From: a virus
Length of the DNA stretch: 64,000 nucleotides
Strand: one strand, 5' to 3'
Virus record (IMG/VR): IMGVR_UViG_3300021197_001442
Span: 1 to 64,000 of that record
Made by a program: the position numbers and the translations under genes. Shown here one piece after another: positions 1 to 64,000 of the stretch. Position 1 is the first letter of the stretch. Each line of letters starts with the position of its first letter. Below the pieces are notes generated by a model, which was given only the letters and a program-made list of their open reading frames with translations, ran no database searches and was not told the DNA's origin.

Positions 1-1160
1 TTTAAAAAATCAATAAATTGATATTCTATATATTCAAGTGCCTTCTCTAGATCACTAATATTTAGATATTCCATTGCATTCTCTTTTATCTTACCTATCA
101 CATCTGTGGAGTATCTGTTGTTTGTTTCATAATTTCTTAAATCAACATATAAATTAATTCTATAATCACTACCATAGTCTTTTTCTAATGTATATTTAGA
201 TATTCTTTGTTTTTTGATAATATATCTATAGATTTTGTTATTTTTTTGATCAATAGTGTTTTCTTTAAGTACATTTGGTCTCAAACCAACAAATCTATTA
301 TAAAACTTTCTCATATAATCCATGAAATAGCGATGATCTAGCATATACACATAATCGTAGTAATTTTCAAAGAAAGTATTTGAATCGACACTGTATAATG
401 ACATATATTTTTCCATTTCACCAGACCCAACATTGGCACACAATCTAGTTGGTATGTTGTAATCTATCATAAATCCGTGCCTAAGGGCATTATCCATTAA
501 AAATTCAAAGTTTGGCCTATCAATGACATTCTCCACCTTTAGTGTGTCATTACCGGGGTCTAGTTCTACTAAATCTACAAACAGCCCAGAACTCAAAGGA
601 GAGGACATCCTGCTCGATATAAAGCCAGTCAATGTAAGTGGTGTGATCTGGTCTTTAGAATAAATCTCATTAAGAAAGAAGTCTACGAACTCATTAAAGT
701 TTGTTATTTCATTCTGCTTGCGAACCATCTTTGGATGTACTTCATTTCTCAACGAGGACATGTGAAAATCGTAGTCTGTTAGCAGCCTCCTGTGTCCCTT
801 ATGAGGGTTCAATTCGGATAGAAAGTCATCATTTTTCTGTATCTTGCTGGAACTGAACGCTTTTTTATGCTCCTGTAGAAAGTCCCTCAGAGCATGTGAA
901 ACAAAGTCTACCAAGTATATAGCACTACCCTGCTCGCCGTCGATGGGGGTAAGCTTCTCAGGTTTTAGTAAAATGAACTTATGTGATTTGTCTATCCTAC
1001 CATAATACATGTTCTCTATAAACCAGAAATTTCTAAACAAACCAGGATACCTTGTACGATATTCTGATGGAATGCCTTCATTATTATATTTCCCTCTTTC
1101 ATTAAAAAGGGTTCTAGTGTTTTTAACTGAGTTCGCTCCTTTGAACCTTCTCGCGCTCAT
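1..1160 (-). CDS. Hypothetical protein (probably virion/baseplate), 3'-partial, runs off the window start
   Basis: ATG at 1160 overlaps the upstream stop (TAATG). Reads MSARRFKGANSVKNTRTLFNERG... and is still open at the window start (...IEYQFIDFL). Checked at both ends; absent from the ORF track because it has no stop. Confidence 0.75.
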   Translation of the reverse strand, partial: MSARRFKGANSVKNTRTLFNERGKYNNEGIPSEYRTRYPGLFRNFWFIENMYYGRIDKSHKFILLKPEKLTPIDGEQGSAIYLVDFVSHALRDFLQEHKKAFSSSKIQKNDDFLSELNPHKGHRRLLTDYDFHMSSLRNEVHPKMVRKQNEITNFNEFVDFFLNEIYSKDQITPLTLTGFISSRMSSPLSSGLFVDLVELDPGNDTLKVENVIDRPNFEFLMDNALRHGFMIDYNIPTRLCANVGSGEMEKYMSLYSVDSNTFFENYYDYVYMLDHRYFMDYMRKFYNRFVGLRPNVLKENTIDQKNNKIYRYIIKKQRISKYTLEKDYGSDYRINLYVDLRNYETNNRYSTDVIGKIKENAMEYLNISDLEKALEYIEYQFIDFL

Positions 1161-4132
1161 TATTCGCCCCCCTTTGTTTTAGAAGGCCGCTTTATCTGGC
1201 CACCTAGTGATGATGCAACCTTGTCTATTTGCCTCTCTAGGTCTGCACACTCTAACAATACAGTATCACCCACTCTAGCGTTGGCGGTCATTATGGAGCC
1301 AAGGCCATCGCCGCTCGTAGTGAAGAGGCAGTCAAGAGTAGTTGTATATCCGCTTGGTGTAATAGAGTGAGACACCTTCTTAACTATATGATAGCCGCCT
1401 AGGCCCATAATATTTGCATAAGTGTCTTTTGTGCCGGGCTCCCCAAGCAGATCGGAGCCTAATCCTCTTGGGTTGATATAAACCTGGCATCCTGGAAAAA
1501 ATAAGTTATTTCCATACATCTGAATCGTACTATTATACACATTAGAAAGCTGTAACTCGGGCTTAAAATCGCTCTGCTCGTATCTAGCTTCTCTTAGAAA
1601 TGGCTGGTTTGTTTTTGAGAATTGCATATTCTTCACCAAGCCTCTATCAAGCCCTGTGGCAGTATGAAAAATGCCATTTGATAGATCTCTTTCATACCTT
1701 GACCCAAACCCACTGGCTTCTCTATCAAAGGCAAGTCTTCTTGGCTCTTTCCCAAAAGCATAAACAACAAAGTATTCATAACTGCTATCGAGGCTCTTCT
1801 TATTAAACGAATCAAAAACAAATTTGGTAGCAGCTTGTGATTTGTTCTTTCTTCCAAACAACCCACCGCTATCCACAGTTGGAATGGGTAGGTTCTTGCC
1901 GTACTCGTCTAAATCCAGTTCTGTCCCTTGTCCTATCTTTTCGCCCACAGGGTCTCCTCCACCTGCTGTAGAATCTGCACTTATCTGTGCGCTGTCCAAT
2001 AGTAAAGAAATCTGTTGATCTCCGCTACCACACTCCGGGCCGAGTGCCTCAAACACAAGGTCGTACATGGCATCTCTCATAAATACCAAAAGAGGATACG
2101 TATTTTTCCTACCTTTAATAACTTTCTCTCTCATAAAATCTGTGAACAATTCAACTGATATTGGTATATCCGCTATGTTTAGAGACAGTATACTATCATT
2201 AACATTAATGTTTGGATTATCAAACGGCGCTGGCCCTAAGATAAATTTTATGTTTCCATAATTAATTTTTCTCAGATCTGCGCTAGAGTCTTCTATTTTG
2301 CTTAAAACATTATTAACAACTAAAGCGTATAGATCGCCTAAGTAAAAGAAATTGACTCTCCTTATGCCTGGCTCTAAAATGTTTGGCTTTGTCAAAAGTG
2401 TCTCGTCTTCACAGCTATAGTTTTGCACTGTGAAGTCGATCTCCTCTGACGATGGGAGTTCCCCAGCCAATACAGCATCTGCAAATGCAATCGCATTTGC
2501 AACTTCGTCTATTTCCGCTGTGTATACACAACCCTCAAGAGTTAACTGTTTAAGAATGGAAAGATAAGACTCCTCTCTTTCTTCCTCAATTGTTTGTTCA
2601 TATAAGGCTCGTAATTGCTTAATTGTATCATCTTCACATTTTACTTTTTGTAGAGCCATCTGAGATTTAGCAAGAGCTATCTCATTAATCTTATTCCTTC
2701 TTTCTTCTCTACGAGCTATCGTAGCCGTATCAAACATAACATCGGATCTCTTGTCCAATAACAGTGATTCGATTCTTGCCCTAAATTGCAACTTTAGTCT
2801 AACAGAGCCGTCATCCTGAAATTCAAACTCATGCTCGACAACAGTTAAAAACATTTCTACCTGATTGTCCTTAATTGCTGAACTAAGTGTATCGGATAGT
2901 ATGCCACCGCCACCTGTTGCTCCCCATCCTGCTCTAACTTTTATCTCGTAGAAGTTTGGGTTAAATTCTCTAAGTTTTTGGTTTTTTGCTTTTTCTGTTA
3001 TAAACCTATACTTTGGCTCCAGCAGAATCAAATCAATTATTCTATATCCCCCCTCAAGCGGTTTCCCCCTTTGGTCAGCACCCTGTCTAAACTTAAATAA
3101 TTCATTAAAGTTTTGAGCAAATATAGTTAGATTAGCAACGATATCTTTCTTAGCTGTAGCTGGTTGGACTCCCTGAAAATCAAAATTAAAGCTTTCTATA
3201 CCAACACCAACACCTCTCTGTAAAGAGCTATCTAACATTGACTGTAGATCTTTTACTGGGTCTACATAAGACGAAAACTCGAACTCTACTTCTCTAGGAG
3301 TCTTCTTGGGGCCTTCATAATATTGTTTGTATATTCTAATCGAAGGAGTCAATTGAGATAACTCATAGTGCCTTATATTTAAGAAATCTGTGCATCCCTT
3401 TGTTAACCTAAGTCGGTTCATTATAGTAGCTGGGTCGTTTGTCGCCAGCTTGTGTATATTTTTATATTTTATTTTAGCTCTGTCACTAAGCGGCTCGCTT
3501 GTCTCCTGATGGAATGTGACACCAGTTGGAGGCTTACTTTTTTCAAAAACTTCTTTGATGTTGGTAATTAAAAAGCATTGGTCGTCAAAGGTTGGCAGGT
3601 CCTCTTGTTGTTCTTCCTCTTCCTCCTCTTCCTGTTCTTGGGCTAACTTATCATCTTTTAATTTTTCTAGTATCTTTTCGTTAAGAACACATGATGGCGT
3701 ACTAACCCCGTTGCAGTTTTCAGAAGGCCTTTCAGCGTCTGTTTCGCATGGCTCAAGACCCTTCTCTTTTAACAGTTGATTGAAAGCTGTTTGTGTCTCA
3801 CACCTCCAGACTCCGTCAACGCCATACCCAGGTAAAACACTACTTGGCTGGTCGGTCCTGCCCTCCTCATCCAGTTCTGATATTAGTAGTTTTTGTAAGT
3901 CAGCTACCCTCTGGTCGCCAGAACCTTCTCCTATGGGATTCGTGCTCATGCCATACCCACTATCTGAGTCGGCAATTGGGTCGGAAGTAAGGTCCCCTGT
4001 CTCAAAGCCAAACGGCTCAGAAACATCTATATTATATAAGCTAAGATCAACACCCTCTGGTATATCAGTGGTGTCTGGTCTATCAGGTGGATTTTCAGCC
4101 GTTGTCCTTGGATCAGTGCCCTCTCCAGACAT
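1160..4132 (-). CDS. Putative baseplate hub protein (gp27/P2 gpD-like C-terminus) with N-terminal peptidoglycan-binding-like segment
   Basis: C-terminal GNNLFFPG...GGYHIVKKVSHSITPSGYTTTLDC resembles hub proteins. N-terminal VADLQKLL...YGVDGVWRCETQTAF resembles PG_binding_1. Follows tape measure, tube initiator and LysM genes. Confidence 0.6.
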   Translation of the reverse strand: MSGEGTDPRTTAENPPDRPDTTDIPEGVDLSLYNIDVSEPFGFETGDLTSDPIADSDSGYGMSTNPIGEGSGDQRVADLQKLLISELDEEGRTDQPSSVLPGYGVDGVWRCETQTAFNQLLKEKGLEPCETDAERPSENCNGVSTPSCVLNEKILEKLKDDKLAQEQEEEEEEEQQEDLPTFDDQCFLITNIKEVFEKSKPPTGVTFHQETSEPLSDRAKIKYKNIHKLATNDPATIMNRLRLTKGCTDFLNIRHYELSQLTPSIRIYKQYYEGPKKTPREVEFEFSSYVDPVKDLQSMLDSSLQRGVGVGIESFNFDFQGVQPATAKKDIVANLTIFAQNFNELFKFRQGADQRGKPLEGGYRIIDLILLEPKYRFITEKAKNQKLREFNPNFYEIKVRAGWGATGGGGILSDTLSSAIKDNQVEMFLTVVEHEFEFQDDGSVRLKLQFRARIESLLLDKRSDVMFDTATIARREERRNKINEIALAKSQMALQKVKCEDDTIKQLRALYEQTIEEEREESYLSILKQLTLEGCVYTAEIDEVANAIAFADAVLAGELPSSEEIDFTVQNYSCEDETLLTKPNILEPGIRRVNFFYLGDLYALVVNNVLSKIEDSSADLRKINYGNIKFILGPAPFDNPNINVNDSILSLNIADIPISVELFTDFMREKVIKGRKNTYPLLVFMRDAMYDLVFEALGPECGSGDQQISLLLDSAQISADSTAGGGDPVGEKIGQGTELDLDEYGKNLPIPTVDSGGLFGRKNKSQAATKFVFDSFNKKSLDSSYEYFVVYAFGKEPRRLAFDREASGFGSRYERDLSNGIFHTATGLDRGLVKNMQFSKTNQPFLREARYEQSDFKPELQLSNVYNSTIQMYGNNLFFPGCQVYINPRGLGSDLLGEPGTKDTYANIMGLGGYHIVKKVSHSITPSGYTTTLDCLFTTSGDGLGSIMTANARVGDTVLLECADLERQIDKVASSLGGQIKRPSKTKGGE

Positions 4133-4133
4133 G

Positions 4134-4469
4134 TTAAACTCCTAAATAACTTAGCACTTTATCAATTGGGTGCGGAATATAAATGACATCTCCATAACTC
4201 ACATCAGCCTCAGTTGGCTTTTTGTTGAACCATGCTATGACCCACCACAAGCTTGAATTGCCGTAGTGGTCAAAAGCTAACTTATAGTAACGGTCACCAG
4301 TTGTCCAGACATGATTGATAATTCTGAGAGATGAAATTTGTTGTTTTGTCATGTGTCGTAACACAGGGGTAGAATATTGCTCAACCCCGTTGACATCCCT
4401 TTCATCAAAGGTATTTTCGTAAAACGAATCGGAGTTAAAAAATATTTCTCTACCAAAATATCTAGACAT
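4134..4469 (-). CDS. LysM-like baseplate protein (T4 gp53 / P2 gpX-like)
   Basis: HVWTTGDRYYKLAFDHYGNSSLWWVIAWFN...GDVIYIP motif; canonical position in the tail module. Confidence 0.75.
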   Translation of the reverse strand: MSRYFGREIFFNSDSFYENTFDERDVNGVEQYSTPVLRHMTKQQISSLRIINHVWTTGDRYYKLAFDHYGNSSLWWVIAWFNKKPTEADVSYGDVIYIPHPIDKVLSYLGV

Positions 4470-5263
4470 TAGTCATCTCCTCCCAATAATTCAATCACAG
4501 CAGCTTCTTGAATCATATCACCGGTATCAAAGTTACCTATAAAAGCTGAAGAGCCTTTCTGAGCACCAGCGGACCAAGGGAAAAGAGATGCATCTGCACC
4601 CCAGTTGGGTGCAGCAGCCTCTGCGAAATCTTGTCTGCGATCATTAACTTTTTGTACATCTCGCGTTCTCGCCTTACCATTGCCCCTAGTTGCAGAAAGT
4701 TGTACCGCTTCTGACTTCTCCCACCCAAGCGTATGCTGGTGTAGAACACTATAACCGATACTTAGAGTTATGACTTTAGGATATAGCTTATTTACTGGGT
4801 CAAAGAAGCCCTCTCTTACGTTTGGGTTCCATTGTAAACTATTAATAACCCCAAGCAGTCCACAAGTTCTTACGTCCCCAGAGGGGCCACGGGAGGCATC
4901 AAAGATTAAGTTTGCAAATTTAATCTTTATAAGAGGGCCTTTTGAGATCGTAGAAGCGCTGTCAACCTTTGAATATTCAGGATATAACATTCTCGTCAAA
5001 GTTGAAGTCTTAGACAGGTTATTTATAGCATCATCTATGCTAAAGGCTGGAACTCTCCAGGCAAGACTTAGGTTTCTCTGTGTCCCCTGGTATGTTTGTA
5101 TCGGGTCTGGCCTGCCAAACACTGGCTGAGGGTTCCAGTTGCATTGGAACGATTCTGTGTAGGTGTCCAGGAATGCCTTGAAAGAAACAGTAGCCCCTGA
5201 AAAAGTTTGATAAAATTCTAAAACTTGTCCTTTTGATTCTAGTGTGTCTGTTGGATCATACAT
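4469..5263 (-). CDS. Putative tail tube initiator (gp48/gp54 / P2 gpU-like)
   Basis: FKAFLDTYTESFQCNWNPQPVFGRPDPIQTYQGTQRNLSLAW tube-like signature; directly after the tape measure. Confidence 0.6.
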   Translation of the reverse strand: MYDPTDTLESKGQVLEFYQTFSGATVSFKAFLDTYTESFQCNWNPQPVFGRPDPIQTYQGTQRNLSLAWRVPAFSIDDAINNLSKTSTLTRMLYPEYSKVDSASTISKGPLIKIKFANLIFDASRGPSGDVRTCGLLGVINSLQWNPNVREGFFDPVNKLYPKVITLSIGYSVLHQHTLGWEKSEAVQLSATRGNGKARTRDVQKVNDRRQDFAEAAAPNWGADASLFPWSAGAQKGSSAFIGNFDTGDMIQEAAVIELLGGDD

Positions 5264-5274
5264 TCCTATACTCC

Positions 5275-5332
5275 TATTGGTCTAAGGTGCCAATGATTTT
5301 TAATATTGGTCTAAGGTGCCAATGATTTTTAA
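5275..5332. repeat. Perfect 29-bp tandem duplication at the 3' end of the tape measure gene
   Basis: tattggtctaaggtgccaatgatttttaa at 5275-5303 and again at 5304-5332. Confidence 0.95.
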
Positions 5333-6784
5333 TTGCCTCTGGTCTATCAATTTGCCGTCTAATAAAAGATTAATGTTTACAGTTTCTCTTGGAGCTTGTT
5401 GACCAGCGCCAGCAAATATTTCAGATGCAGATGTTGCTATACCCTCGGTAGTGCCTGCTAGCTGCTCCATAAGGGGCCCTAGCTGCTCTGCTATTTCACT
5501 TCGCACAGCTCTAAAGCTTTCTAACATTTTGACCCCAGCGGCCTGGTTTACTTTGTCCATCTTCTGGGCGAACCCATCTAGAGCGACCGTAGATTCTGTA
5601 ATCGTGCTAACCATTTGCTCAGGCGTTAATGTGGTCATTAACTTACCCTCTAAATCTCCCAAATCCTTTCCTGTGGCCCCTGTGGCTTCAGATAAGAGGT
5701 CAAACTCGCCTCTTACTGTAGCAACAAATTGAGTTGCATCCTTACCAAACAAGCCCGTCCCCATGAAGGCTTGCATCTGCCTACGACTCATATCATCAAC
5801 ACTTACACCAGCGTCTTGGAACGCTTGCGATAGCATTTGCATTCTCTCAACGGGAGTCTCGGCCATAGTAAGTTCTACCGAGTTCAAGAAGGGACCGCCC
5901 AACAAAGCATTTAGTTGGCCAACAGATTCAGCTGAACCTTCAAATGTATCTGTTAAATCAAAAACGCTCTGGAAAGTTGACATCTCAACTCCGGTTGCCT
6001 TAGCGGCAGCAGCCGTTTGTTTAAACACTTGCTCTGCTCTACTACCAAACATGGCCAAGGTGGGCATCGCATTATTAAAGTCGGTGAATATAGCATCAGC
6101 CGAGACTCCTATCTCCTCCGAAAACGCCTCAAGTCCCAAAACACTCTTGCCTAACTCTTTATCAGACAGATTAAGGCCAGTTCTTAGAAGCTGGAAACTT
6201 TTTGCTGTTGTTCCTGTTGAAACATCTGCAACTGCTTCTAGCGCTACCGCTACATCAACTAGTGCTTGTTCGGCTGGTGTCACGCCACCAATAGTAAAGT
6301 CAGTGAAGGTATTGAACAAGCCTTGGGTGGCTGCTGCTGTTTTGGCCCCCGTTGTGTCAAACAAAAGGTTTCGGGCTATTGCGTCCTGTAGAGCTAAGTT
6401 ATACTTGCCTGCGGCACCAGTAGTTTTGTTAAAGTCTGCTGTTAGCTGCTGTTGATTTTGAAATAATCTTACAGTTGGGCCAGCCGCTAACTCAAGTCCT
6501 TGTCCTACTAATCCTAATTTTTGAGCAAGGGCTTTCAAGTTTGTTTCTGTGATAAGCGCCTGAGATCCTAATATCGAAAGAGATTCAACTGCATCGCTAA
6601 CCATCCCAAGCTCTTCTCGCAACATTGTGAGGCGAGTCCCAAGGTCTTCAGAACCCATTAATATATTTTTTATTTCTTCAGAAAACCCGCCCAAGGCTTC
6701 AGCAGACGATCTAGCGGCTGATTCAAACTTGCCGTCACCAAACATTTCAGCGAGTTGCTTCTTGATTTCTTGCTCAACTGACAT
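5300..6784 (-). CDS. Tape measure protein (short, 494 aa)
   Basis: Ala/Gly/Leu-rich, helical-looking sequence between the tail chaperone and tube-initiator genes. Confidence 0.7.
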   Translation of the reverse strand: MSVEQEIKKQLAEMFGDGKFESAARSSAEALGGFSEEIKNILMGSEDLGTRLTMLREELGMVSDAVESLSILGSQALITETNLKALAQKLGLVGQGLELAAGPTVRLFQNQQQLTADFNKTTGAAGKYNLALQDAIARNLLFDTTGAKTAAATQGLFNTFTDFTIGGVTPAEQALVDVAVALEAVADVSTGTTAKSFQLLRTGLNLSDKELGKSVLGLEAFSEEIGVSADAIFTDFNNAMPTLAMFGSRAEQVFKQTAAAAKATGVEMSTFQSVFDLTDTFEGSAESVGQLNALLGGPFLNSVELTMAETPVERMQMLSQAFQDAGVSVDDMSRRQMQAFMGTGLFGKDATQFVATVRGEFDLLSEATGATGKDLGDLEGKLMTTLTPEQMVSTITESTVALDGFAQKMDKVNQAAGVKMLESFRAVRSEIAEQLGPLMEQLAGTTEGIATSASEIFAGAGQQAPRETVNINLLLDGKLIDQRQLKIIGTLDQY

Positions 6785-6801
6785 AAGCTAGCCCTCTTCT
6801 A

Positions 6802-6809
6802 TAAGTAGT
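6802..6809 (-). promoter_or_regulatory. ACTAHTTA candidate late promoter (tape measure)
   Basis: ACTACTTA about 18 nt upstream of the ATG at 6784. Confidence 0.6.
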
Positions 6810-6824
6810 TAGGACATTTATATT

Positions 6825-6989
6825 TTAGTCTCGGCCTAGCTCTTGTTCTTTTTGCTTAATTAGGCGCTTTACAAACCACTTACGAATAGCTACGGGTAGG
6901 TTATATGCTTCCATAAATGACCAGTTCCCGTAGTATGATAGAAAAAAGAATTGTTCGTAGACCGACTCAAGGTAGTCGTCAGGAAGGCC
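6825..6989 (-). CDS. Frameshift extension of the tail assembly chaperone (gpGT/gp51-like), 54 aa
   Basis: Open +1/-2 frame starting right after the T7 run: GLPDDYLESVYEQFFFLSYYGNWSFMEAYNLPVAIRKWFVKRLIKQKEQELGRD*. No start codon of its own before codon 26. Confidence 0.75.
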   Translation of the reverse strand, partial: GLPDDYLESVYEQFFFLSYYGNWSFMEAYNLPVAIRKWFVKRLIKQKEQELGRD

Positions 6990-7806
6990 AAAAAAAGTCT
7001 AATCCTAGTGGCACCTCCCGGACCACTACGTGTTTACATTTGGGACACTCAATCTCTTGGTCCATAAGAAGTGAAGGACTAACATCATCGTAAGCTTTCT
7101 TGATCGCTCTAGAGTCCTTCGCTGGCATGTTCATAATAAAATTATCTAACTCTGACCTTATACTAACACCATTAATAGATACAACAGCCGTCTTTAATAG
7201 ATCAGTTCTGTTTGATTCAGGTAAATTGTTCTTTAAGTTAGCCTGGCGATTGTTATCTAAGAACTTCTGTTCTTTCGCATTTAGAATCTTTAGTTCCGCT
7301 GTAAACTTAGTGACTGGCAACGAGATAGTAAAAGTACCGGCTGGCGTTAAGTTTACATCTGTTGGGACCTCCTTGATGGGCAGGTTAACGAGATTAATAA
7401 TATGTTCATGCCTATGAGAGCATGAAGGGCATACAACATTTGTAACATACTCCGGGCCATACCCTGTGGCTCTCGAAGCAATGAGTATAGCGTTCTTATC
7501 ACCAGGGTATAAAGTATTAACGTCTATAGTCTTGTCTACCAACACACTTTGTATAAGTCTGTCTAATACAACTCCACGAGTTATGAGAGCCTGGGAGGTA
7601 AGTATATCTTCCTCCTTGGCCGACATATAGTTTATTTCTACCTCAGTAACAAGATGTAGTGGATGACCCTCGGGGTAAAACTTTCCCTCTGTAGGTAACT
7701 GAACAAATTCAGTTGGTCTTGTAAAATTTAAAGCTCCGCTAAACTGCTGATGAGCAGGCGGCGCGGAGGAAGCCGCCGTTCTGCTCTTATTACTTCTTCT
7801 AGCCAA
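6979..7806 (-). CDS. Tail assembly chaperone / baseplate hub assembly protein (T4 gp26-like)
   Basis: LPTEGKFYP...MSAKEEDILTS...GDKNAILIASRATGYG; two CxxC pairs; ends DFFWPS; lies between tube and tape measure. TTG start with GAGGTG SD. Confidence 0.75.
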   Translation of the reverse strand: MARRSNKSRTAASSAPPAHQQFSGALNFTRPTEFVQLPTEGKFYPEGHPLHLVTEVEINYMSAKEEDILTSQALITRGVVLDRLIQSVLVDKTIDVNTLYPGDKNAILIASRATGYGPEYVTNVVCPSCSHRHEHIINLVNLPIKEVPTDVNLTPAGTFTISLPVTKFTAELKILNAKEQKFLDNNRQANLKNNLPESNRTDLLKTAVVSINGVSIRSELDNFIMNMPAKDSRAIKKAYDDVSPSLLMDQEIECPKCKHVVVREVPLGLDFFWPS

Positions 7807-7823
7807 ATAACACCTCTAGTTAA

Positions 7824-8441
7824 TTAATAGCTCTGTCCAGGTCCCCAGTACTTGCCAAGGCCAGGAGCGGGATCTTCCGTACCAGGGCCGGGATCTGCCT
7901 TGTTTGTAGCACCACCAGGCAGGAACGTCTCGATTGAAGCCCAGTCATAACGGAACTTAGCCGTCACAGTCGTAAGGCCCTCTTCGCCATACTTGAGAGT
8001 CCCGCCATAATCGATGCTCGTGATAAATGCGTTAGTAAGAGTCCAGCGCTCGATAACAGCACCCTCTGAGTCGATCTGTTCAATTATAACAGCCTGGACA
8101 GCATCAACTGCCTCTCTCTTAGAGATGGTGGTTGTACTATTAACATCTGTTGGCGGAACATACCCAGAGTCGAAAAGGATTCTGGATAAGTTGATTGATG
8201 CATCCGGGCTAACCGGGTCAACCATTTCAATGGTAATCTCATTCCATGTAACATTGCCGGGGTAGTAAAAAGTATGATTTAAAAACTTGTGATCCGTGGT
8301 GTTGACAGTTACGGCTGGCTTAGTAGCAGACTTGCAATACCAACGGGCTCCGTCAGGCATGGAACCAATTGTTACAAGGAATCTAAAAGTTCTTTTTGGT
8401 GAAACCTGCGATGAGGTCCAGAAACCTGCGGAATTTGGCAT
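7824..8441 (-). CDS. Tail tube protein (gp19-like)
   Basis: PKRTFRF...YYPGNVTWNEITIEMVDP...IERWTLTNAFITSIDYG...FRYDWA; follows the sheath gene. Confidence 0.9.
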   Translation of the reverse strand: MPNSAGFWTSSQVSPKRTFRFLVTIGSMPDGARWYCKSATKPAVTVNTTDHKFLNHTFYYPGNVTWNEITIEMVDPVSPDASINLSRILFDSGYVPPTDVNSTTTISKREAVDAVQAVIIEQIDSEGAVIERWTLTNAFITSIDYGGTLKYGEEGLTTVTAKFRYDWASIETFLPGGATNKADPGPGTEDPAPGLGKYWGPGQSY

Positions 8442-8471
8442 TTTAAATCATTCTCCTTTTACTTCTGTTAG

Positions 8472-8479
8472 TAAATAGT
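8472..8479 (-). promoter_or_regulatory. ACTAHTTA candidate late promoter (tail tube)
   Basis: ACTATTTA about 31 nt upstream of the ATG, with AAGGAG SD between. Confidence 0.65.
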
Positions 8480-8491
8480 GCGGAATTGTTT

Positions 8492-11434
8492 TTAATCATC
8501 AAAAGAGGCACCAGTTCTCGTGATAACAAAGTCAATTGCGATAAACTCAATTGATCTAGCAGGCTTTAGGAAGATCTTGGCATATAGAATATTTCTATCA
8601 ACAAGATCAGGAGTAGTTGTTGTCTCATCTAGGATGACACGGAACTCCTGTAGCCCTAACCTAGCCTGGACAGAACCAAGGAACTTGTCTGCTTCAGTCT
8701 TGAAGCGAAGCCAAGTGGTCTGAACGTTCTGGTCGAATAGGATGCCAGCAGCGATTCTAGAAATTCTCTTCTTCAGGAAGATCATCAGGCGACGAACGTT
8801 GATTCGGTCAAGGGCTGAAGGAGTGACCTGTAGCGTCTTCTGGCCAAAGATAACGATGCCCTCGCTCGGGAACGTAGCAATTGGATTAATGTTAGCTTCG
8901 TACAGGTCATCTCTATCTTCTCTGCGAAGTCTTTCGGTAGTTGAAAGAACTCCGAAACCACCAGCACCTGTGCTTAGACCACCTCTAGTAAAGCCTGCTG
9001 GTGCAAACCACAACTCTGATCTGGCCTCTGAAGAAGCCATGGTACCAATCGCGATAACAGAAGGCGGAGCCCAGAGAGAAGCGTTAGAGATATCGTCTCT
9101 AATCCTAACCCAAGGGTAGAAGGTGCAACCATAGCTGGTGTTAATCCTTCTGTCCTCTAACGAGGAGACGGCAGATGCCACAGTGCCCAATCTGCTCTGA
9201 TAAGACTCAGTGCTTTCTGTCTTTGGCGTGTAAACATTTTCGATATCGATAACTGCCAAGCAGTCTGCTCTTCCTTCAGCAACGTTAAGAACCTGGTCCG
9301 TAACAATAGGTTGTGTTACGCCGGGAACCGCGAGTATATTAGCTTCGATGAATTCAGGATCCGAGACAGTATCAATAGCTCTCTTCACTGAATAGTAAGC
9401 ATAACTGCTATCTTCTGTGGGCGTTGCACCAATCGCAACATTATTGATTGGCTCCTGCTCGCCGATATCAAAGCCATCGTGGCCACCCCACAATGGCATC
9501 GTAAATCTATTAAACCCACTGTCCAGAACAGTAGTTGATGAACTAGCTTGCGCGTTTAGAGATTGAGCGCTACCTGCACTCTCAGCCGAGCTACCAGAGA
9601 CATACACACCAGCAGAGCCACTGATATCATCAAGAGTAAATATAAATGAATTATCAAAAGCTGCTCCTGACAAGAAAGTGTCGCTAGAACCAGGTGCGGG
9701 TCTAACATAGTCTGCATACCCAGGATCAAATCTAGTGCTTGTCGAAGTAATCGTAGGCTGAATTCCGAAGTAAGCCTTGGTAGGATCTGACAACCCTCCA
9801 TCTAGAGCGTTAGTTCTGAGTGATATGGTCGGGAAAACAAACGAAGCTGTTAATGTTGTAGTGCCAGTAGGAGTGGCCAAGAAAGAATTGGCAGCAGCTG
9901 TGTCAAGACCGTCAGGCCTCCTAGCGGCTGGAATAAGAGCAACTCCTCCAGATGCAAATGTCAACACTTCAGTACCGTTAGCTGGGTTAGCCGCGCCTTG
10001 GTTTGGCGCTGACCCGCTCTCAAACACGGCAGTGCTGCCAGAAACTACGGTAAAGCTATTTGGCCTTGGGGGACCATAGAAGCCATAGGGAAGCAGACTT
10101 GGGCTTGCGCCACCATCTGCCACTAAAGATTCCATAATCACATAAATGTACTTTGACTGATTGTTGAATTCGCCGTACTCTCTAAGTCGTCTTTGAGATG
10201 TATCATACTCCACATACTTATCACCAATCTTCTTGGCAATGTAATTCTCTGATGCGGGGTTTAAATTACATCCCGTAAACTGCTCTACAATTCGTGGAGC
10301 GTTGTCAGAGTCGCTTGCAAGCCTGACTTGGACTGTGAACGTGCCATAAGCATCTATATCATTCTTAGCCGCTCTGATATCAGTTATAGAAATTTTTAAG
10401 TTCTTAGAAGCCCACTCAGCATGATTCAGTGATCTAAACTTAAATAGGTTTTGTGTGTCTGCCTTAGCATCAAACCCAATATAGTTAGTAGCTGTGTTTT
10501 GTGAGAAAACTAGCCCTGTTTGTCCATCACTGAACCCTCTTCGCTTATAGGAATAGTTGTCCGCAGCGTTTGTGCTCTTAGCCAACGGAACGATAACACC
10601 AAAAGCATTACCACTAATGCCGGGGTCTGTGACGGCGAACCTCTCAAAGGTTTCACCTAAGAAGTATTTTGTAGATGCAGCAGGCGTTACCTCGGAAGCC
10701 TTTGTGTGTGTTGTGTCACGACCATTAAGAAGCTGCGGGTTTGTATTGAATACTTTTCTAATGTACTTAGAGGAGTTGCGGTCAAAGTTGAATGACGTGG
10801 TATAACTCTCTCCACCACTACCCGTGATAAGCATTTTGAATTCCGGCCCAGTGGCAACTGACCCTATGAGAGCTAGCTGGCCCTGGTCGGCAGTCGCAGC
10901 ATCAGTAATACTTGCCCCGCTAAGCTCAAAGTAAGCGCCGTTCCCATAAAAAACAGCAGCCAGTCGGCCATCCCCAATGTCGCTGTCTTCAGGTGAAGAG
11001 CCAGAGGCAAAAACAAATAGTCCGAATGCCCCATCATTAGTTGTGTGAACTGCTGTTGGCGTTGCATCACCAGCCATCCATCCTGCTTCCTCCCCTGCGG
11101 TAGCAGTAGGGCTCTGGGAGCCCAGAAGCCTAACATAGTTGACAGGGCCAACACCAGCACGCAGGTATGCCATAGCAGCGTAAGCGCCGTATGTTGGTCC
11201 AACTTGGTTTCCATCACGCCAGACATCATCACCACGTCCACCTGGAACCGGATTGCCATAAAATTCAATAAACTCGGAAGGAGAATTAACTCTGATGGGA
11301 CGCATGGCAGGACCATGCTGTGCGCGTCCAATTATAATCGGTCCAACGTCAGGCAGGTCATTCGGCAACTGCGAGTTGTCAACTTCATTAATAAAAATGC
11401 CAGGGGACACAAATCTAAACTTTCTTTCAGCCAT
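8492..11434 (-). CDS. Contractile tail sheath protein (gp18-like)
   Basis: FVSPGIFINEVD N-terminus; WFAPAGFTRG, INPIATFP, GQKTLQ, RINVRRL, KPARSIEFI motifs. Confidence 0.95.
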   Translation of the reverse strand: MAERKFRFVSPGIFINEVDNSQLPNDLPDVGPIIIGRAQHGPAMRPIRVNSPSEFIEFYGNPVPGGRGDDVWRDGNQVGPTYGAYAAMAYLRAGVGPVNYVRLLGSQSPTATAGEEAGWMAGDATPTAVHTTNDGAFGLFVFASGSSPEDSDIGDGRLAAVFYGNGAYFELSGASITDAATADQGQLALIGSVATGPEFKMLITGSGGESYTTSFNFDRNSSKYIRKVFNTNPQLLNGRDTTHTKASEVTPAASTKYFLGETFERFAVTDPGISGNAFGVIVPLAKSTNAADNYSYKRRGFSDGQTGLVFSQNTATNYIGFDAKADTQNLFKFRSLNHAEWASKNLKISITDIRAAKNDIDAYGTFTVQVRLASDSDNAPRIVEQFTGCNLNPASENYIAKKIGDKYVEYDTSQRRLREYGEFNNQSKYIYVIMESLVADGGASPSLLPYGFYGPPRPNSFTVVSGSTAVFESGSAPNQGAANPANGTEVLTFASGGVALIPAARRPDGLDTAAANSFLATPTGTTTLTASFVFPTISLRTNALDGGLSDPTKAYFGIQPTITSTSTRFDPGYADYVRPAPGSSDTFLSGAAFDNSFIFTLDDISGSAGVYVSGSSAESAGSAQSLNAQASSSTTVLDSGFNRFTMPLWGGHDGFDIGEQEPINNVAIGATPTEDSSYAYYSVKRAIDTVSDPEFIEANILAVPGVTQPIVTDQVLNVAEGRADCLAVIDIENVYTPKTESTESYQSRLGTVASAVSSLEDRRINTSYGCTFYPWVRIRDDISNASLWAPPSVIAIGTMASSEARSELWFAPAGFTRGGLSTGAGGFGVLSTTERLRREDRDDLYEANINPIATFPSEGIVIFGQKTLQVTPSALDRINVRRLMIFLKKRISRIAAGILFDQNVQTTWLRFKTEADKFLGSVQARLGLQEFRVILDETTTTPDLVDRNILYAKIFLKPARSIEFIAIDFVITRTGASFDD

Positions 11435-11469
11435 AGGGTTAATTCTCCTAAATAGATGTCTTCACGTAA

Positions 11470-11477
11470 TAAATAGT
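11470..11477 (-). promoter_or_regulatory. ACTAHTTA candidate late promoter (sheath)
   Basis: ACTATTTA about 36 nt upstream of the ATG. Confidence 0.65.
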
Positions 11478-11501
11478 ATTTTAAAAGCGCAAAGCACTAA
11501 T

Positions 11502-12413
11502 TTACTCTTTATAAAAGAGGTCAGCAACCCTGGTGGAGTCAAACTCTGGAATGTCACCAAATATCACCTGCTCTCTTGGTATTTTAACCTCAACTGCGTT
11601 CTCTCTTAGAGTTAGCTTTGGCCTCTCTCTATTGGGGCCTTCGCCTATCAGGTAACCAAGCACTTTTATCTTTATAGGTGTCTCATACATCCTTTCTTCT
11701 TCGTTTAGCTGTGCCACATTACTATTCTGTCCGAAGTCCCCTTGAATGAAACCCTCAAACATGTGCCCTTCCATCCTCATAACAAAGTTATTGATTTGCC
11801 CTGTCTTAGTTATGAAAGGAGTTATAATATCATTTATCTGCTGTTGATACTCTGTCCTAACAACTACATCATAATCAACAACAACATAAGTTGGGATTGG
11901 CATACTAACAGTTTCATAAACAACCTTGCTCGCAGCAGAGTTTGGAAAGTTTTGTTGTCCCTCACCAACGCCTGGATCTGTTATAGAACCACGCTTTTTG
12001 GCTGAATCAGCATTAGCAAAGTTAGATGTTTTATCTTGCTTGATGACCCTGGCGACTGTAATCGCTCCGCCCTTCTCATCGTTGACTTCTGGTATATGAG
12101 CCCATGCAACACCCTTCATACTAGGGTCTTTCTTCATTGATTTACGCTCAATTGTGATTAAGGGAAGCTTTAGTATACCTTTGCTGTCCCTAAGACCCTT
12201 ATCTCGCTTGATTTGGAACGCCCGCTCAGCCGAAACCCACAAAACAGGTACCTTTTCCCATCCCTTGTTGGTTGTAGCAAAGATATCAAGCTTATTATCG
12301 ATAAAATCAATAAAAGCACGGTCTATTGTCTCTACAGTTGAAGGCATGAAAGAAACTTCCTTCAGATAACGATCTGCACCCTCTATCCCTGTATAATTCC
12401 TATTAGGTGCCAT
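11502..12413 (-). CDS. Tail terminator / sheath stabilizer (gp15-like)
   Basis: KVPVLWVSAERAF...LKLPLITIER...PTYVVVDYDVVVRT; between neck and sheath genes. Confidence 0.65.
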   Translation of the reverse strand: MAPNRNYTGIEGADRYLKEVSFMPSTVETIDRAFIDFIDNKLDIFATTNKGWEKVPVLWVSAERAFQIKRDKGLRDSKGILKLPLITIERKSMKKDPSMKGVAWAHIPEVNDEKGGAITVARVIKQDKTSNFANADSAKKRGSITDPGVGEGQQNFPNSAASKVVYETVSMPIPTYVVVDYDVVVRTEYQQQINDIITPFITKTGQINNFVMRMEGHMFEGFIQGDFGQNSNVAQLNEEERMYETPIKIKVLGYLIGEGPNRERPKLTLRENAVEVKIPREQVIFGDIPEFDSTRVADLFYKE

Positions 12414-12891
12414 CGAATAAGCCCTCCCGTGCTCTTATACACTTAGCAGATATCTCTAATTTATGGTCTATCTGTCCATAAATAAGCTTTGGCTCGGATA
12501 AAGTGACTATTTCATAGAAAGAGTCACCATATAAGACAAAATCTCCCTCTCTAACAAACAAATTTTGGTCTTCTGTGAGTCTTCTCTTGTGAAAATGCAC
12601 TGTTAGGCCTTGTGTTTTGTCTAGGCCAACGTTTTTTGTATACTCTGTCTTTAAGCCATCGTATTCAACGAGTGCTTTAACGGCTACGGGAGGCAAGAAA
12701 GTCTTTTGTATTGCCTCTCCGTACAAATCGTGGAAGTATGTCCTCTCTAGATCAATAGGATAGTAAGCAATAGTCTGCCCAACGACTCTTTCAATGATTT
12801 CATCGTTGACTTGCTTAACAAGATCTCTTTCTTTCGCCCCCGTAAACAGCGGAGGAGGAGGAGCTTCAGGTTGTGTCCATTTATTCGCCAT
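12403..12891 (-). CDS. Neck / head-closure protein (gp14-like)
   Basis: VGQTIAYYPID...DLYGEA...VREGDFVLYG motifs; synteny. Confidence 0.75.
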   Translation of the reverse strand: MANKWTQPEAPPPPLFTGAKERDLVKQVNDEIIERVVGQTIAYYPIDLERTYFHDLYGEAIQKTFLPPVAVKALVEYDGLKTEYTKNVGLDKTQGLTVHFHKRRLTEDQNLFVREGDFVLYGDSFYEIVTLSEPKLIYGQIDHKLEISAKCIRAREGLFDGT

Positions 12892-12896
12892 TTATA

Positions 12897-14216
12897 TCAC
12901 CCCACAAAGATAGGAGATGGAGCCTCCTCTAAAATCTTGCCTGTTGCTTCAAGCAATTCTGCATCGCCCTTCATCAATTGCAGATAAGTTGTTTCATCAA
13001 GAATCTTTTTAAGCTCATCAACGAGGGCAGTTTTCTCTGTAGCTGCTTGCGAAAGCAGGTCAGACGAATTAAGAGTTATATTATCACCTGGGATCGGTAT
13101 AGAACCACCAAATTTACCTCTAATTTGACCTAACATTCCCTTGCTGAGGGCTAGGGCGTATCTACGAATCCAGTGTTTACCAATGGCGTTAATATTCTTG
13201 TAGGCAATGTTATCAAATGGAAGTGAGTTAATATTATTAATCCCTCCAACCCCGGTATCTCGGATACCATCAGCATCGTCTTCCCATGCGTCTCTCTCAA
13301 TTGTAAACTTAACAAAGAATCTATCCGTTATTCTTCCATCAGGAGGTGGGTACAGAGTTAAATTATTGTTAATTAACTCATAAGAGTAGTGAGAGGTCCT
13401 TGTGTAGATGTGGTCTTCATAGGCCATTGCTTGCATCTTATTCTGCCACGCAGGAATAATTTCAAAAGTTGAATCATCTGCAAACTGGCCATAGGTCATC
13501 ATGTTACCAATAACATTAATGCCACCATAGTAACCAAAGAACCTCCACATGGCAGCTGGAGTCTTATAATAAACTCTTGTAATCCTAACTTTGTTATTGC
13601 CGACAAGACCACTAAAAGGAACGGGGTCTCCGTTTCCGTTGTCTTCATTGTCTATTGAAGCGCTATAAATAATATCCTGCAAATCATAAGTAGACCGTGC
13701 TGTAGAAGCTGAAAACGAAGCAGAGTATTCTGTAAGGTGCCCACCAAAGCCTGCCTCTTCGGCCATTCCCTCTGCGACTCTACGAGCATATGTAAACTGA
13801 AATCTTGGATATTTAAGGTTTGCGTTAGACCCAGAAGCATCACCACCCGTCATTTGACCTTCATGGTCAAATGAAGCTGTCGAGTTGCCCAGTACATCGG
13901 AGAGCATGTTCTTTGACTGATGTAAATTCATCTGATATGAATATTCTAAGACTGACTCTTCATATGCAGAATACACATTTGCAGGCGTAAGCTCAATATC
14001 TAAAACATCACCACCAAGCTTCTTGAAGACGTAGGATACTTGATCAGCAGCACCAGATAGAAAGTTAACATCATATAGGTCCCCGCCAGTTGTATACAAG
14101 CCTATTGGGTAATGGCTAGCATTACCCGCCCCGTTCCCTGTGGCAGCCGTACTGCCGGTGGACGTAAGAATAACTTTGCTAGAGGTACTGCTTGGAGTTA
14201 GACTTGGAAGGGCCAT
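12897..14216 (-). CDS. Neck protein / head-tail adaptor (gp13-like)
   Basis: KKLGGDVLDIELT...WIRRYALALSKGMLGQIRGKF...IPGDNITLN motifs. Confidence 0.8.
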   Translation of the reverse strand: MALPSLTPSSTSSKVILTSTGSTAATGNGAGNASHYPIGLYTTGGDLYDVNFLSGAADQVSYVFKKLGGDVLDIELTPANVYSAYEESVLEYSYQMNLHQSKNMLSDVLGNSTASFDHEGQMTGGDASGSNANLKYPRFQFTYARRVAEGMAEEAGFGGHLTEYSASFSASTARSTYDLQDIIYSASIDNEDNGNGDPVPFSGLVGNNKVRITRVYYKTPAAMWRFFGYYGGINVIGNMMTYGQFADDSTFEIIPAWQNKMQAMAYEDHIYTRTSHYSYELINNNLTLYPPPDGRITDRFFVKFTIERDAWEDDADGIRDTGVGGINNINSLPFDNIAYKNINAIGKHWIRRYALALSKGMLGQIRGKFGGSIPIPGDNITLNSSDLLSQAATEKTALVDELKKILDETTYLQLMKGDAELLEATGKILEEAPSPIFVG

Positions 14217-14239
14217 GCGTATATTCTCCTAATACATAG

Positions 14240-14247
14240 TAATTAGT
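14240..14247 (-). promoter_or_regulatory. ACTAHTTA candidate late promoter (neck operon)
   Basis: ACTAATTA immediately downstream of a terminator, about 24 nt upstream of the ATG. Confidence 0.6.
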
Positions 14248-14253
14248 TGAGAT

Positions 14254-14283
14254 AAAACAAAACCCCCACGATACATGGGGGCT
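14254..14283 (-). terminator. Rho-independent terminator
   Basis: CCCCCA-TGTATCG-TGGGGG hairpin followed by TTTTGTTTT on the minus strand. Confidence 0.8.
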
Positions 14284-14301
14284 TGCTCTATAAAGAGAAT
14301 A

Positions 14302-14601
14302 TTATTCTTTGTCTTCGACCTTCTTCTTCCTGGTATACTTTCTCTTAGGAGCAGGGCTCTTTACCGCAGACTCCTCCACAACAGGTGTTTTTTTTACCGC
14401 TGGCTTTGCCTTTGGCTTAGGTGCTGGCTTAGCGACTGGCTTAGCGACTGGCTTAGGAGCAGGGGGTGCGGGTGGTGTGGGTGGTGTGGGTTCGCCCCAA
14501 CCTAGCTTTCCTCTAATCTCTTTGGCTTCAGCGCTAAACTCATCAAGCGTAGCTAGTTTCTCTTCAAGTGCTTTGCGTTTTGCGCGTGCTATAAACTTCA
14601 T
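14302..14601 (-). CDS. Small basic Pro/Ala/Lys-rich protein
   Basis: KPVAKPVAKPAPKPKAKPAVKK...KRKYTRKKK; AAGGA SD and own ACTATTTA motif at 14636-14643. Confidence 0.7.
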   Translation of the reverse strand: MKFIARAKRKALEEKLATLDEFSAEAKEIRGKLGWGEPTPPTPPAPPAPKPVAKPVAKPAPKPKAKPAVKKTPVVEESAVKSPAPKRKYTRKKKVEDKE

Positions 14602-14644
14602 TTTTTTATAATCCTTTAACCATAGTGGTTTGTAATAAATAGTT

Positions 14645-14875
14645 TTATTCTTCGGAAGAGTCCCCAGAGATTTCTGTAACTGCTGCGATCATCTCGCGGA
14701 AGTTCTCTAGTATGTTCTTTTGTCCCTGTAAAAGTTGGGCGACTTGTTCTTCCAAAGCTGCCACTCTGTTTTTTAAGGCTGGCTGGTTTTTTTCTTCCTC
14801 ATGTTCTTTCTCTAATTTTCTTGATATTTCGTGTATCTCTTCTATTCCGCTTACACTTTTAGGCATACTTCTCAT
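14645..14875 (-). CDS. Hypothetical coiled-coil protein, 76 aa
   Basis: AGGAG SD; preceded by a sigma70 promoter; LKNRVAALEEQVAQLL heptads. Confidence 0.75.
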   Translation of the reverse strand: MRSMPKSVSGIEEIHEISRKLEKEHEEEKNQPALKNRVAALEEQVAQLLQGQKNILENFREMIAAVTEISGDSSEE

Positions 14876-14917
14876 TTATTTCTCCTAAGTTAATATTCCA
14901 TATTTGGTGGTTATTAT

Positions 14918-14946
14918 AATATAACGACTTTTATTAATAATGTCAA
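14918..14946 (-). promoter_or_regulatory. Sigma70-type promoter
   Basis: TTGACA (14946-14941), 17-nt spacer, TATATT (14923-14918). Confidence 0.8.
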
Positions 14947-14957
14947 GTCTTAAATAT

Positions 14958-14989
14958 AAGAAATCCCCCAACCCTTCTGGGTTGGGGGA
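14958..14989 (-). terminator. Rho-independent terminator
   Basis: TCCCCCAACCC-AGAA-GGGTTGGGGGA 11-bp stem followed by TTTCTT. Confidence 0.85.
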
Positions 14990-15020
14990 CTAAAGATAGA
15001 TAAGCGCTAGGCTTTATTTA

Positions 15021-15626
15021 TCAGGAAGTACCAGTAGTAGTTGAAGCTCCTGCGTCAGGCGCGGCTGTACCAGTGGTAGCCATACCGTATGCCATACAGT
15101 GAACCAAGTTGGCTTCAAGGTAAGTGAACTCGTATATCGAGCCGATTGCACCACCTGCTGCCGTGACATCATCAGCATCAATCTCAAGAGACTGTGCGTT
15201 TGCTGTGATTGTAAAACCTTCAACATCATTGCCATCAAGAGTGCTTAGGTACAGCTGCCCGACCAACACACAAGTGCCTGAATCTGCAAATCCAAGCTTA
15301 AATGCTGTCGTTGACCAGTTAGTTGTGCCAACGATGATTTTAATTTTCATTCCGACATTTAATGCGGTAGCATCCGGCAATGTAATCGCGCCAGCTTGTG
15401 CTGTATTCGCGTACCAAACAAGATCTGATGCTGTTGCGGTTAAATCTTCAGCGCCTGTACCAGACTGCTCTACGACGTTACTGTTACGCAAGCCTCCGCT
15501 GAAAGTAGCGACTGCACTAGTTGTAATAGTACAATTCGTCAACGTCGTGTTCACAAGGTTAAGGTCTCTATCGACCGCCTCAAGTAGAGCTTCAAGACGC
15601 CCTAATCCCATTCTTCGATTTCCCAT
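15021..15626 (-). CDS. Putative capsid decoration / head-associated structural protein
   Basis: Directly after the MCP; AAGGAG SD; Thr/Ala/Gly-rich body with a short basic helical N-terminus. Confidence 0.5.
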   Translation of the reverse strand: MGNRRMGLGRLEALLEAVDRDLNLVNTTLTNCTITTSAVATFSGGLRNSNVVEQSGTGAEDLTATASDLVWYANTAQAGAITLPDATALNVGMKIKIIVGTTNWSTTAFKLGFADSGTCVLVGQLYLSTLDGNDVEGFTITANAQSLEIDADDVTAAGGAIGSIYEFTYLEANLVHCMAYGMATTGTAAPDAGASTTTGTS

Positions 15627-15655
15627 TTTAATTTCTCCTTTAAGTTAAGTTATCG

Positions 15656-15750
15656 ATAACCTGATTATAATCGCGAATATAGACCAGCCACTTCGATCTA
15701 TGTTCTTTAAGGGTCAGTGGCCCCGACCCCGAAGAAAACTTTCAAGTCAC
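15656..15750 (-). ncRNA. Candidate structured leader RNA with kissing loops
   Basis: Closing stem GUGACUUGA/UCAGGUUAU; hairpin GGGUC/GACCC with loop GGGGCCACU; hairpin GAACAUAGAUC/GGUCUAUAUUC with loop GAAGUGGCU; loops complementary (GCCACU/AGUGGC). Confidence 0.55.
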
Positions 15751-15753
15751 ATA

Positions 15754-15761
15754 TAAATAGT
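15754..15761 (-). promoter_or_regulatory. ACTAHTTA candidate late promoter giving a ~125-nt leader
   Basis: ACTATTTA just downstream of the MCP terminator. Confidence 0.65.
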
Positions 15762-15782
15762 TTCCAGTTTTAGCATAAGCAT

Positions 15783-15811
15783 AAAAAAACCCGCCCTCCG
15801 AAGAGAGCGGG
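15783..15811 (-). terminator. Rho-independent terminator after the major capsid gene
   Basis: CCCGCTCTC-TTCG-GAGGGCGGG (C-UUCG-G tetraloop) followed by T7. Confidence 0.9.
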
Positions 15812-15838
15812 CTTAGCCTTAGCAAGGCCGGTTAGCTA

Positions 15839-17701
15839 TCAGCTACCAGACTCACCGAGGAGGCCACGACACACGACAAGACCGTACATATCAGGACGAA
15901 CCATCTTCTTGGCGTACCGGGTCATGACACCCTTACGAGGCACAAAGTCCTCAGTACCGAAGATAGTCGGCGTGACCTGGAGCGGCACGTATGGAGCGTA
16001 AACATAGCCGCTCTCAAGGAACGAGCCACCCTTACGACCAACGAGGACCAGGTTACGCGGGAAGTACGGATCGACGTACACGTCGAACTTCTTGGAGACA
16101 GAGCCAACGTTCACAGCACCCACCGTGCCACGATCAGCATCAGCCGTCACGGAAGCGCGGAAGCCAGCGGTGAACTCAAGGATGTTGGCAACCTCAGGAG
16201 ACGTAACGAGGAAGTTTGCACCACCACGCAGGGTCTTTCTGTGGATCTGAGCCGACACATCGTTGATGGTCTCGATCAGAGTCTCGTACCACTCGGAAAC
16301 CGTACCAGTGAAGTCAGGAGCAGCCGAAGTTGCACCAATCTCAGCACCAGTGGTGCGGTTCACGAAGAGGCCTGGAGAGCGTGACCAGTAGAACGTGCCA
16401 GCGGTAGCACCCTTAATAAGGTCGTTCACGATCTCACGGTCGATCTCAAGAGCAATCTGCTCAGAGAGAATCGAGGTAAGCTCAACCTCAGCGTCAAGGT
16501 TGTGGTACGCGTTCAGGTCCTGACCAAGCTCAGGTGACCACTTGGCCTTGAGCTTCTTGGTCACAGCCGTCACAGCGATACTGTCCACCTTGATGTCGAT
16601 TTCAGGGATGGCATCCTTGTCGGTGTCATCACCCGTACCGTCGCGTGGGGTGTCGGTCGCAAGCTCCAGAGGCCATGAATGAGCGCCCTTCACACCACCA
16701 ACTGCATCAGCAGCGTCAAAGCTGTCAGCGACAGGGAACTCAAGATCGAGAGCAGACGTACCACTGTTATCGAAGCTGGAGTTACCAACAACGTAGAAAG
16801 TAATATGCTGATCCTTAGAACCGGCAACCAATTCGCCATTAGAATCACGATAACCAAACTCAGTGAGTCTACGAACGACGCGTGCAGCACCTGCGTTAGC
16901 ATCGAGAGCAGTACCATCAGCGTCCGTGAGGTTCAGTGCTGTTGTGTTCTCCTTGTTGATATCGAGCATCTGAGCAGCAGTAAGCTTGACAATGATAGCA
17001 GCGACGTGATCAGTTCCGGTTCTACCCAGAACATCGGGGTCGAATCGAAGCTGGCGCTTTTGTGCTTCTGTAAGTGCGGAAATATCAGTTGGATCCTGGG
17101 TTATAGGCCCACCGTATTCTGTACCGTCAGCATCAAAATACTTTTGGGTTCCCATGGATCCAATCGCAGTACTATCCTGAACGTCTAGAACCAACGAACC
17201 AGTCGGAGAAGTGTAGCCTGTCGATAGGTTGTAGAAGCCAGTGTCCAGGATGTCTGTCACACCATCGACAAGGCCCTTACCGACAACTCCACCACCGTAC
17301 ACAGATTCACCAGCGCGGAACGCACCGTGGTCCGACTCGGCAGAAGAAACGCCGTATCTATCATCAGTGAACGTGAAGTCCAGGAAGAAGATGAGGCCTG
17401 CGGGCAAGCTCATCGGCTGGACGGAAACGAGATCGTTGGCCAAAAGACCACCGAAAACACGACGGACAATCGGGAATGCAACGGCAGCGAAGCCCTCGAC
17501 ATCACCGGACGCCATCGTAGAAGCCTCACGCAGAAGCTCCTTAGCCTGGTTCTCAAGCAGGCGGCTCATCGACGCACGCTCACGATCGTTGGAAATACCC
17601 TCAAGAAGGCCTGTGGCCTCCCACTTAGACTGAAGCGCCGCGCCTTCCTTTGCAAGATCGCGGTCAACAATGCCTTCAGTCAATTTCTGTAAAATAGACA
17701 T
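15839..17701 (-). CDS. Major capsid protein (T4 gp23-like)
   Basis: LVSVQPMSLPAGLIFFLDF, KLKAKWSPELGQDLNAYH.LDAEVELTSILSEQIALEIDREI, GYVYAPYVPL, PRKGVMTRY; AGGAGG SD. Confidence 0.97.
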   Translation of the reverse strand: MSILQKLTEGIVDRDLAKEGAALQSKWEATGLLEGISNDRERASMSRLLENQAKELLREASTMASGDVEGFAAVAFPIVRRVFGGLLANDLVSVQPMSLPAGLIFFLDFTFTDDRYGVSSAESDHGAFRAGESVYGGGVVGKGLVDGVTDILDTGFYNLSTGYTSPTGSLVLDVQDSTAIGSMGTQKYFDADGTEYGGPITQDPTDISALTEAQKRQLRFDPDVLGRTGTDHVAAIIVKLTAAQMLDINKENTTALNLTDADGTALDANAGAARVVRRLTEFGYRDSNGELVAGSKDQHITFYVVGNSSFDNSGTSALDLEFPVADSFDAADAVGGVKGAHSWPLELATDTPRDGTGDDTDKDAIPEIDIKVDSIAVTAVTKKLKAKWSPELGQDLNAYHNLDAEVELTSILSEQIALEIDREIVNDLIKGATAGTFYWSRSPGLFVNRTTGAEIGATSAAPDFTGTVSEWYETLIETINDVSAQIHRKTLRGGANFLVTSPEVANILEFTAGFRASVTADADRGTVGAVNVGSVSKKFDVYVDPYFPRNLVLVGRKGGSFLESGYVYAPYVPLQVTPTIFGTEDFVPRKGVMTRYAKKMVRPDMYGLVVCRGLLGESGS

Positions 17702-17720
17702 TTGAAATCCTCCTATTAAA

Positions 17721-18926
17721 TTAATTCTTTATGCCTGCCAGCATCTTCATCCGATCCGTAAACGAATTGGAATCATTATCCTGGACTTTTCTTCTCGGTA
17801 ACATAGTGCTAGGTCTAGAGACTGCCTCACTCAGTGATTGCGGTCCTTCCTTACGGGAGGATCCCACTGCGTCTTGAAGAGTTTCATATAAAACCTTCGC
17901 TTCGTTTACCGAACCAGCACTAGAGAGAGCTTCGACAATTTTATTCTTTTGTCGCTCATTCAGGGAGGACTTCCTCAGAATACGGTTCGTATAAAGTAGT
18001 TTTGCGTTGGTAAGATTAACTTCGTCAAGCTTCTCCTTGAGAACGTCAACGACTTCCTTTAACTTAGCGTTAACAGTCTGGTGCTTCTCAAGTGACTCTT
18101 GTAAGCTCTGACCAACTTTCAATAATTCTTCTTTCTCTTCTTTGTACTTGTCGGACTGTGCCATAGCAGCAGCTAACTCTTCGTTGTGCTGCATCACGGA
18201 CTCAGGCGTTCCAGCCCAGCCGCTCTTAACTGGCATAATATCAACAACAAGACTTTCCACAATATCAGCGATATTGTCTTCTGTAATTTCTAGGGACTCT
18301 TTCTTTTCTTCTTTCCCTTCGCCCTCTTCGTCGTCGTCATCCTTGACGCCCCTGCCCTTAAGGATATCAGCTTGGGTGACTTTCCCGTCGCCAGTCAAAT
18401 CGGGGAATTTTTCGTTAAGCTCAAAAGCCTCTAGAATATCTTCATCAATTTCGACCTGCTCTTCATCCATGGGTTCAGGGGCAGATTCAGTCTCATCTTC
18501 CATTTCTTCTTCAAGAGCCTCAATATCACGAGTGATAGACTCTAGCATTGATTGAAGTTCGCCACGAGTAACGTCGATCTCGATCTCTTCCTCTAGCGAG
18601 CTATCATCATCAAGCTCAGTGACAACAGCGTAATCTATCTCCCCTAGCTCTTCTTCATTTCCGGCGACAAAAGTAGCTCCTGTCTCCGCGTCTTGTGGTT
18701 CCGGTGCAACACCAAGGCCACCAGGGGGTGCTCCAATATCAGCAGGAGGAGACCCAATATCCATAGGTAGGCCTAAGCCACCTTCTGGGTCCTGCTCAAG
18801 CAGTCTTGCAACAGTCTCTTCAATTTTAGGAGCGTATGCCTCAAGCAGAGAAGCCTCCGCATTTTTTAGAACGGCCTCTCTAAGGGCCTTAGCATCAACA
18901 ATGGCTTCGTCGAGTAATGATGACAT
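17721..18926 (-). CDS. Prohead core scaffolding protein (gp22-like); start revised to ATG 18926
   Basis: Acidic coiled-coil protein upstream of the MCP with many L/I-x-E sites; GAGGA SD before MSSLLDEA; ACTATTTA at 18959-18966. Confidence 0.75.
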   Translation of the reverse strand: MSSLLDEAIVDAKALREAVLKNAEASLLEAYAPKIEETVARLLEQDPEGGLGLPMDIGSPPADIGAPPGGLGVAPEPQDAETGATFVAGNEEELGEIDYAVVTELDDDSSLEEEIEIDVTRGELQSMLESITRDIEALEEEMEDETESAPEPMDEEQVEIDEDILEAFELNEKFPDLTGDGKVTQADILKGRGVKDDDDEEGEGKEEKKESLEITEDNIADIVESLVVDIMPVKSGWAGTPESVMQHNEELAAAMAQSDKYKEEKEELLKVGQSLQESLEKHQTVNAKLKEVVDVLKEKLDEVNLTNAKLLYTNRILRKSSLNERQKNKIVEALSSAGSVNEAKVLYETLQDAVGSSRKEGPQSLSEAVSRPSTMLPRRKVQDNDSNSFTDRMKMLAGIKN

Positions 18927-19004
18927 CAAATATAATCCTCGCAACAGTTATTCATCAATAAATAGTACTATAAAAGAGTAAATTCCTCTTTTACGTTACG
19001 TCTT

Positions 19005-19307
19005 TCAGTTTCCTTCCTTCTGACGTAACTTTTTAAGGGTCGCTTCTCTGCGTAATCTTTGTTTTCTTCTCTTTGTCGAGGGTTTCTCAAAGAAACGTCG
19101 CTTTTTATACTCGTCTGCGATCCCACTCTTCTTGATTTTACGAAGAAATCTTTTAATTGTTTTTTCTATCGGCTCGTTGCCTTTAGGTTCTACGGTAACA
19201 TGACTTGGCTTATTTCCCGTTGTGGGTAACTTTCTTGGTCTGTACTCATAGTCTCTCTTGTCTCTGCGTGAATAGCCACTATGATGACTATTTTTTCTAT
19301 AACCCAT
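19005..19307 (-). CDS. rpsU: Phage-encoded 30S ribosomal protein bS21 with basic N-terminal extension
   Basis: VTV...NEPIEKTIKRFLRKIKKSGIADEYKKRRFFEKPSTKRRK matches the bS21 pattern (E.IE.ALKRF.RK..K.GI..E.R.R..YEKPS.KR). Confidence 0.9.
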   Translation of the reverse strand: MGYRKNSHHSGYSRRDKRDYEYRPRKLPTTGNKPSHVTVEPKGNEPIEKTIKRFLRKIKKSGIADEYKKRRFFEKPSTKRRKQRLRREATLKKLRQKEGN

Positions 19308-19315
19308 TATATCCT

Positions 19316-19777
19316 CTAGCTTATCTTATCGACACCGACAGTGTCTTCCCAAGAGCCCGATGGAACTCTGGCGGCTTTGACGTTAGTAATACCAGCAATG
19401 ATAGAAACTTTTGGCTGTGTAGAACCATCACTCATAATATAAACTTGAGAAATTCTATAGTCTGCTGAGAATGATGAACTTGCGTTAATTAATATATAAT
19501 TAAAGTTTGGAGCGTGAAGACCGCCAGAAGCGAAAGCCAACCTTATTTTAGAGTCTGCGATAGCGTCATGTTCCTCGTTACGAACAATAATAAACTTAGT
19601 GACACCTGGGAATTCAATTTTTGTTCCGCCACCCATGGTAGCACCAGACGCTTCAACTAGGACAGATGCAGTCGCAAAAGGCCTACAGCTTACTTGGTAA
19701 CTTCCTACGTGATTGAACCCTGGTTCGTGATAACCAAATATGGGCTGTCCTGTTTTGGCGTCTGTATTACTAGCCAT
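19316..19777 (-). CDS. Hypothetical virion-associated protein
   Basis: GFNHVGSYQVSCRPF; GGAG SD; ACTATTTA at 19802-19809 heads this unit, which continues into bS21. Confidence 0.6.
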   Translation of the reverse strand: MASNTDAKTGQPIFGYHEPGFNHVGSYQVSCRPFATASVLVEASGATMGGGTKIEFPGVTKFIIVRNEEHDAIADSKIRLAFASGGLHAPNFNYILINASSSFSADYRISQVYIMSDGSTQPKVSIIAGITNVKAARVPSGSWEDTVGVDKIS

Positions 19778-19818
19778 TTATAAACTCCAATTAACTATAA
19801 CTAAATAGTCATTAAAAA

Positions 19819-19947
19819 TTAAAACTCTCTAAAACCATTCCCAACTGTTTTCCCGCCTGTGGTTACAATAATATTTTTACTAGCAAAGCCTCTGCTGGGA
19901 GACCCTTGTGTTCTTCTGACACTATCGTCTCTTGCTACCATTGCCAT
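19819..19947 (-). CDS. Unannotated 42-aa ORF
   Basis: GGAGG SD then MAMVARDDSVRRTQGSPSRGFASKNIIVTTGGKTVGNGFREF*; fills an otherwise empty gap. Confidence 0.65.
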   Translation of the reverse strand: MAMVARDDSVRRTQGSPSRGFASKNIIVTTGGKTVGNGFREF

Positions 19948-20001
19948 TAGTTAACTTCCTCCGTGAAGAATACAATCGAGTGGTATGCTTGATACAAAAA
20001 A

Positions 20002-20772
20002 CTAATTGCCAAACCCTGAATTTGTTCCCCCAAAGGTGTTGCCGGCACAAAAACCTGCACTGGCAACTCCTCCTGCGTCTCTACCACCTGTGTTTTTCAG
20101 GTTATTTATGACACGATAAAAAATATTTAGTCTCGCCTGCAGTCCTTCCAAAAGAAAACCGCCGTCTTGGGCACCGGGTGGGGTAAACCAAACTCGATTT
20201 ACCCCTGAAACGCCTGACGCGTCATCTAGGAAGTCTAGTTCGTTTCTTAAACCTAAATACAAAATCCCCCTGTTGTTAATGGCGCTAGCTAAATGATTCA
20301 ATAAGTTAGGATTATCAAACTGCACTATCGCACTACGAGCGCCCGGCGTCGTGCTGAATGCTTGAGCGCTTGTGTGAGAATTACTATCGTATCTTGCCAA
20401 ATCATAATCAGTTGCTGCAATATTAACTTCGTCTGCATTTGTTGGATTAGTGATGGCGGCAATTCTTAATTTGTTTCCATTGGTGTCTGCGGCGCTGGCA
20501 TTGATATTACCAATATGTAAGTGTGCCCTCACAATTCTAATATGCCCAGGGAGGCCGGCAGCTCTAAGGTCGTAGGCCAATACACCACGGGATATAACAT
20601 AGTTTGAGCCTGATTTTCGAGCCTGAGTGTGCCGGTTACCGGTGTTAAGTGCGCCCACCGAGACTTGGCCCGAGCCGTTGCGGGCATGGGTTTCATCCCA
20701 ATCGCTGGTAGCAGCAGACACAACAGCCCGTTGTTCAGTATCGCCTGGGGCTGCTATGACTCTTGCCGGCAT
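20002..20772 (-). CDS. Hypothetical protein, DNRLRE-like beta-sandwich
   Basis: ISRGVLAYDLRAAGLPGHIRIVRAHLHI resembles the DNRLRE R.LL.FDLS.IP..A.I..A.L pattern. Confidence 0.4.
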   Translation of the reverse strand: MPARVIAAPGDTEQRAVVSAATSDWDETHARNGSGQVSVGALNTGNRHTQARKSGSNYVISRGVLAYDLRAAGLPGHIRIVRAHLHIGNINASAADTNGNKLRIAAITNPTNADEVNIAATDYDLARYDSNSHTSAQAFSTTPGARSAIVQFDNPNLLNHLASAINNRGILYLGLRNELDFLDDASGVSGVNRVWFTPPGAQDGGFLLEGLQARLNIFYRVINNLKNTGGRDAGGVASAGFCAGNTFGGTNSGFGN

Positions 20773-20773
20773 T

Positions 20774-21181
20774 TTAAATCATATCCTTCCAGCGGTTGCC
20801 GCCAACTGCCATAATTCCAGAGATATCAATACCAGCATCACTAGGATCCGTGCCATTCATGGGGTTAGCCATTTGTGTTTGTGATGCTTGCCCTGGTGCT
20901 GGGGTTGTGCCTTCAAAAAGGTCAATACCACCATAAGCATCAGAGCCAATCGCACTCATCAAATTCTTCTTATGCTCCGATAGTCTTTGATTGACAGACT
21001 TTGTCGGAGCGGGGGTAGGCTTAGGGGGTTGTGGTTTCTTCTGCTCTACAATCGGTGCAGTACCAAGACCCTTTGTTACTTCCACAATAACATTAGAAAG
21101 AACGCCACCCTCAAGTAGGCTCTCCTTAATACACTCCTTAATCAAAGGTTTTAATAGTGCTTTTAACTCTGACTTGTTCAT
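20774..21181 (-). CDS. Hypothetical prohead-associated protein
   Basis: MNKSELKALLKPLIKECIKESLLE leader; ends RWKDMI; directly after the protease. Confidence 0.6.
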   Translation of the reverse strand: MNKSELKALLKPLIKECIKESLLEGGVLSNVIVEVTKGLGTAPIVEQKKPQPPKPTPAPTKSVNQRLSEHKKNLMSAIGSDAYGGIDLFEGTTPAPGQASQTQMANPMNGTDPSDAGIDISGIMAVGGNRWKDMI

Positions 21182-21182
21182 A

Positions 21183-21812
21183 TTATTTTCTTAATACCTC
21201 ATTCATTAACATGTGTAAACTCGTAGCTTTGTTCTGCTCACCGAGAGATATACTCATCGCTGGGCTTTTGTTATACCCACCGGTAACCGGGCGTATGAAA
21301 GCTCCAGGTGCAGATGGGTCTGATACCACATCAAAGCAAATTAAATTAAAATCATCCTCTACAATAACGTGCTTGCCTTTATTCCTGACAGAACCAAGGC
21401 CTCTAGAGGAGATGCCTATACCACATGCAGACTCTGCTAATGCTTTGAGCGTTCTGCCAGAAGGCGTGTTTAGTACCTCTAGCTTGCCCATAACATTATT
21501 ACCTTCCCACCAAACCTCCGTGATTAAGTGAGAACAATTCTTCAACTCAACCACGGAGGTGTCTGGATGGTCTAACTCACCAAGCGCTCTACGAGACTCG
21601 ATAAGCCTTTCATAGTTTTTCATTTCTCTTGCGAGTATATGCTTAGGGTAAATTCTTCCATTACCGTTCGGTTCTTCAGCAACCTGAATCTTCCCGGTCA
21701 TGTAAAAGGTTTTACCTTCGGACATTCTTTTTTTCTCACTCTCTGTTAGGTAATCGGGACAAACTCCACCATCACAAAGAGCAAAGTATTCTGTTAATAA
21801 CTTTTTAGACAT
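21183..21812 (-). CDS. Prohead core protease (T4 gp21-like)
   Basis: NGNGRIYP, ALGELDHP, LNTPSG, GISSRGLGS, FDVVSDPS motifs. Confidence 0.95.
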   Translation of the reverse strand: MSKKLLTEYFALCDGGVCPDYLTESEKKRMSEGKTFYMTGKIQVAEEPNGNGRIYPKHILAREMKNYERLIESRRALGELDHPDTSVVELKNCSHLITEVWWEGNNVMGKLEVLNTPSGRTLKALAESACGIGISSRGLGSVRNKGKHVIVEDDFNLICFDVVSDPSAPGAFIRPVTGGYNKSPAMSISLGEQNKATSLHMLMNEVLRK

Positions 21813-21834
21813 AATGAAAAACCCCTTTAATGAA

Positions 21835-21911
21835 ACGACCTGCGGGCGCTACCCGCCCGAGTTACGACCCGGAACAGCAGCGTGCGACAGGTCGTAGGTA
21901 CCAGCTACGAC
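21835..21911 (-). ncRNA. Candidate multi-branch cis-regulatory RNA upstream of the prohead protease
   Basis: GC-rich: ACGACCU/AGGUCGU closing stem, CCGGGU-CGUA-ACUCGG and GCGGGU-AGC-GCCCGC hairpins, and an alternative GUCGUAG/CUACGAC stem. Confidence 0.45.
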
Positions 21912-21936
21912 TTGAGATGTTGCACTGTAGTGACAT
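21862..21936 (-). CDS. Unannotated 24-aa Cys-rich peptide overlapping the end of the upstream gene
   Basis: GGGGGTGA SD then MSLQCNISSRSWYLRPVARCCSGS*; ACTATTTA at 22036-22043, 100 nt upstream. Confidence 0.55.
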   Translation of the reverse strand: MSLQCNISSRSWYLRPVARCCSGS

Positions 21937-22234
21937 ATCTCACCCCCTTTTCTTGGATTAACATGCTCAACATGAATGCAGTCCCTGAACTAACGCAAGC
22001 ACAAATTAAAAAGTTCGCTAGCGTGTAGTCAAAAGTAAATAGTTCCGTCCACCGGTTAATCAAAAATAAAAACCACCCAACATGAAAACCCATGCAAAGT
22101 GAGCAGTGGAACAACTTACCAAACCCTCCCAGCCAATCACGGCTAGGCCTTATCTTATTAAAAATACTTGCATATACAATGCCAAACGTCATACCATAAG
22201 ACGCTAGCACAAACCATAACAAATCCATTATCAC
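21905..22234 (-). CDS. Small membrane protein with CxxC (DUF1360-like)
   Basis: Three hydrophobic segments; LFHCSLCMGFHVG. Confidence 0.55.
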   Translation of the reverse strand: MIMDLLWFVLASYGMTFGIVYASIFNKIRPSRDWLGGFGKLFHCSLCMGFHVGWFLFLINRWTELFTFDYTLANFLICACVSSGTAFMLSMLIQEKGVRYVTTVQHLKS

Positions 22235-22806
22235 TCCTGATTCTCTAAAATATAACTCATCCAGTAAGGGCTTCTGTAGTAGCCTGGGACAATCGAGCCC
22301 TTCTGCTTGTCTTGAGGCACTTCGCCTAGCTCTGTTGACTCTTCGCCATCCGGCTCTATCAAACGGTCTCTCATCATGTCCTCGTAATCCTCACCATACT
22401 CAAAGTATGGACGCTCAGATTCTATCCACTTTGCAATCGATAACATGATCAACTTGATAGGAATCTCAAGATTGGTTTCTGGTATAGCTACCTCAAATGA
22501 ATCAAGTGTGCTTCCACCTTGCACCGAGTCAATGCTAATAACACCCTTCTTAGCTAAGTACTTAAACATTCGATCAGATGCGCCATATGCAATATCCCCG
22601 TTGACATTGTCTTTTTTGAAGGTTACAACCTTCTTTTGCTCCGGACGTAATATTATATCGATATCATCATGGTCAAAAATTATAATGTTTCCGTCTAGTG
22701 TCTTTTTCGCTTTAAGCTTAAAGGATGCCAAGACTTCATCTTGGTCAACAACCTTGACCGTTAACCTCTTCCGAGACGGGGTAAATGATATCTTTACACT
22801 AGGCAT
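22231..22806 (-). CDS. Hypothetical protein (head module)
   Basis: 191-aa ORF tightly packed within the head operon. Confidence 0.7.
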   Translation of the reverse strand: MPSVKISFTPSRKRLTVKVVDQDEVLASFKLKAKKTLDGNIIIFDHDDIDIILRPEQKKVVTFKKDNVNGDIAYGASDRMFKYLAKKGVISIDSVQGGSTLDSFEVAIPETNLEIPIKLIMLSIAKWIESERPYFEYGEDYEDMMRDRLIEPDGEESTELGEVPQDKQKGSIVPGYYRSPYWMSYILENQE

Positions 22807-22807
22807 T

Positions 22808-23614
22808 TTACGCCTCCACGGCCAAAGCTTGCAGCTTAAGGATTGTCTTGATCATATCATCATTGATCTTTTGTTCTTTAAAGCTGTTAAGAACACCGAG
22901 TATCTGCCTGTTCTTGTTGCTTAGTGACTCGTCAAGCAACACTTCTTTCTTGTTCTGGAGTTTCTTGACGACCTCTTTGAGCCTATAGATCTCATCGTTT
23001 ATATACAGTTTGAACTCAATCGCATTCTCAGGGGACAGAGTAACATAACGTGATAATAAATACTTTTGACTCTCATTAAGAGAATTTCCGTATTTGTCGT
23101 TAAACTTCTTAACAAACATCTTATATGTAAGATTGTCGATTGGCCTCATAGCCTGTCGCTCATTGGGAGATGTTGTCATTTGATCAACTAGGTTATCCTC
23201 AAGGATAACCCTTTTTGTTATTGGGGTCTTACTGCTAAACATCTGTGATATTGTAGCAAGTGTCTTATAATTAGAAACGAAGTTGGCGTATACTTGCTTA
23301 GAGAGGTCTGTGTTTATCTTCTTAATTACATGTGATTGTTCATCAAAAATATCTGCTTCTCCGAGGGTGTGATACACCCGCTTTACTTCCTGTAGAATCT
23401 TTTCAGCTGTGCGGCGCTCAACATTGCGGACTTCACATAATGTCTTGTATAAACTTAATTCTCTGTGCAGGAGGGAGTTGACATGGAAATGTTCCTTAAG
23501 AATCAACGTAATAGCACCTTTAGCCTGTTCGTCTGACTGAATGGCTGCCTTGGTCATTTCTTTTACCAAAGACTCATATAAAAATGCGGTGTTTCTCTTT
23601 TTATTATGTTTCAT
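22808..23614 (-). CDS. Hypothetical helical protein downstream of the portal
   Basis: MKHNKKRNTAFLYE N-terminus; overlaps the portal end. Confidence 0.7.
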   Translation of the reverse strand: MKHNKKRNTAFLYESLVKEMTKAAIQSDEQAKGAITLILKEHFHVNSLLHRELSLYKTLCEVRNVERRTAEKILQEVKRVYHTLGEADIFDEQSHVIKKINTDLSKQVYANFVSNYKTLATISQMFSSKTPITKRVILEDNLVDQMTTSPNERQAMRPIDNLTYKMFVKKFNDKYGNSLNESQKYLLSRYVTLSPENAIEFKLYINDEIYRLKEVVKKLQNKKEVLLDESLSNKNRQILGVLNSFKEQKINDDMIKTILKLQALAVEA

Positions 23615-25544
23615 CTGATTTGGACTCCATGCTGTTTAAGTTTTCTATCAAAGCTTGTGTTTCGTAATTGATAGAGAATATTCTTTCTTCCTCTTCTTCA
23701 TAATTAGAAAGCTGCTCTGTGTAAATGCCTTTTGAAAGAAGATCTCGATCTTGCTTGCCTGGGAACTTTGATCTGCTGGTTCTTCCGCGCATCGCCTCAG
23801 GCGTTGAAATACCTATATATGACTTAAGCTTGCCAGCAGTCTCCCTACCATCTCTCTTGCCAGGTGTTGCTAGTAGCGGGCTAGTTTCTCCGCCAGCATC
23901 ACCACCTGCTGTTGGTGCTTCAGTAGCAGGTGCCTCTCCCTCTGCCCCTGGTAAGGCAGCGGTGGGCTCTTCTGCACCAGGTAAGTCTGCGCCAGCCTCA
24001 AACCCGCCAGGCATTTCCGGTAAACCTCCGCCGCCTGCGTCTGGTAGACCCATAGCCCCACCGGCACTCGCGGCAGCCATTTGCCCAGCCGCCTCACCAA
24101 CAGCATTAAGCTCGGCCTCGTACTTACGGTCATAGTACATCTCACGCTTGTTACGCAAGAACTCTTCTTCTGAAATACCGAATAGGTGCTCTGCAACCCA
24201 GCGCTTGCTAAAGAAGCCTTCCGTAGCGTTTGTGGCGATGGAGAACTTTTGATTCCAGTGTTCCAGTTCTTGAATCTCTGCGATCTTAGAAGGGTTATTT
24301 AGAGTCAGAGAAAAATTAACCAAGTCGTCTCCACGGAACCCAAGGGTGTGCAGATGAACTATACCAATCTTTTCTAATTCTGTTATCAGAGATCTCTGAA
24401 GCCTTTGTACTGTTCGGGCAAACCGAATATCTTTCGTAGCTAGAGTTGTTTTATCCTCTGTCCCTTCAACCCCTTGTGTAAGGTACGCTGCTGGAACTTT
24501 CAAAGCGGAAAACAATTTATCTCTTAAATATTTAACGTCATCAATATCGTGGTTTCTTTCTTGCCCGCCAACTTGCTCAATGGAAGCAAACTTTGTTCCT
24601 CCACGAACAGGAATATAATAATCTTCCTCAATACTCATCGGGTTGTAACGAAGATCAACACGCCCTGTGTCCTTGTTGACAACCGAGTTTCGCTTCATAG
24701 ATGTGATGACACGCTGCATGTACTGTTCAACATCCTGCGGTGGAATGTTACCAACGTCAACGTAGAAAGCTTTTCTAGCCGGGGCTCTAACAATACGGTA
24801 GGCCATCATCGCGTCTTCCATTAGAGTCAACTGCCTCCAGATTCGACGAGCAGGCTCTAATACGGAAGTGCCATAAGGGTGATACTTATCATTTCCAAGA
24901 ACTCTGAAGTGGGCCATCTGCCAATTTTCGAAAGTCATGCCAGCTGAGTTCCACTGGAACTGGATGTAGTTTGGATTTGTTTTGTCTTCACCCTCTAAGC
25001 GTTCAACTTCATTAGGTGGAAGACCAATCGCATGACGAACGCCATAGGTTTCGTCAACATCAAGATACAAGAAAAAGTCTCCGTACTTACACATTGTCCG
25101 AGCCCAGCCAAACAGGTTGAACCTGACGTTAAGAATGTCATTATAGACAGAATCCAATATGGCCTTGATCTCTTCGTTAGGACACTTGATATGGAGCATC
25201 GGTGCCAAGGGAGAGGAAGTCGTCATCTCATCAGCGTAGATATCCAAAGCACTTGCAATTTCAGGCATGTACTCCATCTGGTCAGAATCAACATACCTCT
25301 CCGTGCGGTTTTGGTTAGCCATATAGTTTGAGTTCATAGATTCAAACGGGTTGTAGTGCGCTCGCTTAAACTCCTGTCCACTTGCCGACTTGAACATGTG
25401 GCCATACTTATCAAGCTGCTGCTTTCTTATTCTTCTACCTGTCTGTGTCCTCCGACTAACCAGCGGTCCAGAGAATAATTTAGTCAGTCTCTTGTATAGG
25501 TCAGACGTTGGATTTCTAGGATTTTTCTTATTTTCTTCGGCCAT
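23604..25544 (-). CDS. Portal protein (T4 gp20-like)
   Basis: PEIASALDIYADE, RQLTLMEDAMMAYRIVRAPARKAFYVDVGN, EDYYIPVRGG, DVKYLRDKLFSALKVP; long Gly/Ala/Pro/Glu tail. Confidence 0.95.
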   Translation of the reverse strand: MAEENKKNPRNPTSDLYKRLTKLFSGPLVSRRTQTGRRIRKQQLDKYGHMFKSASGQEFKRAHYNPFESMNSNYMANQNRTERYVDSDQMEYMPEIASALDIYADEMTTSSPLAPMLHIKCPNEEIKAILDSVYNDILNVRFNLFGWARTMCKYGDFFLYLDVDETYGVRHAIGLPPNEVERLEGEDKTNPNYIQFQWNSAGMTFENWQMAHFRVLGNDKYHPYGTSVLEPARRIWRQLTLMEDAMMAYRIVRAPARKAFYVDVGNIPPQDVEQYMQRVITSMKRNSVVNKDTGRVDLRYNPMSIEEDYYIPVRGGTKFASIEQVGGQERNHDIDDVKYLRDKLFSALKVPAAYLTQGVEGTEDKTTLATKDIRFARTVQRLQRSLITELEKIGIVHLHTLGFRGDDLVNFSLTLNNPSKIAEIQELEHWNQKFSIATNATEGFFSKRWVAEHLFGISEEEFLRNKREMYYDRKYEAELNAVGEAAGQMAAASAGGAMGLPDAGGGGLPEMPGGFEAGADLPGAEEPTAALPGAEGEAPATEAPTAGGDAGGETSPLLATPGKRDGRETAGKLKSYIGISTPEAMRGRTSRSKFPGKQDRDLLSKGIYTEQLSNYEEEEERIFSINYETQALIENLNSMESKSDET

Positions 25545-25547
25545 TTA

Positions 25548-27128
25548 TCACCCCTTCATTAACCAGATATAATGTTCTTGTTTTTCTTTAGCCTCTTCCA
25601 TAGACCTCTCTAACCTATTGTGCTGCAACATGCCAGGAATTGTTGTATCAAATTTTCTGTTTGTTGAAATCATAGAACTGAAAAAAGCCTCTCGATATTC
25701 TTGTTCTCTCTTGTTGGCTGTAAGAGCTGTATCTCTTACCCAGCACCCTATTGCCAAGGACATAACAAGATCGTCATTGTACCCTCTCATGGCTTGTGGT
25801 TTCCCATTATTCCATATGAAGGTTTCCATCTCGTTACATAGGCGGCTAGAATGTGTAATAACTAGTTTATTTCTTATAAACTCTTCCATTTTAGCCACTA
25901 TCAGGGGCCTTGTCTTTGTGGTAGTTGAAAACCCAGGTACTGTGTTGGCATTCGCATACGCCATTTCTTGCTCTACAAATTCATGTGTTCCTTTGACTGA
26001 GTAGTATAAGTTGGTGTACCCAAGCATTTCTAGCTTCTCTAAAACAGATATACCTATGCCAATGTTTTCCACAACAATTAGTGCATTTCCAAATTCCTTG
26101 CCAACTTGGTCTAGTATCTTTGAGTACATATCAAGGCTAGGTTTGCCCTGGTATTCGGCCACTTGCTCCATATTGGAGACCTTAAACATATGGAACGCAG
26201 AGCTATCCTTGCCATCGCCTCTAGCAACATCAGCAATAAGCAGATAATTCTCACCTTGTTGATACTCTTCCCATATCCAGTAGTTTCTATCAAAGCCTGT
26301 TCTGTATTTTGGCTCACATACCAACTCCTTAAGGTATGCGATATCATCTGGGTGGATTACTGTTTCTCCTGACGTGTTAAAGTTACACTCAAGTTCCTGT
26401 GCGATTTGCCGTCTGGACATATTTCGTGTTTCTTTCTCGAACCACTTTAGGTCACGTTCAGGGTGAACGTCCCATGGGAGGTTAGAAGGGAAGAAATCAT
26501 TCTGTGATTCTGTGGCGTCTACGTATGTTTTGTGAAACCAGTTACCAACACCGTTAGGTGTGGATAGAGCAATACAACGCCCACCAGTAGACAGTGTAGG
26601 GTACAAGCCTGTCCACAAATCATCTAGCCCCTCAACGTGTGCAGCCTCGTCAATAACTAGAAGCGACAACGCCTCTGAACGACCAGCATCACCAGACGTA
26701 GAAGTTGCCTTAATTTGCGAGCCGTTACCTAGTTCAAAGGATGCTCGGTTGTCAATTTTAATATCTGAAATCCTGATCCAGTCAGGGAGGTTCTTCATGA
26801 TGTTCTTAACCTTCTTAACAACATTCGTCGCTGTAGAAAACTTGGTCGCCATCACAAGAACATTCTTATCTCTGTGGAATAGCATCATCCACACGACATA
26901 CGCTGAAACAATCGTGGAAAGCCCAAGCTGGCGTGCCTTGAGGATGACGTTAAACCGATGATCGTTAAAATTAATTAACATATCATCTTGATATGGATAT
27001 GTCTTAAACGGGATCAATCCCTCCATAGGGTGAGAGATCCGGCAGTAGTTATTAATAAAGTAAGCGGGGTCCTTACCAGACTTCACTATTTCCGCTAACA
27101 TTTGTTTTTTAGTGAGCTGGTAAGCCAT
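25548..27128 (-). CDS. Terminase large subunit (T4 gp17-like)
   Basis: Walker A-type KARQLGLST, Walker B LLVIDEAA, STPNG, nuclease ADVARGDGKD and DDLVMSLAI. Confidence 0.97.
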   Translation of the reverse strand: MAYQLTKKQMLAEIVKSGKDPAYFINNYCRISHPMEGLIPFKTYPYQDDMLINFNDHRFNVILKARQLGLSTIVSAYVVWMMLFHRDKNVLVMATKFSTATNVVKKVKNIMKNLPDWIRISDIKIDNRASFELGNGSQIKATSTSGDAGRSEALSLLVIDEAAHVEGLDDLWTGLYPTLSTGGRCIALSTPNGVGNWFHKTYVDATESQNDFFPSNLPWDVHPERDLKWFEKETRNMSRRQIAQELECNFNTSGETVIHPDDIAYLKELVCEPKYRTGFDRNYWIWEEYQQGENYLLIADVARGDGKDSSAFHMFKVSNMEQVAEYQGKPSLDMYSKILDQVGKEFGNALIVVENIGIGISVLEKLEMLGYTNLYYSVKGTHEFVEQEMAYANANTVPGFSTTTKTRPLIVAKMEEFIRNKLVITHSSRLCNEMETFIWNNGKPQAMRGYNDDLVMSLAIGCWVRDTALTANKREQEYREAFFSSMISTNRKFDTTIPGMLQHNRLERSMEEAKEKQEHYIWLMKG

Positions 27129-27134
27129 AGGGTA

Positions 27135-27683
27135 TTATCCCTTCTTTCTGGAGTCGTTCTGTGGTCTCTTGCCCAGGAAGCCGCCCTGCTCTACAAACTT
27201 TCTATACGCTACATCCATGTTGCCCTCGGATGGAGCCTTAACAGCCTCCACCTCTTTGAGAGAACCAATCTTATAAAATCTGTGAGCCTGACACCATGTG
27301 CGAACTCTAGAAGTATTCTGCACTAAGATCTCAGTCTCGCCGTCCGGAGTAAGTGTCAGGGATTCGCCAGTTACAACTTTGTATTCCTTCTTAAGAAACT
27401 TAGCAATGTCGTTAATCATTGACTCGGTGTCACTCTCAAATGAACTGCCGTAAACTTCCTTAAGCTGCACCTCAGAGTGGTAGGTGATACATAGCTTGTC
27501 TCCGTGGAAACGAACGCCAAACCCATCCATAACTCTCTTGTCGGTGATCGGGTTGCCCTCTTCTCTTTTAAGACCAACTGCTCTCGCCTTGCCATCGGAA
27601 GAATAGCCTTCCATGTGAGCACCATCATAAGCGTTTGCAGCAGCTTGCGAGATTCCTCTAATGATTTCTAATGTGGTTGCCAT
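27135..27683 (-). CDS. Hypothetical protein; start revised to ATG 27683
   Basis: TAATG overlap with the upstream gene and GGAG SD before MATTLEIIRG. Confidence 0.7.
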   Translation of the reverse strand: MATTLEIIRGISQAAANAYDGAHMEGYSSDGKARAVGLKREEGNPITDKRVMDGFGVRFHGDKLCITYHSEVQLKEVYGSSFESDTESMINDIAKFLKKEYKVVTGESLTLTPDGETEILVQNTSRVRTWCQAHRFYKIGSLKEVEAVKAPSEGNMDVAYRKFVEQGGFLGKRPQNDSRKKG

Positions 27684-28069
27684 TACTTGTCTCCCTTTGG
27701 TGGACGCCAGCCTGCTTCCCATCTTTTTTCTCTTCCGTCAACCCACTGTATATAACAATTATAGCAACAACTATATTTGTTCATGTAGGCATCATCCTTC
27801 AGATCAAACGAATATGTCTCGCAAACGGGGCAGTCTCTCCTTACAACTTCTCTAGTAAGTAGTTTTTTAGATATTAAAATGCCATTCACTTCCTCTTTCT
27901 CTTCGCTTTCTTGGAATGCACGCTCTTTTTCGGCAATCTTTTTAATCTGCTCTTGATAAGACTTTTCTTTTTCATCGTTCCAAAACTTCCTCGGGTTATC
28001 AATGGCCTCTTGGCCGTACTTCTTCGCTATAGCTTTTTCAAATCTAGCTATTCTATTTGGATCCTTCAT
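27683..28069 (-). CDS. Hypothetical zinc-finger protein
   Basis: CPVC...CCYNC, C-terminal RWEAGWRP. Confidence 0.7.
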   Translation of the reverse strand: MKDPNRIARFEKAIAKKYGQEAIDNPRKFWNDEKEKSYQEQIKKIAEKERAFQESEEKEEVNGILISKKLLTREVVRRDCPVCETYSFDLKDDAYMNKYSCCYNCYIQWVDGREKRWEAGWRPPKGDK

Positions 28070-28269
28070 TGTTTCCTCGTTTCATCATATAAAAAACAAA
28101 TTATACTTGATGCTGTGTGCTCAAATAAAAACGGGAACACAGCATGTATTAGGCAGACAAGACATGCATATAGTAGCAAGAATGCAAACCCAATTGCTCT
28201 AAAGAAATGGCCAACGTATGACATACCAACACTTCTTGGATGCTCACTGAAAAGCTTTATCAATCGCAT
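28066..28269 (-). CDS. Small DUF6356-like membrane-associated protein
   Basis: FSEHPRSVGMSYVGHFFRA...CLIHAVFPFLFEHTAS pattern. Confidence 0.6.
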   Translation of the reverse strand: MRLIKLFSEHPRSVGMSYVGHFFRAIGFAFLLLYACLVCLIHAVFPFLFEHTASSIICFLYDETRKQ

Positions 28270-28687
28270 ACGCTGTCCCCACTCCTATCGCTACTCCTGC
28301 TACAACACTGCCAGCTACAACTAAAGGTAAATTTACTTTCCTATCCTTTTTAATTATTGTTCTCAAAGACTCTATCTCTTCATCACGCAAACGTAAAGTG
28401 TCATTGTAGCGAATTGTAGCTTCTTCTAGGCTTATTTTCAAAGTATCTATATCTAATGTAAGCTCTTCCCTCTGAATTCCTAGCTGCAAGTTAAGCCTGT
28501 TCTGAAATTCTTTCTCTTGGAATTCTTTCCATGTCAGTAATCTGGCCGTTGCTTCATTATCAAAACAAGTAGATTCAAAAGGCACAACTCCGTTCTTAGG
28601 GACAAACGTAAACCTGCCCTCTTCTGCATGTGCTGTATTGCACAAAACTAAACCGAGAGTTAATATCTGTGTAAGCTTACTCCACAT
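28244..28687 (-). CDS. Exported coiled-coil protein with C-terminal TM (spanin-partner candidate)
   Basis: Signal peptide MWSKLTQILTLGLVLCNTAHA; coiled coil; C-terminal hydrophobic helix. Confidence 0.5.
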   Translation of the reverse strand: MWSKLTQILTLGLVLCNTAHAEEGRFTFVPKNGVVPFESTCFDNEATARLLTWKEFQEKEFQNRLNLQLGIQREELTLDIDTLKISLEEATIRYNDTLRLRDEEIESLRTIIKKDRKVNLPLVVAGSVVAGVAIGVGTAYAIDKAFQ

Positions 28688-29054
28688 ACTCAAACCCAAA
28701 AGCGTTCTGTATCTGGTTTGCGATAATCTCAGGATTGGTACGTCTTAGGGTAGTAACTTCCTCTACCCTGCTGGACTTAAGCTGCTCTATAGCTCGCTGG
28801 TTTTCGTTGAACACAACCTCAAGCTGCTTCACCTTCTTTTCATACTCATCAACAAGCTTCTGTTTTCTTTGTAGTTCACGAGCATGACTTTCCTTGAGGA
28901 TAATAAGTTCTTGCTCGTACCGAGAGGTAGCGCTGTCTAGCGCACCTATCAGTGATGATCTATCATAGTACCACGAAGCAGATACGGTTAAAAGCAATAA
29001 TCCAATTAATATTTCTTTCCAGTATCTTGTTATTAAGGCTAGCAAAGAGGACAC
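28677..29054 (-). CDS. i-spanin-like protein
   Basis: N-terminal TM followed by a long coiled coil; follows the holin-like gene. Confidence 0.5.
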   Translation of the reverse strand: MSSLLALITRYWKEILIGLLLLTVSASWYYDRSSLIGALDSATSRYEQELIILKESHARELQRKQKLVDEYEKKVKQLEVVFNENQRAIEQLKSSRVEEVTTLRRTNPEIIANQIQNAFGFEYVE

Positions 29055-29245
29055 TACGCCTCCTTAAGCTTAACAATCGCGTCAATGACACTCTGGCCTC
29101 CAAGATAGAGACCTGAGATAATAACCCAGTCCCCGCTCGTAACAAAACCAGCAGCGGCTAAACCAGTAGCCGTCGCCCATACAAGTAGCTTGCGTGAAAG
29201 AACCTTCTCCAGTCCCTTATCTACAAATGCTTTTGCCATTGTCAT
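29054..29245 (-). CDS. Holin-like two-TM protein
   Basis: 63 aa; LSRKLLVW and WVIISGLYLGGQSVID segments; GGAGGTG SD; ACTAATTA at 29264-29271. Confidence 0.55.
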   Translation of the reverse strand: MTMAKAFVDKGLEKVLSRKLLVWATATGLAAAGFVTSGDWVIISGLYLGGQSVIDAIVKLKEA

Positions 29246-29271
29246 AACACCTCCAACATACTATAATTAGT

Positions 29272-32200
29272 TCAACAGTCTACAAAAGCATGGCCATCTT
29301 TTTGTTCTATACTAAGCTGCATGTCCACACAATCCTTAAGAGTTTCAAGGTGGGAGATAAGCAAAACAGTCTTGAAGTGAGACTTAATCATGTCAAGCAT
29401 TCTTGTAAATCCTTCCATGTTTTCTTCGTCCAAGGCAGTGCCAGGCTCATCAAGTATAAACACATCACCCTTCGGCAAGTTTGAAACGGATAGCAACGCC
29501 AGCCTGATTGCCATAGCAGCGATGGTCTTCTCGGCTCCTGAACCCATCTCTAGTGGTCGGGGGTCTTGATTTGGATGCTGAATATGAATGTTAAGCCTCT
29601 TGCCATCATCCTCAAAGTAAATGTCAAAGTCAACAATGTTCATTAAGAACTTAGAGATCTCTTCGTTAATGACCGGTAGTTTGCTCTTGATAATGTCATA
29701 TGCAATCCCATTGCTGTGCATGCACTTAAGATAAAGATCATAAGCTGAGTATTCCTCTTGGAGTCTCGTAAGCTCTGCCTGCTGCTCTCTGAGGTTTTTA
29801 ATCTTCTGCTCCAGAGAGCCTAACTTTTTGTACAAAAACTTTGCTTCGTTATCTAAGTTATTCTTGGTGGATTGCAAGTTGGATACCTGGCTCTCATACG
29901 TTTCCTTCTCGGAGATCAAATCATTGAGTTTATCAACTGCCTCCTTGCTAGATACATACTGCTTTTCTTTTTGTTCTAGTAGGCCTATCTGTGTGGCTAG
30001 GTTTGACATGAGAGCATCATTTTTGGATATCATTAAGTTAGCTTTAACAATAAGTGCTTCATGTTCGCTCTTCTTCCCAAGTAGCTTATTGTATTTATCG
30101 ACACAGGCTTGCGCTTCTTCTGCATCATAGGACGCCTTCTTTTCTTCGCATTCTGATTTTTTAGCAGCTAGGCCCTCTATCTCCTCCTCGACGGATGGGA
30201 GTCTAGCCTTGGCAACATATGCATCTTTAATAAACTTGCACGTAGGGTAAGTTGTACCGCATGGGATACCTTGCAGGATAGAAGCTTGACGCTCATCTCT
30301 CTCTTTACCTCTGGTAGTGTCTGTGATGGACCGACTAATCTCTCTTAGCAAGTCATCAAGCTTAGCGGAGCTTTCAATTCTTTTGTTATATTGTTCAATA
30401 TTGTAGTTGTCCACATAGTCTTGGATGGTTTGCACCACCTCTGTAGAAGTCTCAACTTTACCAGTTAATTCTTCATTCCTGCTCTTCAGAGAGATAAACT
30501 GGTTTCTCTTGTCTACCAACTCTCTTCGCAGTTTAACAATATCAATAAGCTCTGTCGGCGTGCTTGAGATAGTTGTGTCTAACTTGCGAACTATATCGCT
30601 GTACTCTTGTAGCTTTGAATTAGCGTCAACTATCTCAGCCTGCTTGTTGTCGTGGTCCAGAATACATTGTTGTAGTTCGTACAAGGCTGAGTCTGTGTCG
30701 GCAGCAAACTCTTTGCCCTCTAGCCTCTTTAGAGCCCCACGCAAGTTTGATGCTTCTGTTTTAGCAAACTTAAACTTTCGATCAAACAATTCTAGATCCA
30801 AGAACTTAGCAAAGATTTCCTTTCTCTTAGTCGAGCCCTCGCGGATAAAAGATAGTGAATCTAGCTGCGACGACATTGAGGTTAATAGAAAGTCATCAAT
30901 TGTTCCGAACGTCTTTCTAATTTCTTTGTCAGTCTCATTTCTAGTCAGGCTGTTGTGGACGGACTCTGTGCCGTCGATGGCTGTTGACGTGAAAACAACA
31001 TCTGTTTTAGCTTCTGTAATCTCCTGACCTTTGGACTTCTTGGTATACTTGTCTGACTGACGGTGGATATTCCACACAGTCCCATCTTCCGTCATAAGCT
31101 CCAAGTCACCGCTGGCGTATTCCTTGTCCCAGTTAATAACGTTCAGATTCTTACGCTCATTCTTAGACGTTGTGTTGAACATTGTGTACAGCAAGCTATC
31201 AATGATGCTTGATTTACCAGAGAAGTTCTTACCAAAAATTCCAACTATGCCATTGAGGTTGGCGAAGTCAACCACATTATCCTCGCCATAATTGAAGAGG
31301 TTGTCAAACTTAAGACTACGTATCTTCCAGTTGACGTTTCTAAGAATCTCTTCTTTCTCTTCGGCCATTAAATTATACTTGTCATTTAGCTCAAGTATCT
31401 TGGCTAGTGCGCTAGTATTAAGTTGATAGTCTGAAAGGAATTCCTTGATCAATCTTCTTTGGACAACAATATCTCTGAGGTCATCATGATGAATATCCTC
31501 GACTGTATCGTCTGCTAAGCTGCGCTGTCCGATATTCCTGTTAAGGAACGTGGTACTCTCTGGCTTAAACTTATGTTGAGCAACATCAACAGCCTTCTTC
31601 ATATCTTCTAGCGTTATGCTCTCGTTAGAAACAATACGAATACGAGCACCGCTCTGTACCTCGATGTTGGGTACCTTACCATTTTCTAGCTCGATCGTAA
31701 CAAACGGCTTAGGGTTTCTAAATGTGACAGGTTTAACTGTAAAGTTATCGCGGTCTTGTATATCCCATATTAAGATGCCCTTATCTTCTGTCTCCCCAAA
31801 ACCTTGCTGGATCGTTGAGCCAGCATATCGGATCTTGCCGGCTCTATCCATAACCTGAGCTTTGTGAATATCTCCTAGAAAGGCATAATCAAATTCTTCA
31901 AAGATTCCCACCTCGTGCTCGCCATTCTCCATCACCCAACCGCTGTCTGTCTGGCAGTTGGAAATAGAGCCATGGTACAAAGCAATGTTTACATTGTCAT
32001 AGTTTGATGGATCGTCCCATCCTTCTTCATCAAACACGGACAGCACGTTAAGCGCAAAACCATCCCTCAGGTACACTTCCTGCGAGTCCTTGAGTAGGTG
32101 CAGGCTTGGGTGCTCCAGAGCCTCTACGATAGGTGTGAGGGCGTCTAAGCGCCCTGTATTCTTGAGGTTGCCGTCATGGTTGCCCAAGATGACATAGGTG

Positions 32201-32415
32201 GGGGCTATGTCAGCTAGCTTACTTAGAAAATCAGAGCACATGTCCACAAATTCTGGTGAGATCTGTGTCTTTGTATGTGCAATATCACCACAGTGAATAA
32301 TGTAATCTACCTTCTCTTCTCTTAGGCAGTCGTACAACTGTTCAAATACTGCCTTATATTCCTTATGATATCTTAAATTCCTGATGTGTGTATCAGCTAT
32401 ATGTGCAAATTTCAC
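29272..32415 (-). CDS. Fused Mre11/SbcD nuclease and Rad50/SbcC ATPase (gp47-gp46 fusion)
   Basis: Phosphoesterase motifs ADTH, GDIAH, GNHD, LGDIH; Walker A GKNFSGKS; coiled coil; MGSGAEK signature; FILDEP Walker B; ISH. Confidence 0.93.
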   Translation of the reverse strand: MKFAHIADTHIRNLRYHKEYKAVFEQLYDCLREEKVDYIIHCGDIAHTKTQISPEFVDMCSDFLSKLADIAPTYVILGNHDGNLKNTGRLDALTPIVEALEHPSLHLLKDSQEVYLRDGFALNVLSVFDEEGWDDPSNYDNVNIALYHGSISNCQTDSGWVMENGEHEVGIFEEFDYAFLGDIHKAQVMDRAGKIRYAGSTIQQGFGETEDKGILIWDIQDRDNFTVKPVTFRNPKPFVTIELENGKVPNIEVQSGARIRIVSNESITLEDMKKAVDVAQHKFKPESTTFLNRNIGQRSLADDTVEDIHHDDLRDIVVQRRLIKEFLSDYQLNTSALAKILELNDKYNLMAEEKEEILRNVNWKIRSLKFDNLFNYGEDNVVDFANLNGIVGIFGKNFSGKSSIIDSLLYTMFNTTSKNERKNLNVINWDKEYASGDLELMTEDGTVWNIHRQSDKYTKKSKGQEITEAKTDVVFTSTAIDGTESVHNSLTRNETDKEIRKTFGTIDDFLLTSMSSQLDSLSFIREGSTKRKEIFAKFLDLELFDRKFKFAKTEASNLRGALKRLEGKEFAADTDSALYELQQCILDHDNKQAEIVDANSKLQEYSDIVRKLDTTISSTPTELIDIVKLRRELVDKRNQFISLKSRNEELTGKVETSTEVVQTIQDYVDNYNIEQYNKRIESSAKLDDLLREISRSITDTTRGKERDERQASILQGIPCGTTYPTCKFIKDAYVAKARLPSVEEEIEGLAAKKSECEEKKASYDAEEAQACVDKYNKLLGKKSEHEALIVKANLMISKNDALMSNLATQIGLLEQKEKQYVSSKEAVDKLNDLISEKETYESQVSNLQSTKNNLDNEAKFLYKKLGSLEQKIKNLREQQAELTRLQEEYSAYDLYLKCMHSNGIAYDIIKSKLPVINEEISKFLMNIVDFDIYFEDDGKRLNIHIQHPNQDPRPLEMGSGAEKTIAAMAIRLALLSVSNLPKGDVFILDEPGTALDEENMEGFTRMLDMIKSHFKTVLLISHLETLKDCVDMQLSIEQKDGHAFVDC

Positions 32416-33824
32416 TAATTTTCCTTATCTTTGATTATTTTATTACTTCGATATTTAATTGTAGCGGCTCTCTTTTTAGCCTCTTGGGCAAAATCAGCCC
32501 TATCTATTTTTGGATTTGCAATATAGTTCCTCATTATACAGGACAACTCCCCTATTGAACTATAAATGTGTGTTAACCCGTCCTCCATTTCCTTTAACAA
32601 ATTCTCGGCTATATCTTCCAGTTTCTCAGTGCTGGGTAGGTCTAGCGAGGATGATTCTACCCCGCCATCGTCACTTAGGATATATTTTTTCATATCAATA
32701 GAGATTATAAATTTTTCACCATTTTTGCCCTCGCGGTCGGTTTTGATTCCTGAGCCGTGAGTGAACCCAGCATCAGACAACAATTTGTATGTTTCCGAAA
32801 GTTTCGATGAAAAAGCCCTTCTAATATACTTGTTACCTAATATTAAATCGCTGATGGTAGGATCTTTACGTAGTTTTACCAAATCCTCTAGCCGGGCTCT
32901 AGTTGCGACTAGTTGTTCAACAAAAGCTCTCCTACTAATCTCCGTGCCTGGCCCTAGAGCTTTAGACAATATAATCATATCTTGTTGGACCTCTCCGGAG
33001 ATTTGTCCCCCTTCCTTATTGATACTTTTCAGATCTGATAGTATCTGGCCCGCGCCCATCAAATAGTGAGAGGTCTTTAAATCGAATATTATTGCTTCTT
33101 GTAAAGCAGCCCTATCTACTGGGGATGGAGAAAAAAATCTAAAATTTAACAGTCGCGTCGAAGGGAGTGGTCCTTTTGTAGCAGAGCCCTTATTGACTAG
33201 TAAAAAATCGATTTGTCCTTTAGCTCTTACTAGTTCTTGTAAATATAAAATATAACTTCCACCAGCTTTAAAGTCGTCTTTTAGTTTTAAGCTAATACCT
33301 CGATTTTCAAGGTTAGGTAGTCTAATATCACTTATAACCTTGGTTCCGCCTTCCTGTTCGCCCTTCAAAACACCAGCGATCAATGGCTCAAGCAACAGCC
33401 CAGCCATCTGCGGTTCATAAGCATCAACGTTTACTAGGCTTATCATAGTGTCTAAAAATATAAATCTTGACAGTACTTCGTTTAGATCTAAACTTTTGTT
33501 TTGAGAAACCATCATAGCTTCGGAAAGTTTATTTTGTAGCTCGATTATCCGTCCTTTAACAGTGTTGGAAGTTAATTCTATGCTCTCTATAATATCTCTG
33601 AACTGTCTTGCTTCTAAATTAGAGTTTTGTCTTTTCCCTACTAATTTATTGAGAGGGAGTCTTGGATATCTTGGTATTTTTTCGCACCCTTTTAAGAGCG
33701 CATTCTGATCTGATTGGTCGGAATTGCCGACCTCTGACTCGGTCAGCAGCCCCTTTTTTTCTGATTCCTCACGTAGTGATTTCTTAACAAAAGACATGAT
33801 GTCTTCATCTGATATTTTGAACAT
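32415..33824 (-). CDS. Putative PD-(D/E)XK restriction-endonuclease-fold protein
   Basis: GLLLEPLIAG...ISDIRL...GISLKLK (E...D...SxK core); AGGAG SD; ACTATTTA at 33850-33857. Confidence 0.45.
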   Translation of the reverse strand: MFKISDEDIMSFVKKSLREESEKKGLLTESEVGNSDQSDQNALLKGCEKIPRYPRLPLNKLVGKRQNSNLEARQFRDIIESIELTSNTVKGRIIELQNKLSEAMMVSQNKSLDLNEVLSRFIFLDTMISLVNVDAYEPQMAGLLLEPLIAGVLKGEQEGGTKVISDIRLPNLENRGISLKLKDDFKAGGSYILYLQELVRAKGQIDFLLVNKGSATKGPLPSTRLLNFRFFSPSPVDRAALQEAIIFDLKTSHYLMGAGQILSDLKSINKEGGQISGEVQQDMIILSKALGPGTEISRRAFVEQLVATRARLEDLVKLRKDPTISDLILGNKYIRRAFSSKLSETYKLLSDAGFTHGSGIKTDREGKNGEKFIISIDMKKYILSDDGGVESSSLDLPSTEKLEDIAENLLKEMEDGLTHIYSSIGELSCIMRNYIANPKIDRADFAQEAKKRAATIKYRSNKIIKDKEN

Positions 33825-33825
33825 A

Positions 33826-34767
33826 CTATAAACTCCTTACTCTCTGGAGTAAATAGTTATCTGTGCTCATTACGGTTGCACGTTGTTTTCTAATTTCTAA
33901 AACATCTCTTGGCATTTCTGCTATATCCTCATAGCCATGAAGATTAATTAGATATGTTTCTACACCATATCTCATCAAATGCCCTGCTATAGCCGATGTC
34001 TTCTTCCTGTCCATTTCAGTGTTGTCATCTAGAGCAAGGTACACTTTAGGATCATGGCGAACAAGGTTCTGGAATAGCTTAGACTCAATGCGAAGGGTTG
34101 AGCCGTTCAAAGGGATAGCTGTGCCTACAGATTGTGCTCTGATAGCATCAAAGGCACCCTCAACAAGAATTACATCTTTGTCCCAGTCAACGTAGAGTTC
34201 GTTAAACACTATATTTCTGTTGACCTCAGGATTCTTATACCTCATCCAATCACCGCTGTAGGAGCGGGCAACAAAGAAGTTTGCGTATCCTGTCATGCCA
34301 AACGAGGGTATAATGATTCTGTTTCTGTACTTGCCTTCAGAGCAGTAGCCTATCTTCCACCGCACAATGTCAGCTTTTGTTACACCACGCTTTCTTAGAT
34401 AGTTCATAGCGTTGTTACCTGCAAGAGGTACATCATTAGCTAAGGAGATAAACTCTTTTGGAAGATGGATCTTTTCTTCCTTCTCCTCTTCCGGTTCCTT
34501 GAATATATCTTCAAAGCCGTTGATCTCAACCTTGTTTGTAAGTACACGCCACCTCTGTACGTCGTTGAAAGATCCGTGCTTACGGATGACTTGGTAGAGG
34601 TCGGTGCCTCTTGTGTCACAGACCCAGCACTTGTATACATTCTTATCTACGTTAACAGAGAACTTTCTTTTGTGGTGCCCGCAGTATGGGCATAAAAAAA
34701 GATGTTCTTGGTTTGACACACGGTACTGACCAAGAACATCTTTTAGGATTTGCAGTTTTTCTCTCAT
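33826..34767 (-). CDS. DNA primase (DnaG/gp61-type)
   Basis: Zn ribbon CPYCGH...CWVC; YLRKRG, RIIIP, KNP; TOPRIM VEGAFD and LDD. Confidence 0.9.
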   Translation of the reverse strand: MREKLQILKDVLGQYRVSNQEHLFLCPYCGHHKRKFSVNVDKNVYKCWVCDTRGTDLYQVIRKHGSFNDVQRWRVLTNKVEINGFEDIFKEPEEEKEEKIHLPKEFISLANDVPLAGNNAMNYLRKRGVTKADIVRWKIGYCSEGKYRNRIIIPSFGMTGYANFFVARSYSGDWMRYKNPEVNRNIVFNELYVDWDKDVILVEGAFDAIRAQSVGTAIPLNGSTLRIESKLFQNLVRHDPKVYLALDDNTEMDRKKTSAIAGHLMRYGVETYLINLHGYEDIAEMPRDVLEIRKQRATVMSTDNYLLQRVRSL

Positions 34768-34773
34768 GCCATG

Positions 34774-34802
34774 AGTATAGCATAAAGAGATAATCTAGTC
34801 AA
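34774..34802 (-). promoter_or_regulatory. Sigma70-type promoter with extended -10; predicted leaderless primase mRNA
   Basis: TTGACT, 17-nt spacer ending TGC, TATACT, 6 nt, ATG; no SD. Confidence 0.75.
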
Positions 34803-34806
34803 GCAT

Positions 34807-37683
34807 CTAACCCTTGATTAATTTTTGCCAACGACGCTTGACCGACTCTTCTAACTGTGCTTCTTCCGCTTCTCTTTCAAACTCATCAGGTTCGCTATCA
34901 TACACTCCTGCTTGAATCTTTTCTGTTTCTATTCGAATCTCTTCGGCTTTTCGCTTCAATTCTTCATTTTGCTCGACAGTCGCATCTTCTCCCTGTTCAA
35001 TCACACTCTGGCTAAGCAACAGCAATGTGATCATCTCGCCAATCTGCTTAATTGCTTTTTTTCTGTTGCCAGCGGGGCCTCTAGCAAACATACGTTTGCC
35101 AAAATCAGCAATGCTGCCTGGTAAAAACTTATCCGCCTTACTGAAGTCATAAACAACCGTTTTAGTCGGCCCTTTCTTTGCCTTGAGCGCCTTCTCGATG
35201 TTTTTTAGGTCCTTAACTACCTTACCAATGGCAGGGCCAGCAGCCGTCATCGCAACTGCACTCCTTCTTCTCGCTGTGGTCGTAAGAGGCTCAGCAGGCT
35301 CTTCAGCAGCAGGCTCTTCAGCAGCAGGCTCTGGTTCGGTAGCAGGTTGTGCCTGGCTGTTTAAATAGCTAGCAATAGCTGTGGGCCCTCTTTCTGTTCC
35401 ACGTCCATCAATACCTTTCCAGCCATCAGCTTGGCTTGCGCGATACCACTGCACAAAAGATCTAAAGCTGGAGTTGCTAGGAAGCGCGACAGCCTCACTT
35501 ATGGTCGTGCCGCCGCCGGTCGCTGCTAGCCAGGCTTTCGCCATTGCTTTGTGCGCCTCATCCTTCGACGCAAATGCCTTCCAATCATTTGGTAAATCAC
35601 TCGCGTCCATCCCAGTTGTTCTCGATGTCGCTCTAGATAAATTCTGGGCTGTGCCTTGGCCAGAGCTTGTCCCGAGAGGAGGTGGTGATGGTCTTTGAAT
35701 TCCTACTTGATCTGCAACTCCTCCGTCAGCAAAAGTGTATTTTCCAGTGGCCATAGCCTGTGACATTCTAGATGTTAGTCCTAGAATGCCCACCAGGCCG
35801 CCTGACAAAAATATATCATTCATTTTACTTTCAAATGTTTGCCTTAATCTTGGGTTGCCAACTGTAATCCTTTTCATAAATGTTAATATAGACCGGGTCA
35901 ATAGATCTACCACATATTTTAATTGGTTGTCTGTTAACCCGTCTAACATGTTTGGATCTGGAAGAGGCCCTTCCGGGTAACCAAATCTGGTTTCTTCCTT
36001 CATTTTTTCCATTATACCGTACATTTCGGACCCAGTAATATTAGGGGTTACCCTCTTTATACTATCATATAAAGAACTGATGTATCTGTCCATGTCCAAA
36101 GCTTCGCGTGGTTGTTCGGCCAGAATAGCTTTGGTTTCTTCCAAGATAACAGACATAAATTGTCTTTCTGTAATTTTCATCTTCTTTGATCTCCTTTGTT
36201 GTCTTTCAATTCTTTTAGCCAATCTAACCTGCAAATTATCTTTTGCTCTTTGTATTCTAGCCTTAAGCTTTTCGCTGTTCTTTGCCTTTGGCAATAAACT
36301 TTCTAATCTTTCAATTTTCTTCACTAAAGCAGGAAATGGCAACGAGTTATCCGAACCCTGCTCAGTTTGCTGTCCGAACTGTTCCGGTTTTAGTGGTAAT
36401 AAGTCACCAGCTTCAGCATCATTTATTTCTTGTTCGACTGAGCTTTCGATTAGCTCTTCCATAGTTTGTTTATCAACTCGACCAGTCACTTCTAGCTGAT
36501 TTCTTTTTTGAAAATCAGTTACTGCCTTTTCTGTTCTAGGTCCAAAGTAACCATCTTTTCCAATTCTAATACCTGCGGTTTGTAACAATCCTTGTAAGAC
36601 CCTAACTATTCCTTCCTGTTGACCACCAGAAGGTAAGGATCTATCAAACTTTTTCAAGACCCCTTTATTATTTAAAATGTCTTCTTGTGTAAGACTAGTC
36701 AGTTGGTATGTTGGTTTAACATTTGTACTAACCGCTGTTTGGGCCTGCTTGCGTGCCTCTTCTGGCGTGCTGCCCTCTTTTTCAACCTCGGCAGCCGCTT
36801 GCTTCTCTGTCTCAGCAACCCCGCTTAATACAATTTTATTAGCATTAACGGCAGAAGATACCACCCTGTCAATAAGACTTAAAAGTGCTTTTTCTGCTTC
36901 AGATTCACTTTTGATAGGAAACCGATCTTCCGTACTAATATCTCTAGCGTACTGCCATTCAGAAGCGACCACCTTTTTGACTAGGCTGGCCAATGAATTC
37001 TTCATGGATTCTTGCTTTATTGGGGTTGGGTTAATCGGATTGTTTAGTACTGTCAACTTATTAGCTTGCTGGATAAATACCTGCCTTCTGCCAATCGCTT
37101 CTGTACTTGGATTACTAGGTGTATAATCTATAGTTCCAGACGTTGGCATCTGTCCCGATAATATTTTATCTAGCCCAAGAGTTGGAATGTACTCTTTTGC
37201 TCTGCTATAAAAATCTGTTGCATTAAAAATGTAACTACAACATTCTGTTAAGAAATTTGTATACTCTTGTGAGTAAACAACCATTGAATCTTTTAACGGC
37301 TCAGATGCATCCTCCGGTATTAATTTAAGTATTTTCTCTGAGTCGGGGTTTGAACTGAGTTGCTGCGCCCAGGCTTGTAAACTATTAGCTATATATGCAG
37401 AGGTTGGAACACCAACAAAAGCAGTCTGCTTTAGGCTAAACTCTCCCCCTCTTGTAAACATCACTCTGCCAAGACTCTTGAGCGCTGGCCCTAAAACTCT
37501 AGTGCCAAGCCACCTCAATGCTCCACCTGAACCAACAGCTGCTCTAGCACCCAAAGATCCAAGAGCAACAGCAGCTGCTGGTAACGCTTCACCTAACTGT
37601 TGTCTTTCCTCTATAAGAGATTTGGTTTCTTCCGATATGATTTGAGAAATTTGTTCTTCTGTTAATTCTAGTTTTAGGGTCAT
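34807..37683 (-). CDS. Large protein with peptidoglycan-binding domain (putative internal virion protein)
   Basis: VRVLQGLLQTAGIRIGKDGYFGPRTEKAVTDFQKRNQLEVTGRVDKQTMEEL is PG_binding_1-like (~36446-36606); ACTATTTA at 37812-37819. Confidence 0.7.
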   Translation of the reverse strand: MTLKLELTEEQISQIISEETKSLIEERQQLGEALPAAAVALGSLGARAAVGSGGALRWLGTRVLGPALKSLGRVMFTRGGEFSLKQTAFVGVPTSAYIANSLQAWAQQLSSNPDSEKILKLIPEDASEPLKDSMVVYSQEYTNFLTECCSYIFNATDFYSRAKEYIPTLGLDKILSGQMPTSGTIDYTPSNPSTEAIGRRQVFIQQANKLTVLNNPINPTPIKQESMKNSLASLVKKVVASEWQYARDISTEDRFPIKSESEAEKALLSLIDRVVSSAVNANKIVLSGVAETEKQAAAEVEKEGSTPEEARKQAQTAVSTNVKPTYQLTSLTQEDILNNKGVLKKFDRSLPSGGQQEGIVRVLQGLLQTAGIRIGKDGYFGPRTEKAVTDFQKRNQLEVTGRVDKQTMEELIESSVEQEINDAEAGDLLPLKPEQFGQQTEQGSDNSLPFPALVKKIERLESLLPKAKNSEKLKARIQRAKDNLQVRLAKRIERQQRRSKKMKITERQFMSVILEETKAILAEQPREALDMDRYISSLYDSIKRVTPNITGSEMYGIMEKMKEETRFGYPEGPLPDPNMLDGLTDNQLKYVVDLLTRSILTFMKRITVGNPRLRQTFESKMNDIFLSGGLVGILGLTSRMSQAMATGKYTFADGGVADQVGIQRPSPPPLGTSSGQGTAQNLSRATSRTTGMDASDLPNDWKAFASKDEAHKAMAKAWLAATGGGTTISEAVALPSNSSFRSFVQWYRASQADGWKGIDGRGTERGPTAIASYLNSQAQPATEPEPAAEEPAAEEPAEPLTTTARRRSAVAMTAAGPAIGKVVKDLKNIEKALKAKKGPTKTVVYDFSKADKFLPGSIADFGKRMFARGPAGNRKKAIKQIGEMITLLLLSQSVIEQGEDATVEQNEELKRKAEEIRIETEKIQAGVYDSEPDEFEREAEEAQLEESVKRRWQKLIKG

Positions 37684-38213
37684 TCTGCTGTTTCTCCGAT
37701 TATATGATAACAGGCCTTTGCTATGATCAAGCTATCTGCTCTATCGTATGAAGCTGGCTTTGGGTTTCCTTTGCTAGTATATTCAATAGTAAAAGAATCT
37801 TCGTTCTTCAATAAATAGTCTAAAACAACTTCTTTTGCCTTTTGACCTCTGGATACTTTAATGCCGTTTAGCTTTCTTGCTTGTGCTGGAGATATGTGTA
37901 CTGGGCTAAACCCAAAAGCGTCATGACACAACCAAGATGTAATTCCGTTGAATGCCTGTAGTTTAGCCATTGTCTTGGCTGTTGAGCCGCCTGCACGGAA
38001 GAACACAAACGGCTCCTCTATATAAACATGTTTTATTTTATGAGACTTGCTAATTTCTTCCAGCTTATCTCTAACATGCATAGCTTTACTGTAGAGATCC
38101 GGAAAGTATCTTTTGTTCCGTAGGTCCCAAGCTTCACATTCTATTAATTTTGCATCCTCATCTAATATCGTATAACCTATAATTGAGGTGCTAACGTCTA
38201 GCCCTAATATCAT
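37680..38213 (-). CDS. RuvC-like Holliday junction resolvase
   Basis: ILGLDVSTS, VYIEE, KEVV, DRADSLIIA acidic catalytic residues. Confidence 0.85.
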   Translation of the reverse strand: MILGLDVSTSIIGYTILDEDAKLIECEAWDLRNKRYFPDLYSKAMHVRDKLEEISKSHKIKHVYIEEPFVFFRAGGSTAKTMAKLQAFNGITSWLCHDAFGFSPVHISPAQARKLNGIKVSRGQKAKEVVLDYLLKNEDSFTIEYTSKGNPKPASYDRADSLIIAKACYHIIGETAE

Positions 38214-39625
38214 ATATCCAACTTAACCTTAAATGTAAATTCCCTATCCTCTGTCTTCTTAACAGGTTTTGCAATAGTTGTCACGCCAATTAAGTTTTTA
38301 TTTTCATCATACAAACCTATCTTGGAGATATATGTTTCTTTTGCAAAACTTGCTGTTGGCGTGGTGTATGATGAACTAACTAGATTAACGACAGGCAGGC
38401 TTGGCTCGCCGTAGATCACAGAGCTTGTGGCACTTGCATAATATCCAGTGGCTGTACTGCGGCTTAGGTATGTTGGGTTGTTTGAATAGTTTAGTTGTCC
38501 CTTAGGGGCGTGTGCTAGCATGGTTACGACGGGCACCTCGTTAGACCCGGAGAAGAGCAAGGCATAGCTTGCTGAAGCCCTTGTAGTAGCACCCTCGCCA
38601 TCCGTAGGGATACCGTCGTTAGCCCCAACTGCAAAGTATAGCCATGATGAGGTCACAGCAGTCCCAGCGTTCTTATAATCTAACGAAGCATCAGACGAAG
38701 GCCCAGTGGTCTGTAGATCCCAACTGCCAGTAAGTATAACGAATCCTTCTTCGTACAGGGCTATACCAGCAACGCTGCCCGATCCTTCACTGCCCTCTGG
38801 GCCAACTTGTATAAGTTCACCGTTCTTGTTCTCGTCTCTTAGTTGTCCTATCAAAGTTCCTGTCAGGTAGTAATTTAAGTTTATGGTTCCTCGCTCTATC
38901 TCAGAACCGTAAAAAATACTTGGAATACTAATCAAGTTTACAGGCACCTCGTCTAGATCTCTACTGTAACCGCTTCCAAACGTAGCAGAGTAGCGATAGT
39001 GTGGGCTCATAAAAGACTTAGAATTGATTGAGTTCTTTAGTGAGTTTATGTGAGACGATGATAGTAGTCCTTTTAATCTCTCAAATCTGTCTGCGCTAGT
39101 CCTAGCCACAACGCCTAAACTAGTCACTGTGTCAGTTGTATTATAGTCTGGTAGGCCTTCACTGGTTGTGTCACCGCCTTGTAGCGATAGTGGTATACCA
39201 AGGTGCTCAACTCTTTCGTCAACAATAACCGTTTCGTTATTTGTCCTCATTGTTGCAAAATGGTTTGTATCAAAAAACTCTCTTGTTATAGAGGCAGACA
39301 ATGGATAGGTGGCACCGCTTATATCAGTACCGTAATCAGTTGAATAAAAATCACTTGTAGACACCGTTTTAAAGGTTGTTAAAGAACTACCTTTAGTTAT
39401 AAAAGGGAATACAAGACCAGTATCATCAGCAGTCCTATCAATATTTAATTCATATAAGCTGATGTGGCCAGCAGGAACATTGGTAACATTTGATACAAAT
39501 GCTCCTGCCACCTCTCCACGATTATTATAAAATATTTGTGAGTTATAAACATCAAACTTACATGATGGGCTTGTGTCTAAGAAATTTACAAATAAGTCAT
39601 TTTGATTAAATTTGTAAAATGACAT
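38210..39625 (-). CDS. Virion structural protein (baseplate/fibre attachment)
   Basis: C-terminal YISKIGLYDENKNLIGVTTIAKPVKK...FKVKLDI; paralogous to the next gene. Confidence 0.6.
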   Translation of the reverse strand: MSFYKFNQNDLFVNFLDTSPSCKFDVYNSQIFYNNRGEVAGAFVSNVTNVPAGHISLYELNIDRTADDTGLVFPFITKGSSLTTFKTVSTSDFYSTDYGTDISGATYPLSASITREFFDTNHFATMRTNNETVIVDERVEHLGIPLSLQGGDTTSEGLPDYNTTDTVTSLGVVARTSADRFERLKGLLSSSHINSLKNSINSKSFMSPHYRYSATFGSGYSRDLDEVPVNLISIPSIFYGSEIERGTINLNYYLTGTLIGQLRDENKNGELIQVGPEGSEGSGSVAGIALYEEGFVILTGSWDLQTTGPSSDASLDYKNAGTAVTSSWLYFAVGANDGIPTDGEGATTRASASYALLFSGSNEVPVVTMLAHAPKGQLNYSNNPTYLSRSTATGYYASATSSVIYGEPSLPVVNLVSSSYTTPTASFAKETYISKIGLYDENKNLIGVTTIAKPVKKTEDREFTFKVKLDI

Positions 39626-39634
39626 AGAGTCCTC

Positions 39635-40771
39635 CTAGTAATCTAAGCGGACTCTTAATGTTAACTCATTAGATGGGTCTTTCTTAATTGGCTCAGAAAG
39701 CTTTGCGACTGCCATAAGCTCATTATCCGCCGAATAGAGTCCTACTGTAGTAATATAGCTGTGGGGGTCGGTGCCAACAGAGCCATCTTTAATAACTATT
39801 TCACTTGGCCCACCAGAAGAAGTTGACAGGTAGGTGGGGTTGGCGCTATAGTTAAACTCTGAGTTGTTTACTCGACAGAAGTAGATCGTTGAGTTAAGTT
39901 CAGTAGTATTGTTGAACTGAAGATTATACAATCTATTTCTTAAGTTGTCCGCCATAACGTCATTCGTAGACGCTGTAATTGTGTTGAAGCCAGTCACAGA
40001 TGCGCCCGCTGGGCTGTATGTAACGGTGCCCACACCAGTGTTCAGAATTCCTCCATCGTCTGAATCTGAGAAGATCGACCCACTCAACACAGCAACGCCA
40101 GCCTGGTAGAAGAGGAGTCCAACAGCAAACCTCCTATTGGCACTCAAAACAGCGTCAACATCGGTGGATGATGTGGCGTATAAAACTCCGTACTCTCCCG
40201 CTGGGGAGTTAACAAAATACCCATCAGATCCTGAGAAATCGGTGATTATGAGTCTTTCACCAGAAGCCGGGCCATGGGCAAACCCATCAGCGGTCATTAC
40301 CTGCATCTCAAAGGTACCTTTCTTAATTTCATCCTTAGTTAAAATTCTAGAAAAGTTTACAAAATAGCATTCCCTGAGTTTTGTTCCACCAGCAACAATA
40401 TTTCCATCCTCATCAAACAACCTAACAGAGCCCGTCTCATCATACCCCATAAGTACCTGTGCCATCTGGTTGTAGATGTTAATTTTCTTGGAAGTTTGTG
40501 AAGTTGTAGATGAGCTAAGAGCACTTGAATCAGCAATACCAGACGTAATATCGAATATATGGTTAGCTGATGAGCTTAGGTGTGGATAGTCAAAGACACT
40601 CTGGAACATGCCATGTGAGTATGTCTTAATATGTGGCTCCGATCCTAGTGCGACAGCGTCTCCACCATAAGTACCGGACACGATACTGCCTGTAACTGGG
40701 ATCGACTCATGTAAAAGAGTTCTTGTCGAAGTAGCATCGCCAGATGCTAGTGATTTAAAACTTGATGCCAT
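39635..40771 (-). CDS. Virion structural protein (baseplate/fibre attachment)
   Basis: NYSANPTY...YITTVGLYSADNELMAVAKLSEPIKK...LRVRLDY. Confidence 0.6.
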   Translation of the reverse strand: MASSFKSLASGDATSTRTLLHESIPVTGSIVSGTYGGDAVALGSEPHIKTYSHGMFQSVFDYPHLSSSANHIFDITSGIADSSALSSSTTSQTSKKINIYNQMAQVLMGYDETGSVRLFDEDGNIVAGGTKLRECYFVNFSRILTKDEIKKGTFEMQVMTADGFAHGPASGERLIITDFSGSDGYFVNSPAGEYGVLYATSSTDVDAVLSANRRFAVGLLFYQAGVAVLSGSIFSDSDDGGILNTGVGTVTYSPAGASVTGFNTITASTNDVMADNLRNRLYNLQFNNTTELNSTIYFCRVNNSEFNYSANPTYLSTSSGGPSEIVIKDGSVGTDPHSYITTVGLYSADNELMAVAKLSEPIKKDPSNELTLRVRLDY

Positions 40772-40784
40772 TATATGCCTTCCT

Positions 40785-41669
40785 TTATGCCTTAATATAT
40801 CTTACAGGAATATCTATGCTATATCCTGTCGTCTCGCCAGTAACCTTAACAACTGTGTCAATATGCTTAACACTGGTGCCGTTTACGGTAGAGGTGCCAC
40901 CAAGCCTTGTGAATAGAGTGTCACTGCCATTTAGGTTCAGCGAAGCTTTAATCCTAAAGTCTAATCGGGTTCCCCTTCGGCCATTGACTGAAGAGCCGCC
41001 AGCCGACAGATCAGTTATAAGCGATACAATTGGGGAACCTTGTGAAACGATGTATGTAGCCATATTATCTTCGTCAACAAAGTTAACGCTTAAAGACGAC
41101 CCTGCTGTACTCGTCAACGTTCCAAATCGATTGTCAATTTGAACTCTATATTGAGTTTCTAAGAGATCACCAGTAAGCTGCGCTATAGCAAGATTACCAT
41201 TTGCATCAACTCCCTGATCAACTCGTATTGTCTCACTAAGAGCCGAGTCTGTATTCTCACCAAATATAACACCGTCATACCCATTTATATTACTGTTTTC
41301 TTCTGTTGTTTCGTTAACAGCCACTAAGAATGAATTTGTAACTGAGTCTCTAGTGGTGCCACTGACCTCGAATAACTCTAGAATTGGTAGATAGAGAAAA
41401 TCGTTTCTGCTAAGAGTTACGAGCCTATGGTGTAATTGCGAGGTCTGGTTTGTAAATGCCTCAAGAACTGGGGTCTGTAGAATCTCCAAATCGTAGTAAG
41501 CAGAACCGCTAGCGTGACTTGGATTGTAAAGGCGATAGTTAATTTCATCATCACCTAAAGCAAATTTAGCAATACTAAAAGTGCCATCTCCTCTGGCTAG
41601 TCTGCGCCTACCTGCATCCGTTAAAACGGCATCTAAAATTATATCACCACTGTTATCCAAAAAAGCCAT
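40785..41669 (-). CDS. Virion structural protein
   Basis: MAFLDNSGDIILDAVLTDAGRRRLARGDGTFSIAKFALGDDEINY; two ACTATTTA copies upstream (41694-41701, 41710-41717). Confidence 0.6.
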   Translation of the reverse strand: MAFLDNSGDIILDAVLTDAGRRRLARGDGTFSIAKFALGDDEINYRLYNPSHASGSAYYDLEILQTPVLEAFTNQTSQLHHRLVTLSRNDFLYLPILELFEVSGTTRDSVTNSFLVAVNETTEENSNINGYDGVIFGENTDSALSETIRVDQGVDANGNLAIAQLTGDLLETQYRVQIDNRFGTLTSTAGSSLSVNFVDEDNMATYIVSQGSPIVSLITDLSAGGSSVNGRRGTRLDFRIKASLNLNGSDTLFTRLGGTSTVNGTSVKHIDTVVKVTGETTGYSIDIPVRYIKA

Positions 41670-41723
41670 GGTATTTCCTCTCTCTCCAATGTTTAAATAG
41701 TGCGTACTATAAATAGTTTCTAG

Positions 41724-44700
41724 TTACGTAGTTTTAATTCTTTTATCTTCTTTGTTAAAAGTGACATTAAAATCTAATTTTTTACCTGTTTTCTTAGAGG
41801 TCAACCTTATCTTAAATGTCTTATCCCATATACGGTGTTCCGCATCATCAATATTTCCTAACTCGACTGTCGTTAGGTCACTAGGATCTGGGACAGAAGT
41901 ATTGATAGGAATGTCTGCGGTTACTTGTGATAAAGCAGGTATAACCTCTATAAATTTCTTCATGTCAATAGAAGGCACATCGTTTGTTACAAGTGGGAAC
42001 TCATGCATCTTGACCAATAAGTAAACAGCACCTGAATCGTCCACCAATTCAACTTCGTATACTGGAGTTGGGTTAGAATAATTGCCATGATAATCGACAG
42101 ACCTAAATGTATAATAATACTTGATATTAGGTAGTAGAACTTCATCATGCCCTATCGAAGTGGCTCGAACTATCTTTTCCTTGCTTGACAGAAGGGTTGT
42201 CAACGTATTTCGCAGCTTACCAGCAAAGTCAGCGTAGCTGTTTGGAGGCGTATCCATTCTATATATTTGGAAAAATGCTGTGCTATCATCTTGCGAGAAT
42301 GTTATCTTACCATCAAGTGAATTCTGGGCATTTAAGTGCATTTCAAATAATTTATCTTCGCCCTCTTCAATTGGTATGGGATACTGCTCGACTTCGATGT
42401 TGGTAGAAGACAAGCTTAGTAATAGGGTGTCGTTTATACCTCTGTACGGGGTTATTGATATTTCTGGAGGCGGTGGAGGCTTAGAGAGAACGGAGGTTGT
42501 TGTGGTAAAATAAGGAACCTCTACAATTTCTGCCACGGGTCTCATTTTTATTTGATACTCAGCCTCATAGCCAGTAAGTTCTACTGTCGTAGTACCAGTG
42601 CCAGGTTCAACTTTTTCAATTGAGCCATAAGACACATTTCCTAAAGTAGTTGCGAAATTTTCAAACCCAACAACTTGATACGAACCAGGACCGCCTTCTG
42701 CGGATACGCTATCTAATAAATGGTGCGATGGTGGTATATATTGAGCGCGAAAATGACCCGTACCAGGTGTGTGCAAAGAAGACAGAATATTAGGCAAACG
42801 ACCAGGCTCATATTGGTCTTCTACGCCAGCGCCAAACCACAAATTTAACCAGTCAAGAACACTAAAGTTTTCTGGTAAAAATACACTTAGAGCAGTTCCA
42901 GGAGTGCCTGTGGGCGCTCCCCCAGGCGGCATTATCTCGCCATCCGTTGTTATAGCTGTCCTTAAGGATAAAATCCCAAAAGGACCACCTGAGACTGTGT
43001 TGACCGGGGTCTCAGGAGTTACTTCATATTCTGGTCCCCAGTCTCCACCACCAAATATCTCTTTCCAACTTAATGACTGCCTACCAATTGAACTGCCTGT
43101 GTGTCGCCCTGAGCTTGGCTTTAAGGTCCAAGAAGTTTCTAAAATTTCGTTAAGCCTTTCAATGCTTAAAAAATATCTATTTTTACGATTAAAGCCAGGT
43201 GACGTATCTGCCCTTGAGCCAACAACTGACGGAGTACTAGGAACGTAGTTAAAAGTAGGGTCATAAAGGTTTGCGTAGGTTGCCCACTCCGGATCAGGCG
43301 AGCCAGGAATATCTGCTATGGCTAGCTCCCAATCATCAAAAAGATTGGCAAATCCAGTCCACTCAACAATATAGCCTATTGTTATCCCGCCATCGTCCAA
43401 GACAGTCTCTACAACAGAAACTTTTGGCTCTTCTATTCTTTTGTACCCGTACTTTAATCCAAAAACGTATTTAAGAGCACTAACTTGGTATGTATACTCT
43501 TGACCGTATTTAACTTGCGAATCGATATATTCAATATTAGAGGATAATCCACCCTTGTCTGCTATTTGGCTTGGGATCCATATATTCTGAATTGGCTCAA
43601 CATTTGTGTTAGTGCCCACATATTTTGCTATTCGATACATAACTGTTTCGTTATGTGCTGGTAGACCGTCTTCAAAGGACTCTTTGTAGAGCCTACCAAT
43701 ATTTATAGACGCACCGCGACGGCTTTTGAATGACTCATTGACTTGGTTTATTAAACCTTCTGTTCCTCCTACCCCGTAGACTGAGGACGCTGGCGAACTA
43801 AGGGGCGTAGCCGTAGTCATTTGTGTGGTTTGAAAAATAAAATTATTTATTGCTATTGATTGAACGGGTAACGGAGCTGTTGGATATTCTTCTGACAGTC
43901 TTAAAGCCAAATCAGTTTCAAATTCTGGCACTCCTACATCTACGTCAATAAATAATTTGTCATCAAGGGCAAAGCTTGTAACAGGAGAAGGTCCAGTTTC
44001 TACTCCGAATAGACTAGATACGCCATGGTATCCAATGGCCCAAGTAAATGAGCCAGCAGCTTTGGGCCCTATAAGGCTAGAGGCATAGTTTATATAATCA
44101 TGTAACTCAGGAGAAACTAATAAATTAGCTTCATCTGAATTGGATTGGTCAAAAAATGTTCTTGAACTAAACGAATATTCAGGTGTATTAGGGTCCCCGG
44201 CATCAACATAACCAGAATCATAAACACCAGCTATGTGTGAACCAAAGGTTGAATACAAAAGATTTTGATGTAGTTCGGCTGCGATTGGCTTCATCTCTAC
44301 AGTGCCTAGTCCAGCACCCAACGATGTTGATAGTGTACCATAGCTTTCAGGCAAGAATTTGACTGATGAATAAAATGGTAACTTATTTTGTGTGGGCAAA
44401 GCATTAACAAAAGTATCTTTGATTAAAGCCGTGCCTGTGACACCGGAAAAAATAATATTTTTACCCTTGTTTTCAAGAGTTGTCTGGTTCTCAGATGTTA
44501 AATCCACATATCCGCTCGGCCAAGCACTAAAATAATTGCTATACTTAATATCTAGTGTCTTATCAAGATCGGCTAGTAGATAGTCTTCTAGCGTTAAGCC
44601 GGATTCTAAAAATTCTGATTCAATATAAGACTCGGAAAATAACCCTTGGTCACGAATAATTGACAGAGGGTCGAGTGGATCTCCTATGGAGCCCATTAGT

Positions 44701-45383
44701 AAAGTATGGTCTATCGTGTCCTGGTATGGCTCCATAGCTGGAAAAGACCCAGGCGTTGACACAACAAGCGACAAACCTGTAGCGCTTTCAAATTTCGCTA
44801 CATCGCCTGACCTTTCAATAATGCTTAAGTTGTAATGGTTTGGTAAAATACGCTCACTAGAATTCTTAATCTGTGACTCATACCCCTCTACCAGGTAATT
44901 GTACTCTGAAATGGATGAATAATCAACAAGCTCAGGAGTATTAAATTGAAATGTTCTATCGTAGAACAGGCCATCTCCATCTTCTGGATTTTTAAAAATA
45001 AAATCTAGGTCATTAGTGAACCTATTAATCGAACTGTAATTTAAGTAATCAGCAGTAATTTTTATGTCTAATGTCGCTAGGCCAGAAAGCGCGTCTCTGC
45101 CAAGCCCAAGTTCGCTAGTCAGGGTACCAAGTGATGTCGGCACCCTTCTTATACGTAAAGTAGTGGGCGATTGCCCTGGATCCTCTGGCTGAAATGTCGC
45201 GATCTGATCATCAGCTCTAACACCAAGTGGCCAAACCCCTGGGTCTGGTAAGATTTTAACATCAGGATTCCAACTAACACTTCCGTCTTCATTGATAACA
45301 TAATGCTGTCCCATGAGTTTTCTAAAGTTATCACGTATTGTTAATGGAAATACGTCGGGGCTTATGTACTTTTTAGTAGGCAT
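41724..45383 (-). CDS. Large hypothetical virion protein, 1219 aa
   Basis: FN3-like segments (YIDSQVKYGQEYTYQVSA; KYYYTFRSVDYHGNYSNPT); baseplate context. Confidence 0.55.
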   Translation of the reverse strand: MPTKKYISPDVFPLTIRDNFRKLMGQHYVINEDGSVSWNPDVKILPDPGVWPLGVRADDQIATFQPEDPGQSPTTLRIRRVPTSLGTLTSELGLGRDALSGLATLDIKITADYLNYSSINRFTNDLDFIFKNPEDGDGLFYDRTFQFNTPELVDYSSISEYNYLVEGYESQIKNSSERILPNHYNLSIIERSGDVAKFESATGLSLVVSTPGSFPAMEPYQDTIDHTLLMGSIGDPLDPLSIIRDQGLFSESYIESEFLESGLTLEDYLLADLDKTLDIKYSNYFSAWPSGYVDLTSENQTTLENKGKNIIFSGVTGTALIKDTFVNALPTQNKLPFYSSVKFLPESYGTLSTSLGAGLGTVEMKPIAAELHQNLLYSTFGSHIAGVYDSGYVDAGDPNTPEYSFSSRTFFDQSNSDEANLLVSPELHDYINYASSLIGPKAAGSFTWAIGYHGVSSLFGVETGPSPVTSFALDDKLFIDVDVGVPEFETDLALRLSEEYPTAPLPVQSIAINNFIFQTTQMTTATPLSSPASSVYGVGGTEGLINQVNESFKSRRGASINIGRLYKESFEDGLPAHNETVMYRIAKYVGTNTNVEPIQNIWIPSQIADKGGLSSNIEYIDSQVKYGQEYTYQVSALKYVFGLKYGYKRIEEPKVSVVETVLDDGGITIGYIVEWTGFANLFDDWELAIADIPGSPDPEWATYANLYDPTFNYVPSTPSVVGSRADTSPGFNRKNRYFLSIERLNEILETSWTLKPSSGRHTGSSIGRQSLSWKEIFGGGDWGPEYEVTPETPVNTVSGGPFGILSLRTAITTDGEIMPPGGAPTGTPGTALSVFLPENFSVLDWLNLWFGAGVEDQYEPGRLPNILSSLHTPGTGHFRAQYIPPSHHLLDSVSAEGGPGSYQVVGFENFATTLGNVSYGSIEKVEPGTGTTTVELTGYEAEYQIKMRPVAEIVEVPYFTTTTSVLSKPPPPPEISITPYRGINDTLLLSLSSTNIEVEQYPIPIEEGEDKLFEMHLNAQNSLDGKITFSQDDSTAFFQIYRMDTPPNSYADFAGKLRNTLTTLLSSKEKIVRATSIGHDEVLLPNIKYYYTFRSVDYHGNYSNPTPVYEVELVDDSGAVYLLVKMHEFPLVTNDVPSIDMKKFIEVIPALSQVTADIPINTSVPDPSDLTTVELGNIDDAEHRIWDKTFKIRLTSKKTGKKLDFNVTFNKEDKRIKTT

Positions 45384-48300
45384 TATTACCTCCGCCTGTT
45401 GTACCGGTCGCTGCTCTTCTCACAAAATATCCTTGCTGCTGTTCGGACGTAGCTACTGTTGTAGTAGGCACCGTTGCGGTCGGAGCCTGTACGGCTGCTT
45501 GTGGCTGAGACGACGGCTTAGGCGGATTCTGATAAGTCTGCCCAACCTCTGGCTGTACGTCCTCTGAGGGAGGGTCCTTGTCGTCTACGGGGTCCGCTGG
45601 TGGGACACGAGTGACCGGTTCGCATTCTCCAGTATCATAATTATACTTGTGACCGTCCGGGCAGGGGTCCTCAGTGATAATCTCTTGTGATGAATCATCA
45701 GGCACTTCTCGAACTATAATAGTGTCTTCGCACGGATCATCTTCTTTTAACTTTTCCTCTTCAACTTGCCCGCCTGATGAATCTACCAGCCCAATTGAGT
45801 CGTTAATTAAATCTTGTTGTTCACTATTTTCACCTTCAGTCTCGAATACATATAATACCGGGCTTGCAGACTGTGGTATGCTCATACTGTACAGGGGCTC
45901 CATTTTACTATCAAAGCCCGTCACATACTTTACAGATACAGTAGTTTGCTCCAAGACATCAACTTCTGCCTCTTGTTCGCCAGATAACGATTCGCGCTGA
46001 AGCATTTTTAAATATCTTCTCTGAAGACTATCATTTCTATCAATATCGGTACCATACGTTCTGTCCCCACGCTTCTTACCTATCAACGCATTACGTATTT
46101 CTTCTGCTTTTTCGTCTTCTATGCTTGTTTGGGTTCTATCTTCACCTGCGGCTTTGTCATTGCCTTTAATTGTAAGGTTTGTATCATCTCCAAAATAGTC
46201 AGATGCTTCTACTCTACTACCAGCTTCAGATTTATTTCTTCTTCGCGAACTAACCGTAACACCCATGTTTTTTAACAATTCGATGGAGGAGGCATCTGTA
46301 CTCGTCCCCTGTCTGCGGCGCGATAGAGCTTGAGATGTCTTTTCATAAGACCCGACATTTTGCTTTGACAAAACAATTTTATCGCCGTCAGTCTCCACAA
46401 CACTGGGGGTTAAATGTGAAAAGTATGTCTTTCGAGAACCTTTAAGTTCATCATTGACAATTTGGTTCTCTCTTTTGCCCACAACCTCAGGGAAAAACTT
46501 ATTTGCTTCGACATTAAATCGACTTACTAAAGAGTTTCTGTTTATGCGAACTAAGCTGTCCTGGCTGCGCCTTAGGGCTCCTTGTAGGTAATTCAAGCGA
46601 TATCCAGCGTTTTTAACTCGTGTCTTTCTCCAAGGCTTGTTATCAAATAGCTTTTGTGACTTTAAAATATCATCTTTTATTTTAGCGCCGCGCTTACCAG
46701 AAGTTCTTGACTTCGCTTCTGCCTGCACATTTTCATGAGGACTCAGCTGCACCATTAGAGAGTCTAGCAAAGATATAAACTTCTCTACGCCGTCTAAACT
46801 ACCAGTTGACGGATAAAGTGTCTTTTGTAATAACTTCTTATCAGACTTGCGGATTCTTGTGCCCAAGAGTGTTTCTAAAGCATCAAAGTATATTTTTGGA
46901 GCTAGTCTCCAAGGCGTATAGACTGGCCTTGGTGTGGGCCCTTTAATACGTATATCAAGGTTATATATCTTTCTTAAGTAAGAAAGGTATTCATGGCTAA
47001 ACTGCCCAGTGGCAGCGTTGAAATTTCCTGGCTGTTTGGCCTCCTCGTAATACGAAAGAATCTGCTTTCTTGCCTCACGCAAAGCTAGAATTTGTAGCTT
47101 GAGTAGCTTCTTAGTGGGGTCTGCGGCATCTATATCAACACCATAAACATAAGACCCTCCGTCAGCGTAAGACATATCATGATCGACAAACGAAAAAGAC
47201 CTCTTGCTACCCATTCCTGAAATGACTAGTTCTTTCGCTGATCCAATTTTCTTTTCTTTGACCCCATCGCCGTTGTCATCTATTATATTTATAACTGTTG
47301 GCATTCGATTTGCTTGCCTTGTCTGTGGGCTGTGTGCAACTAAGACAGTTCTGTCGGGGCTACTTTTTGTTATAATGTTTGAAACTGTAGTATCGCCCGC
47401 TTCATAATCATTTATCCTATCCCTGTAGACAGAGAATTTTTGGATGTTAGTCAGGCTCATAAGCTTTTTTAAATTTCTTTTATTCATCAGGCCGTTATAG
47501 ACAGAGTTCTCAGACAAGAACCCAACAAAATCAAATGCAAAAAACCCCTTAACGGTTCCCTGTGAGTCACCAGATAAGAAAAGGTCAGAATAATTTCTTT
47601 TCCTAGTCTTCGGGCCAGACAATTTAATATCGCCCTGCAACGATAAAAACTTATTAAAAATTCTTAGATCATTAATTTTATTTTCATGTTCAACGACTGT
47701 TAGAGTGTTGTGAGGTCTATCAGAATGTGCTTTGCCCTCCATGACTCCCCTTTCAGGATGTGCATGCACCGGGCCCTTCCACAAGCTGCCATCAGGAGAA
47801 TAATAGCTGTACGATGAAGAATCTAGCTTGCCATTATTAAAAACTTTTTGTACGTTCTTCGACCCATATAACGGTGGCACGTCAATGTATGGGAATGCTA
47901 CAAAGCCAAGATAGTTAGACTTAATATAAAAATCTTGTTGCATTTTTATCGTACAGAGCACATCGTCAAAGCCATCTATCTGCCTAGTCGCGTATTCAGA
48001 TAGACTTCTACCGTTTGGGATTGAGATAATTTTTTCTTTTAAGTGAGGTTTTATAGAGTTAGGCAAATTGAGTAAATCTGTAAAGTTGGCAGAGCTTGCC
48101 AAATCAAACGCAGCTTTGCTAGTAGCTTGAAATATTTTTATCTTCATTGCCGTTCTAGCGGGGGTGTTGAACCAAATACTGCTATTTAGCAAATCATTCA
48201 TAGATATCTTTAGAGACACTTTATAGAACTGCCCCTCTTCTCTGTCTTCTAAGGCCCCTGTACTAACCACTTGCTTATTCGTGCCATATTCATTTTTAAG

Positions 48301-48441
48301 AAATCGTGGCTCGTTTGTTGTGTTAGAAAGCATATTTTCGCGGAGTATTGCAGGAACGTGATCAACAGTTATTGATTCTATGAACACGTAAGGCAATACT
48401 TCGCCAATTAACTTTTGTCTTATTTCAGCCTCTGTGCGCAT
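45373..48441 (-). CDS. Large hypothetical virion protein, 1022 aa
   Basis: Long ORF coupled to its neighbours in the baseplate operon. Confidence 0.55.
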   Translation of the reverse strand: MRTEAEIRQKLIGEVLPYVFIESITVDHVPAILRENMLSNTTNEPRFLKNEYGTNKQVVSTGALEDREEGQFYKVSLKISMNDLLNSSIWFNTPARTAMKIKIFQATSKAAFDLASSANFTDLLNLPNSIKPHLKEKIISIPNGRSLSEYATRQIDGFDDVLCTIKMQQDFYIKSNYLGFVAFPYIDVPPLYGSKNVQKVFNNGKLDSSSYSYYSPDGSLWKGPVHAHPERGVMEGKAHSDRPHNTLTVVEHENKINDLRIFNKFLSLQGDIKLSGPKTRKRNYSDLFLSGDSQGTVKGFFAFDFVGFLSENSVYNGLMNKRNLKKLMSLTNIQKFSVYRDRINDYEAGDTTVSNIITKSSPDRTVLVAHSPQTRQANRMPTVINIIDDNGDGVKEKKIGSAKELVISGMGSKRSFSFVDHDMSYADGGSYVYGVDIDAADPTKKLLKLQILALREARKQILSYYEEAKQPGNFNAATGQFSHEYLSYLRKIYNLDIRIKGPTPRPVYTPWRLAPKIYFDALETLLGTRIRKSDKKLLQKTLYPSTGSLDGVEKFISLLDSLMVQLSPHENVQAEAKSRTSGKRGAKIKDDILKSQKLFDNKPWRKTRVKNAGYRLNYLQGALRRSQDSLVRINRNSLVSRFNVEANKFFPEVVGKRENQIVNDELKGSRKTYFSHLTPSVVETDGDKIVLSKQNVGSYEKTSQALSRRRQGTSTDASSIELLKNMGVTVSSRRRNKSEAGSRVEASDYFGDDTNLTIKGNDKAAGEDRTQTSIEDEKAEEIRNALIGKKRGDRTYGTDIDRNDSLQRRYLKMLQRESLSGEQEAEVDVLEQTTVSVKYVTGFDSKMEPLYSMSIPQSASPVLYVFETEGENSEQQDLINDSIGLVDSSGGQVEEEKLKEDDPCEDTIIVREVPDDSSQEIITEDPCPDGHKYNYDTGECEPVTRVPPADPVDDKDPPSEDVQPEVGQTYQNPPKPSSQPQAAVQAPTATVPTTTVATSEQQQGYFVRRAATGTTGGGNNAY

Positions 48442-49610
48442 TAATAAACCGTCCCAGGTCTGTCCTCACATGGGTCATCTAGATCTGGACAAGGCCTAGA
48501 TGCTGCATCTGTACTATAAATATCAACAAAAGCAATATTTTTAACGTCCTCGCACTCAAAATCAACATTAATATATCTACCAGATTTTTTGTTCTCCTCA
48601 ATAGAAGAGCATATCAGTTGTGACCCAATCTGTCCGTCGACCTTAATATCAAAGTAATATTGGACGTGATCAGGGGTTATAGGCTCCCTAGATGTAAACA
48701 CTTCACTCTCATCTAACAGGATATCGTTCTGCACTAAAGAGGGGCTTTTCCTAAATTTAAGTGGCCTAAGAACTTCCACAGTAGCTGTCTCAGCACCCGC
48801 AACACTCTCTGTTGTGGATTCAAAAACTTCAATTTCAAAGTTGTCTTTAGAGAACTCTGCATTTAATTCTTTTATTTGAGCTATCAGTATTTCTGGTTCT
48901 ATATCTAGGATTTCACCATTGTCAAACCTTACAGCCAGTTCAGTGTCGGAAATAAAACTCTCATTTGAGATCACATCAATGTTATATGTTAGAGTTACAT
49001 CAACTTGTGGAATATCTATTGTGGGCCTGTTAGCCCCAGTTGAAGTAGCGGCGGCACTTGCTATTTCTCCCCTTATCATGGACACAGACCAAGCTGGGGC
49101 CTCTACGGACAAGTTATCGCTTGTGCCTAGTGTATATTGAGGGCCGTAGAAGTCTCTTTCAAAAACATAAGAATCTTTTAGCCCTGCTAAACTGTCAGCT
49201 GTTTGTTCTATATTAAATATGGTAGCCATTGAGTAAATCCCAATGCCAGTAGGTGCGCCAGTTACTGGCTTTGAAGCTACGCCAGGTGATGACATCGATG
49301 CTCCCGCTGGTACTGGCGCTGTTAAAGAAATAGGAGCCGCTCTAACAAGTGGCTTATTGTGGAACACGTCTCTACTAGAGAAAACCACTTGGGTTTCTAG
49401 CTGGGGGGTGTCTTCTTGGATTCTAGGCTCTATTGAATTTTGTTCCCTTGCGGGAGTTTCGTTTGGCCTTCCATATTCACTTTCATATAAAATATTGTCA
49501 TCAAAAAAAGCATAATACTCTGGCTTAAAGCGACCGGACGAAAGTAGGTATTCGCCATAGGGGGTCAATACTGTGTCTAGGACTTGTTCTTTTTTATTTA
49601 AAAACTTCAT
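48441..49610 (-). CDS. Virion structural protein
   Basis: MKFLNKKEQVLDTVLTPYGEYLLSSGRFKPEYYAFFDDNILY; N-terminus resembles that of 40785..41669. Confidence 0.55.
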   Translation of the reverse strand: MKFLNKKEQVLDTVLTPYGEYLLSSGRFKPEYYAFFDDNILYESEYGRPNETPAREQNSIEPRIQEDTPQLETQVVFSSRDVFHNKPLVRAAPISLTAPVPAGASMSSPGVASKPVTGAPTGIGIYSMATIFNIEQTADSLAGLKDSYVFERDFYGPQYTLGTSDNLSVEAPAWSVSMIRGEIASAAATSTGANRPTIDIPQVDVTLTYNIDVISNESFISDTELAVRFDNGEILDIEPEILIAQIKELNAEFSKDNFEIEVFESTTESVAGAETATVEVLRPLKFRKSPSLVQNDILLDESEVFTSREPITPDHVQYYFDIKVDGQIGSQLICSSIEENKKSGRYINVDFECEDVKNIAFVDIYSTDAASRPCPDLDDPCEDRPGTVY

Positions 49611-52600
49611 GATTCTGTGTCCTTGACTAGATCAACCGATGCGTCTATCTTAACTAGTTCGACCAAAGAGAAGAAATCATACGGCCAGTTATAACTGTAA
49701 TCCAGTTCCTTAGTTCTGCCGGCTACCTCAAACTCAAACTTAAACCTCTTATCATCTAAACTATCACCGTGCTTAGAGGCTACCTTAGAGAAGTAGTTTT
49801 TAACTGCCTTCTGCTTGACCTTGAACACCATCCACTGTAATTTAGATGGCATTTCGTCCGTGCCCAGTATTTCTTGGGTTAGTAGTCGATGATTTATAGA
49901 AACTTCTTTTTGTTGTATCTTGTCGACTGATTTCGGTGGAAGGTTTTGCCATATATGAATTAAGTCATCTTTATCGAAATTATGCTCAAACTCAAAAACG
50001 TACATTGCAAAAGGCTTAACATGACTGCATGTGATAAAGTCCATTTTAGGCGGAAGAACATAATTCTGTAGCTTAGTCACCATCTGCTGTATCGAGTTTC
50101 CTTCTCCTAGGTCTCCATTTACAGCTGCTGCATAATTTTCCTCCGAGATTTCAAAAAATTGCTTCTTTAGCCCATCACCTGTAAAAGGAACTGCTATGAC
50201 CGCTTCCTTAACTGTCTTGTTCACAGCGACTTCGCCAAGCCTACGAGGTGTCTGGTCAAACCCCATTAAGTCAACAAGAGACCTAACATTTCCATTGTTA
50301 TAAAATGTATCACCTACACCTGGGTGGGAGTCTAACCAATCCTGAGGTATGTCTGTGACTTGCAAGAAGATGCCCTGCTCCGGACTTTGAGGTGGTAGGC
50401 CGAACTGATGCCACATGCCTCTTGGCACCGACTCGGAGGCATAAGTGGGGATAGTCAAGTTGTTGTTTAAGTTAACTAACGAATCTCCAAAGTTTAACAT
50501 AGGTGTTTCCCATTTAGGCTGGATAACATGCGCTATATGGTTTGCCTCTGGATCGTCACTTACGGCAAGAGCCTTTCCTGTAACCGGATCATAAGTAACT
50601 GATTTTATTCTTGCCCTGCCATCAGTTATAATAGTATCCTGTAGGTTTAGTATATTGTTTCTTAAAGTTGTAGGATTGGCTGCTGGGCCATCTGCGTAAT
50701 AGCCTGCATCGTTGCCTGGATTGTGTACACTGCCTACACGGTCAAACCTTATCTCCAAGGTACCATCTATCCCCCCCAGTATTTCAGCTAATGTATATTT
50801 CTTTGTTTCAGTAGCTGTGAATTGAACATCAAGCCAAGCTTCGCCATGATAATATGGAGGTGTTGCAACCCAGTTATAGCCACTGTAACTGTCTAGCATC
50901 TGCTGCCCATAGGTTCCATCATGGTCAGTGGCAGCTGTGATGGCGTTACGGCCCGTTACAGCATGGAAGAAGGCCGAAGGCCTGCTATACATGGTAAATG
51001 TTTCTCGTAGATCTGTTTGCAGGGGGTTGTCTTGTGGTAACTCCAAGCCAACAACATCGGCAGACGAGGAGCGTGCTATGTTCATGCTGCGATACATCTT
51101 CACACGCATATTGTAAACAGAGCCACTAATCGCGTTTCCAAACCTTGGGTCACTTTCTGGTAGAGAAGTAATTGTTGTCATGTTTCCTTGTGGGAGGAAG
51201 AACTCTGGGACCTCTCCAAAAAAGTTGTGTGCCATCATACTATACAGTGGATCACCACGGCCATTCCAAGATGCAGTTATGTTTAGTGATGCACTGGGGT
51301 GCGGGGCCATATCTACCAAGGGCACTTCGGTAAGGTATTTCTCTGGTTCGACAGCAGCTTCAAAATCAATCATTCTAAATTTACTGCCATTGACACTAGA
51401 ACTAATTGCGTAGTAAGAGCCAAGTTCTTGCACTTCATAGCTTGCTGTTAATACTGGGTATGGAACCCCTATACCAGATTTAATAGAATTGTATACAACT
51501 CCAGGGGCAAACATTGTCTCTAAGAATGGTCTTATCTTCGCATTCTCAAGAGTCGAATCTGCTCCCGTGTACTCAACAAACTTAGAGTATGATGATGAGA
51601 ACTGGGTTGCCATCTGCAAGGTTCTCTCGGCAGGATAGAATCCATTGTATGGCAAGAACTTCATTAGTGCCTTACACGTTAAGGTTATTGACTGACTTAA
51701 TGGAATACCAGCGTGCTCTTCATTGACAACATCAAAATATTTTAGGAAGTCACTGTTTGAATAGACGTTATAAAATTGCTCTTGTGAGCTATCTGTCGGG
51801 TAGTCAGAGGACACAGTTGCACCAAAAATATCAAAAGAGGCAGTGTTTTTTACATGGAAATCGCCACTGTTTGTTGATACGTAATATGGCATGTGGTCAC
51901 TGATACGAAATTCTGGAACTATGGAATAATCTTTGTTTCTTACTCTTAGCTCCTCGGCATAGTCGCTGTACGAATCATAAGCCGGGACTTGCCTGTTTGC
52001 GGAGCTTGTGACAAATACTCCGTTCTCCATGCGGCCAGCCATTTCCCCAGCTTGCCATTTGGCATTGCCGCCTCCAACACCAACGAAACCAAATATTCTA
52101 TCACCAGTTCCAGCAGCTGATCCTGCATTTGTTATGGATATACCAGAACGCGCTGTTGCAGATGATGTTGTGGCGACCCAATGCTTGAGGGCATAGAGTG
52201 CCGAAGCGGTTAGCGATGTTTTTGATGAGAAATGTCCTTGGGTGGTATTATTTTGAAGTTCTCCCGTGCTCGTGCCGGATTCTGCGTCAGCAGGTCTGAA
52301 CCGGGCGGCAATGACAGAGTTTAGACTATCCTCAGTTTCTCCACCACCAGTAGCATTAAAAAATCCATCTAGTGCCCAAACACTGTACTTGCTTTGACCA
52401 GCGAAGCTAACTTTATTGGCTCTATTAGCATTTCTAGTTGCTCTGTTAGAGTGCCAGTAGTTGATTGTATAGCCTTCTCTTTGGCGGATTCTATTATCGT
52501 ATACATTCTTTTCGGCAGGGTAGATTGTCTCTGCATAGGTAAGGCCAACAAAGTCATCATACAAATCTTTAACTTTATCATAAATCTGCTGTTCCCGGTG

Positions 52601-55600
52601 GACAGGAGCATAATTTTGATTTAGTTCTTGGCTAGAGTAATAGCTGATGTTATTGCCATAACTAGAAGCAATGTCATAATCACCAATTGTCTGTACGATT
52701 GGCTTGTACTTGGAAATAATTGGTGACTCTCTAAACTGCTTAAAACTACCATATCTTTGTGCTGGTAGGACTCTGCCCTCTGGGGTGTAGGATTGTCTAT
52801 CAGGCACAAGCACAGAAATAGTATGGCTTTCTCTAAGCGCTTGTGCAACAGGATGGTCATAACCTCTTATTTGATTCCATGTGTTATAACCATGCACATA
52901 GCCACGGTTGTAGAAAATAGCTGGGGATATGGCTTCCAATACAGTGCCTTGGTCGTTTATTCTTTGGGACGTGTTATGGTCGACTATAATATATGGGCTA
53001 TCGGTTCTACCCACATGTGCCCCTAGTGGGAAACCCAAAGTTTGTGCTGATGCTGAGACTGGGTCTCGAACAACCAAGCTTAACCTAGACGGTGAAATAT
53101 TTATTTCCTCGCCCAAGCTTGTATAGTGACTCTCAGAGTTAAAAGCAATTGCGTTTGTATAACCGGCAGAGGTGGAAACCTCAAAGTCTCTTGGCGCGTA
53201 ACCAAGCATGGTTCTGCCGCTAGCACGAGTGCCACCAACAGGAGTTGACTCATACGATGAAGTAAGCCAAGCATACTGCAAGTCACTCTGCGGGATAGGG
53301 TGAGTTATAAAAGCATTGTCGCTAACAGACGCAGTAGCAACAGTGCCTGCATCATCGGTAAAAGCATTACTGTACTTTATCTGGTTAAGTGTGTTTCTGT
53401 TCACCTTGTGGAAGTTAGCAACGCCAGAGTAATCAGCGGACGTGGCTGTGACGCCTGGCCTGAACCCAAACTGCGAGGTTGAGGCTGACAGTAGGGTTCT
53501 AAGTGGTGCCCTGACTAATAGATTCCTAAAAGGTAGTGCGTTGTACACACTAAACTGTGACGTGGCTACGTCTAAACTACCGTGAGAAGTATCAGGCCCG
53601 CCAGGTGACGAGAACCTTGTTATCATCATGTGGTTAGAGCTTGAGGGATGCAATATTTCTCTATCTGCAATCCCGTCTACATGGATAGAGGTTATATTTG
53701 TAACTGCGACGCCTTCGTTAGCAACAAACTGACTGTCTCCACCAACCTTGCCAGCAACCTGCACAACTTCTCTAATTTTTGTGTAGTTGCCTAGTGTCTC
53801 ACTACCAGTGGTTATCTGTAGGTTTTCAATGTTGACTGGTCTTTTGACTTTTACATTTCTCGTGAAGACAGAGTATGGCCTTGTTGCACGAGGCCAAAGA
53901 CCGTCATTCATACTCTGAAATCTAATACCTGTTGCAACTTGCCCAGCATAAAAACTCTCTGCTCTAGTTGAAGCGTCGTCAGTACCGTCTGAGACACTCT
54001 GGTGTCTTGACAAGAAGCCCCCTACAAACTTTTCAGTGAATGGGGTCTGCATCGGGATTTCCCCGCCTAAATGGTAAGACTCAAATGAGTGTATGTTGAC
54101 AGCCTGGAAATCTGTAAAGGTAGTGTTGTAGCCAGTATCTAGACCACCACTTAAATATCTGACAGGATGATAATTTTGTGGGCTCACTTCACTAAATGGG
54201 GGCGCTGAGTCTGAGTAAGTGAAGTATTTTTTGTGCATGGGGTGAATAACATCGTTTATGTCCCTGATGGAGTCGCTGTCTCTGGTCAGGGTAGAAACCT
54301 GTGATCCGTAATTCTCTGTGTACGAGTCCATGAAAGCACCAGGCCTGGTCATTGGAGGAAGGTTAACACCACCATGAATAGCTCTACGTCCTGTGCCAAA
54401 TCTTGAAGTCTTGTCCTCACGATTGGACTCGAATGTTATTTTGACTGGTGTTGACTTTCTACGTTCTCTGCCAAATCTCTTAGATGCTATAATAGCTGCT
54501 CTGGTTTCATTTACACCTGCATCACTGGAGGAAAGAACTGGGTTAGTGGCGTCCGCATAACTCCAAAAGATAGTGTTATCGGCTTGGTCGTTTGAAACTG
54601 GAGCCTGGATGTGCCTGTAGTTTGGTATTTCTTCTGGGATAAACTCATGGGCACCAGCCACACCACCAGCTAAAGCCAGGTCTGTCCCCAGTCTACCAGT
54701 CTTTAGATCAACGGTAGGAAATTTATTTTCGTATTTAGCTCTCTCAAGAACATGGCTCTCCACCATTGTTCTGATATCATCAGATGTATTAGCTGACGCT
54801 GGAATCAACTGGCCTAGAATGATTGATAATGATGAGTCTATCCATCTGTAGAAATCAACATACTTGTCAAGATCTGGCGTGTTTTCAATATTCTCAAAAA
54901 ACAAGCTTCTTAACTTATTTAAATCTTTGTACTCTTGGCGATATTTATTGACTGGCTCGCCAATAAGATTGTTAAAGCCAACAATTGTTGAAAACATGTT
55001 TAGCATTTCTTCAGATATTGTCTGGTACATGCTCTTTTCAATTGCGAAGAAATGATTAATTGTCCTACTATCCCTTGTGAAAGTCTCATCATCAAAGTCT
55101 AATATTTTCGTCATATCGTCGCTAGTTATGACCTCTGGTGGCGACTGAACCGCTGTCTGGACATATTCAACAGAAACTGAGTCGGTTGAACTAGCCGGGA
55201 AGAAAAAGCCCCTTCCTGTGTACTGGTTGCCTACTGAATGTCCAAAATCTCCTGGGTACCTGTCTCTCTTCGCTATTGAGCCAGACGAAAAGTCATTTAC
55301 TAAGAATTCTCCGTTAGCGTCTGATGTTAATATGTCGTCTAAATTCCAGTGTAGAGCAAGTGTTTCCTTTCTTGGTACAATATTATCATCTAAGTCTGTA
55401 TCGTATAAGAAAGCACTTTCGTGCGGCCTAAGCAGGCCATAAGAATTAGTATTTTTAGCATGTGCGGTAACCTCTTCATTCTCTAAGAACGTATTCCAGT
55501 GACGCAAGGAAGTAGCCTTTACATCAGACTTTGTGACAGTAGAGCCGGTGAAGTTAGCCCTGTTAGCTCCTATATAATACCTTCTTGGGTTTGATATATA

Positions 55601-58183
55601 ACCATTATTGGTGCTAGACTGCGCTAGAACACCATTAACAGTGAATTCATTTTTCACAACCCCTAGCTCAGTGTTTACGCCGTACAGTTCCAGTACAACA
55701 TTGGACTCTCCACTTGTCCCAGATGAGCCAGAAATTTTATTAGCCTGGTCCTTTTTACTTAGATATGTGCGAACTGCAAAATTCCACTTTGCATCATCAT
55801 ATACATTTTGGTATACACTACTTGTTAAGAAGACGCTCTTGTCAGGATTTTCTAAAACAAAGTAAACATCTTTTGAGTTCTTATAAGTTCTAACCGCGTA
55901 TAGCTGCAAACTTCTGTCAGTGGCTGCTGAATAGCCTGCGAAATCTTGCAAATCTAAAGAGGTATTTACCCTATGATATCCAAATACCGAGGAGCTTAAA
56001 AAGTCAGTTGAAAAATAATTTTGCTCGCTTGGCTCAAATTTCCTTGGAAATAAAACCTCTATCTCCGCAGTTGAAGAATTTGAAGAGCAAGAGAGGTATG
56101 TGACATCCAATGTATTCGGATTTGCGCTAGACGTTTGATGTGTAATAGTAGATTCAAATCTAGTAGGGTGGTTGAAGTCAGCAAACTTTCTCTTTGCCAC
56201 AGAACTTCTAAAATTGTCTCGCAACTTGTGTACAACGTTGTTGCCATACAAATTGATTTTTATTAGTTCGTCATCTACACCATAACATCTAATCACATTC
56301 CTAAAAGATTTTTCTGTCCCCTTGGACTTATAGATATAAACAAGGTTATTATAAATATTTTGATATATTAAGTTTTTAATTTCAGATAAATCTTTTTCAT
56401 AAAATTCTGTTTCGCTTTGTCTTCTAAATTGCTCTAAAACGCTTGCATCGACAAATATCTCAGGTGCGAACAGACCATTAGATTCTAGAGATCTATTGGA
56501 AAATGGGCTAGCTTTGTAGCTGGAGCTTGTGTAACTAACATCTTTTAGTCTGTTGACTTCTTTAATTTGAGTGTGTAAAGTATCAAAATAACTTCCCATT
56601 ATCTGGGTAAGGTTTAATATCTCGCCACCCTTCTCCTCTTCCTCTTCAATGATCCATGATGGGAGACTGTAGTATATGGAAGAATTGTTTTGATAGTCGT
56701 ATGAGGAGCCACTAAGAACTAATTCTGCCCTCTTAGCGGACACTAGGGGGTGATCTGCGTAGATGACGGGGTCTTCTACCTCAAAAGGTGCTGCGCTTGC
56801 TGAGACAATCGCTGAGCCTGTGTTTCGAGCACCTGAGCCTGGATAGTTGTTCCATATCCCGTTAGTTATTCTTCCAGAGTAATCAAGAACGGTGGAGTCT
56901 GTCGTTGTGTCACCGACAGTTCCCTCGTTAAATTTAAAGTAAACACCAAGTTCTGTGTTGGCTATGTCTGTGTTTGTGCCGCCGTCAACATGTCTAAAGT
57001 AATTCTTTGCTATCTCTTCGTGGGTTCTGGCTGTCTTCCAATACCTGAACTCGTCCATTGAGCCATAGAATGGGCTATGGCCATTAGTTTGTTGGTTACC
57101 AGGGATTGAAGTGCTTGTACTGCCCGATGGCCCAAACACACCAGCACCGATCCTGGCCTTTAGAGACCCAGTGATTTCGCCAAGAGCAGCAACAGTTGTG
57201 TTGGTTTCAGTTTCGTGTAGATTACCATTAAGATAAAACTTTGCTTCCAACTGCGTAGAGCTAGAAACAAATGATAAGGCAATATGATTCCATGTATCTT
57301 TTAGTGAAGACGTAGTAAAAGTAGAGCCACCAAACCCAACGTCCCACACATTAGATCCAGATGCTAAGTGGACCCTAATCGGGTCTACCCCAGCGCTGTC
57401 GCTACTGGCAGTGGCAAAGATGAGGAGCCTTCCGTACCCAACACTAGAACTAAGAGCACCATTGTGTAAATCAAACAAGACCTGGTTGGCGGGGACCCCG
57501 GTGTGTATGCTTGTCCAACTGCTGTTGAAATTTACCCAAAACTCTGTTGTGACGCCCTTAGATAAATCAAACCTAAGATTAGATTCTCTTGTACCCTGTT
57601 TGCCGAGCGATAAAACGCCCTCTGTGTCGTATATATCCGAGTCGTAAATATTTGAAGCGCTAAACTCTGAGTGTATTGTTTTGCCCACCATGCCGCTGGA
57701 AGCAGTGTGTGGGCCACCAAAAATTTCTATGTACTCTAGAGTTGTTATCCCCCCGGTTGTCCATCCAATCTTTGTTGTAGCAGAGGACTCGTAAAGTGTG
57801 GGGCCAGCACCGGCAATCCCAGTATAATCTGCTGTGATACCAAAATTACCATAGCCAGTTGTGGTTGGGTATTCGTGGTCGTAGATGTAGAGATCTAAAT
57901 AAGATGAGCTATTGTGGAATTCTTGCTTCTCAGCAGCAGAACCATCGTAAGGATATTCATTGGTGATTCTATCAAACGATGTTTCATAGTACTTTTTAGC
58001 AGAACCGTAGCGAACAAAGTTTGATGCACTTGCAAAGTCTACATTTGGGATAAATCTATTTTTGTCGGTTACCTTAGCACGTATATTCTTATACGATTCA
58101 GCGTCTTGACCCAAGGTGTCGGGGTCAACCGAAGAAAGTACCTTGTAGGATTTTCCCTTATCAAAAAGATTCTTACTACTCAT
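49607..58183 (-). CDS. Giant baseplate/structural protein with LamG (concanavalin-like) domains, 2858 aa
   Basis: TTEFW...WNHIALSF...FYLNG...GSMDEFRYWKTART...YFKFNEG...DYSG; second degenerate copy near KWNFAVR. Confidence 0.7.
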   Translation of the reverse strand: MSSKNLFDKGKSYKVLSSVDPDTLGQDAESYKNIRAKVTDKNRFIPNVDFASASNFVRYGSAKKYYETSFDRITNEYPYDGSAAEKQEFHNSSSYLDLYIYDHEYPTTTGYGNFGITADYTGIAGAGPTLYESSATTKIGWTTGGITTLEYIEIFGGPHTASSGMVGKTIHSEFSASNIYDSDIYDTEGVLSLGKQGTRESNLRFDLSKGVTTEFWVNFNSSWTSIHTGVPANQVLFDLHNGALSSSVGYGRLLIFATASSDSAGVDPIRVHLASGSNVWDVGFGGSTFTTSSLKDTWNHIALSFVSSSTQLEAKFYLNGNLHETETNTTVAALGEITGSLKARIGAGVFGPSGSTSTSIPGNQQTNGHSPFYGSMDEFRYWKTARTHEEIAKNYFRHVDGGTNTDIANTELGVYFKFNEGTVGDTTTDSTVLDYSGRITNGIWNNYPGSGARNTGSAIVSASAAPFEVEDPVIYADHPLVSAKRAELVLSGSSYDYQNNSSIYYSLPSWIIEEEEEKGGEILNLTQIMGSYFDTLHTQIKEVNRLKDVSYTSSSYKASPFSNRSLESNGLFAPEIFVDASVLEQFRRQSETEFYEKDLSEIKNLIYQNIYNNLVYIYKSKGTEKSFRNVIRCYGVDDELIKINLYGNNVVHKLRDNFRSSVAKRKFADFNHPTRFESTITHQTSSANPNTLDVTYLSCSSNSSTAEIEVLFPRKFEPSEQNYFSTDFLSSSVFGYHRVNTSLDLQDFAGYSAATDRSLQLYAVRTYKNSKDVYFVLENPDKSVFLTSSVYQNVYDDAKWNFAVRTYLSKKDQANKISGSSGTSGESNVVLELYGVNTELGVVKNEFTVNGVLAQSSTNNGYISNPRRYYIGANRANFTGSTVTKSDVKATSLRHWNTFLENEEVTAHAKNTNSYGLLRPHESAFLYDTDLDDNIVPRKETLALHWNLDDILTSDANGEFLVNDFSSGSIAKRDRYPGDFGHSVGNQYTGRGFFFPASSTDSVSVEYVQTAVQSPPEVITSDDMTKILDFDDETFTRDSRTINHFFAIEKSMYQTISEEMLNMFSTIVGFNNLIGEPVNKYRQEYKDLNKLRSLFFENIENTPDLDKYVDFYRWIDSSLSIILGQLIPASANTSDDIRTMVESHVLERAKYENKFPTVDLKTGRLGTDLALAGGVAGAHEFIPEEIPNYRHIQAPVSNDQADNTIFWSYADATNPVLSSSDAGVNETRAAIIASKRFGRERRKSTPVKITFESNREDKTSRFGTGRRAIHGGVNLPPMTRPGAFMDSYTENYGSQVSTLTRDSDSIRDINDVIHPMHKKYFTYSDSAPPFSEVSPQNYHPVRYLSGGLDTGYNTTFTDFQAVNIHSFESYHLGGEIPMQTPFTEKFVGGFLSRHQSVSDGTDDASTRAESFYAGQVATGIRFQSMNDGLWPRATRPYSVFTRNVKVKRPVNIENLQITTGSETLGNYTKIREVVQVAGKVGGDSQFVANEGVAVTNITSIHVDGIADREILHPSSSNHMMITRFSSPGGPDTSHGSLDVATSQFSVYNALPFRNLLVRAPLRTLLSASTSQFGFRPGVTATSADYSGVANFHKVNRNTLNQIKYSNAFTDDAGTVATASVSDNAFITHPIPQSDLQYAWLTSSYESTPVGGTRASGRTMLGYAPRDFEVSTSAGYTNAIAFNSESHYTSLGEEINISPSRLSLVVRDPVSASAQTLGFPLGAHVGRTDSPYIIVDHNTSQRINDQGTVLEAISPAIFYNRGYVHGYNTWNQIRGYDHPVAQALRESHTISVLVPDRQSYTPEGRVLPAQRYGSFKQFRESPIISKYKPIVQTIGDYDIASSYGNNISYYSSQELNQNYAPVHREQQIYDKVKDLYDDFVGLTYAETIYPAEKNVYDNRIRQREGYTINYWHSNRATRNANRANKVSFAGQSKYSVWALDGFFNATGGGETEDSLNSVIAARFRPADAESGTSTGELQNNTTQGHFSSKTSLTASALYALKHWVATTSSATARSGISITNAGSAAGTGDRIFGFVGVGGGNAKWQAGEMAGRMENGVFVTSSANRQVPAYDSYSDYAEELRVRNKDYSIVPEFRISDHMPYYVSTNSGDFHVKNTASFDIFGATVSSDYPTDSSQEQFYNVYSNSDFLKYFDVVNEEHAGIPLSQSITLTCKALMKFLPYNGFYPAERTLQMATQFSSSYSKFVEYTGADSTLENAKIRPFLETMFAPGVVYNSIKSGIGVPYPVLTASYEVQELGSYYAISSSVNGSKFRMIDFEAAVEPEKYLTEVPLVDMAPHPSASLNITASWNGRGDPLYSMMAHNFFGEVPEFFLPQGNMTTITSLPESDPRFGNAISGSVYNMRVKMYRSMNIARSSSADVVGLELPQDNPLQTDLRETFTMYSRPSAFFHAVTGRNAITAATDHDGTYGQQMLDSYSGYNWVATPPYYHGEAWLDVQFTATETKKYTLAEILGGIDGTLEIRFDRVGSVHNPGNDAGYYADGPAANPTTLRNNILNLQDTIITDGRARIKSVTYDPVTGKALAVSDDPEANHIAHVIQPKWETPMLNFGDSLVNLNNNLTIPTYASESVPRGMWHQFGLPPQSPEQGIFLQVTDIPQDWLDSHPGVGDTFYNNGNVRSLVDLMGFDQTPRRLGEVAVNKTVKEAVIAVPFTGDGLKKQFFEISEENYAAAVNGDLGEGNSIQQMVTKLQNYVLPPKMDFITCSHVKPFAMYVFEFEHNFDKDDLIHIWQNLPPKSVDKIQQKEVSINHRLLTQEILGTDEMPSKLQWMVFKVKQKAVKNYFSKVASKHGDSLDDKRFKFEFEVAGRTKELDYSYNWPYDFFSLVELVKIDASVDLVKDTES

Positions 58184-59742
58184 TTTTCAACCCTGAACTT
58201 AAATACCTCTGGCTGTTCTATCCAGTCACCTATCGAATTATTATAATAAGTAAACTTAACCCCGTACATATAGCCTTCTTGCAGCATCGACATATCAAGA
58301 TCAAAATAATTACCAGACATGTCGTAACTCATTGCTGTGTGTAGGTCGCTTCCTGTTCCATACGGAACAACGTCAAGTTCGTCTATTATTCTGAATATCT
58401 TGTAAGAGCCGCTCTCTATCTCCGTGTTTTCTGCTACCTTGGAGGCTACGTTATAAACTGTTGGGCACCAATCTTTAGACCGCACGAAGACTCTGAACCT
58501 AGCTGATTCGGACGTAGAGTAGACTGGCTTTAAGTTAGTTATATTGGTTACAAACTTGTCGGACGGAGCCACCTCATAAGAACCAACCGTAGACGGTGTT
58601 ATTGAGCCAGTATGGTATTGTATTGATGCCCCGGTAGCGTCAGCAATGGAATCGCTACCACTAAACCACACATCGTAAACTGTTTCTAGTGGAGCTGTGG
58701 CAGCTGTTAGCGCTACACTAGCAGTGTAGATCCCTGTTGACGAGTAGGAGCCCGTCACAACCCTATTGCGGCCTGCATGTGTAACATGGGTGCCATCGAC
58801 TACAAGCTCAAGTGCGCTTCCAGATGGAGCCGAATCGTCTGTCGAGCCAGAGAATAGACTTACATAAATATTGCCCGTGCCGATACCAGGAATATTTCTT
58901 AGCTGTCCCCGGAAGTAGTTGTAAAGATAAATTCTATTTAAGTTCTCGTCCGCTGTTGCAAGAGAACTTGAGTAAATAAAGTTACCTCTATTGTCGAGGT
59001 CTCTTGAATCCCAGCGTGCTTCCAAAACTGGACGCTTAAAGAAAAACTCTGAGCCCCTGGCAAAGAACTTTTTAGTATAATAGGACCTTGACTCAGCTTC
59101 ATGGCTAGAGGAAAGCATCACACCAAAGCCATAGTTACTTTTAACTCCAAGCACATTATTTGTGTCGTTTAGCCATTGTTCAACCAAAGTTGTTACGTCA
59201 ACCTCTAGGTCTTCAGTGCCGCCATCAAAAGCCTGCGTGAATGACGAAGAAAGGTCCGTATCTGGGTTAGCGTAATCACCACCCTGTGTTGTCCAAGCTG
59301 TGGCTGACTTTCTGTTTATCCAGTTAGAACCTATGCCACCAGCTGTTGAATCGGTGTAGCCTTCCATATCTAGACCAAAACCCTCCTCCCATTCGCGAGT
59401 GCCCGTGGATCCCGTAACTGCTTTTATTTCCATGGTGTAACTTTTAGGCAGGGTCTGACCGTGCTTTGCATTGTACATCTTTAAGTAAAAAGACACGCTT
59501 CCACTTGTTGGAATATCCCCTGCTGTCCTGTCAGCTGCAACATCCGTGGTATCAAATTCAATCAAAATTCTAGCTAACTCAGCTGATAGTCCAGAAGATG
59601 AAGAAGCCTGTCCGTAAATTGAAAAAACTTCTAGCACGTCTGACTGGCCCATGTTAGAGCTAGTACCTCTGGTCGTCAAATTAGACTTAAAAGCATTTGT
59701 AATTGTATTGTCTTTTGTTGCAAAGTATCTCTTGATTGCCAT
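58180..59742 (-). CDS. Baseplate protein with DNRLRE-like domain
   Basis: KDNTIT...LARILIEFD...WEEG...W...WTTQGGDY...DVTTLVEQWL...NYGFGV...RPVLE. Confidence 0.6.
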   Translation of the reverse strand: MAIKRYFATKDNTITNAFKSNLTTRGTSSNMGQSDVLEVFSIYGQASSSSGLSAELARILIEFDTTDVAADRTAGDIPTSGSVSFYLKMYNAKHGQTLPKSYTMEIKAVTGSTGTREWEEGFGLDMEGYTDSTAGGIGSNWINRKSATAWTTQGGDYANPDTDLSSSFTQAFDGGTEDLEVDVTTLVEQWLNDTNNVLGVKSNYGFGVMLSSSHEAESRSYYTKKFFARGSEFFFKRPVLEARWDSRDLDNRGNFIYSSSLATADENLNRIYLYNYFRGQLRNIPGIGTGNIYVSLFSGSTDDSAPSGSALELVVDGTHVTHAGRNRVVTGSYSSTGIYTASVALTAATAPLETVYDVWFSGSDSIADATGASIQYHTGSITPSTVGSYEVAPSDKFVTNITNLKPVYSTSESARFRVFVRSKDWCPTVYNVASKVAENTEIESGSYKIFRIIDELDVVPYGTGSDLHTAMSYDMSGNYFDLDMSMLQEGYMYGVKFTYYNNSIGDWIEQPEVFKFRVEK

Positions 59743-61535
59743 TACGAGATTGCTCCTTTGATATCTGTGTCCGGGAACTTAATTTCAGCAATTACATTTT
59801 TTGGGATTGATATATATCTGCCATCGGCTGACATTGCCTCATTTATATTAAATCTTGTTGTTGAATAACGAGCACCTAACTTTCTTGTTATATTGACTCT
59901 CTTCGCATCAACAACTCCCTTGACCTTATTGAGAGCGCTATAAATGTCTGTTATATACAAGGGCTCGCCAATATACGGTGTAATCGCAAGCACATCTCTG
60001 ACAGCTTGGTTGCAATCTGACAGGATTTGGAACTTATTAGACTCTTCGTCTGCTACAACCTCAAACTCAACCCCTATATTTACTACCTTGGCGTCTAGGA
60101 TGTCTATTGTATCACTTATCATCTTACTACGACTAAGCCAAGTTTTGACATTTTCTTTTATCGTAGTATTTGTGGTGGTGAGCTTTCCACGACTGTTCTC
60201 AGAGATTAAATACAAATTAAGGTTTCTTCTAAGAGAATCGGGATCTCTAATTATCTTGCATCTCTTAACAGAGCCGAATTTTTCAGGCATAGAATACACA
60301 AGCGCTTCATAGTCTAGCTGTGTGACTGCTCTGTTCTGTGTTGCAAAAAAGTCTATAGTTCTTCTTTTTATTTCTTCGGAAGTCGGGAGCCTTGTGTCGC
60401 CTACAATAGGTTCCTCGTTGAAAGACTCAAAAGATGATATTACCTCGTTCACTTTAGTGTTTGATAGAGAACCACGGTCAGCAAACTCAACCAATGGATT
60501 GACCACTTTGGTTACAGAACCAGCAGCAGCGTTTACATTGGCTGCGGTGTTTGTTCTATATGTAATAGTCAAAGTTGTGTTAGCTGGCGCTATACCAAAC
60601 TTATCTGTGTTAAGCAGCCTGTACGGATCGAATGACTTATCAGTAATGTGGCTTCTGCCATTAAGTTGTAAAACAACGTTTTTTGGCTCAGCCACCGAAG
60701 GGGTGCGTATCTCTGATGGGCCTCCGTAACCAAACTGTAGAAAAATATTGTTCTTCTCTCTTTCAACAACAAATCTTCTGGGGACTATAAGTGGTCTCAA
60801 CAGCGATGGAACAGTGTCTTTGTTGTCATCTTTATTAACTACCTCTTTATAAACAGTGTTTTGCGAAAGGTGCTCAACTTCTAAATATTCATTACCCTCC
60901 GAATCGGTAACGGACACTACTTCAGAAATGTTGTTGGAGTCTAGTTTGATTTTGCGAAATCTCTCAAATGACCCAATGCTAACGCTTTCAACGCTGAAAA
61001 TACCAGAAACAATCCTGCCATATGACCTGATCGCATAATGTGTTGGTAAGCCAGTTGTAGAGTCTGTTCTAGCGGCAACAATTTCATTTGATGGGTCGTC
61101 AAACCTAACCTCCTCATCTAGCATAAAGGTATTTCCGGAGGTAGAGGATAGCTGAGTGCCCTTCTTGAGCATTGGTAAGTAAGCCGTGTCTGGCCCCAGT
61201 CCTGATGTGGATGCTGGGACTATGACATATATCGCTACCGTGCCAAAAGACGATGGGTTTGCCTTAAATTTGTAACCCATCTGACGCGCTAAGCGAATTA
61301 CATTATCATACTCAATAGCAGAGTCTAGGTAAGACTCATTAACTTGATAGTCTAGGTAAAAAGAAAGTATATCTCCAATGTAAGCCACCGTATCAAGCAT
61401 AAGGGCACCAAACGATGCTTCATTAAAATCCTTGAACGTGTCAGGGTAGTATCTCTTCGCGTGCTCTATTAGATCGTTCTTAATCGAATCGAACTCTCTA
61501 CTCGTATATTTTATTGGAGTTTTCCGTGCTGGCAT
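59742..61535 (-). CDS. Baseplate wedge subunit (gp6 / baseplate J-like)
   Basis: EFDSIKNDLI...DFNEASFG..AYIGDILSFYLDYQVNE...QFGYG...QNRAVTQLDY; ACTATTTA at 61558-61565. Confidence 0.9.
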   Translation of the reverse strand: MPARKTPIKYTSREFDSIKNDLIEHAKRYYPDTFKDFNEASFGALMLDTVAYIGDILSFYLDYQVNESYLDSAIEYDNVIRLARQMGYKFKANPSSFGTVAIYVIVPASTSGLGPDTAYLPMLKKGTQLSSTSGNTFMLDEEVRFDDPSNEIVAARTDSTTGLPTHYAIRSYGRIVSGIFSVESVSIGSFERFRKIKLDSNNISEVVSVTDSEGNEYLEVEHLSQNTVYKEVVNKDDNKDTVPSLLRPLIVPRRFVVEREKNNIFLQFGYGGPSEIRTPSVAEPKNVVLQLNGRSHITDKSFDPYRLLNTDKFGIAPANTTLTITYRTNTAANVNAAAGSVTKVVNPLVEFADRGSLSNTKVNEVISSFESFNEEPIVGDTRLPTSEEIKRRTIDFFATQNRAVTQLDYEALVYSMPEKFGSVKRCKIIRDPDSLRRNLNLYLISENSRGKLTTTNTTIKENVKTWLSRSKMISDTIDILDAKVVNIGVEFEVVADEESNKFQILSDCNQAVRDVLAITPYIGEPLYITDIYSALNKVKGVVDAKRVNITRKLGARYSTTRFNINEAMSADGRYISIPKNVIAEIKFPDTDIKGAIS

Positions 61536-61573
61536 ATCTTTTACTCCTGACTCTTATTAAATAGTGCTGACTT

Positions 61574-61957
61574 TTAATTTATGGGTATTTCAAGAGCATC
61601 AGAGATAGCTAACTTTTTTATTATATAAGATATCCTAACCCCCAGAAAATTATCAGAGATATCTGGGTTTACATCTTGAGTCCCAAATTGTACTTGATCT
61701 ATTTCAATATACGGCAAATACTTTTGGGCTTGTTGCCTGATCCGGGCTTCTATCTGGCCGTATGTCGCTGGGCTATTGTTTTCGAACAAGTAAGACCTTA
61801 TGCCAACCCCGAATTCAGGGTCCATAATCCTTTCGCCTGGGCTTGTCAGCACTAGATTTTTGAAGTTTTGTCTTGCGACTTCCTTTAAAGTTGTGTTGAG
61901 AGCGTAGCCGCTGTCAGCATCAAGCGCTAAAGGTAATTTAGGCGAAAACCCGGACAT
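61574..61957 (-). CDS. Baseplate wedge / sheath initiator (gp25-like)
   Basis: QNFKNLVLTSPGERIMDPEFGVGIRSYLFE motif. Confidence 0.92.
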   Translation of the reverse strand: MSGFSPKLPLALDADSGYALNTTLKEVARQNFKNLVLTSPGERIMDPEFGVGIRSYLFENNSPATYGQIEARIRQQAQKYLPYIEIDQVQFGTQDVNPDISDNFLGVRISYIIKKLAISDALEIPIN

Positions 61958-61959
61958 TG

Positions 61960-64000
61960 CTAATCCTCCTTCTTTTTACAGGGTGGAGGCCGCAGAGAAC
62001 TCCACTGCCACCATTTAATCCCCGGATCGATGTCAGCACTAGGGCCCATATTATTAACGTATACCTCAGACGGACTCATGTAATCTTTATCCCTATAATC
62101 ATAACTAGTATAGCAGGCAGCTTCTAACGTTTGTCGTGCAGCTGTTTTAGTGTTCATGAACGAATTTTTCATTCCTTCGTCCCCTCTCCACGTATTCATG
62201 CCACCAAACCTACCAAAGCCAATCCATCTTCCGCCACCTCGTGCCTGGTCACTGCCACCAAATAACTTAGTCTTGGCAGCCCACCCATCGTCCACTCTAG
62301 CCAATGAGGGCACAAAAGTGTTTGCACAGTATAGTGCCAGCAGGTCCATATATCTAGGCATCGGGAAACAGTGCTGGAATAGCATCTTGTATTCAGGAGT
62401 CTCGACAAGCAAGCAAACCAAGTTTTGCAAATAGTCATTATACAGGCTAGGTGCATAGCCACCAATATCGTCTAGCAATATCTCGGCAGACGCCAACGGT
62501 ATAGCGTTTTTATAATAACTTGAGAAAGCCTTATGTGTATAACCTTCCTCCTCTGTTATATTCTCCGCTGCGTAATCAAACTGGGATTGCACATTAGAGA
62601 TTCTTGTAGCCTCTGGTACAAATACTATTCTAAGACCAAAGTATACTTGATCCTCTTCAGTGATCTCTTTCCCTCCCCAGGCTGTGTCGGCATCAAATAT
62701 GTTGGCTACGAAGCCAAATCTTTTTATTGCAGTAGCAGCTTCTGTGCTTGACCTAGAGACAATATATCTCTCCAACACAAAGGGAGTGTTTGACTCTGCG
62801 ATAGGTGGTGTCTTTAAATCATAGGGGTGCGGGTAGCCACTTGCGCCAGCAACTCTAGATTCATAGTAAGCCGCCTCAGGCACGTCAAACGGGCCTCTCT
62901 CGCCAGCACCTTCTATAGCCCCTCTAAGCAGCAATGGGCTCTGTAGGATTATATCATTAATATCTTTATTTTCGGGAGTTACATAGTCTGAGAATATATT
63001 GGTTGTTCTGTCATACTCATCTCTTACATACCTGCGCAAAATAACTTTACATTTCTCAACTATAGGAGATTCTACTAAGGCTGGCGACCCAGTTGTTGGA
63101 TCGATAGTTGCCGTGCTTTCAAAGATTTTATCCCAATTTTCTTTCCGCTTTTTAGCTATTTTCCTTGCAGCAAACAACGTTGGAGATCTTGAATCAGATG
63201 TTGATTGGTTAATGACAGCATCTGTGCCCTCTTCGGCGGCTAGTTGTATCTGATCGGCTATCTTGACTACATCAATTCCTCCGCCCGTTGAGACGTACTC
63301 CCAGTTATCTTCAATGTATTGGGTTATGTATTCAATCGCCTCTGTCTCTTCTGGTGTTGAGTCAGTGATGATGCCAGCGTTTACCTTTATAGCGTAATTT
63401 TGGACAACCTGCTCCAAGAACAGCCACCAGTAATCTTCATATTTTTCTATGAACCTTTTGCCACGTCCGACATCCTTCATGCCAGATTCCATCTTATCTA
63501 TTATAAAGGCGGACAGCATTTCACCATAATTGTATTCTGATAATGATAAGAACTTCAAGACAGGCAATGCTTTCAGGAGAACCTCTACAACATAAGTCCT
63601 AATTGTGGCGTTAATCGTTCCCTCTATGATCCCAAGTGACGCACGACTCAAGTGCCTATCAAACGGCTCTTCTCTAGCATCGCTCATGCCTTCGACCTTC
63701 AGGCCTGCTCTCGGGTCTTCATTAATCTTAGAAGTCAACTCGGAACAAATATTTGCCAAGGAATTGAATTCTGGGAATGTAATAACTTCAGTGGCTTCCT
63801 CGCAAGGCTTGAACTCTGGTACTATGCCCTCTGCTATCTTCAGGTAACCCTTCGACGCAGGTGGCTTAATATAGAATGGCGGGTTGCCCTCTGAGCCACC
63901 ATATCTAGCTACCGCGCCGGGTATATCGCCGTCAAACTCCTCTCCGGGATCGTGGAAATAAATGATTCTAGGTGGCGCAGAAGTGTTAAAGCCATAATTG
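61960..64000 (-). CDS. Large hypothetical virion protein, 5'-partial
   Basis: The frame of the 599-aa ORF stays open to the window end (NYGFNTSAPPRIIYFHDPG...), so the TTG at 63759 is probably not the true start. Confidence 0.75.
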   Translation of the reverse strand, partial: NYGFNTSAPPRIIYFHDPGEEFDGDIPGAVARYGGSEGNPPFYIKPPASKGYLKIAEGIVPEFKPCEEATEVITFPEFNSLANICSELTSKINEDPRAGLKVEGMSDAREEPFDRHLSRASLGIIEGTINATIRTYVVEVLLKALPVLKFLSLSEYNYGEMLSAFIIDKMESGMKDVGRGKRFIEKYEDYWWLFLEQVVQNYAIKVNAGIITDSTPEETEAIEYITQYIEDNWEYVSTGGGIDVVKIADQIQLAAEEGTDAVINQSTSDSRSPTLFAARKIAKKRKENWDKIFESTATIDPTTGSPALVESPIVEKCKVILRRYVRDEYDRTTNIFSDYVTPENKDINDIILQSPLLLRGAIEGAGERGPFDVPEAAYYESRVAGASGYPHPYDLKTPPIAESNTPFVLERYIVSRSSTEAATAIKRFGFVANIFDADTAWGGKEITEEDQVYFGLRIVFVPEATRISNVQSQFDYAAENITEEEGYTHKAFSSYYKNAIPLASAEILLDDIGGYAPSLYNDYLQNLVCLLVETPEYKMLFQHCFPMPRYMDLLALYCANTFVPSLARVDDGWAAKTKLFGGSDQARGGGRWIGFGRFGGMNTWRGDEGMKNSFMNTKTAARQTLEAACYTSYDYRDKDYMSPSEVYVNNMGPSADIDPGIKWWQWSSLRPPPCKKKED

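What the first reader, a model, noticed from the sequence alone, without database searches (positions are those of the whole stretch)
15627..15761. Kissing-loop structured RNA in the long leader of the gene after the major capsid protein
Seen: a ~125-nt non-coding leader, whereas most motif-to-start distances here are 18-41 nt. By eye it folds into a closing stem (GUGACUUGA 15750-15742 / UCAGGUUAU 15664-15656) enclosing two hairpins whose loops are complementary over 6 nt (GCCACU 15721-15716, AGUGGC 15692-15687). The 3' strand of the closing stem can instead pair within the palindrome GUUAUCGAUAAC just before the AAGGAG SD. Established: three-way junctions with loop-loop pairing occur in riboswitches and viral assembly RNAs. 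Inference: an undescribed switch or protein-binding element setting decoration-protein stoichiometry; I do not recognise it as a known family.
Basis: partly seen in the sequence, partly recalled or inferred. Interest (0 to 1): 0.72.

Follow-up and report, generated by a model that had tools for sequence, protein, structure and literature searches.

The report
Kissing-loop mRNA leader in marine phages
The long untranslated leader before the gene that follows the major capsid gene is a real, conserved, folded RNA found in at least 177 sequence variants in marine T4-like phages. Its two hairpin loops pair with each other, it carries a built-in mask for the ribosome-binding site, and it matches no catalogued RNA family.

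Summary
The fold alone is unremarkable (z = -1.9), but comparison with relatives is decisive.

**Conservation.** The same roughly 105-nt element occurs in 177 distinct leaders from IMG/VR and marine metagenomes. It always lies between an ACTAnTTA late-promoter-like word and a strong SD, ahead of a gene that starts MGxRR. That gene follows the major capsid gene directly in 221 of 227 loci.

**Structure.** P2 and P3 show many compensatory changes. P1 is 96% paired.

**Loop-loop pairing.** It is 100% paired across 90 distinct sequences. The two inner positions covary in four forms (CA/UG, GG/CC, CC/GG, CG/CG), although the scans left them free.

**Known families.** Rfam 15 has no match at E<=10.

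**New here.** Junction J1/2 carries a conserved anti-SD (UUCUCCUU against AAGGAGAA). It is the best SD partner in 51 of 52 leaders. The SD-masked and SD-free folds are predicted to be nearly equal in energy.

**Best reading.** This is a cis-acting translational control leader of a virion-surface, spike-like protein. It is a new RNA family of a known kind. The trigger of the switch, the transcription start, and whether the loops pair in cis or in trans are untested.

Earlier notes of this scan hold no look-alike of this RNA on other DNA.

The parts
15839..17701 (-). Major capsid protein gene (620 aa), directly upstream
   Evidence: phrog_138 major head protein, E=5e-71. An MCP gene lies directly upstream of the RNA in 221 of 227 related loci with enough flank.
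15787..15814 (-). Intrinsic terminator of the capsid gene: 12-bp stem, then a T run
   Evidence: Terminator scan. The matching position in relatives also holds a G+C hairpin followed by a T run.
15754..15761 (-). ACTATTTA late-promoter-like word, 6 nt before ACUUG of P1
   Evidence: 12 copies on the minus strand and none on the plus strand, mostly just upstream of genes. ACTAnTTA precedes the element in all relatives read. The transcription start itself is inferred, not shown.
15742..15750 (-). P1 5' strand. The core, ACUUGA, is 15747-15742.
   Evidence: RNAalifold predicts P1 without being told. Cells are 95.8% paired in 90 sequences, and the changes are mostly A-U to G-U.
15731..15741 (-). 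J1/2 with the anti-SD. It reads UUUUCUUC here and UUCUCCUU in most relatives.
   Evidence: It is the best SD-complementary site in 51 of 52 leaders. Mean duplex energy is -10.1 kcal/mol, against -4.6 for the best other site and -4.6 for shuffles. In this window it is -6.1.
15710..15730 (-). Hairpin P2 (GGGGUC/GACCCU) with the 9-nt loop L2, GGGGCCACU (15724-15716)
   Evidence: 4 of 5 P2 pairs show compensatory changes. L2 consensus is G-R-G-G-C-N-N-C-U.
15702..15709 (-). J2/3, purine-rich (UAAAGAAC)
   Evidence: Conserved as UAGAAAG, UUGAAG or UUAAAG in most subtypes, but not in the CC subtype.
15679..15701 (-). Hairpin P3 (AUAGAUC/GGUCUAU) with the 9-nt loop L3, GAAGUGGCU (15694-15686)
   Evidence: 5 of 7 P3 pairs show compensatory changes. 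L3 consensus is G-A-R-G-N-N-G-C-U.
15716..15721 (-). Kissing segment of L2 (GCCACU). It pairs with AGUGGC at 15692-15687 in L3.
   Evidence: All 540 cells are paired. Pair 35/68 reads CG 78 and GC 12; pair 36/67 reads AU 68, GC 13 and CG 9. All 177 distinct leaders have complementary inner dinucleotides. The 18 non-complementary pattern hits are all chance matches in coding sequence.
15665..15678 (-). J3/1 (AUUCGCGAUUAUAA)
   Evidence: Conserved in subtype-specific forms, UCAUUGA.. or UUCGYGAUUA... In the UCAUUGA subtypes GAAUA can pair with UAUUC of J1/2 as a tentative P1b, supported only by wobble-type changes.
15656..15664 (-). P1 3' strand. The core, UCAGGU, is 15664-15659.
   Evidence: Same evidence as for the P1 5' strand.
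15649..15660 (-). P4 palindrome and hairpin GUUAUCGAUAAC, overlapping the outer P1 pairs
   Evidence: Two forms occur, GUUAUCGAUAAC and GUUAUUGCAAUAAY. The closing pair is G-C or G-U about equally often, which fits an RNA hairpin. P4 is absent in the CC subtype.
15635..15640 (-). Shine-Dalgarno sequence AAGGAG
   Evidence: Sequence. All homologues have GGAG 4-14 nt before the ATG.
15021..15626 (-). 201-aa gene under the leader: a conserved N-terminal helix module (MGNRRMGLGRLEALLE..) plus a beta-sandwich
   Evidence: AlphaFold2 mean pLDDT 83, with a helix at 8-22 and a beta domain at 51-201. VIA-align Z 8.8, 7.9 and 7.8 to a phage KP1 baseplate protein, CBA120 TSP4 and the Pa223 capsid spike. 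The N-terminus is shared by at least six unrelated C-terminal domains.
14962..14991 (-). Terminator closing this one-gene unit
   Evidence: 13-bp stem followed by a T run.

Best explanation
The region 15650-15751 (minus strand) is the structured 5' leader of a one-gene late transcription unit. That unit encodes a virion-surface, spike- or decoration-like protein.

**Shown**
- The RNA folds as a three-way junction: closing helix P1, a short hairpin P2 and a longer hairpin P3.
- The two 9-nt loops form a 6-bp loop-loop helix (GCNNCU with RGN'N'GC).
- The 5' junction strand J1/2 holds a pyrimidine run that is the complement of the gene's own SD.

**Inferred mechanism**
- The leader toggles between two folds.
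- In the compact kissing-loop junction P1 is closed, the anti-SD is held in the junction and the SD is free, so translation is on.
- In the open form the anti-SD pairs with the SD while P4 forms, so translation is off.
- The 5'-terminal P1 helix would also shield the mRNA end from decay.

The RNA folds 5' to 3' and P1 can close before the SD is made, so the default is probably 'on'. Whatever weakens the junction or the kiss would turn translation down. Candidates are a protein, Mg2+ or temperature. The trigger is unknown.
For: **Conservation and covariation**
- 177 distinct leaders were found.
- RNAalifold finds P1, P2 and P3 without being told.
- 95.7% of cells are paired, against 81.5% in shuffles and 32-47% when partners are slid.

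**Kissing helix**
- It is 100% paired, with two compensatory positions.
- The pattern scan that found the sequences left those positions free.
- Loop-agnostic scans gave the same result.

**Cis role**
- The element always lies between ACTAnTTA and SD-ATG.
- It stays with the MGxRR gene when another gene is inserted after the MCP gene.
- The host record of 95 kb holds one copy.

**Anti-SD**
- J1/2 is the best SD partner in 51 of 52 leaders, at -10.1 against -4.6 kcal/mol.
- It is kept even in the CC subtype, whose other junction strands differ.

**Two folds**
- Ensemble P(SD unpaired) ranges from 0.00 to 0.98, with mean 0.46.
- E(anti-SD:SD) minus E(SD free) has a median of +1.2 kcal/mol. It is within 3 kcal/mol in 38 of 52 leaders, and +1.9 in this window.

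**SD use**
- 37 of 46 ORF starts in the window have an SD word.
Against: - There is no experiment, and the transcription start is not mapped.
- Anti-SD and SD hardly vary, so their pairing cannot be tested by covariation.
- In this window's own subtype the anti-SD is weaker (UUUUCUUC, -6.1 kcal/mol), and the SD is predicted to be 95% free.
- ViennaRNA ignores the kiss and tertiary contacts, so the near-equal energies are rough.
- Pyrimidine-rich junction strands could be conserved for tertiary reasons.
- Relatives carry quite different structured leaders before the same gene family. That also fits a plain stabiliser role.
Confidence: 0.55

Rival explanations
1. Passive leader. The 5'-terminal helix and compact fold only protect a heavily used late mRNA from 5'-end-dependent decay, or enhance initiation. 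There is no switching, and the CUCC run serves the tertiary fold.
For: P1 starts about 6 nt after the promoter-like word. The other leader classes before the same gene in relatives all begin with a hairpin 5-7 nt after that word. In this window the SD is predicted to be 95% free.
Against: A stabiliser needs neither a 6-bp covarying kiss nor an exact SD complement kept across subtypes. The near-equal energy of the two folds in most members would then be a coincidence.
Confidence: 0.2
2. Protein-binding operator. A phage or host protein binds the kissing-loop complex and sets translation. Candidates are the gene's own product, through its Arg-rich N-terminus MGNRRxGxxR, or the phage bS21. This would be autogenous or assembly-coupled control, like T4 gp32 on its leader pseudoknot.
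For: The unpaired loop residues are invariant (G-R-G in L2; G-A and the 3' U in L3). The Arg-rich N-terminal module always accompanies the RNA. A bS21 gene lies 3.4 kb away.
Against: The same N-terminal module occurs with unrelated leader classes, so it is not specific to this RNA. It is modelled as an amphipathic helix, which suits a capsid anchor or a coiled coil. No binding was tested.
Confidence: 0.15
3. Metabolite or ion riboswitch. The three-way junction with docked loops forms a ligand pocket, as in purine riboswitches, and ligand binding fixes P1 and frees or masks the SD.
For: The architecture is the same: P1-P2-P3 with L2-L3 docking and an SD-based expression platform. Junction strands are conserved within subtypes.
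Against: Junction strands J2/3 and J3/1 differ completely in the CC subtype, while the loops and anti-SD are kept. That argues against a shared pocket. There is no Rfam hit. The regulated gene is a structural protein with no metabolic link.
Confidence: 0.07
4. Pairing in trans. The two complementary loops pair between molecules, as in phi29 pRNA, giving dimers or rings. Alternatively the element works at the DNA level, as a palindromic operator or a recombination site for cassette swapping.
For: The loops have the 9-nt/6-bp format known for intermolecular kissing (own knowledge: HIV-1 DIS, phi29 pRNA). P2 (5 bp) and P3 (7-11 bp) differ in length. A constant leader lies in front of swapped C-terminal cassettes.
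Against: The element is part of an mRNA, with the SD 10-40 nt downstream. Variation that tolerates G-U fits RNA pairs and not DNA palindromes: pair 38/63 reads UA 53 and UG 37, and the P4 closing pair is G-C or G-U. T4-like packaging needs no pRNA (own knowledge).
Confidence: 0.03

Closest known systems
Purine riboswitch aptamer (Rfam RF00167)
   Same: A three-way junction closed by P1, with two hairpins whose loops dock on each other. P1 stability is coupled to an SD-masking platform.
   Different: The loops here are 9 nt and form 6 Watson-Crick pairs, not 7-nt loops with 2 G-C pairs plus base quadruples. The junction strands are long (8-14 nt) and vary by subtype. No ligand is known. cmscan gives no match even at E<=10.
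phi29 pRNA (packaging RNA)
   Same: A phage RNA with a helix formed by its paired ends, a three-way junction, and two loops whose complementary bases covary among relatives. It is linked to head formation.
   Different: pRNA is a free non-coding RNA of phi29-like podoviruses. Its 4-nt loops pair between molecules to form a ring on the connector. The element here is an mRNA leader in T4-like myoviruses with 6-nt complementarity. There is no Rfam match. The comparison rests on my own knowledge.
T4 gene 32 leader pseudoknot and T4 soc/e/49 masking hairpins
   Same: T4-type phage genes whose translation is set by an RNA structure in the leader: operator binding, or masking of the ribosome-binding site. 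soc is a capsid decoration gene.
   Different: Those are an H-type pseudoknot or simple hairpins, not a kissing-loop junction. In soc, e and 49 the late promoter starts inside the hairpin to unmask the site. Here the late-type word lies upstream of the whole structure. The comparison rests on my own knowledge and on the mention of gp32 in PMC10690425.
HIV-1 DIS and ColE1 RNAI/RNAII kissing loops
   Same: A 9-nt loop made of unpaired 5' purines, a 6-nt pairing core and one 3' residue. L3 (G-A-[RGNNGC]-U) has exactly this layout.
   Different: Those act between two molecules, and the DIS core is self-complementary. Here two different loops of one RNA are complementary to each other.
Unnamed candidate structured RNAs of IMG/VR (Fremin, Bhatt and Kyrpides 2023, PMC10690425)
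   Same: Same data source and same kind of object: covarying intergenic structures upstream of phage genes.
   Different: That catalogue of 10,006 candidates is not held here in readable form. The text describes only leaders of gp20, gp32 and a few others. Whether this motif is listed there cannot be told.

Membership tests
Any Rfam 15 family | Covariance-model match at or near the gathering score | tested here: not met
   cmscan of 14500-17000, both strands, E<=10. Nothing falls inside 15627-15761. The only hits nearby are weak terminator-like matches at 15781-15867.
Purine riboswitch (RF00167) | P1-P2-P3 three-way junction with L2-L3 loop docking | tested here: met
   RNAalifold consensus and covariation of P2, P3 and the loop-loop helix.
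Purine riboswitch (RF00167) | Conserved junction pocket and 7-nt loops, scored by the family model | tested here: not met
   No match at E<=10. The loops are 9 nt, and the junction strands differ between subtypes.
Hammerhead ribozyme | Catalytic core CUGANGA ... GAAA at the junction | tested here: not met
   The core words are absent from the junction strands. No Rfam hit.
phi29 pRNA | Match to the family model; a free RNA gene in a phi29-like genome | tested here: not met
   No Rfam hit. The element is followed by SD-ATG within an mRNA, in a T4-like genome with a phrog_138 MCP and an S77 prohead protease.
phi29 pRNA | Loop-loop pairing is intermolecular | not testable with these tools
   Covariation cannot distinguish pairing in cis from pairing in trans.
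SD-sequestering translational riboregulator (a functional class) | An upstream segment complementary to the gene's own SD | tested here: met
   J1/2 is the best partner in 51 of 52 leaders, at -10.1 against -4.6 kcal/mol for other sites and shuffles.
SD-sequestering translational riboregulator (a functional class) | Two mutually exclusive folds of similar stability | tested here: inconclusive
   Met in silico only: mean P(SD free) 0.46, range 0.00-0.98, and median energy difference +1.2 kcal/mol. The energy model leaves out the kiss.
SD-sequestering translational riboregulator (a functional class) | Change of translation on switching | not testable with these tools
   This needs a reporter, toeprinting or probing.
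Phage capsid spike or decoration protein (the downstream gene) | Fold related to known virion-surface spike domains | tested here: inconclusive
   Foldseek top hit is the Pa223 capsid spike, E=4e-3. VIA-align gives Z 8.8, 7.9 and 7.8 to a KP1 baseplate protein, CBA120 TSP4 and the Pa223 spike, well above the next group at Z 3.4. The fold is shared with tail proteins, so a location on the capsid is not shown.

The most novel reading that the evidence does not exclude
The kissing-loop junction may be a sensor of unassembled spike protein. In this reading the conserved Arg-rich N-terminal peptide (MGNRRxGxxR), which always accompanies the RNA, binds its own leader when it is not yet anchored on capsids and tips the leader into the SD-masked fold. 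Synthesis would then be tied to capsid assembly. A second possibility is that the two loops pair between molecules, as in phi29 pRNA, giving RNA dimers or rings.
Probability: 0.12. Interest if true: 0.85.

Novelty: new variant of a known kind. Interest (0 to 1): 0.68.

Why it matters
Structured leaders with proven tertiary pairing are rare in phage late genes. Marine T4-like phages without cultured members are a large, poorly understood group.

This motif is abundant, with 177 variants in a capped sample. It is compact, at about 105 nt. It has a loop-loop helix with textbook covariation and an obvious expression platform.

That makes it a ready subject for structural work and for testing how a phage tunes a capsid accessory protein against its major capsid protein.

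It also marks a constant 'leader plus N-terminal anchor' cassette border, behind which very different surface domains are exchanged. Finally, it would add a family to RNA databases that currently miss it.

Tried and rejected
- **Single-sequence folding.** z = -1.88, not convincing on its own.
- **First MAFFT alignment of 15 leaders.** It misaligned the CC subtype, and RNAalifold saw only P2. I replaced it with 50 representatives and a covariance-model alignment.
- **First IMG/VR pattern.** Too loose, mostly chance hits.
- **INPHARED phages.** No DNA relative of the leader region and no protein relative of the 201-aa product. The nearest cultured MCP is Flavobacterium phage immuto, at 48%.
- **Pfam and PHROGs on ten downstream proteins.** Nothing, except a sub-threshold Laminin_G_3 hit in one.
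- **P1b helix (UAUUC/GAAUA).** Only wobble-type variation supports it, and it is absent in this window's subtype, so it stays tentative.
- **Extension of P2 by J1/2-J2/3 pairs.** Checked by eye; not consistent across subtypes.
- **First constrained fold for the SD-paired state.** It did not enforce the pairs. I redid it with explicit pairs.
- **N-terminus as a T4-type capsid-targeting or protease-cleaved tag.** An L-x-E site is present here (LLE) but not in most relatives. Not pursued.
- **Earlier notes of this scan.** No look-alike of the RNA on other DNA.
- **Supplement of PMC10690425.** Not held.

Full report
**1. What is in the window.**

All genes run on the minus strand. The 620-aa major capsid gene (15839-17701; phrog_138, E=5e-71) ends in a strong intrinsic terminator (15814-15787).

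After the terminator come, in order:
- the word ACTATTTA (15761-15754)
- a 127-nt non-coding stretch
- AAGGAG (15640-15635)
- the ATG of a 201-aa ORF (15626-15021)
- a second terminator (14991-14962)

ACTATTTA occurs 12 times on the minus strand and never on the plus strand. It usually starts 22-48 nt before a start codon. It therefore behaves as a phage late-promoter word, and this leader is unusually long.

The minimum-free-energy fold shows the closing stem with two hairpins. Its z-score of -1.88 is not significant by itself. Rfam 15 gives no hit in the leader, even at E<=10.

The window is part of a 95-kb IMG/VR virus record, estimated 41% complete.

**2. Relatives.**

Searching IMG/VR with the downstream protein and with the MCP brought in related contigs. 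Their post-MCP intergenic regions showed the same leader, with different loop sequences that stayed complementary.

I then scanned IMG/VR with a pattern that fixed only the flanks of the loops and left the two inner loop positions free in both loops.
- The scan gave 115 distinct hits.
- Every real hit (promoter word, SD, MGxRR ORF) had Watson-Crick complementary dinucleotides: CA/UG 70, GG/CC 13 (12 after one chance match is removed), CC/GG 12, CG/CG 1.
- All 18 non-complementary hits, and two complementary ones, were plain chance matches inside coding sequence.

Two further scans said nothing at all about the loops. One was in IMG/VR and one in JGI, ENA and TARA metagenome contigs.
- They returned 85 and 102 real elements.
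- All had complementary loops.
- The outer kissing positions never changed.

Altogether there are 177 distinct full leaders.

**3. Structure.**

RNAalifold on 50 representatives predicts P1, P2 and P3 without being told.

On a covariance-model alignment of 94 hits (90 distinct; the model does not include the kiss):
- 95.7% of cells pair, against 81.5% in column shuffles and 32-47% when partners are slid.
- P2 has compensatory changes in 4 of 5 pairs, and P3 in 5 of 7.
- P1 is 95.8% paired and varies mainly between A-U and G-U.
- The loop-loop helix is paired in all 540 cells. Pair 35/68 reads CG 78 and GC 12. Pair 36/67 reads AU 68, GC 13 and CG 9. Pair 38/63 reads UA 53 and UG 37.

The loops are 9 nt: L2 is G-R-G-[GCNNCU] and L3 is G-A-[RGN'N'GC]-U. 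The unpaired loop residues are also invariant.

The G-U tolerant variation here and in P4 (closing pair G-C 73, G-U 76) points to RNA pairing, not a DNA palindrome.

**4. Context.**

The host record holds one copy. In 221 of 227 loci with enough flank the MCP gene lies directly upstream. In four loci another gene is inserted, and the RNA stays with the downstream gene. The element therefore belongs to the downstream gene as its 5' leader.

Only 11 of the 80 closest MCP loci carry it. Other relatives have the same kind of gene (N-terminus MG[ST]KR[VI]G[LW]AR...) behind at least three other structured leaders. All of these begin with a hairpin 5-7 nt after the promoter word.

**5. The regulated gene.**

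The product has no Pfam or PHROG family. It has more than 240 marine homologues, all unnamed.

AlphaFold2 (mean pLDDT 83) gives an N-terminal helix (residues 8-22), a poorly defined linker and a beta-sandwich (51-201).

The sandwich matches these domains:
- a phage KP1 baseplate protein, Z 8.8
- CBA120 TSP4, Z 7.9
- the Pseudomonas phage Pa223 capsid spike, Z 7.8
- a tailspike of Acinetobacter phage Solidus, Z 6.7

All are well above the next group at Z 3.4. Foldseek ranks the Pa223 capsid spike first, at E=4e-3.

Across the 93 IMG/VR loci with the leader, the first 15-25 residues are constant. They are followed by at least six unrelated domains, giving products of 149-299 aa.

A virion-surface spike or decoration protein with a constant anchor and exchangeable distal domain is the best reading. 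Its location on the capsid is inferred from gene position only.

**6. How it may work.**

The strand between P1 and P2 carries UUCUCCUU in most members (UUUUCUUC in this window). This is the complement of AAGGAGAA.
- It is the best SD partner within the leader in 51 of 52 representatives.
- The mean duplex energy is -10.1 kcal/mol, against -4.6 for the best other site and -4.6 for shuffles of the same window.
- It is retained in the CC subtype, whose J2/3 and J3/1 are quite different.

Partition-function folding of the leader plus 21 nt gives two competing folds.
- Fold A has P1 closed and the SD free. In many members an inner helix UAUUC/GAAUA also forms.
- Fold B has the anti-SD paired to the SD, with P4 and a small hairpin formed.

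The probability that the SD is unpaired ranges from 0.00 to 0.98, with mean 0.46. With explicit constraints, E(B) minus E(A) has a median of +1.2 kcal/mol, an interquartile range of 0.1-3.0, and is +1.9 in this window.

These are nearest-neighbour estimates that ignore the kiss, so they are indicative only.

Together they fit a cis-acting translational switch in which the kissing-loop junction holds the anti-SD away from the SD. P1 also provides a base-paired 5' end, if transcription starts where the promoter word suggests. SD-led initiation is the rule in this phage: 37 of 46 starts have an SD word.

**7. Rivals.**

A pure stabiliser, a protein operator, a ligand riboswitch and trans pairing or a DNA role are weighed in the rival section. 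The operator idea is compatible with the main model, because the protein would be the trigger.

The riboswitch idea suffers because the junction strands are not conserved between subtypes.

Cis and trans pairing of the loops cannot be told apart by covariation. The unequal lengths of P2 (5 bp) and P3 (7-11 bp) keep the trans option alive.

**8. Comparison with known systems, and novelty.**

The architecture is closest to the purine riboswitch aptamer and, among phage RNAs, to phi29 pRNA. The loop format is that of HIV-1 DIS-type kissing loops.

Membership in any Rfam family was tested and not met.

A 2023 survey predicted 10,006 unnamed structured RNAs in IMG/VR (PMC10690425). Its lists are not readable here, and its text does not describe this motif. 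Prior listing under a number therefore cannot be excluded.

I rate this a new family of a known kind: a structured, SD-masking mRNA leader with a kissing-loop three-way junction.

**9. Verdict.**
- The structure and the loop-loop pairing are established by covariation.
- The cis-regulatory role is well supported by context.
- The switching mechanism is plausible but inferred.
- The trigger is unknown.

Noticed in passing
window 19005-19307 (-): A phage-encoded ribosomal protein bS21 (Pfam PF01165, E=1.4e-14) with a roughly 37-aa N-terminal extension. It lies in the head gene cluster near the S77 prohead protease gene (21183-21812). Phage bS21 genes in head clusters have been described for freshwater phages (PMC9723584). 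bS21 sits next to the SD/anti-SD helix of the ribosome, so it could bear on SD-dependent late translation.
   Followed up: partly
L037, L040, L047, L050, L068, L074, L102 (class II); L035, L063, L067, L073, L079 (class III); L049, L072, L092, L097, L099 (class IV): the region between the MCP stop and the next ATG: Relatives with the same N-terminal module on the post-MCP gene carry three other conserved structured leaders instead of the kissing-loop one. Each begins with a hairpin 5-7 nt after the ACTAnTTA word. Classes II and III share GACAUGAUUAUAAA before the SD. None was analysed for covariation.
   Followed up: partly
window, minus strand: 61565, 41717, 41701, 37819, 33857, 22043, 19809, 18966, 15761, 14643, 11477, 8479: ACTATTTA occurs 12 times on the coding strand and never on the other, mostly 22-48 nt before starts, so it is a likely late-promoter word. 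The copy at 22043 lies about 230 nt before the prohead protease start at 21812, which is a second long leader in this window.
   Followed up: partly
L028, L034, L042, L054, L057, L065 (also L015, L040), 20-30 nt upstream of the ACTAnTTA word after the MCP terminator: A shared word resembling TTTTTGAGATTTT lies between the terminator and the late word in several relatives. It is absent from the window. It may be an extra promoter or activator site.
   Followed up: no
window 15021-15626 and the homologous ORFs in L007-L343: The first 15-25 residues (MGxRR[LIM]GxxR[LI]..) are constant. They are joined to at least six unrelated C-terminal domains, giving products of 149-299 aa. One of these has a sub-threshold ConA-like lectin match. 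In L002-L005 the window's C-terminal domain also occurs in other gene contexts. This looks like cassette exchange of a surface domain behind a constant leader and anchor.
   Followed up: partly
window 14918-14946 (-) and ORF 14645-14875: A near-consensus sigma-70-type promoter (TTGACA, 17 nt, TATATT) lies right after the terminator of the spike-like gene and before a 76-aa ORF with no family match. It may be an early or host-polymerase unit inside the late head cluster.
   Followed up: no
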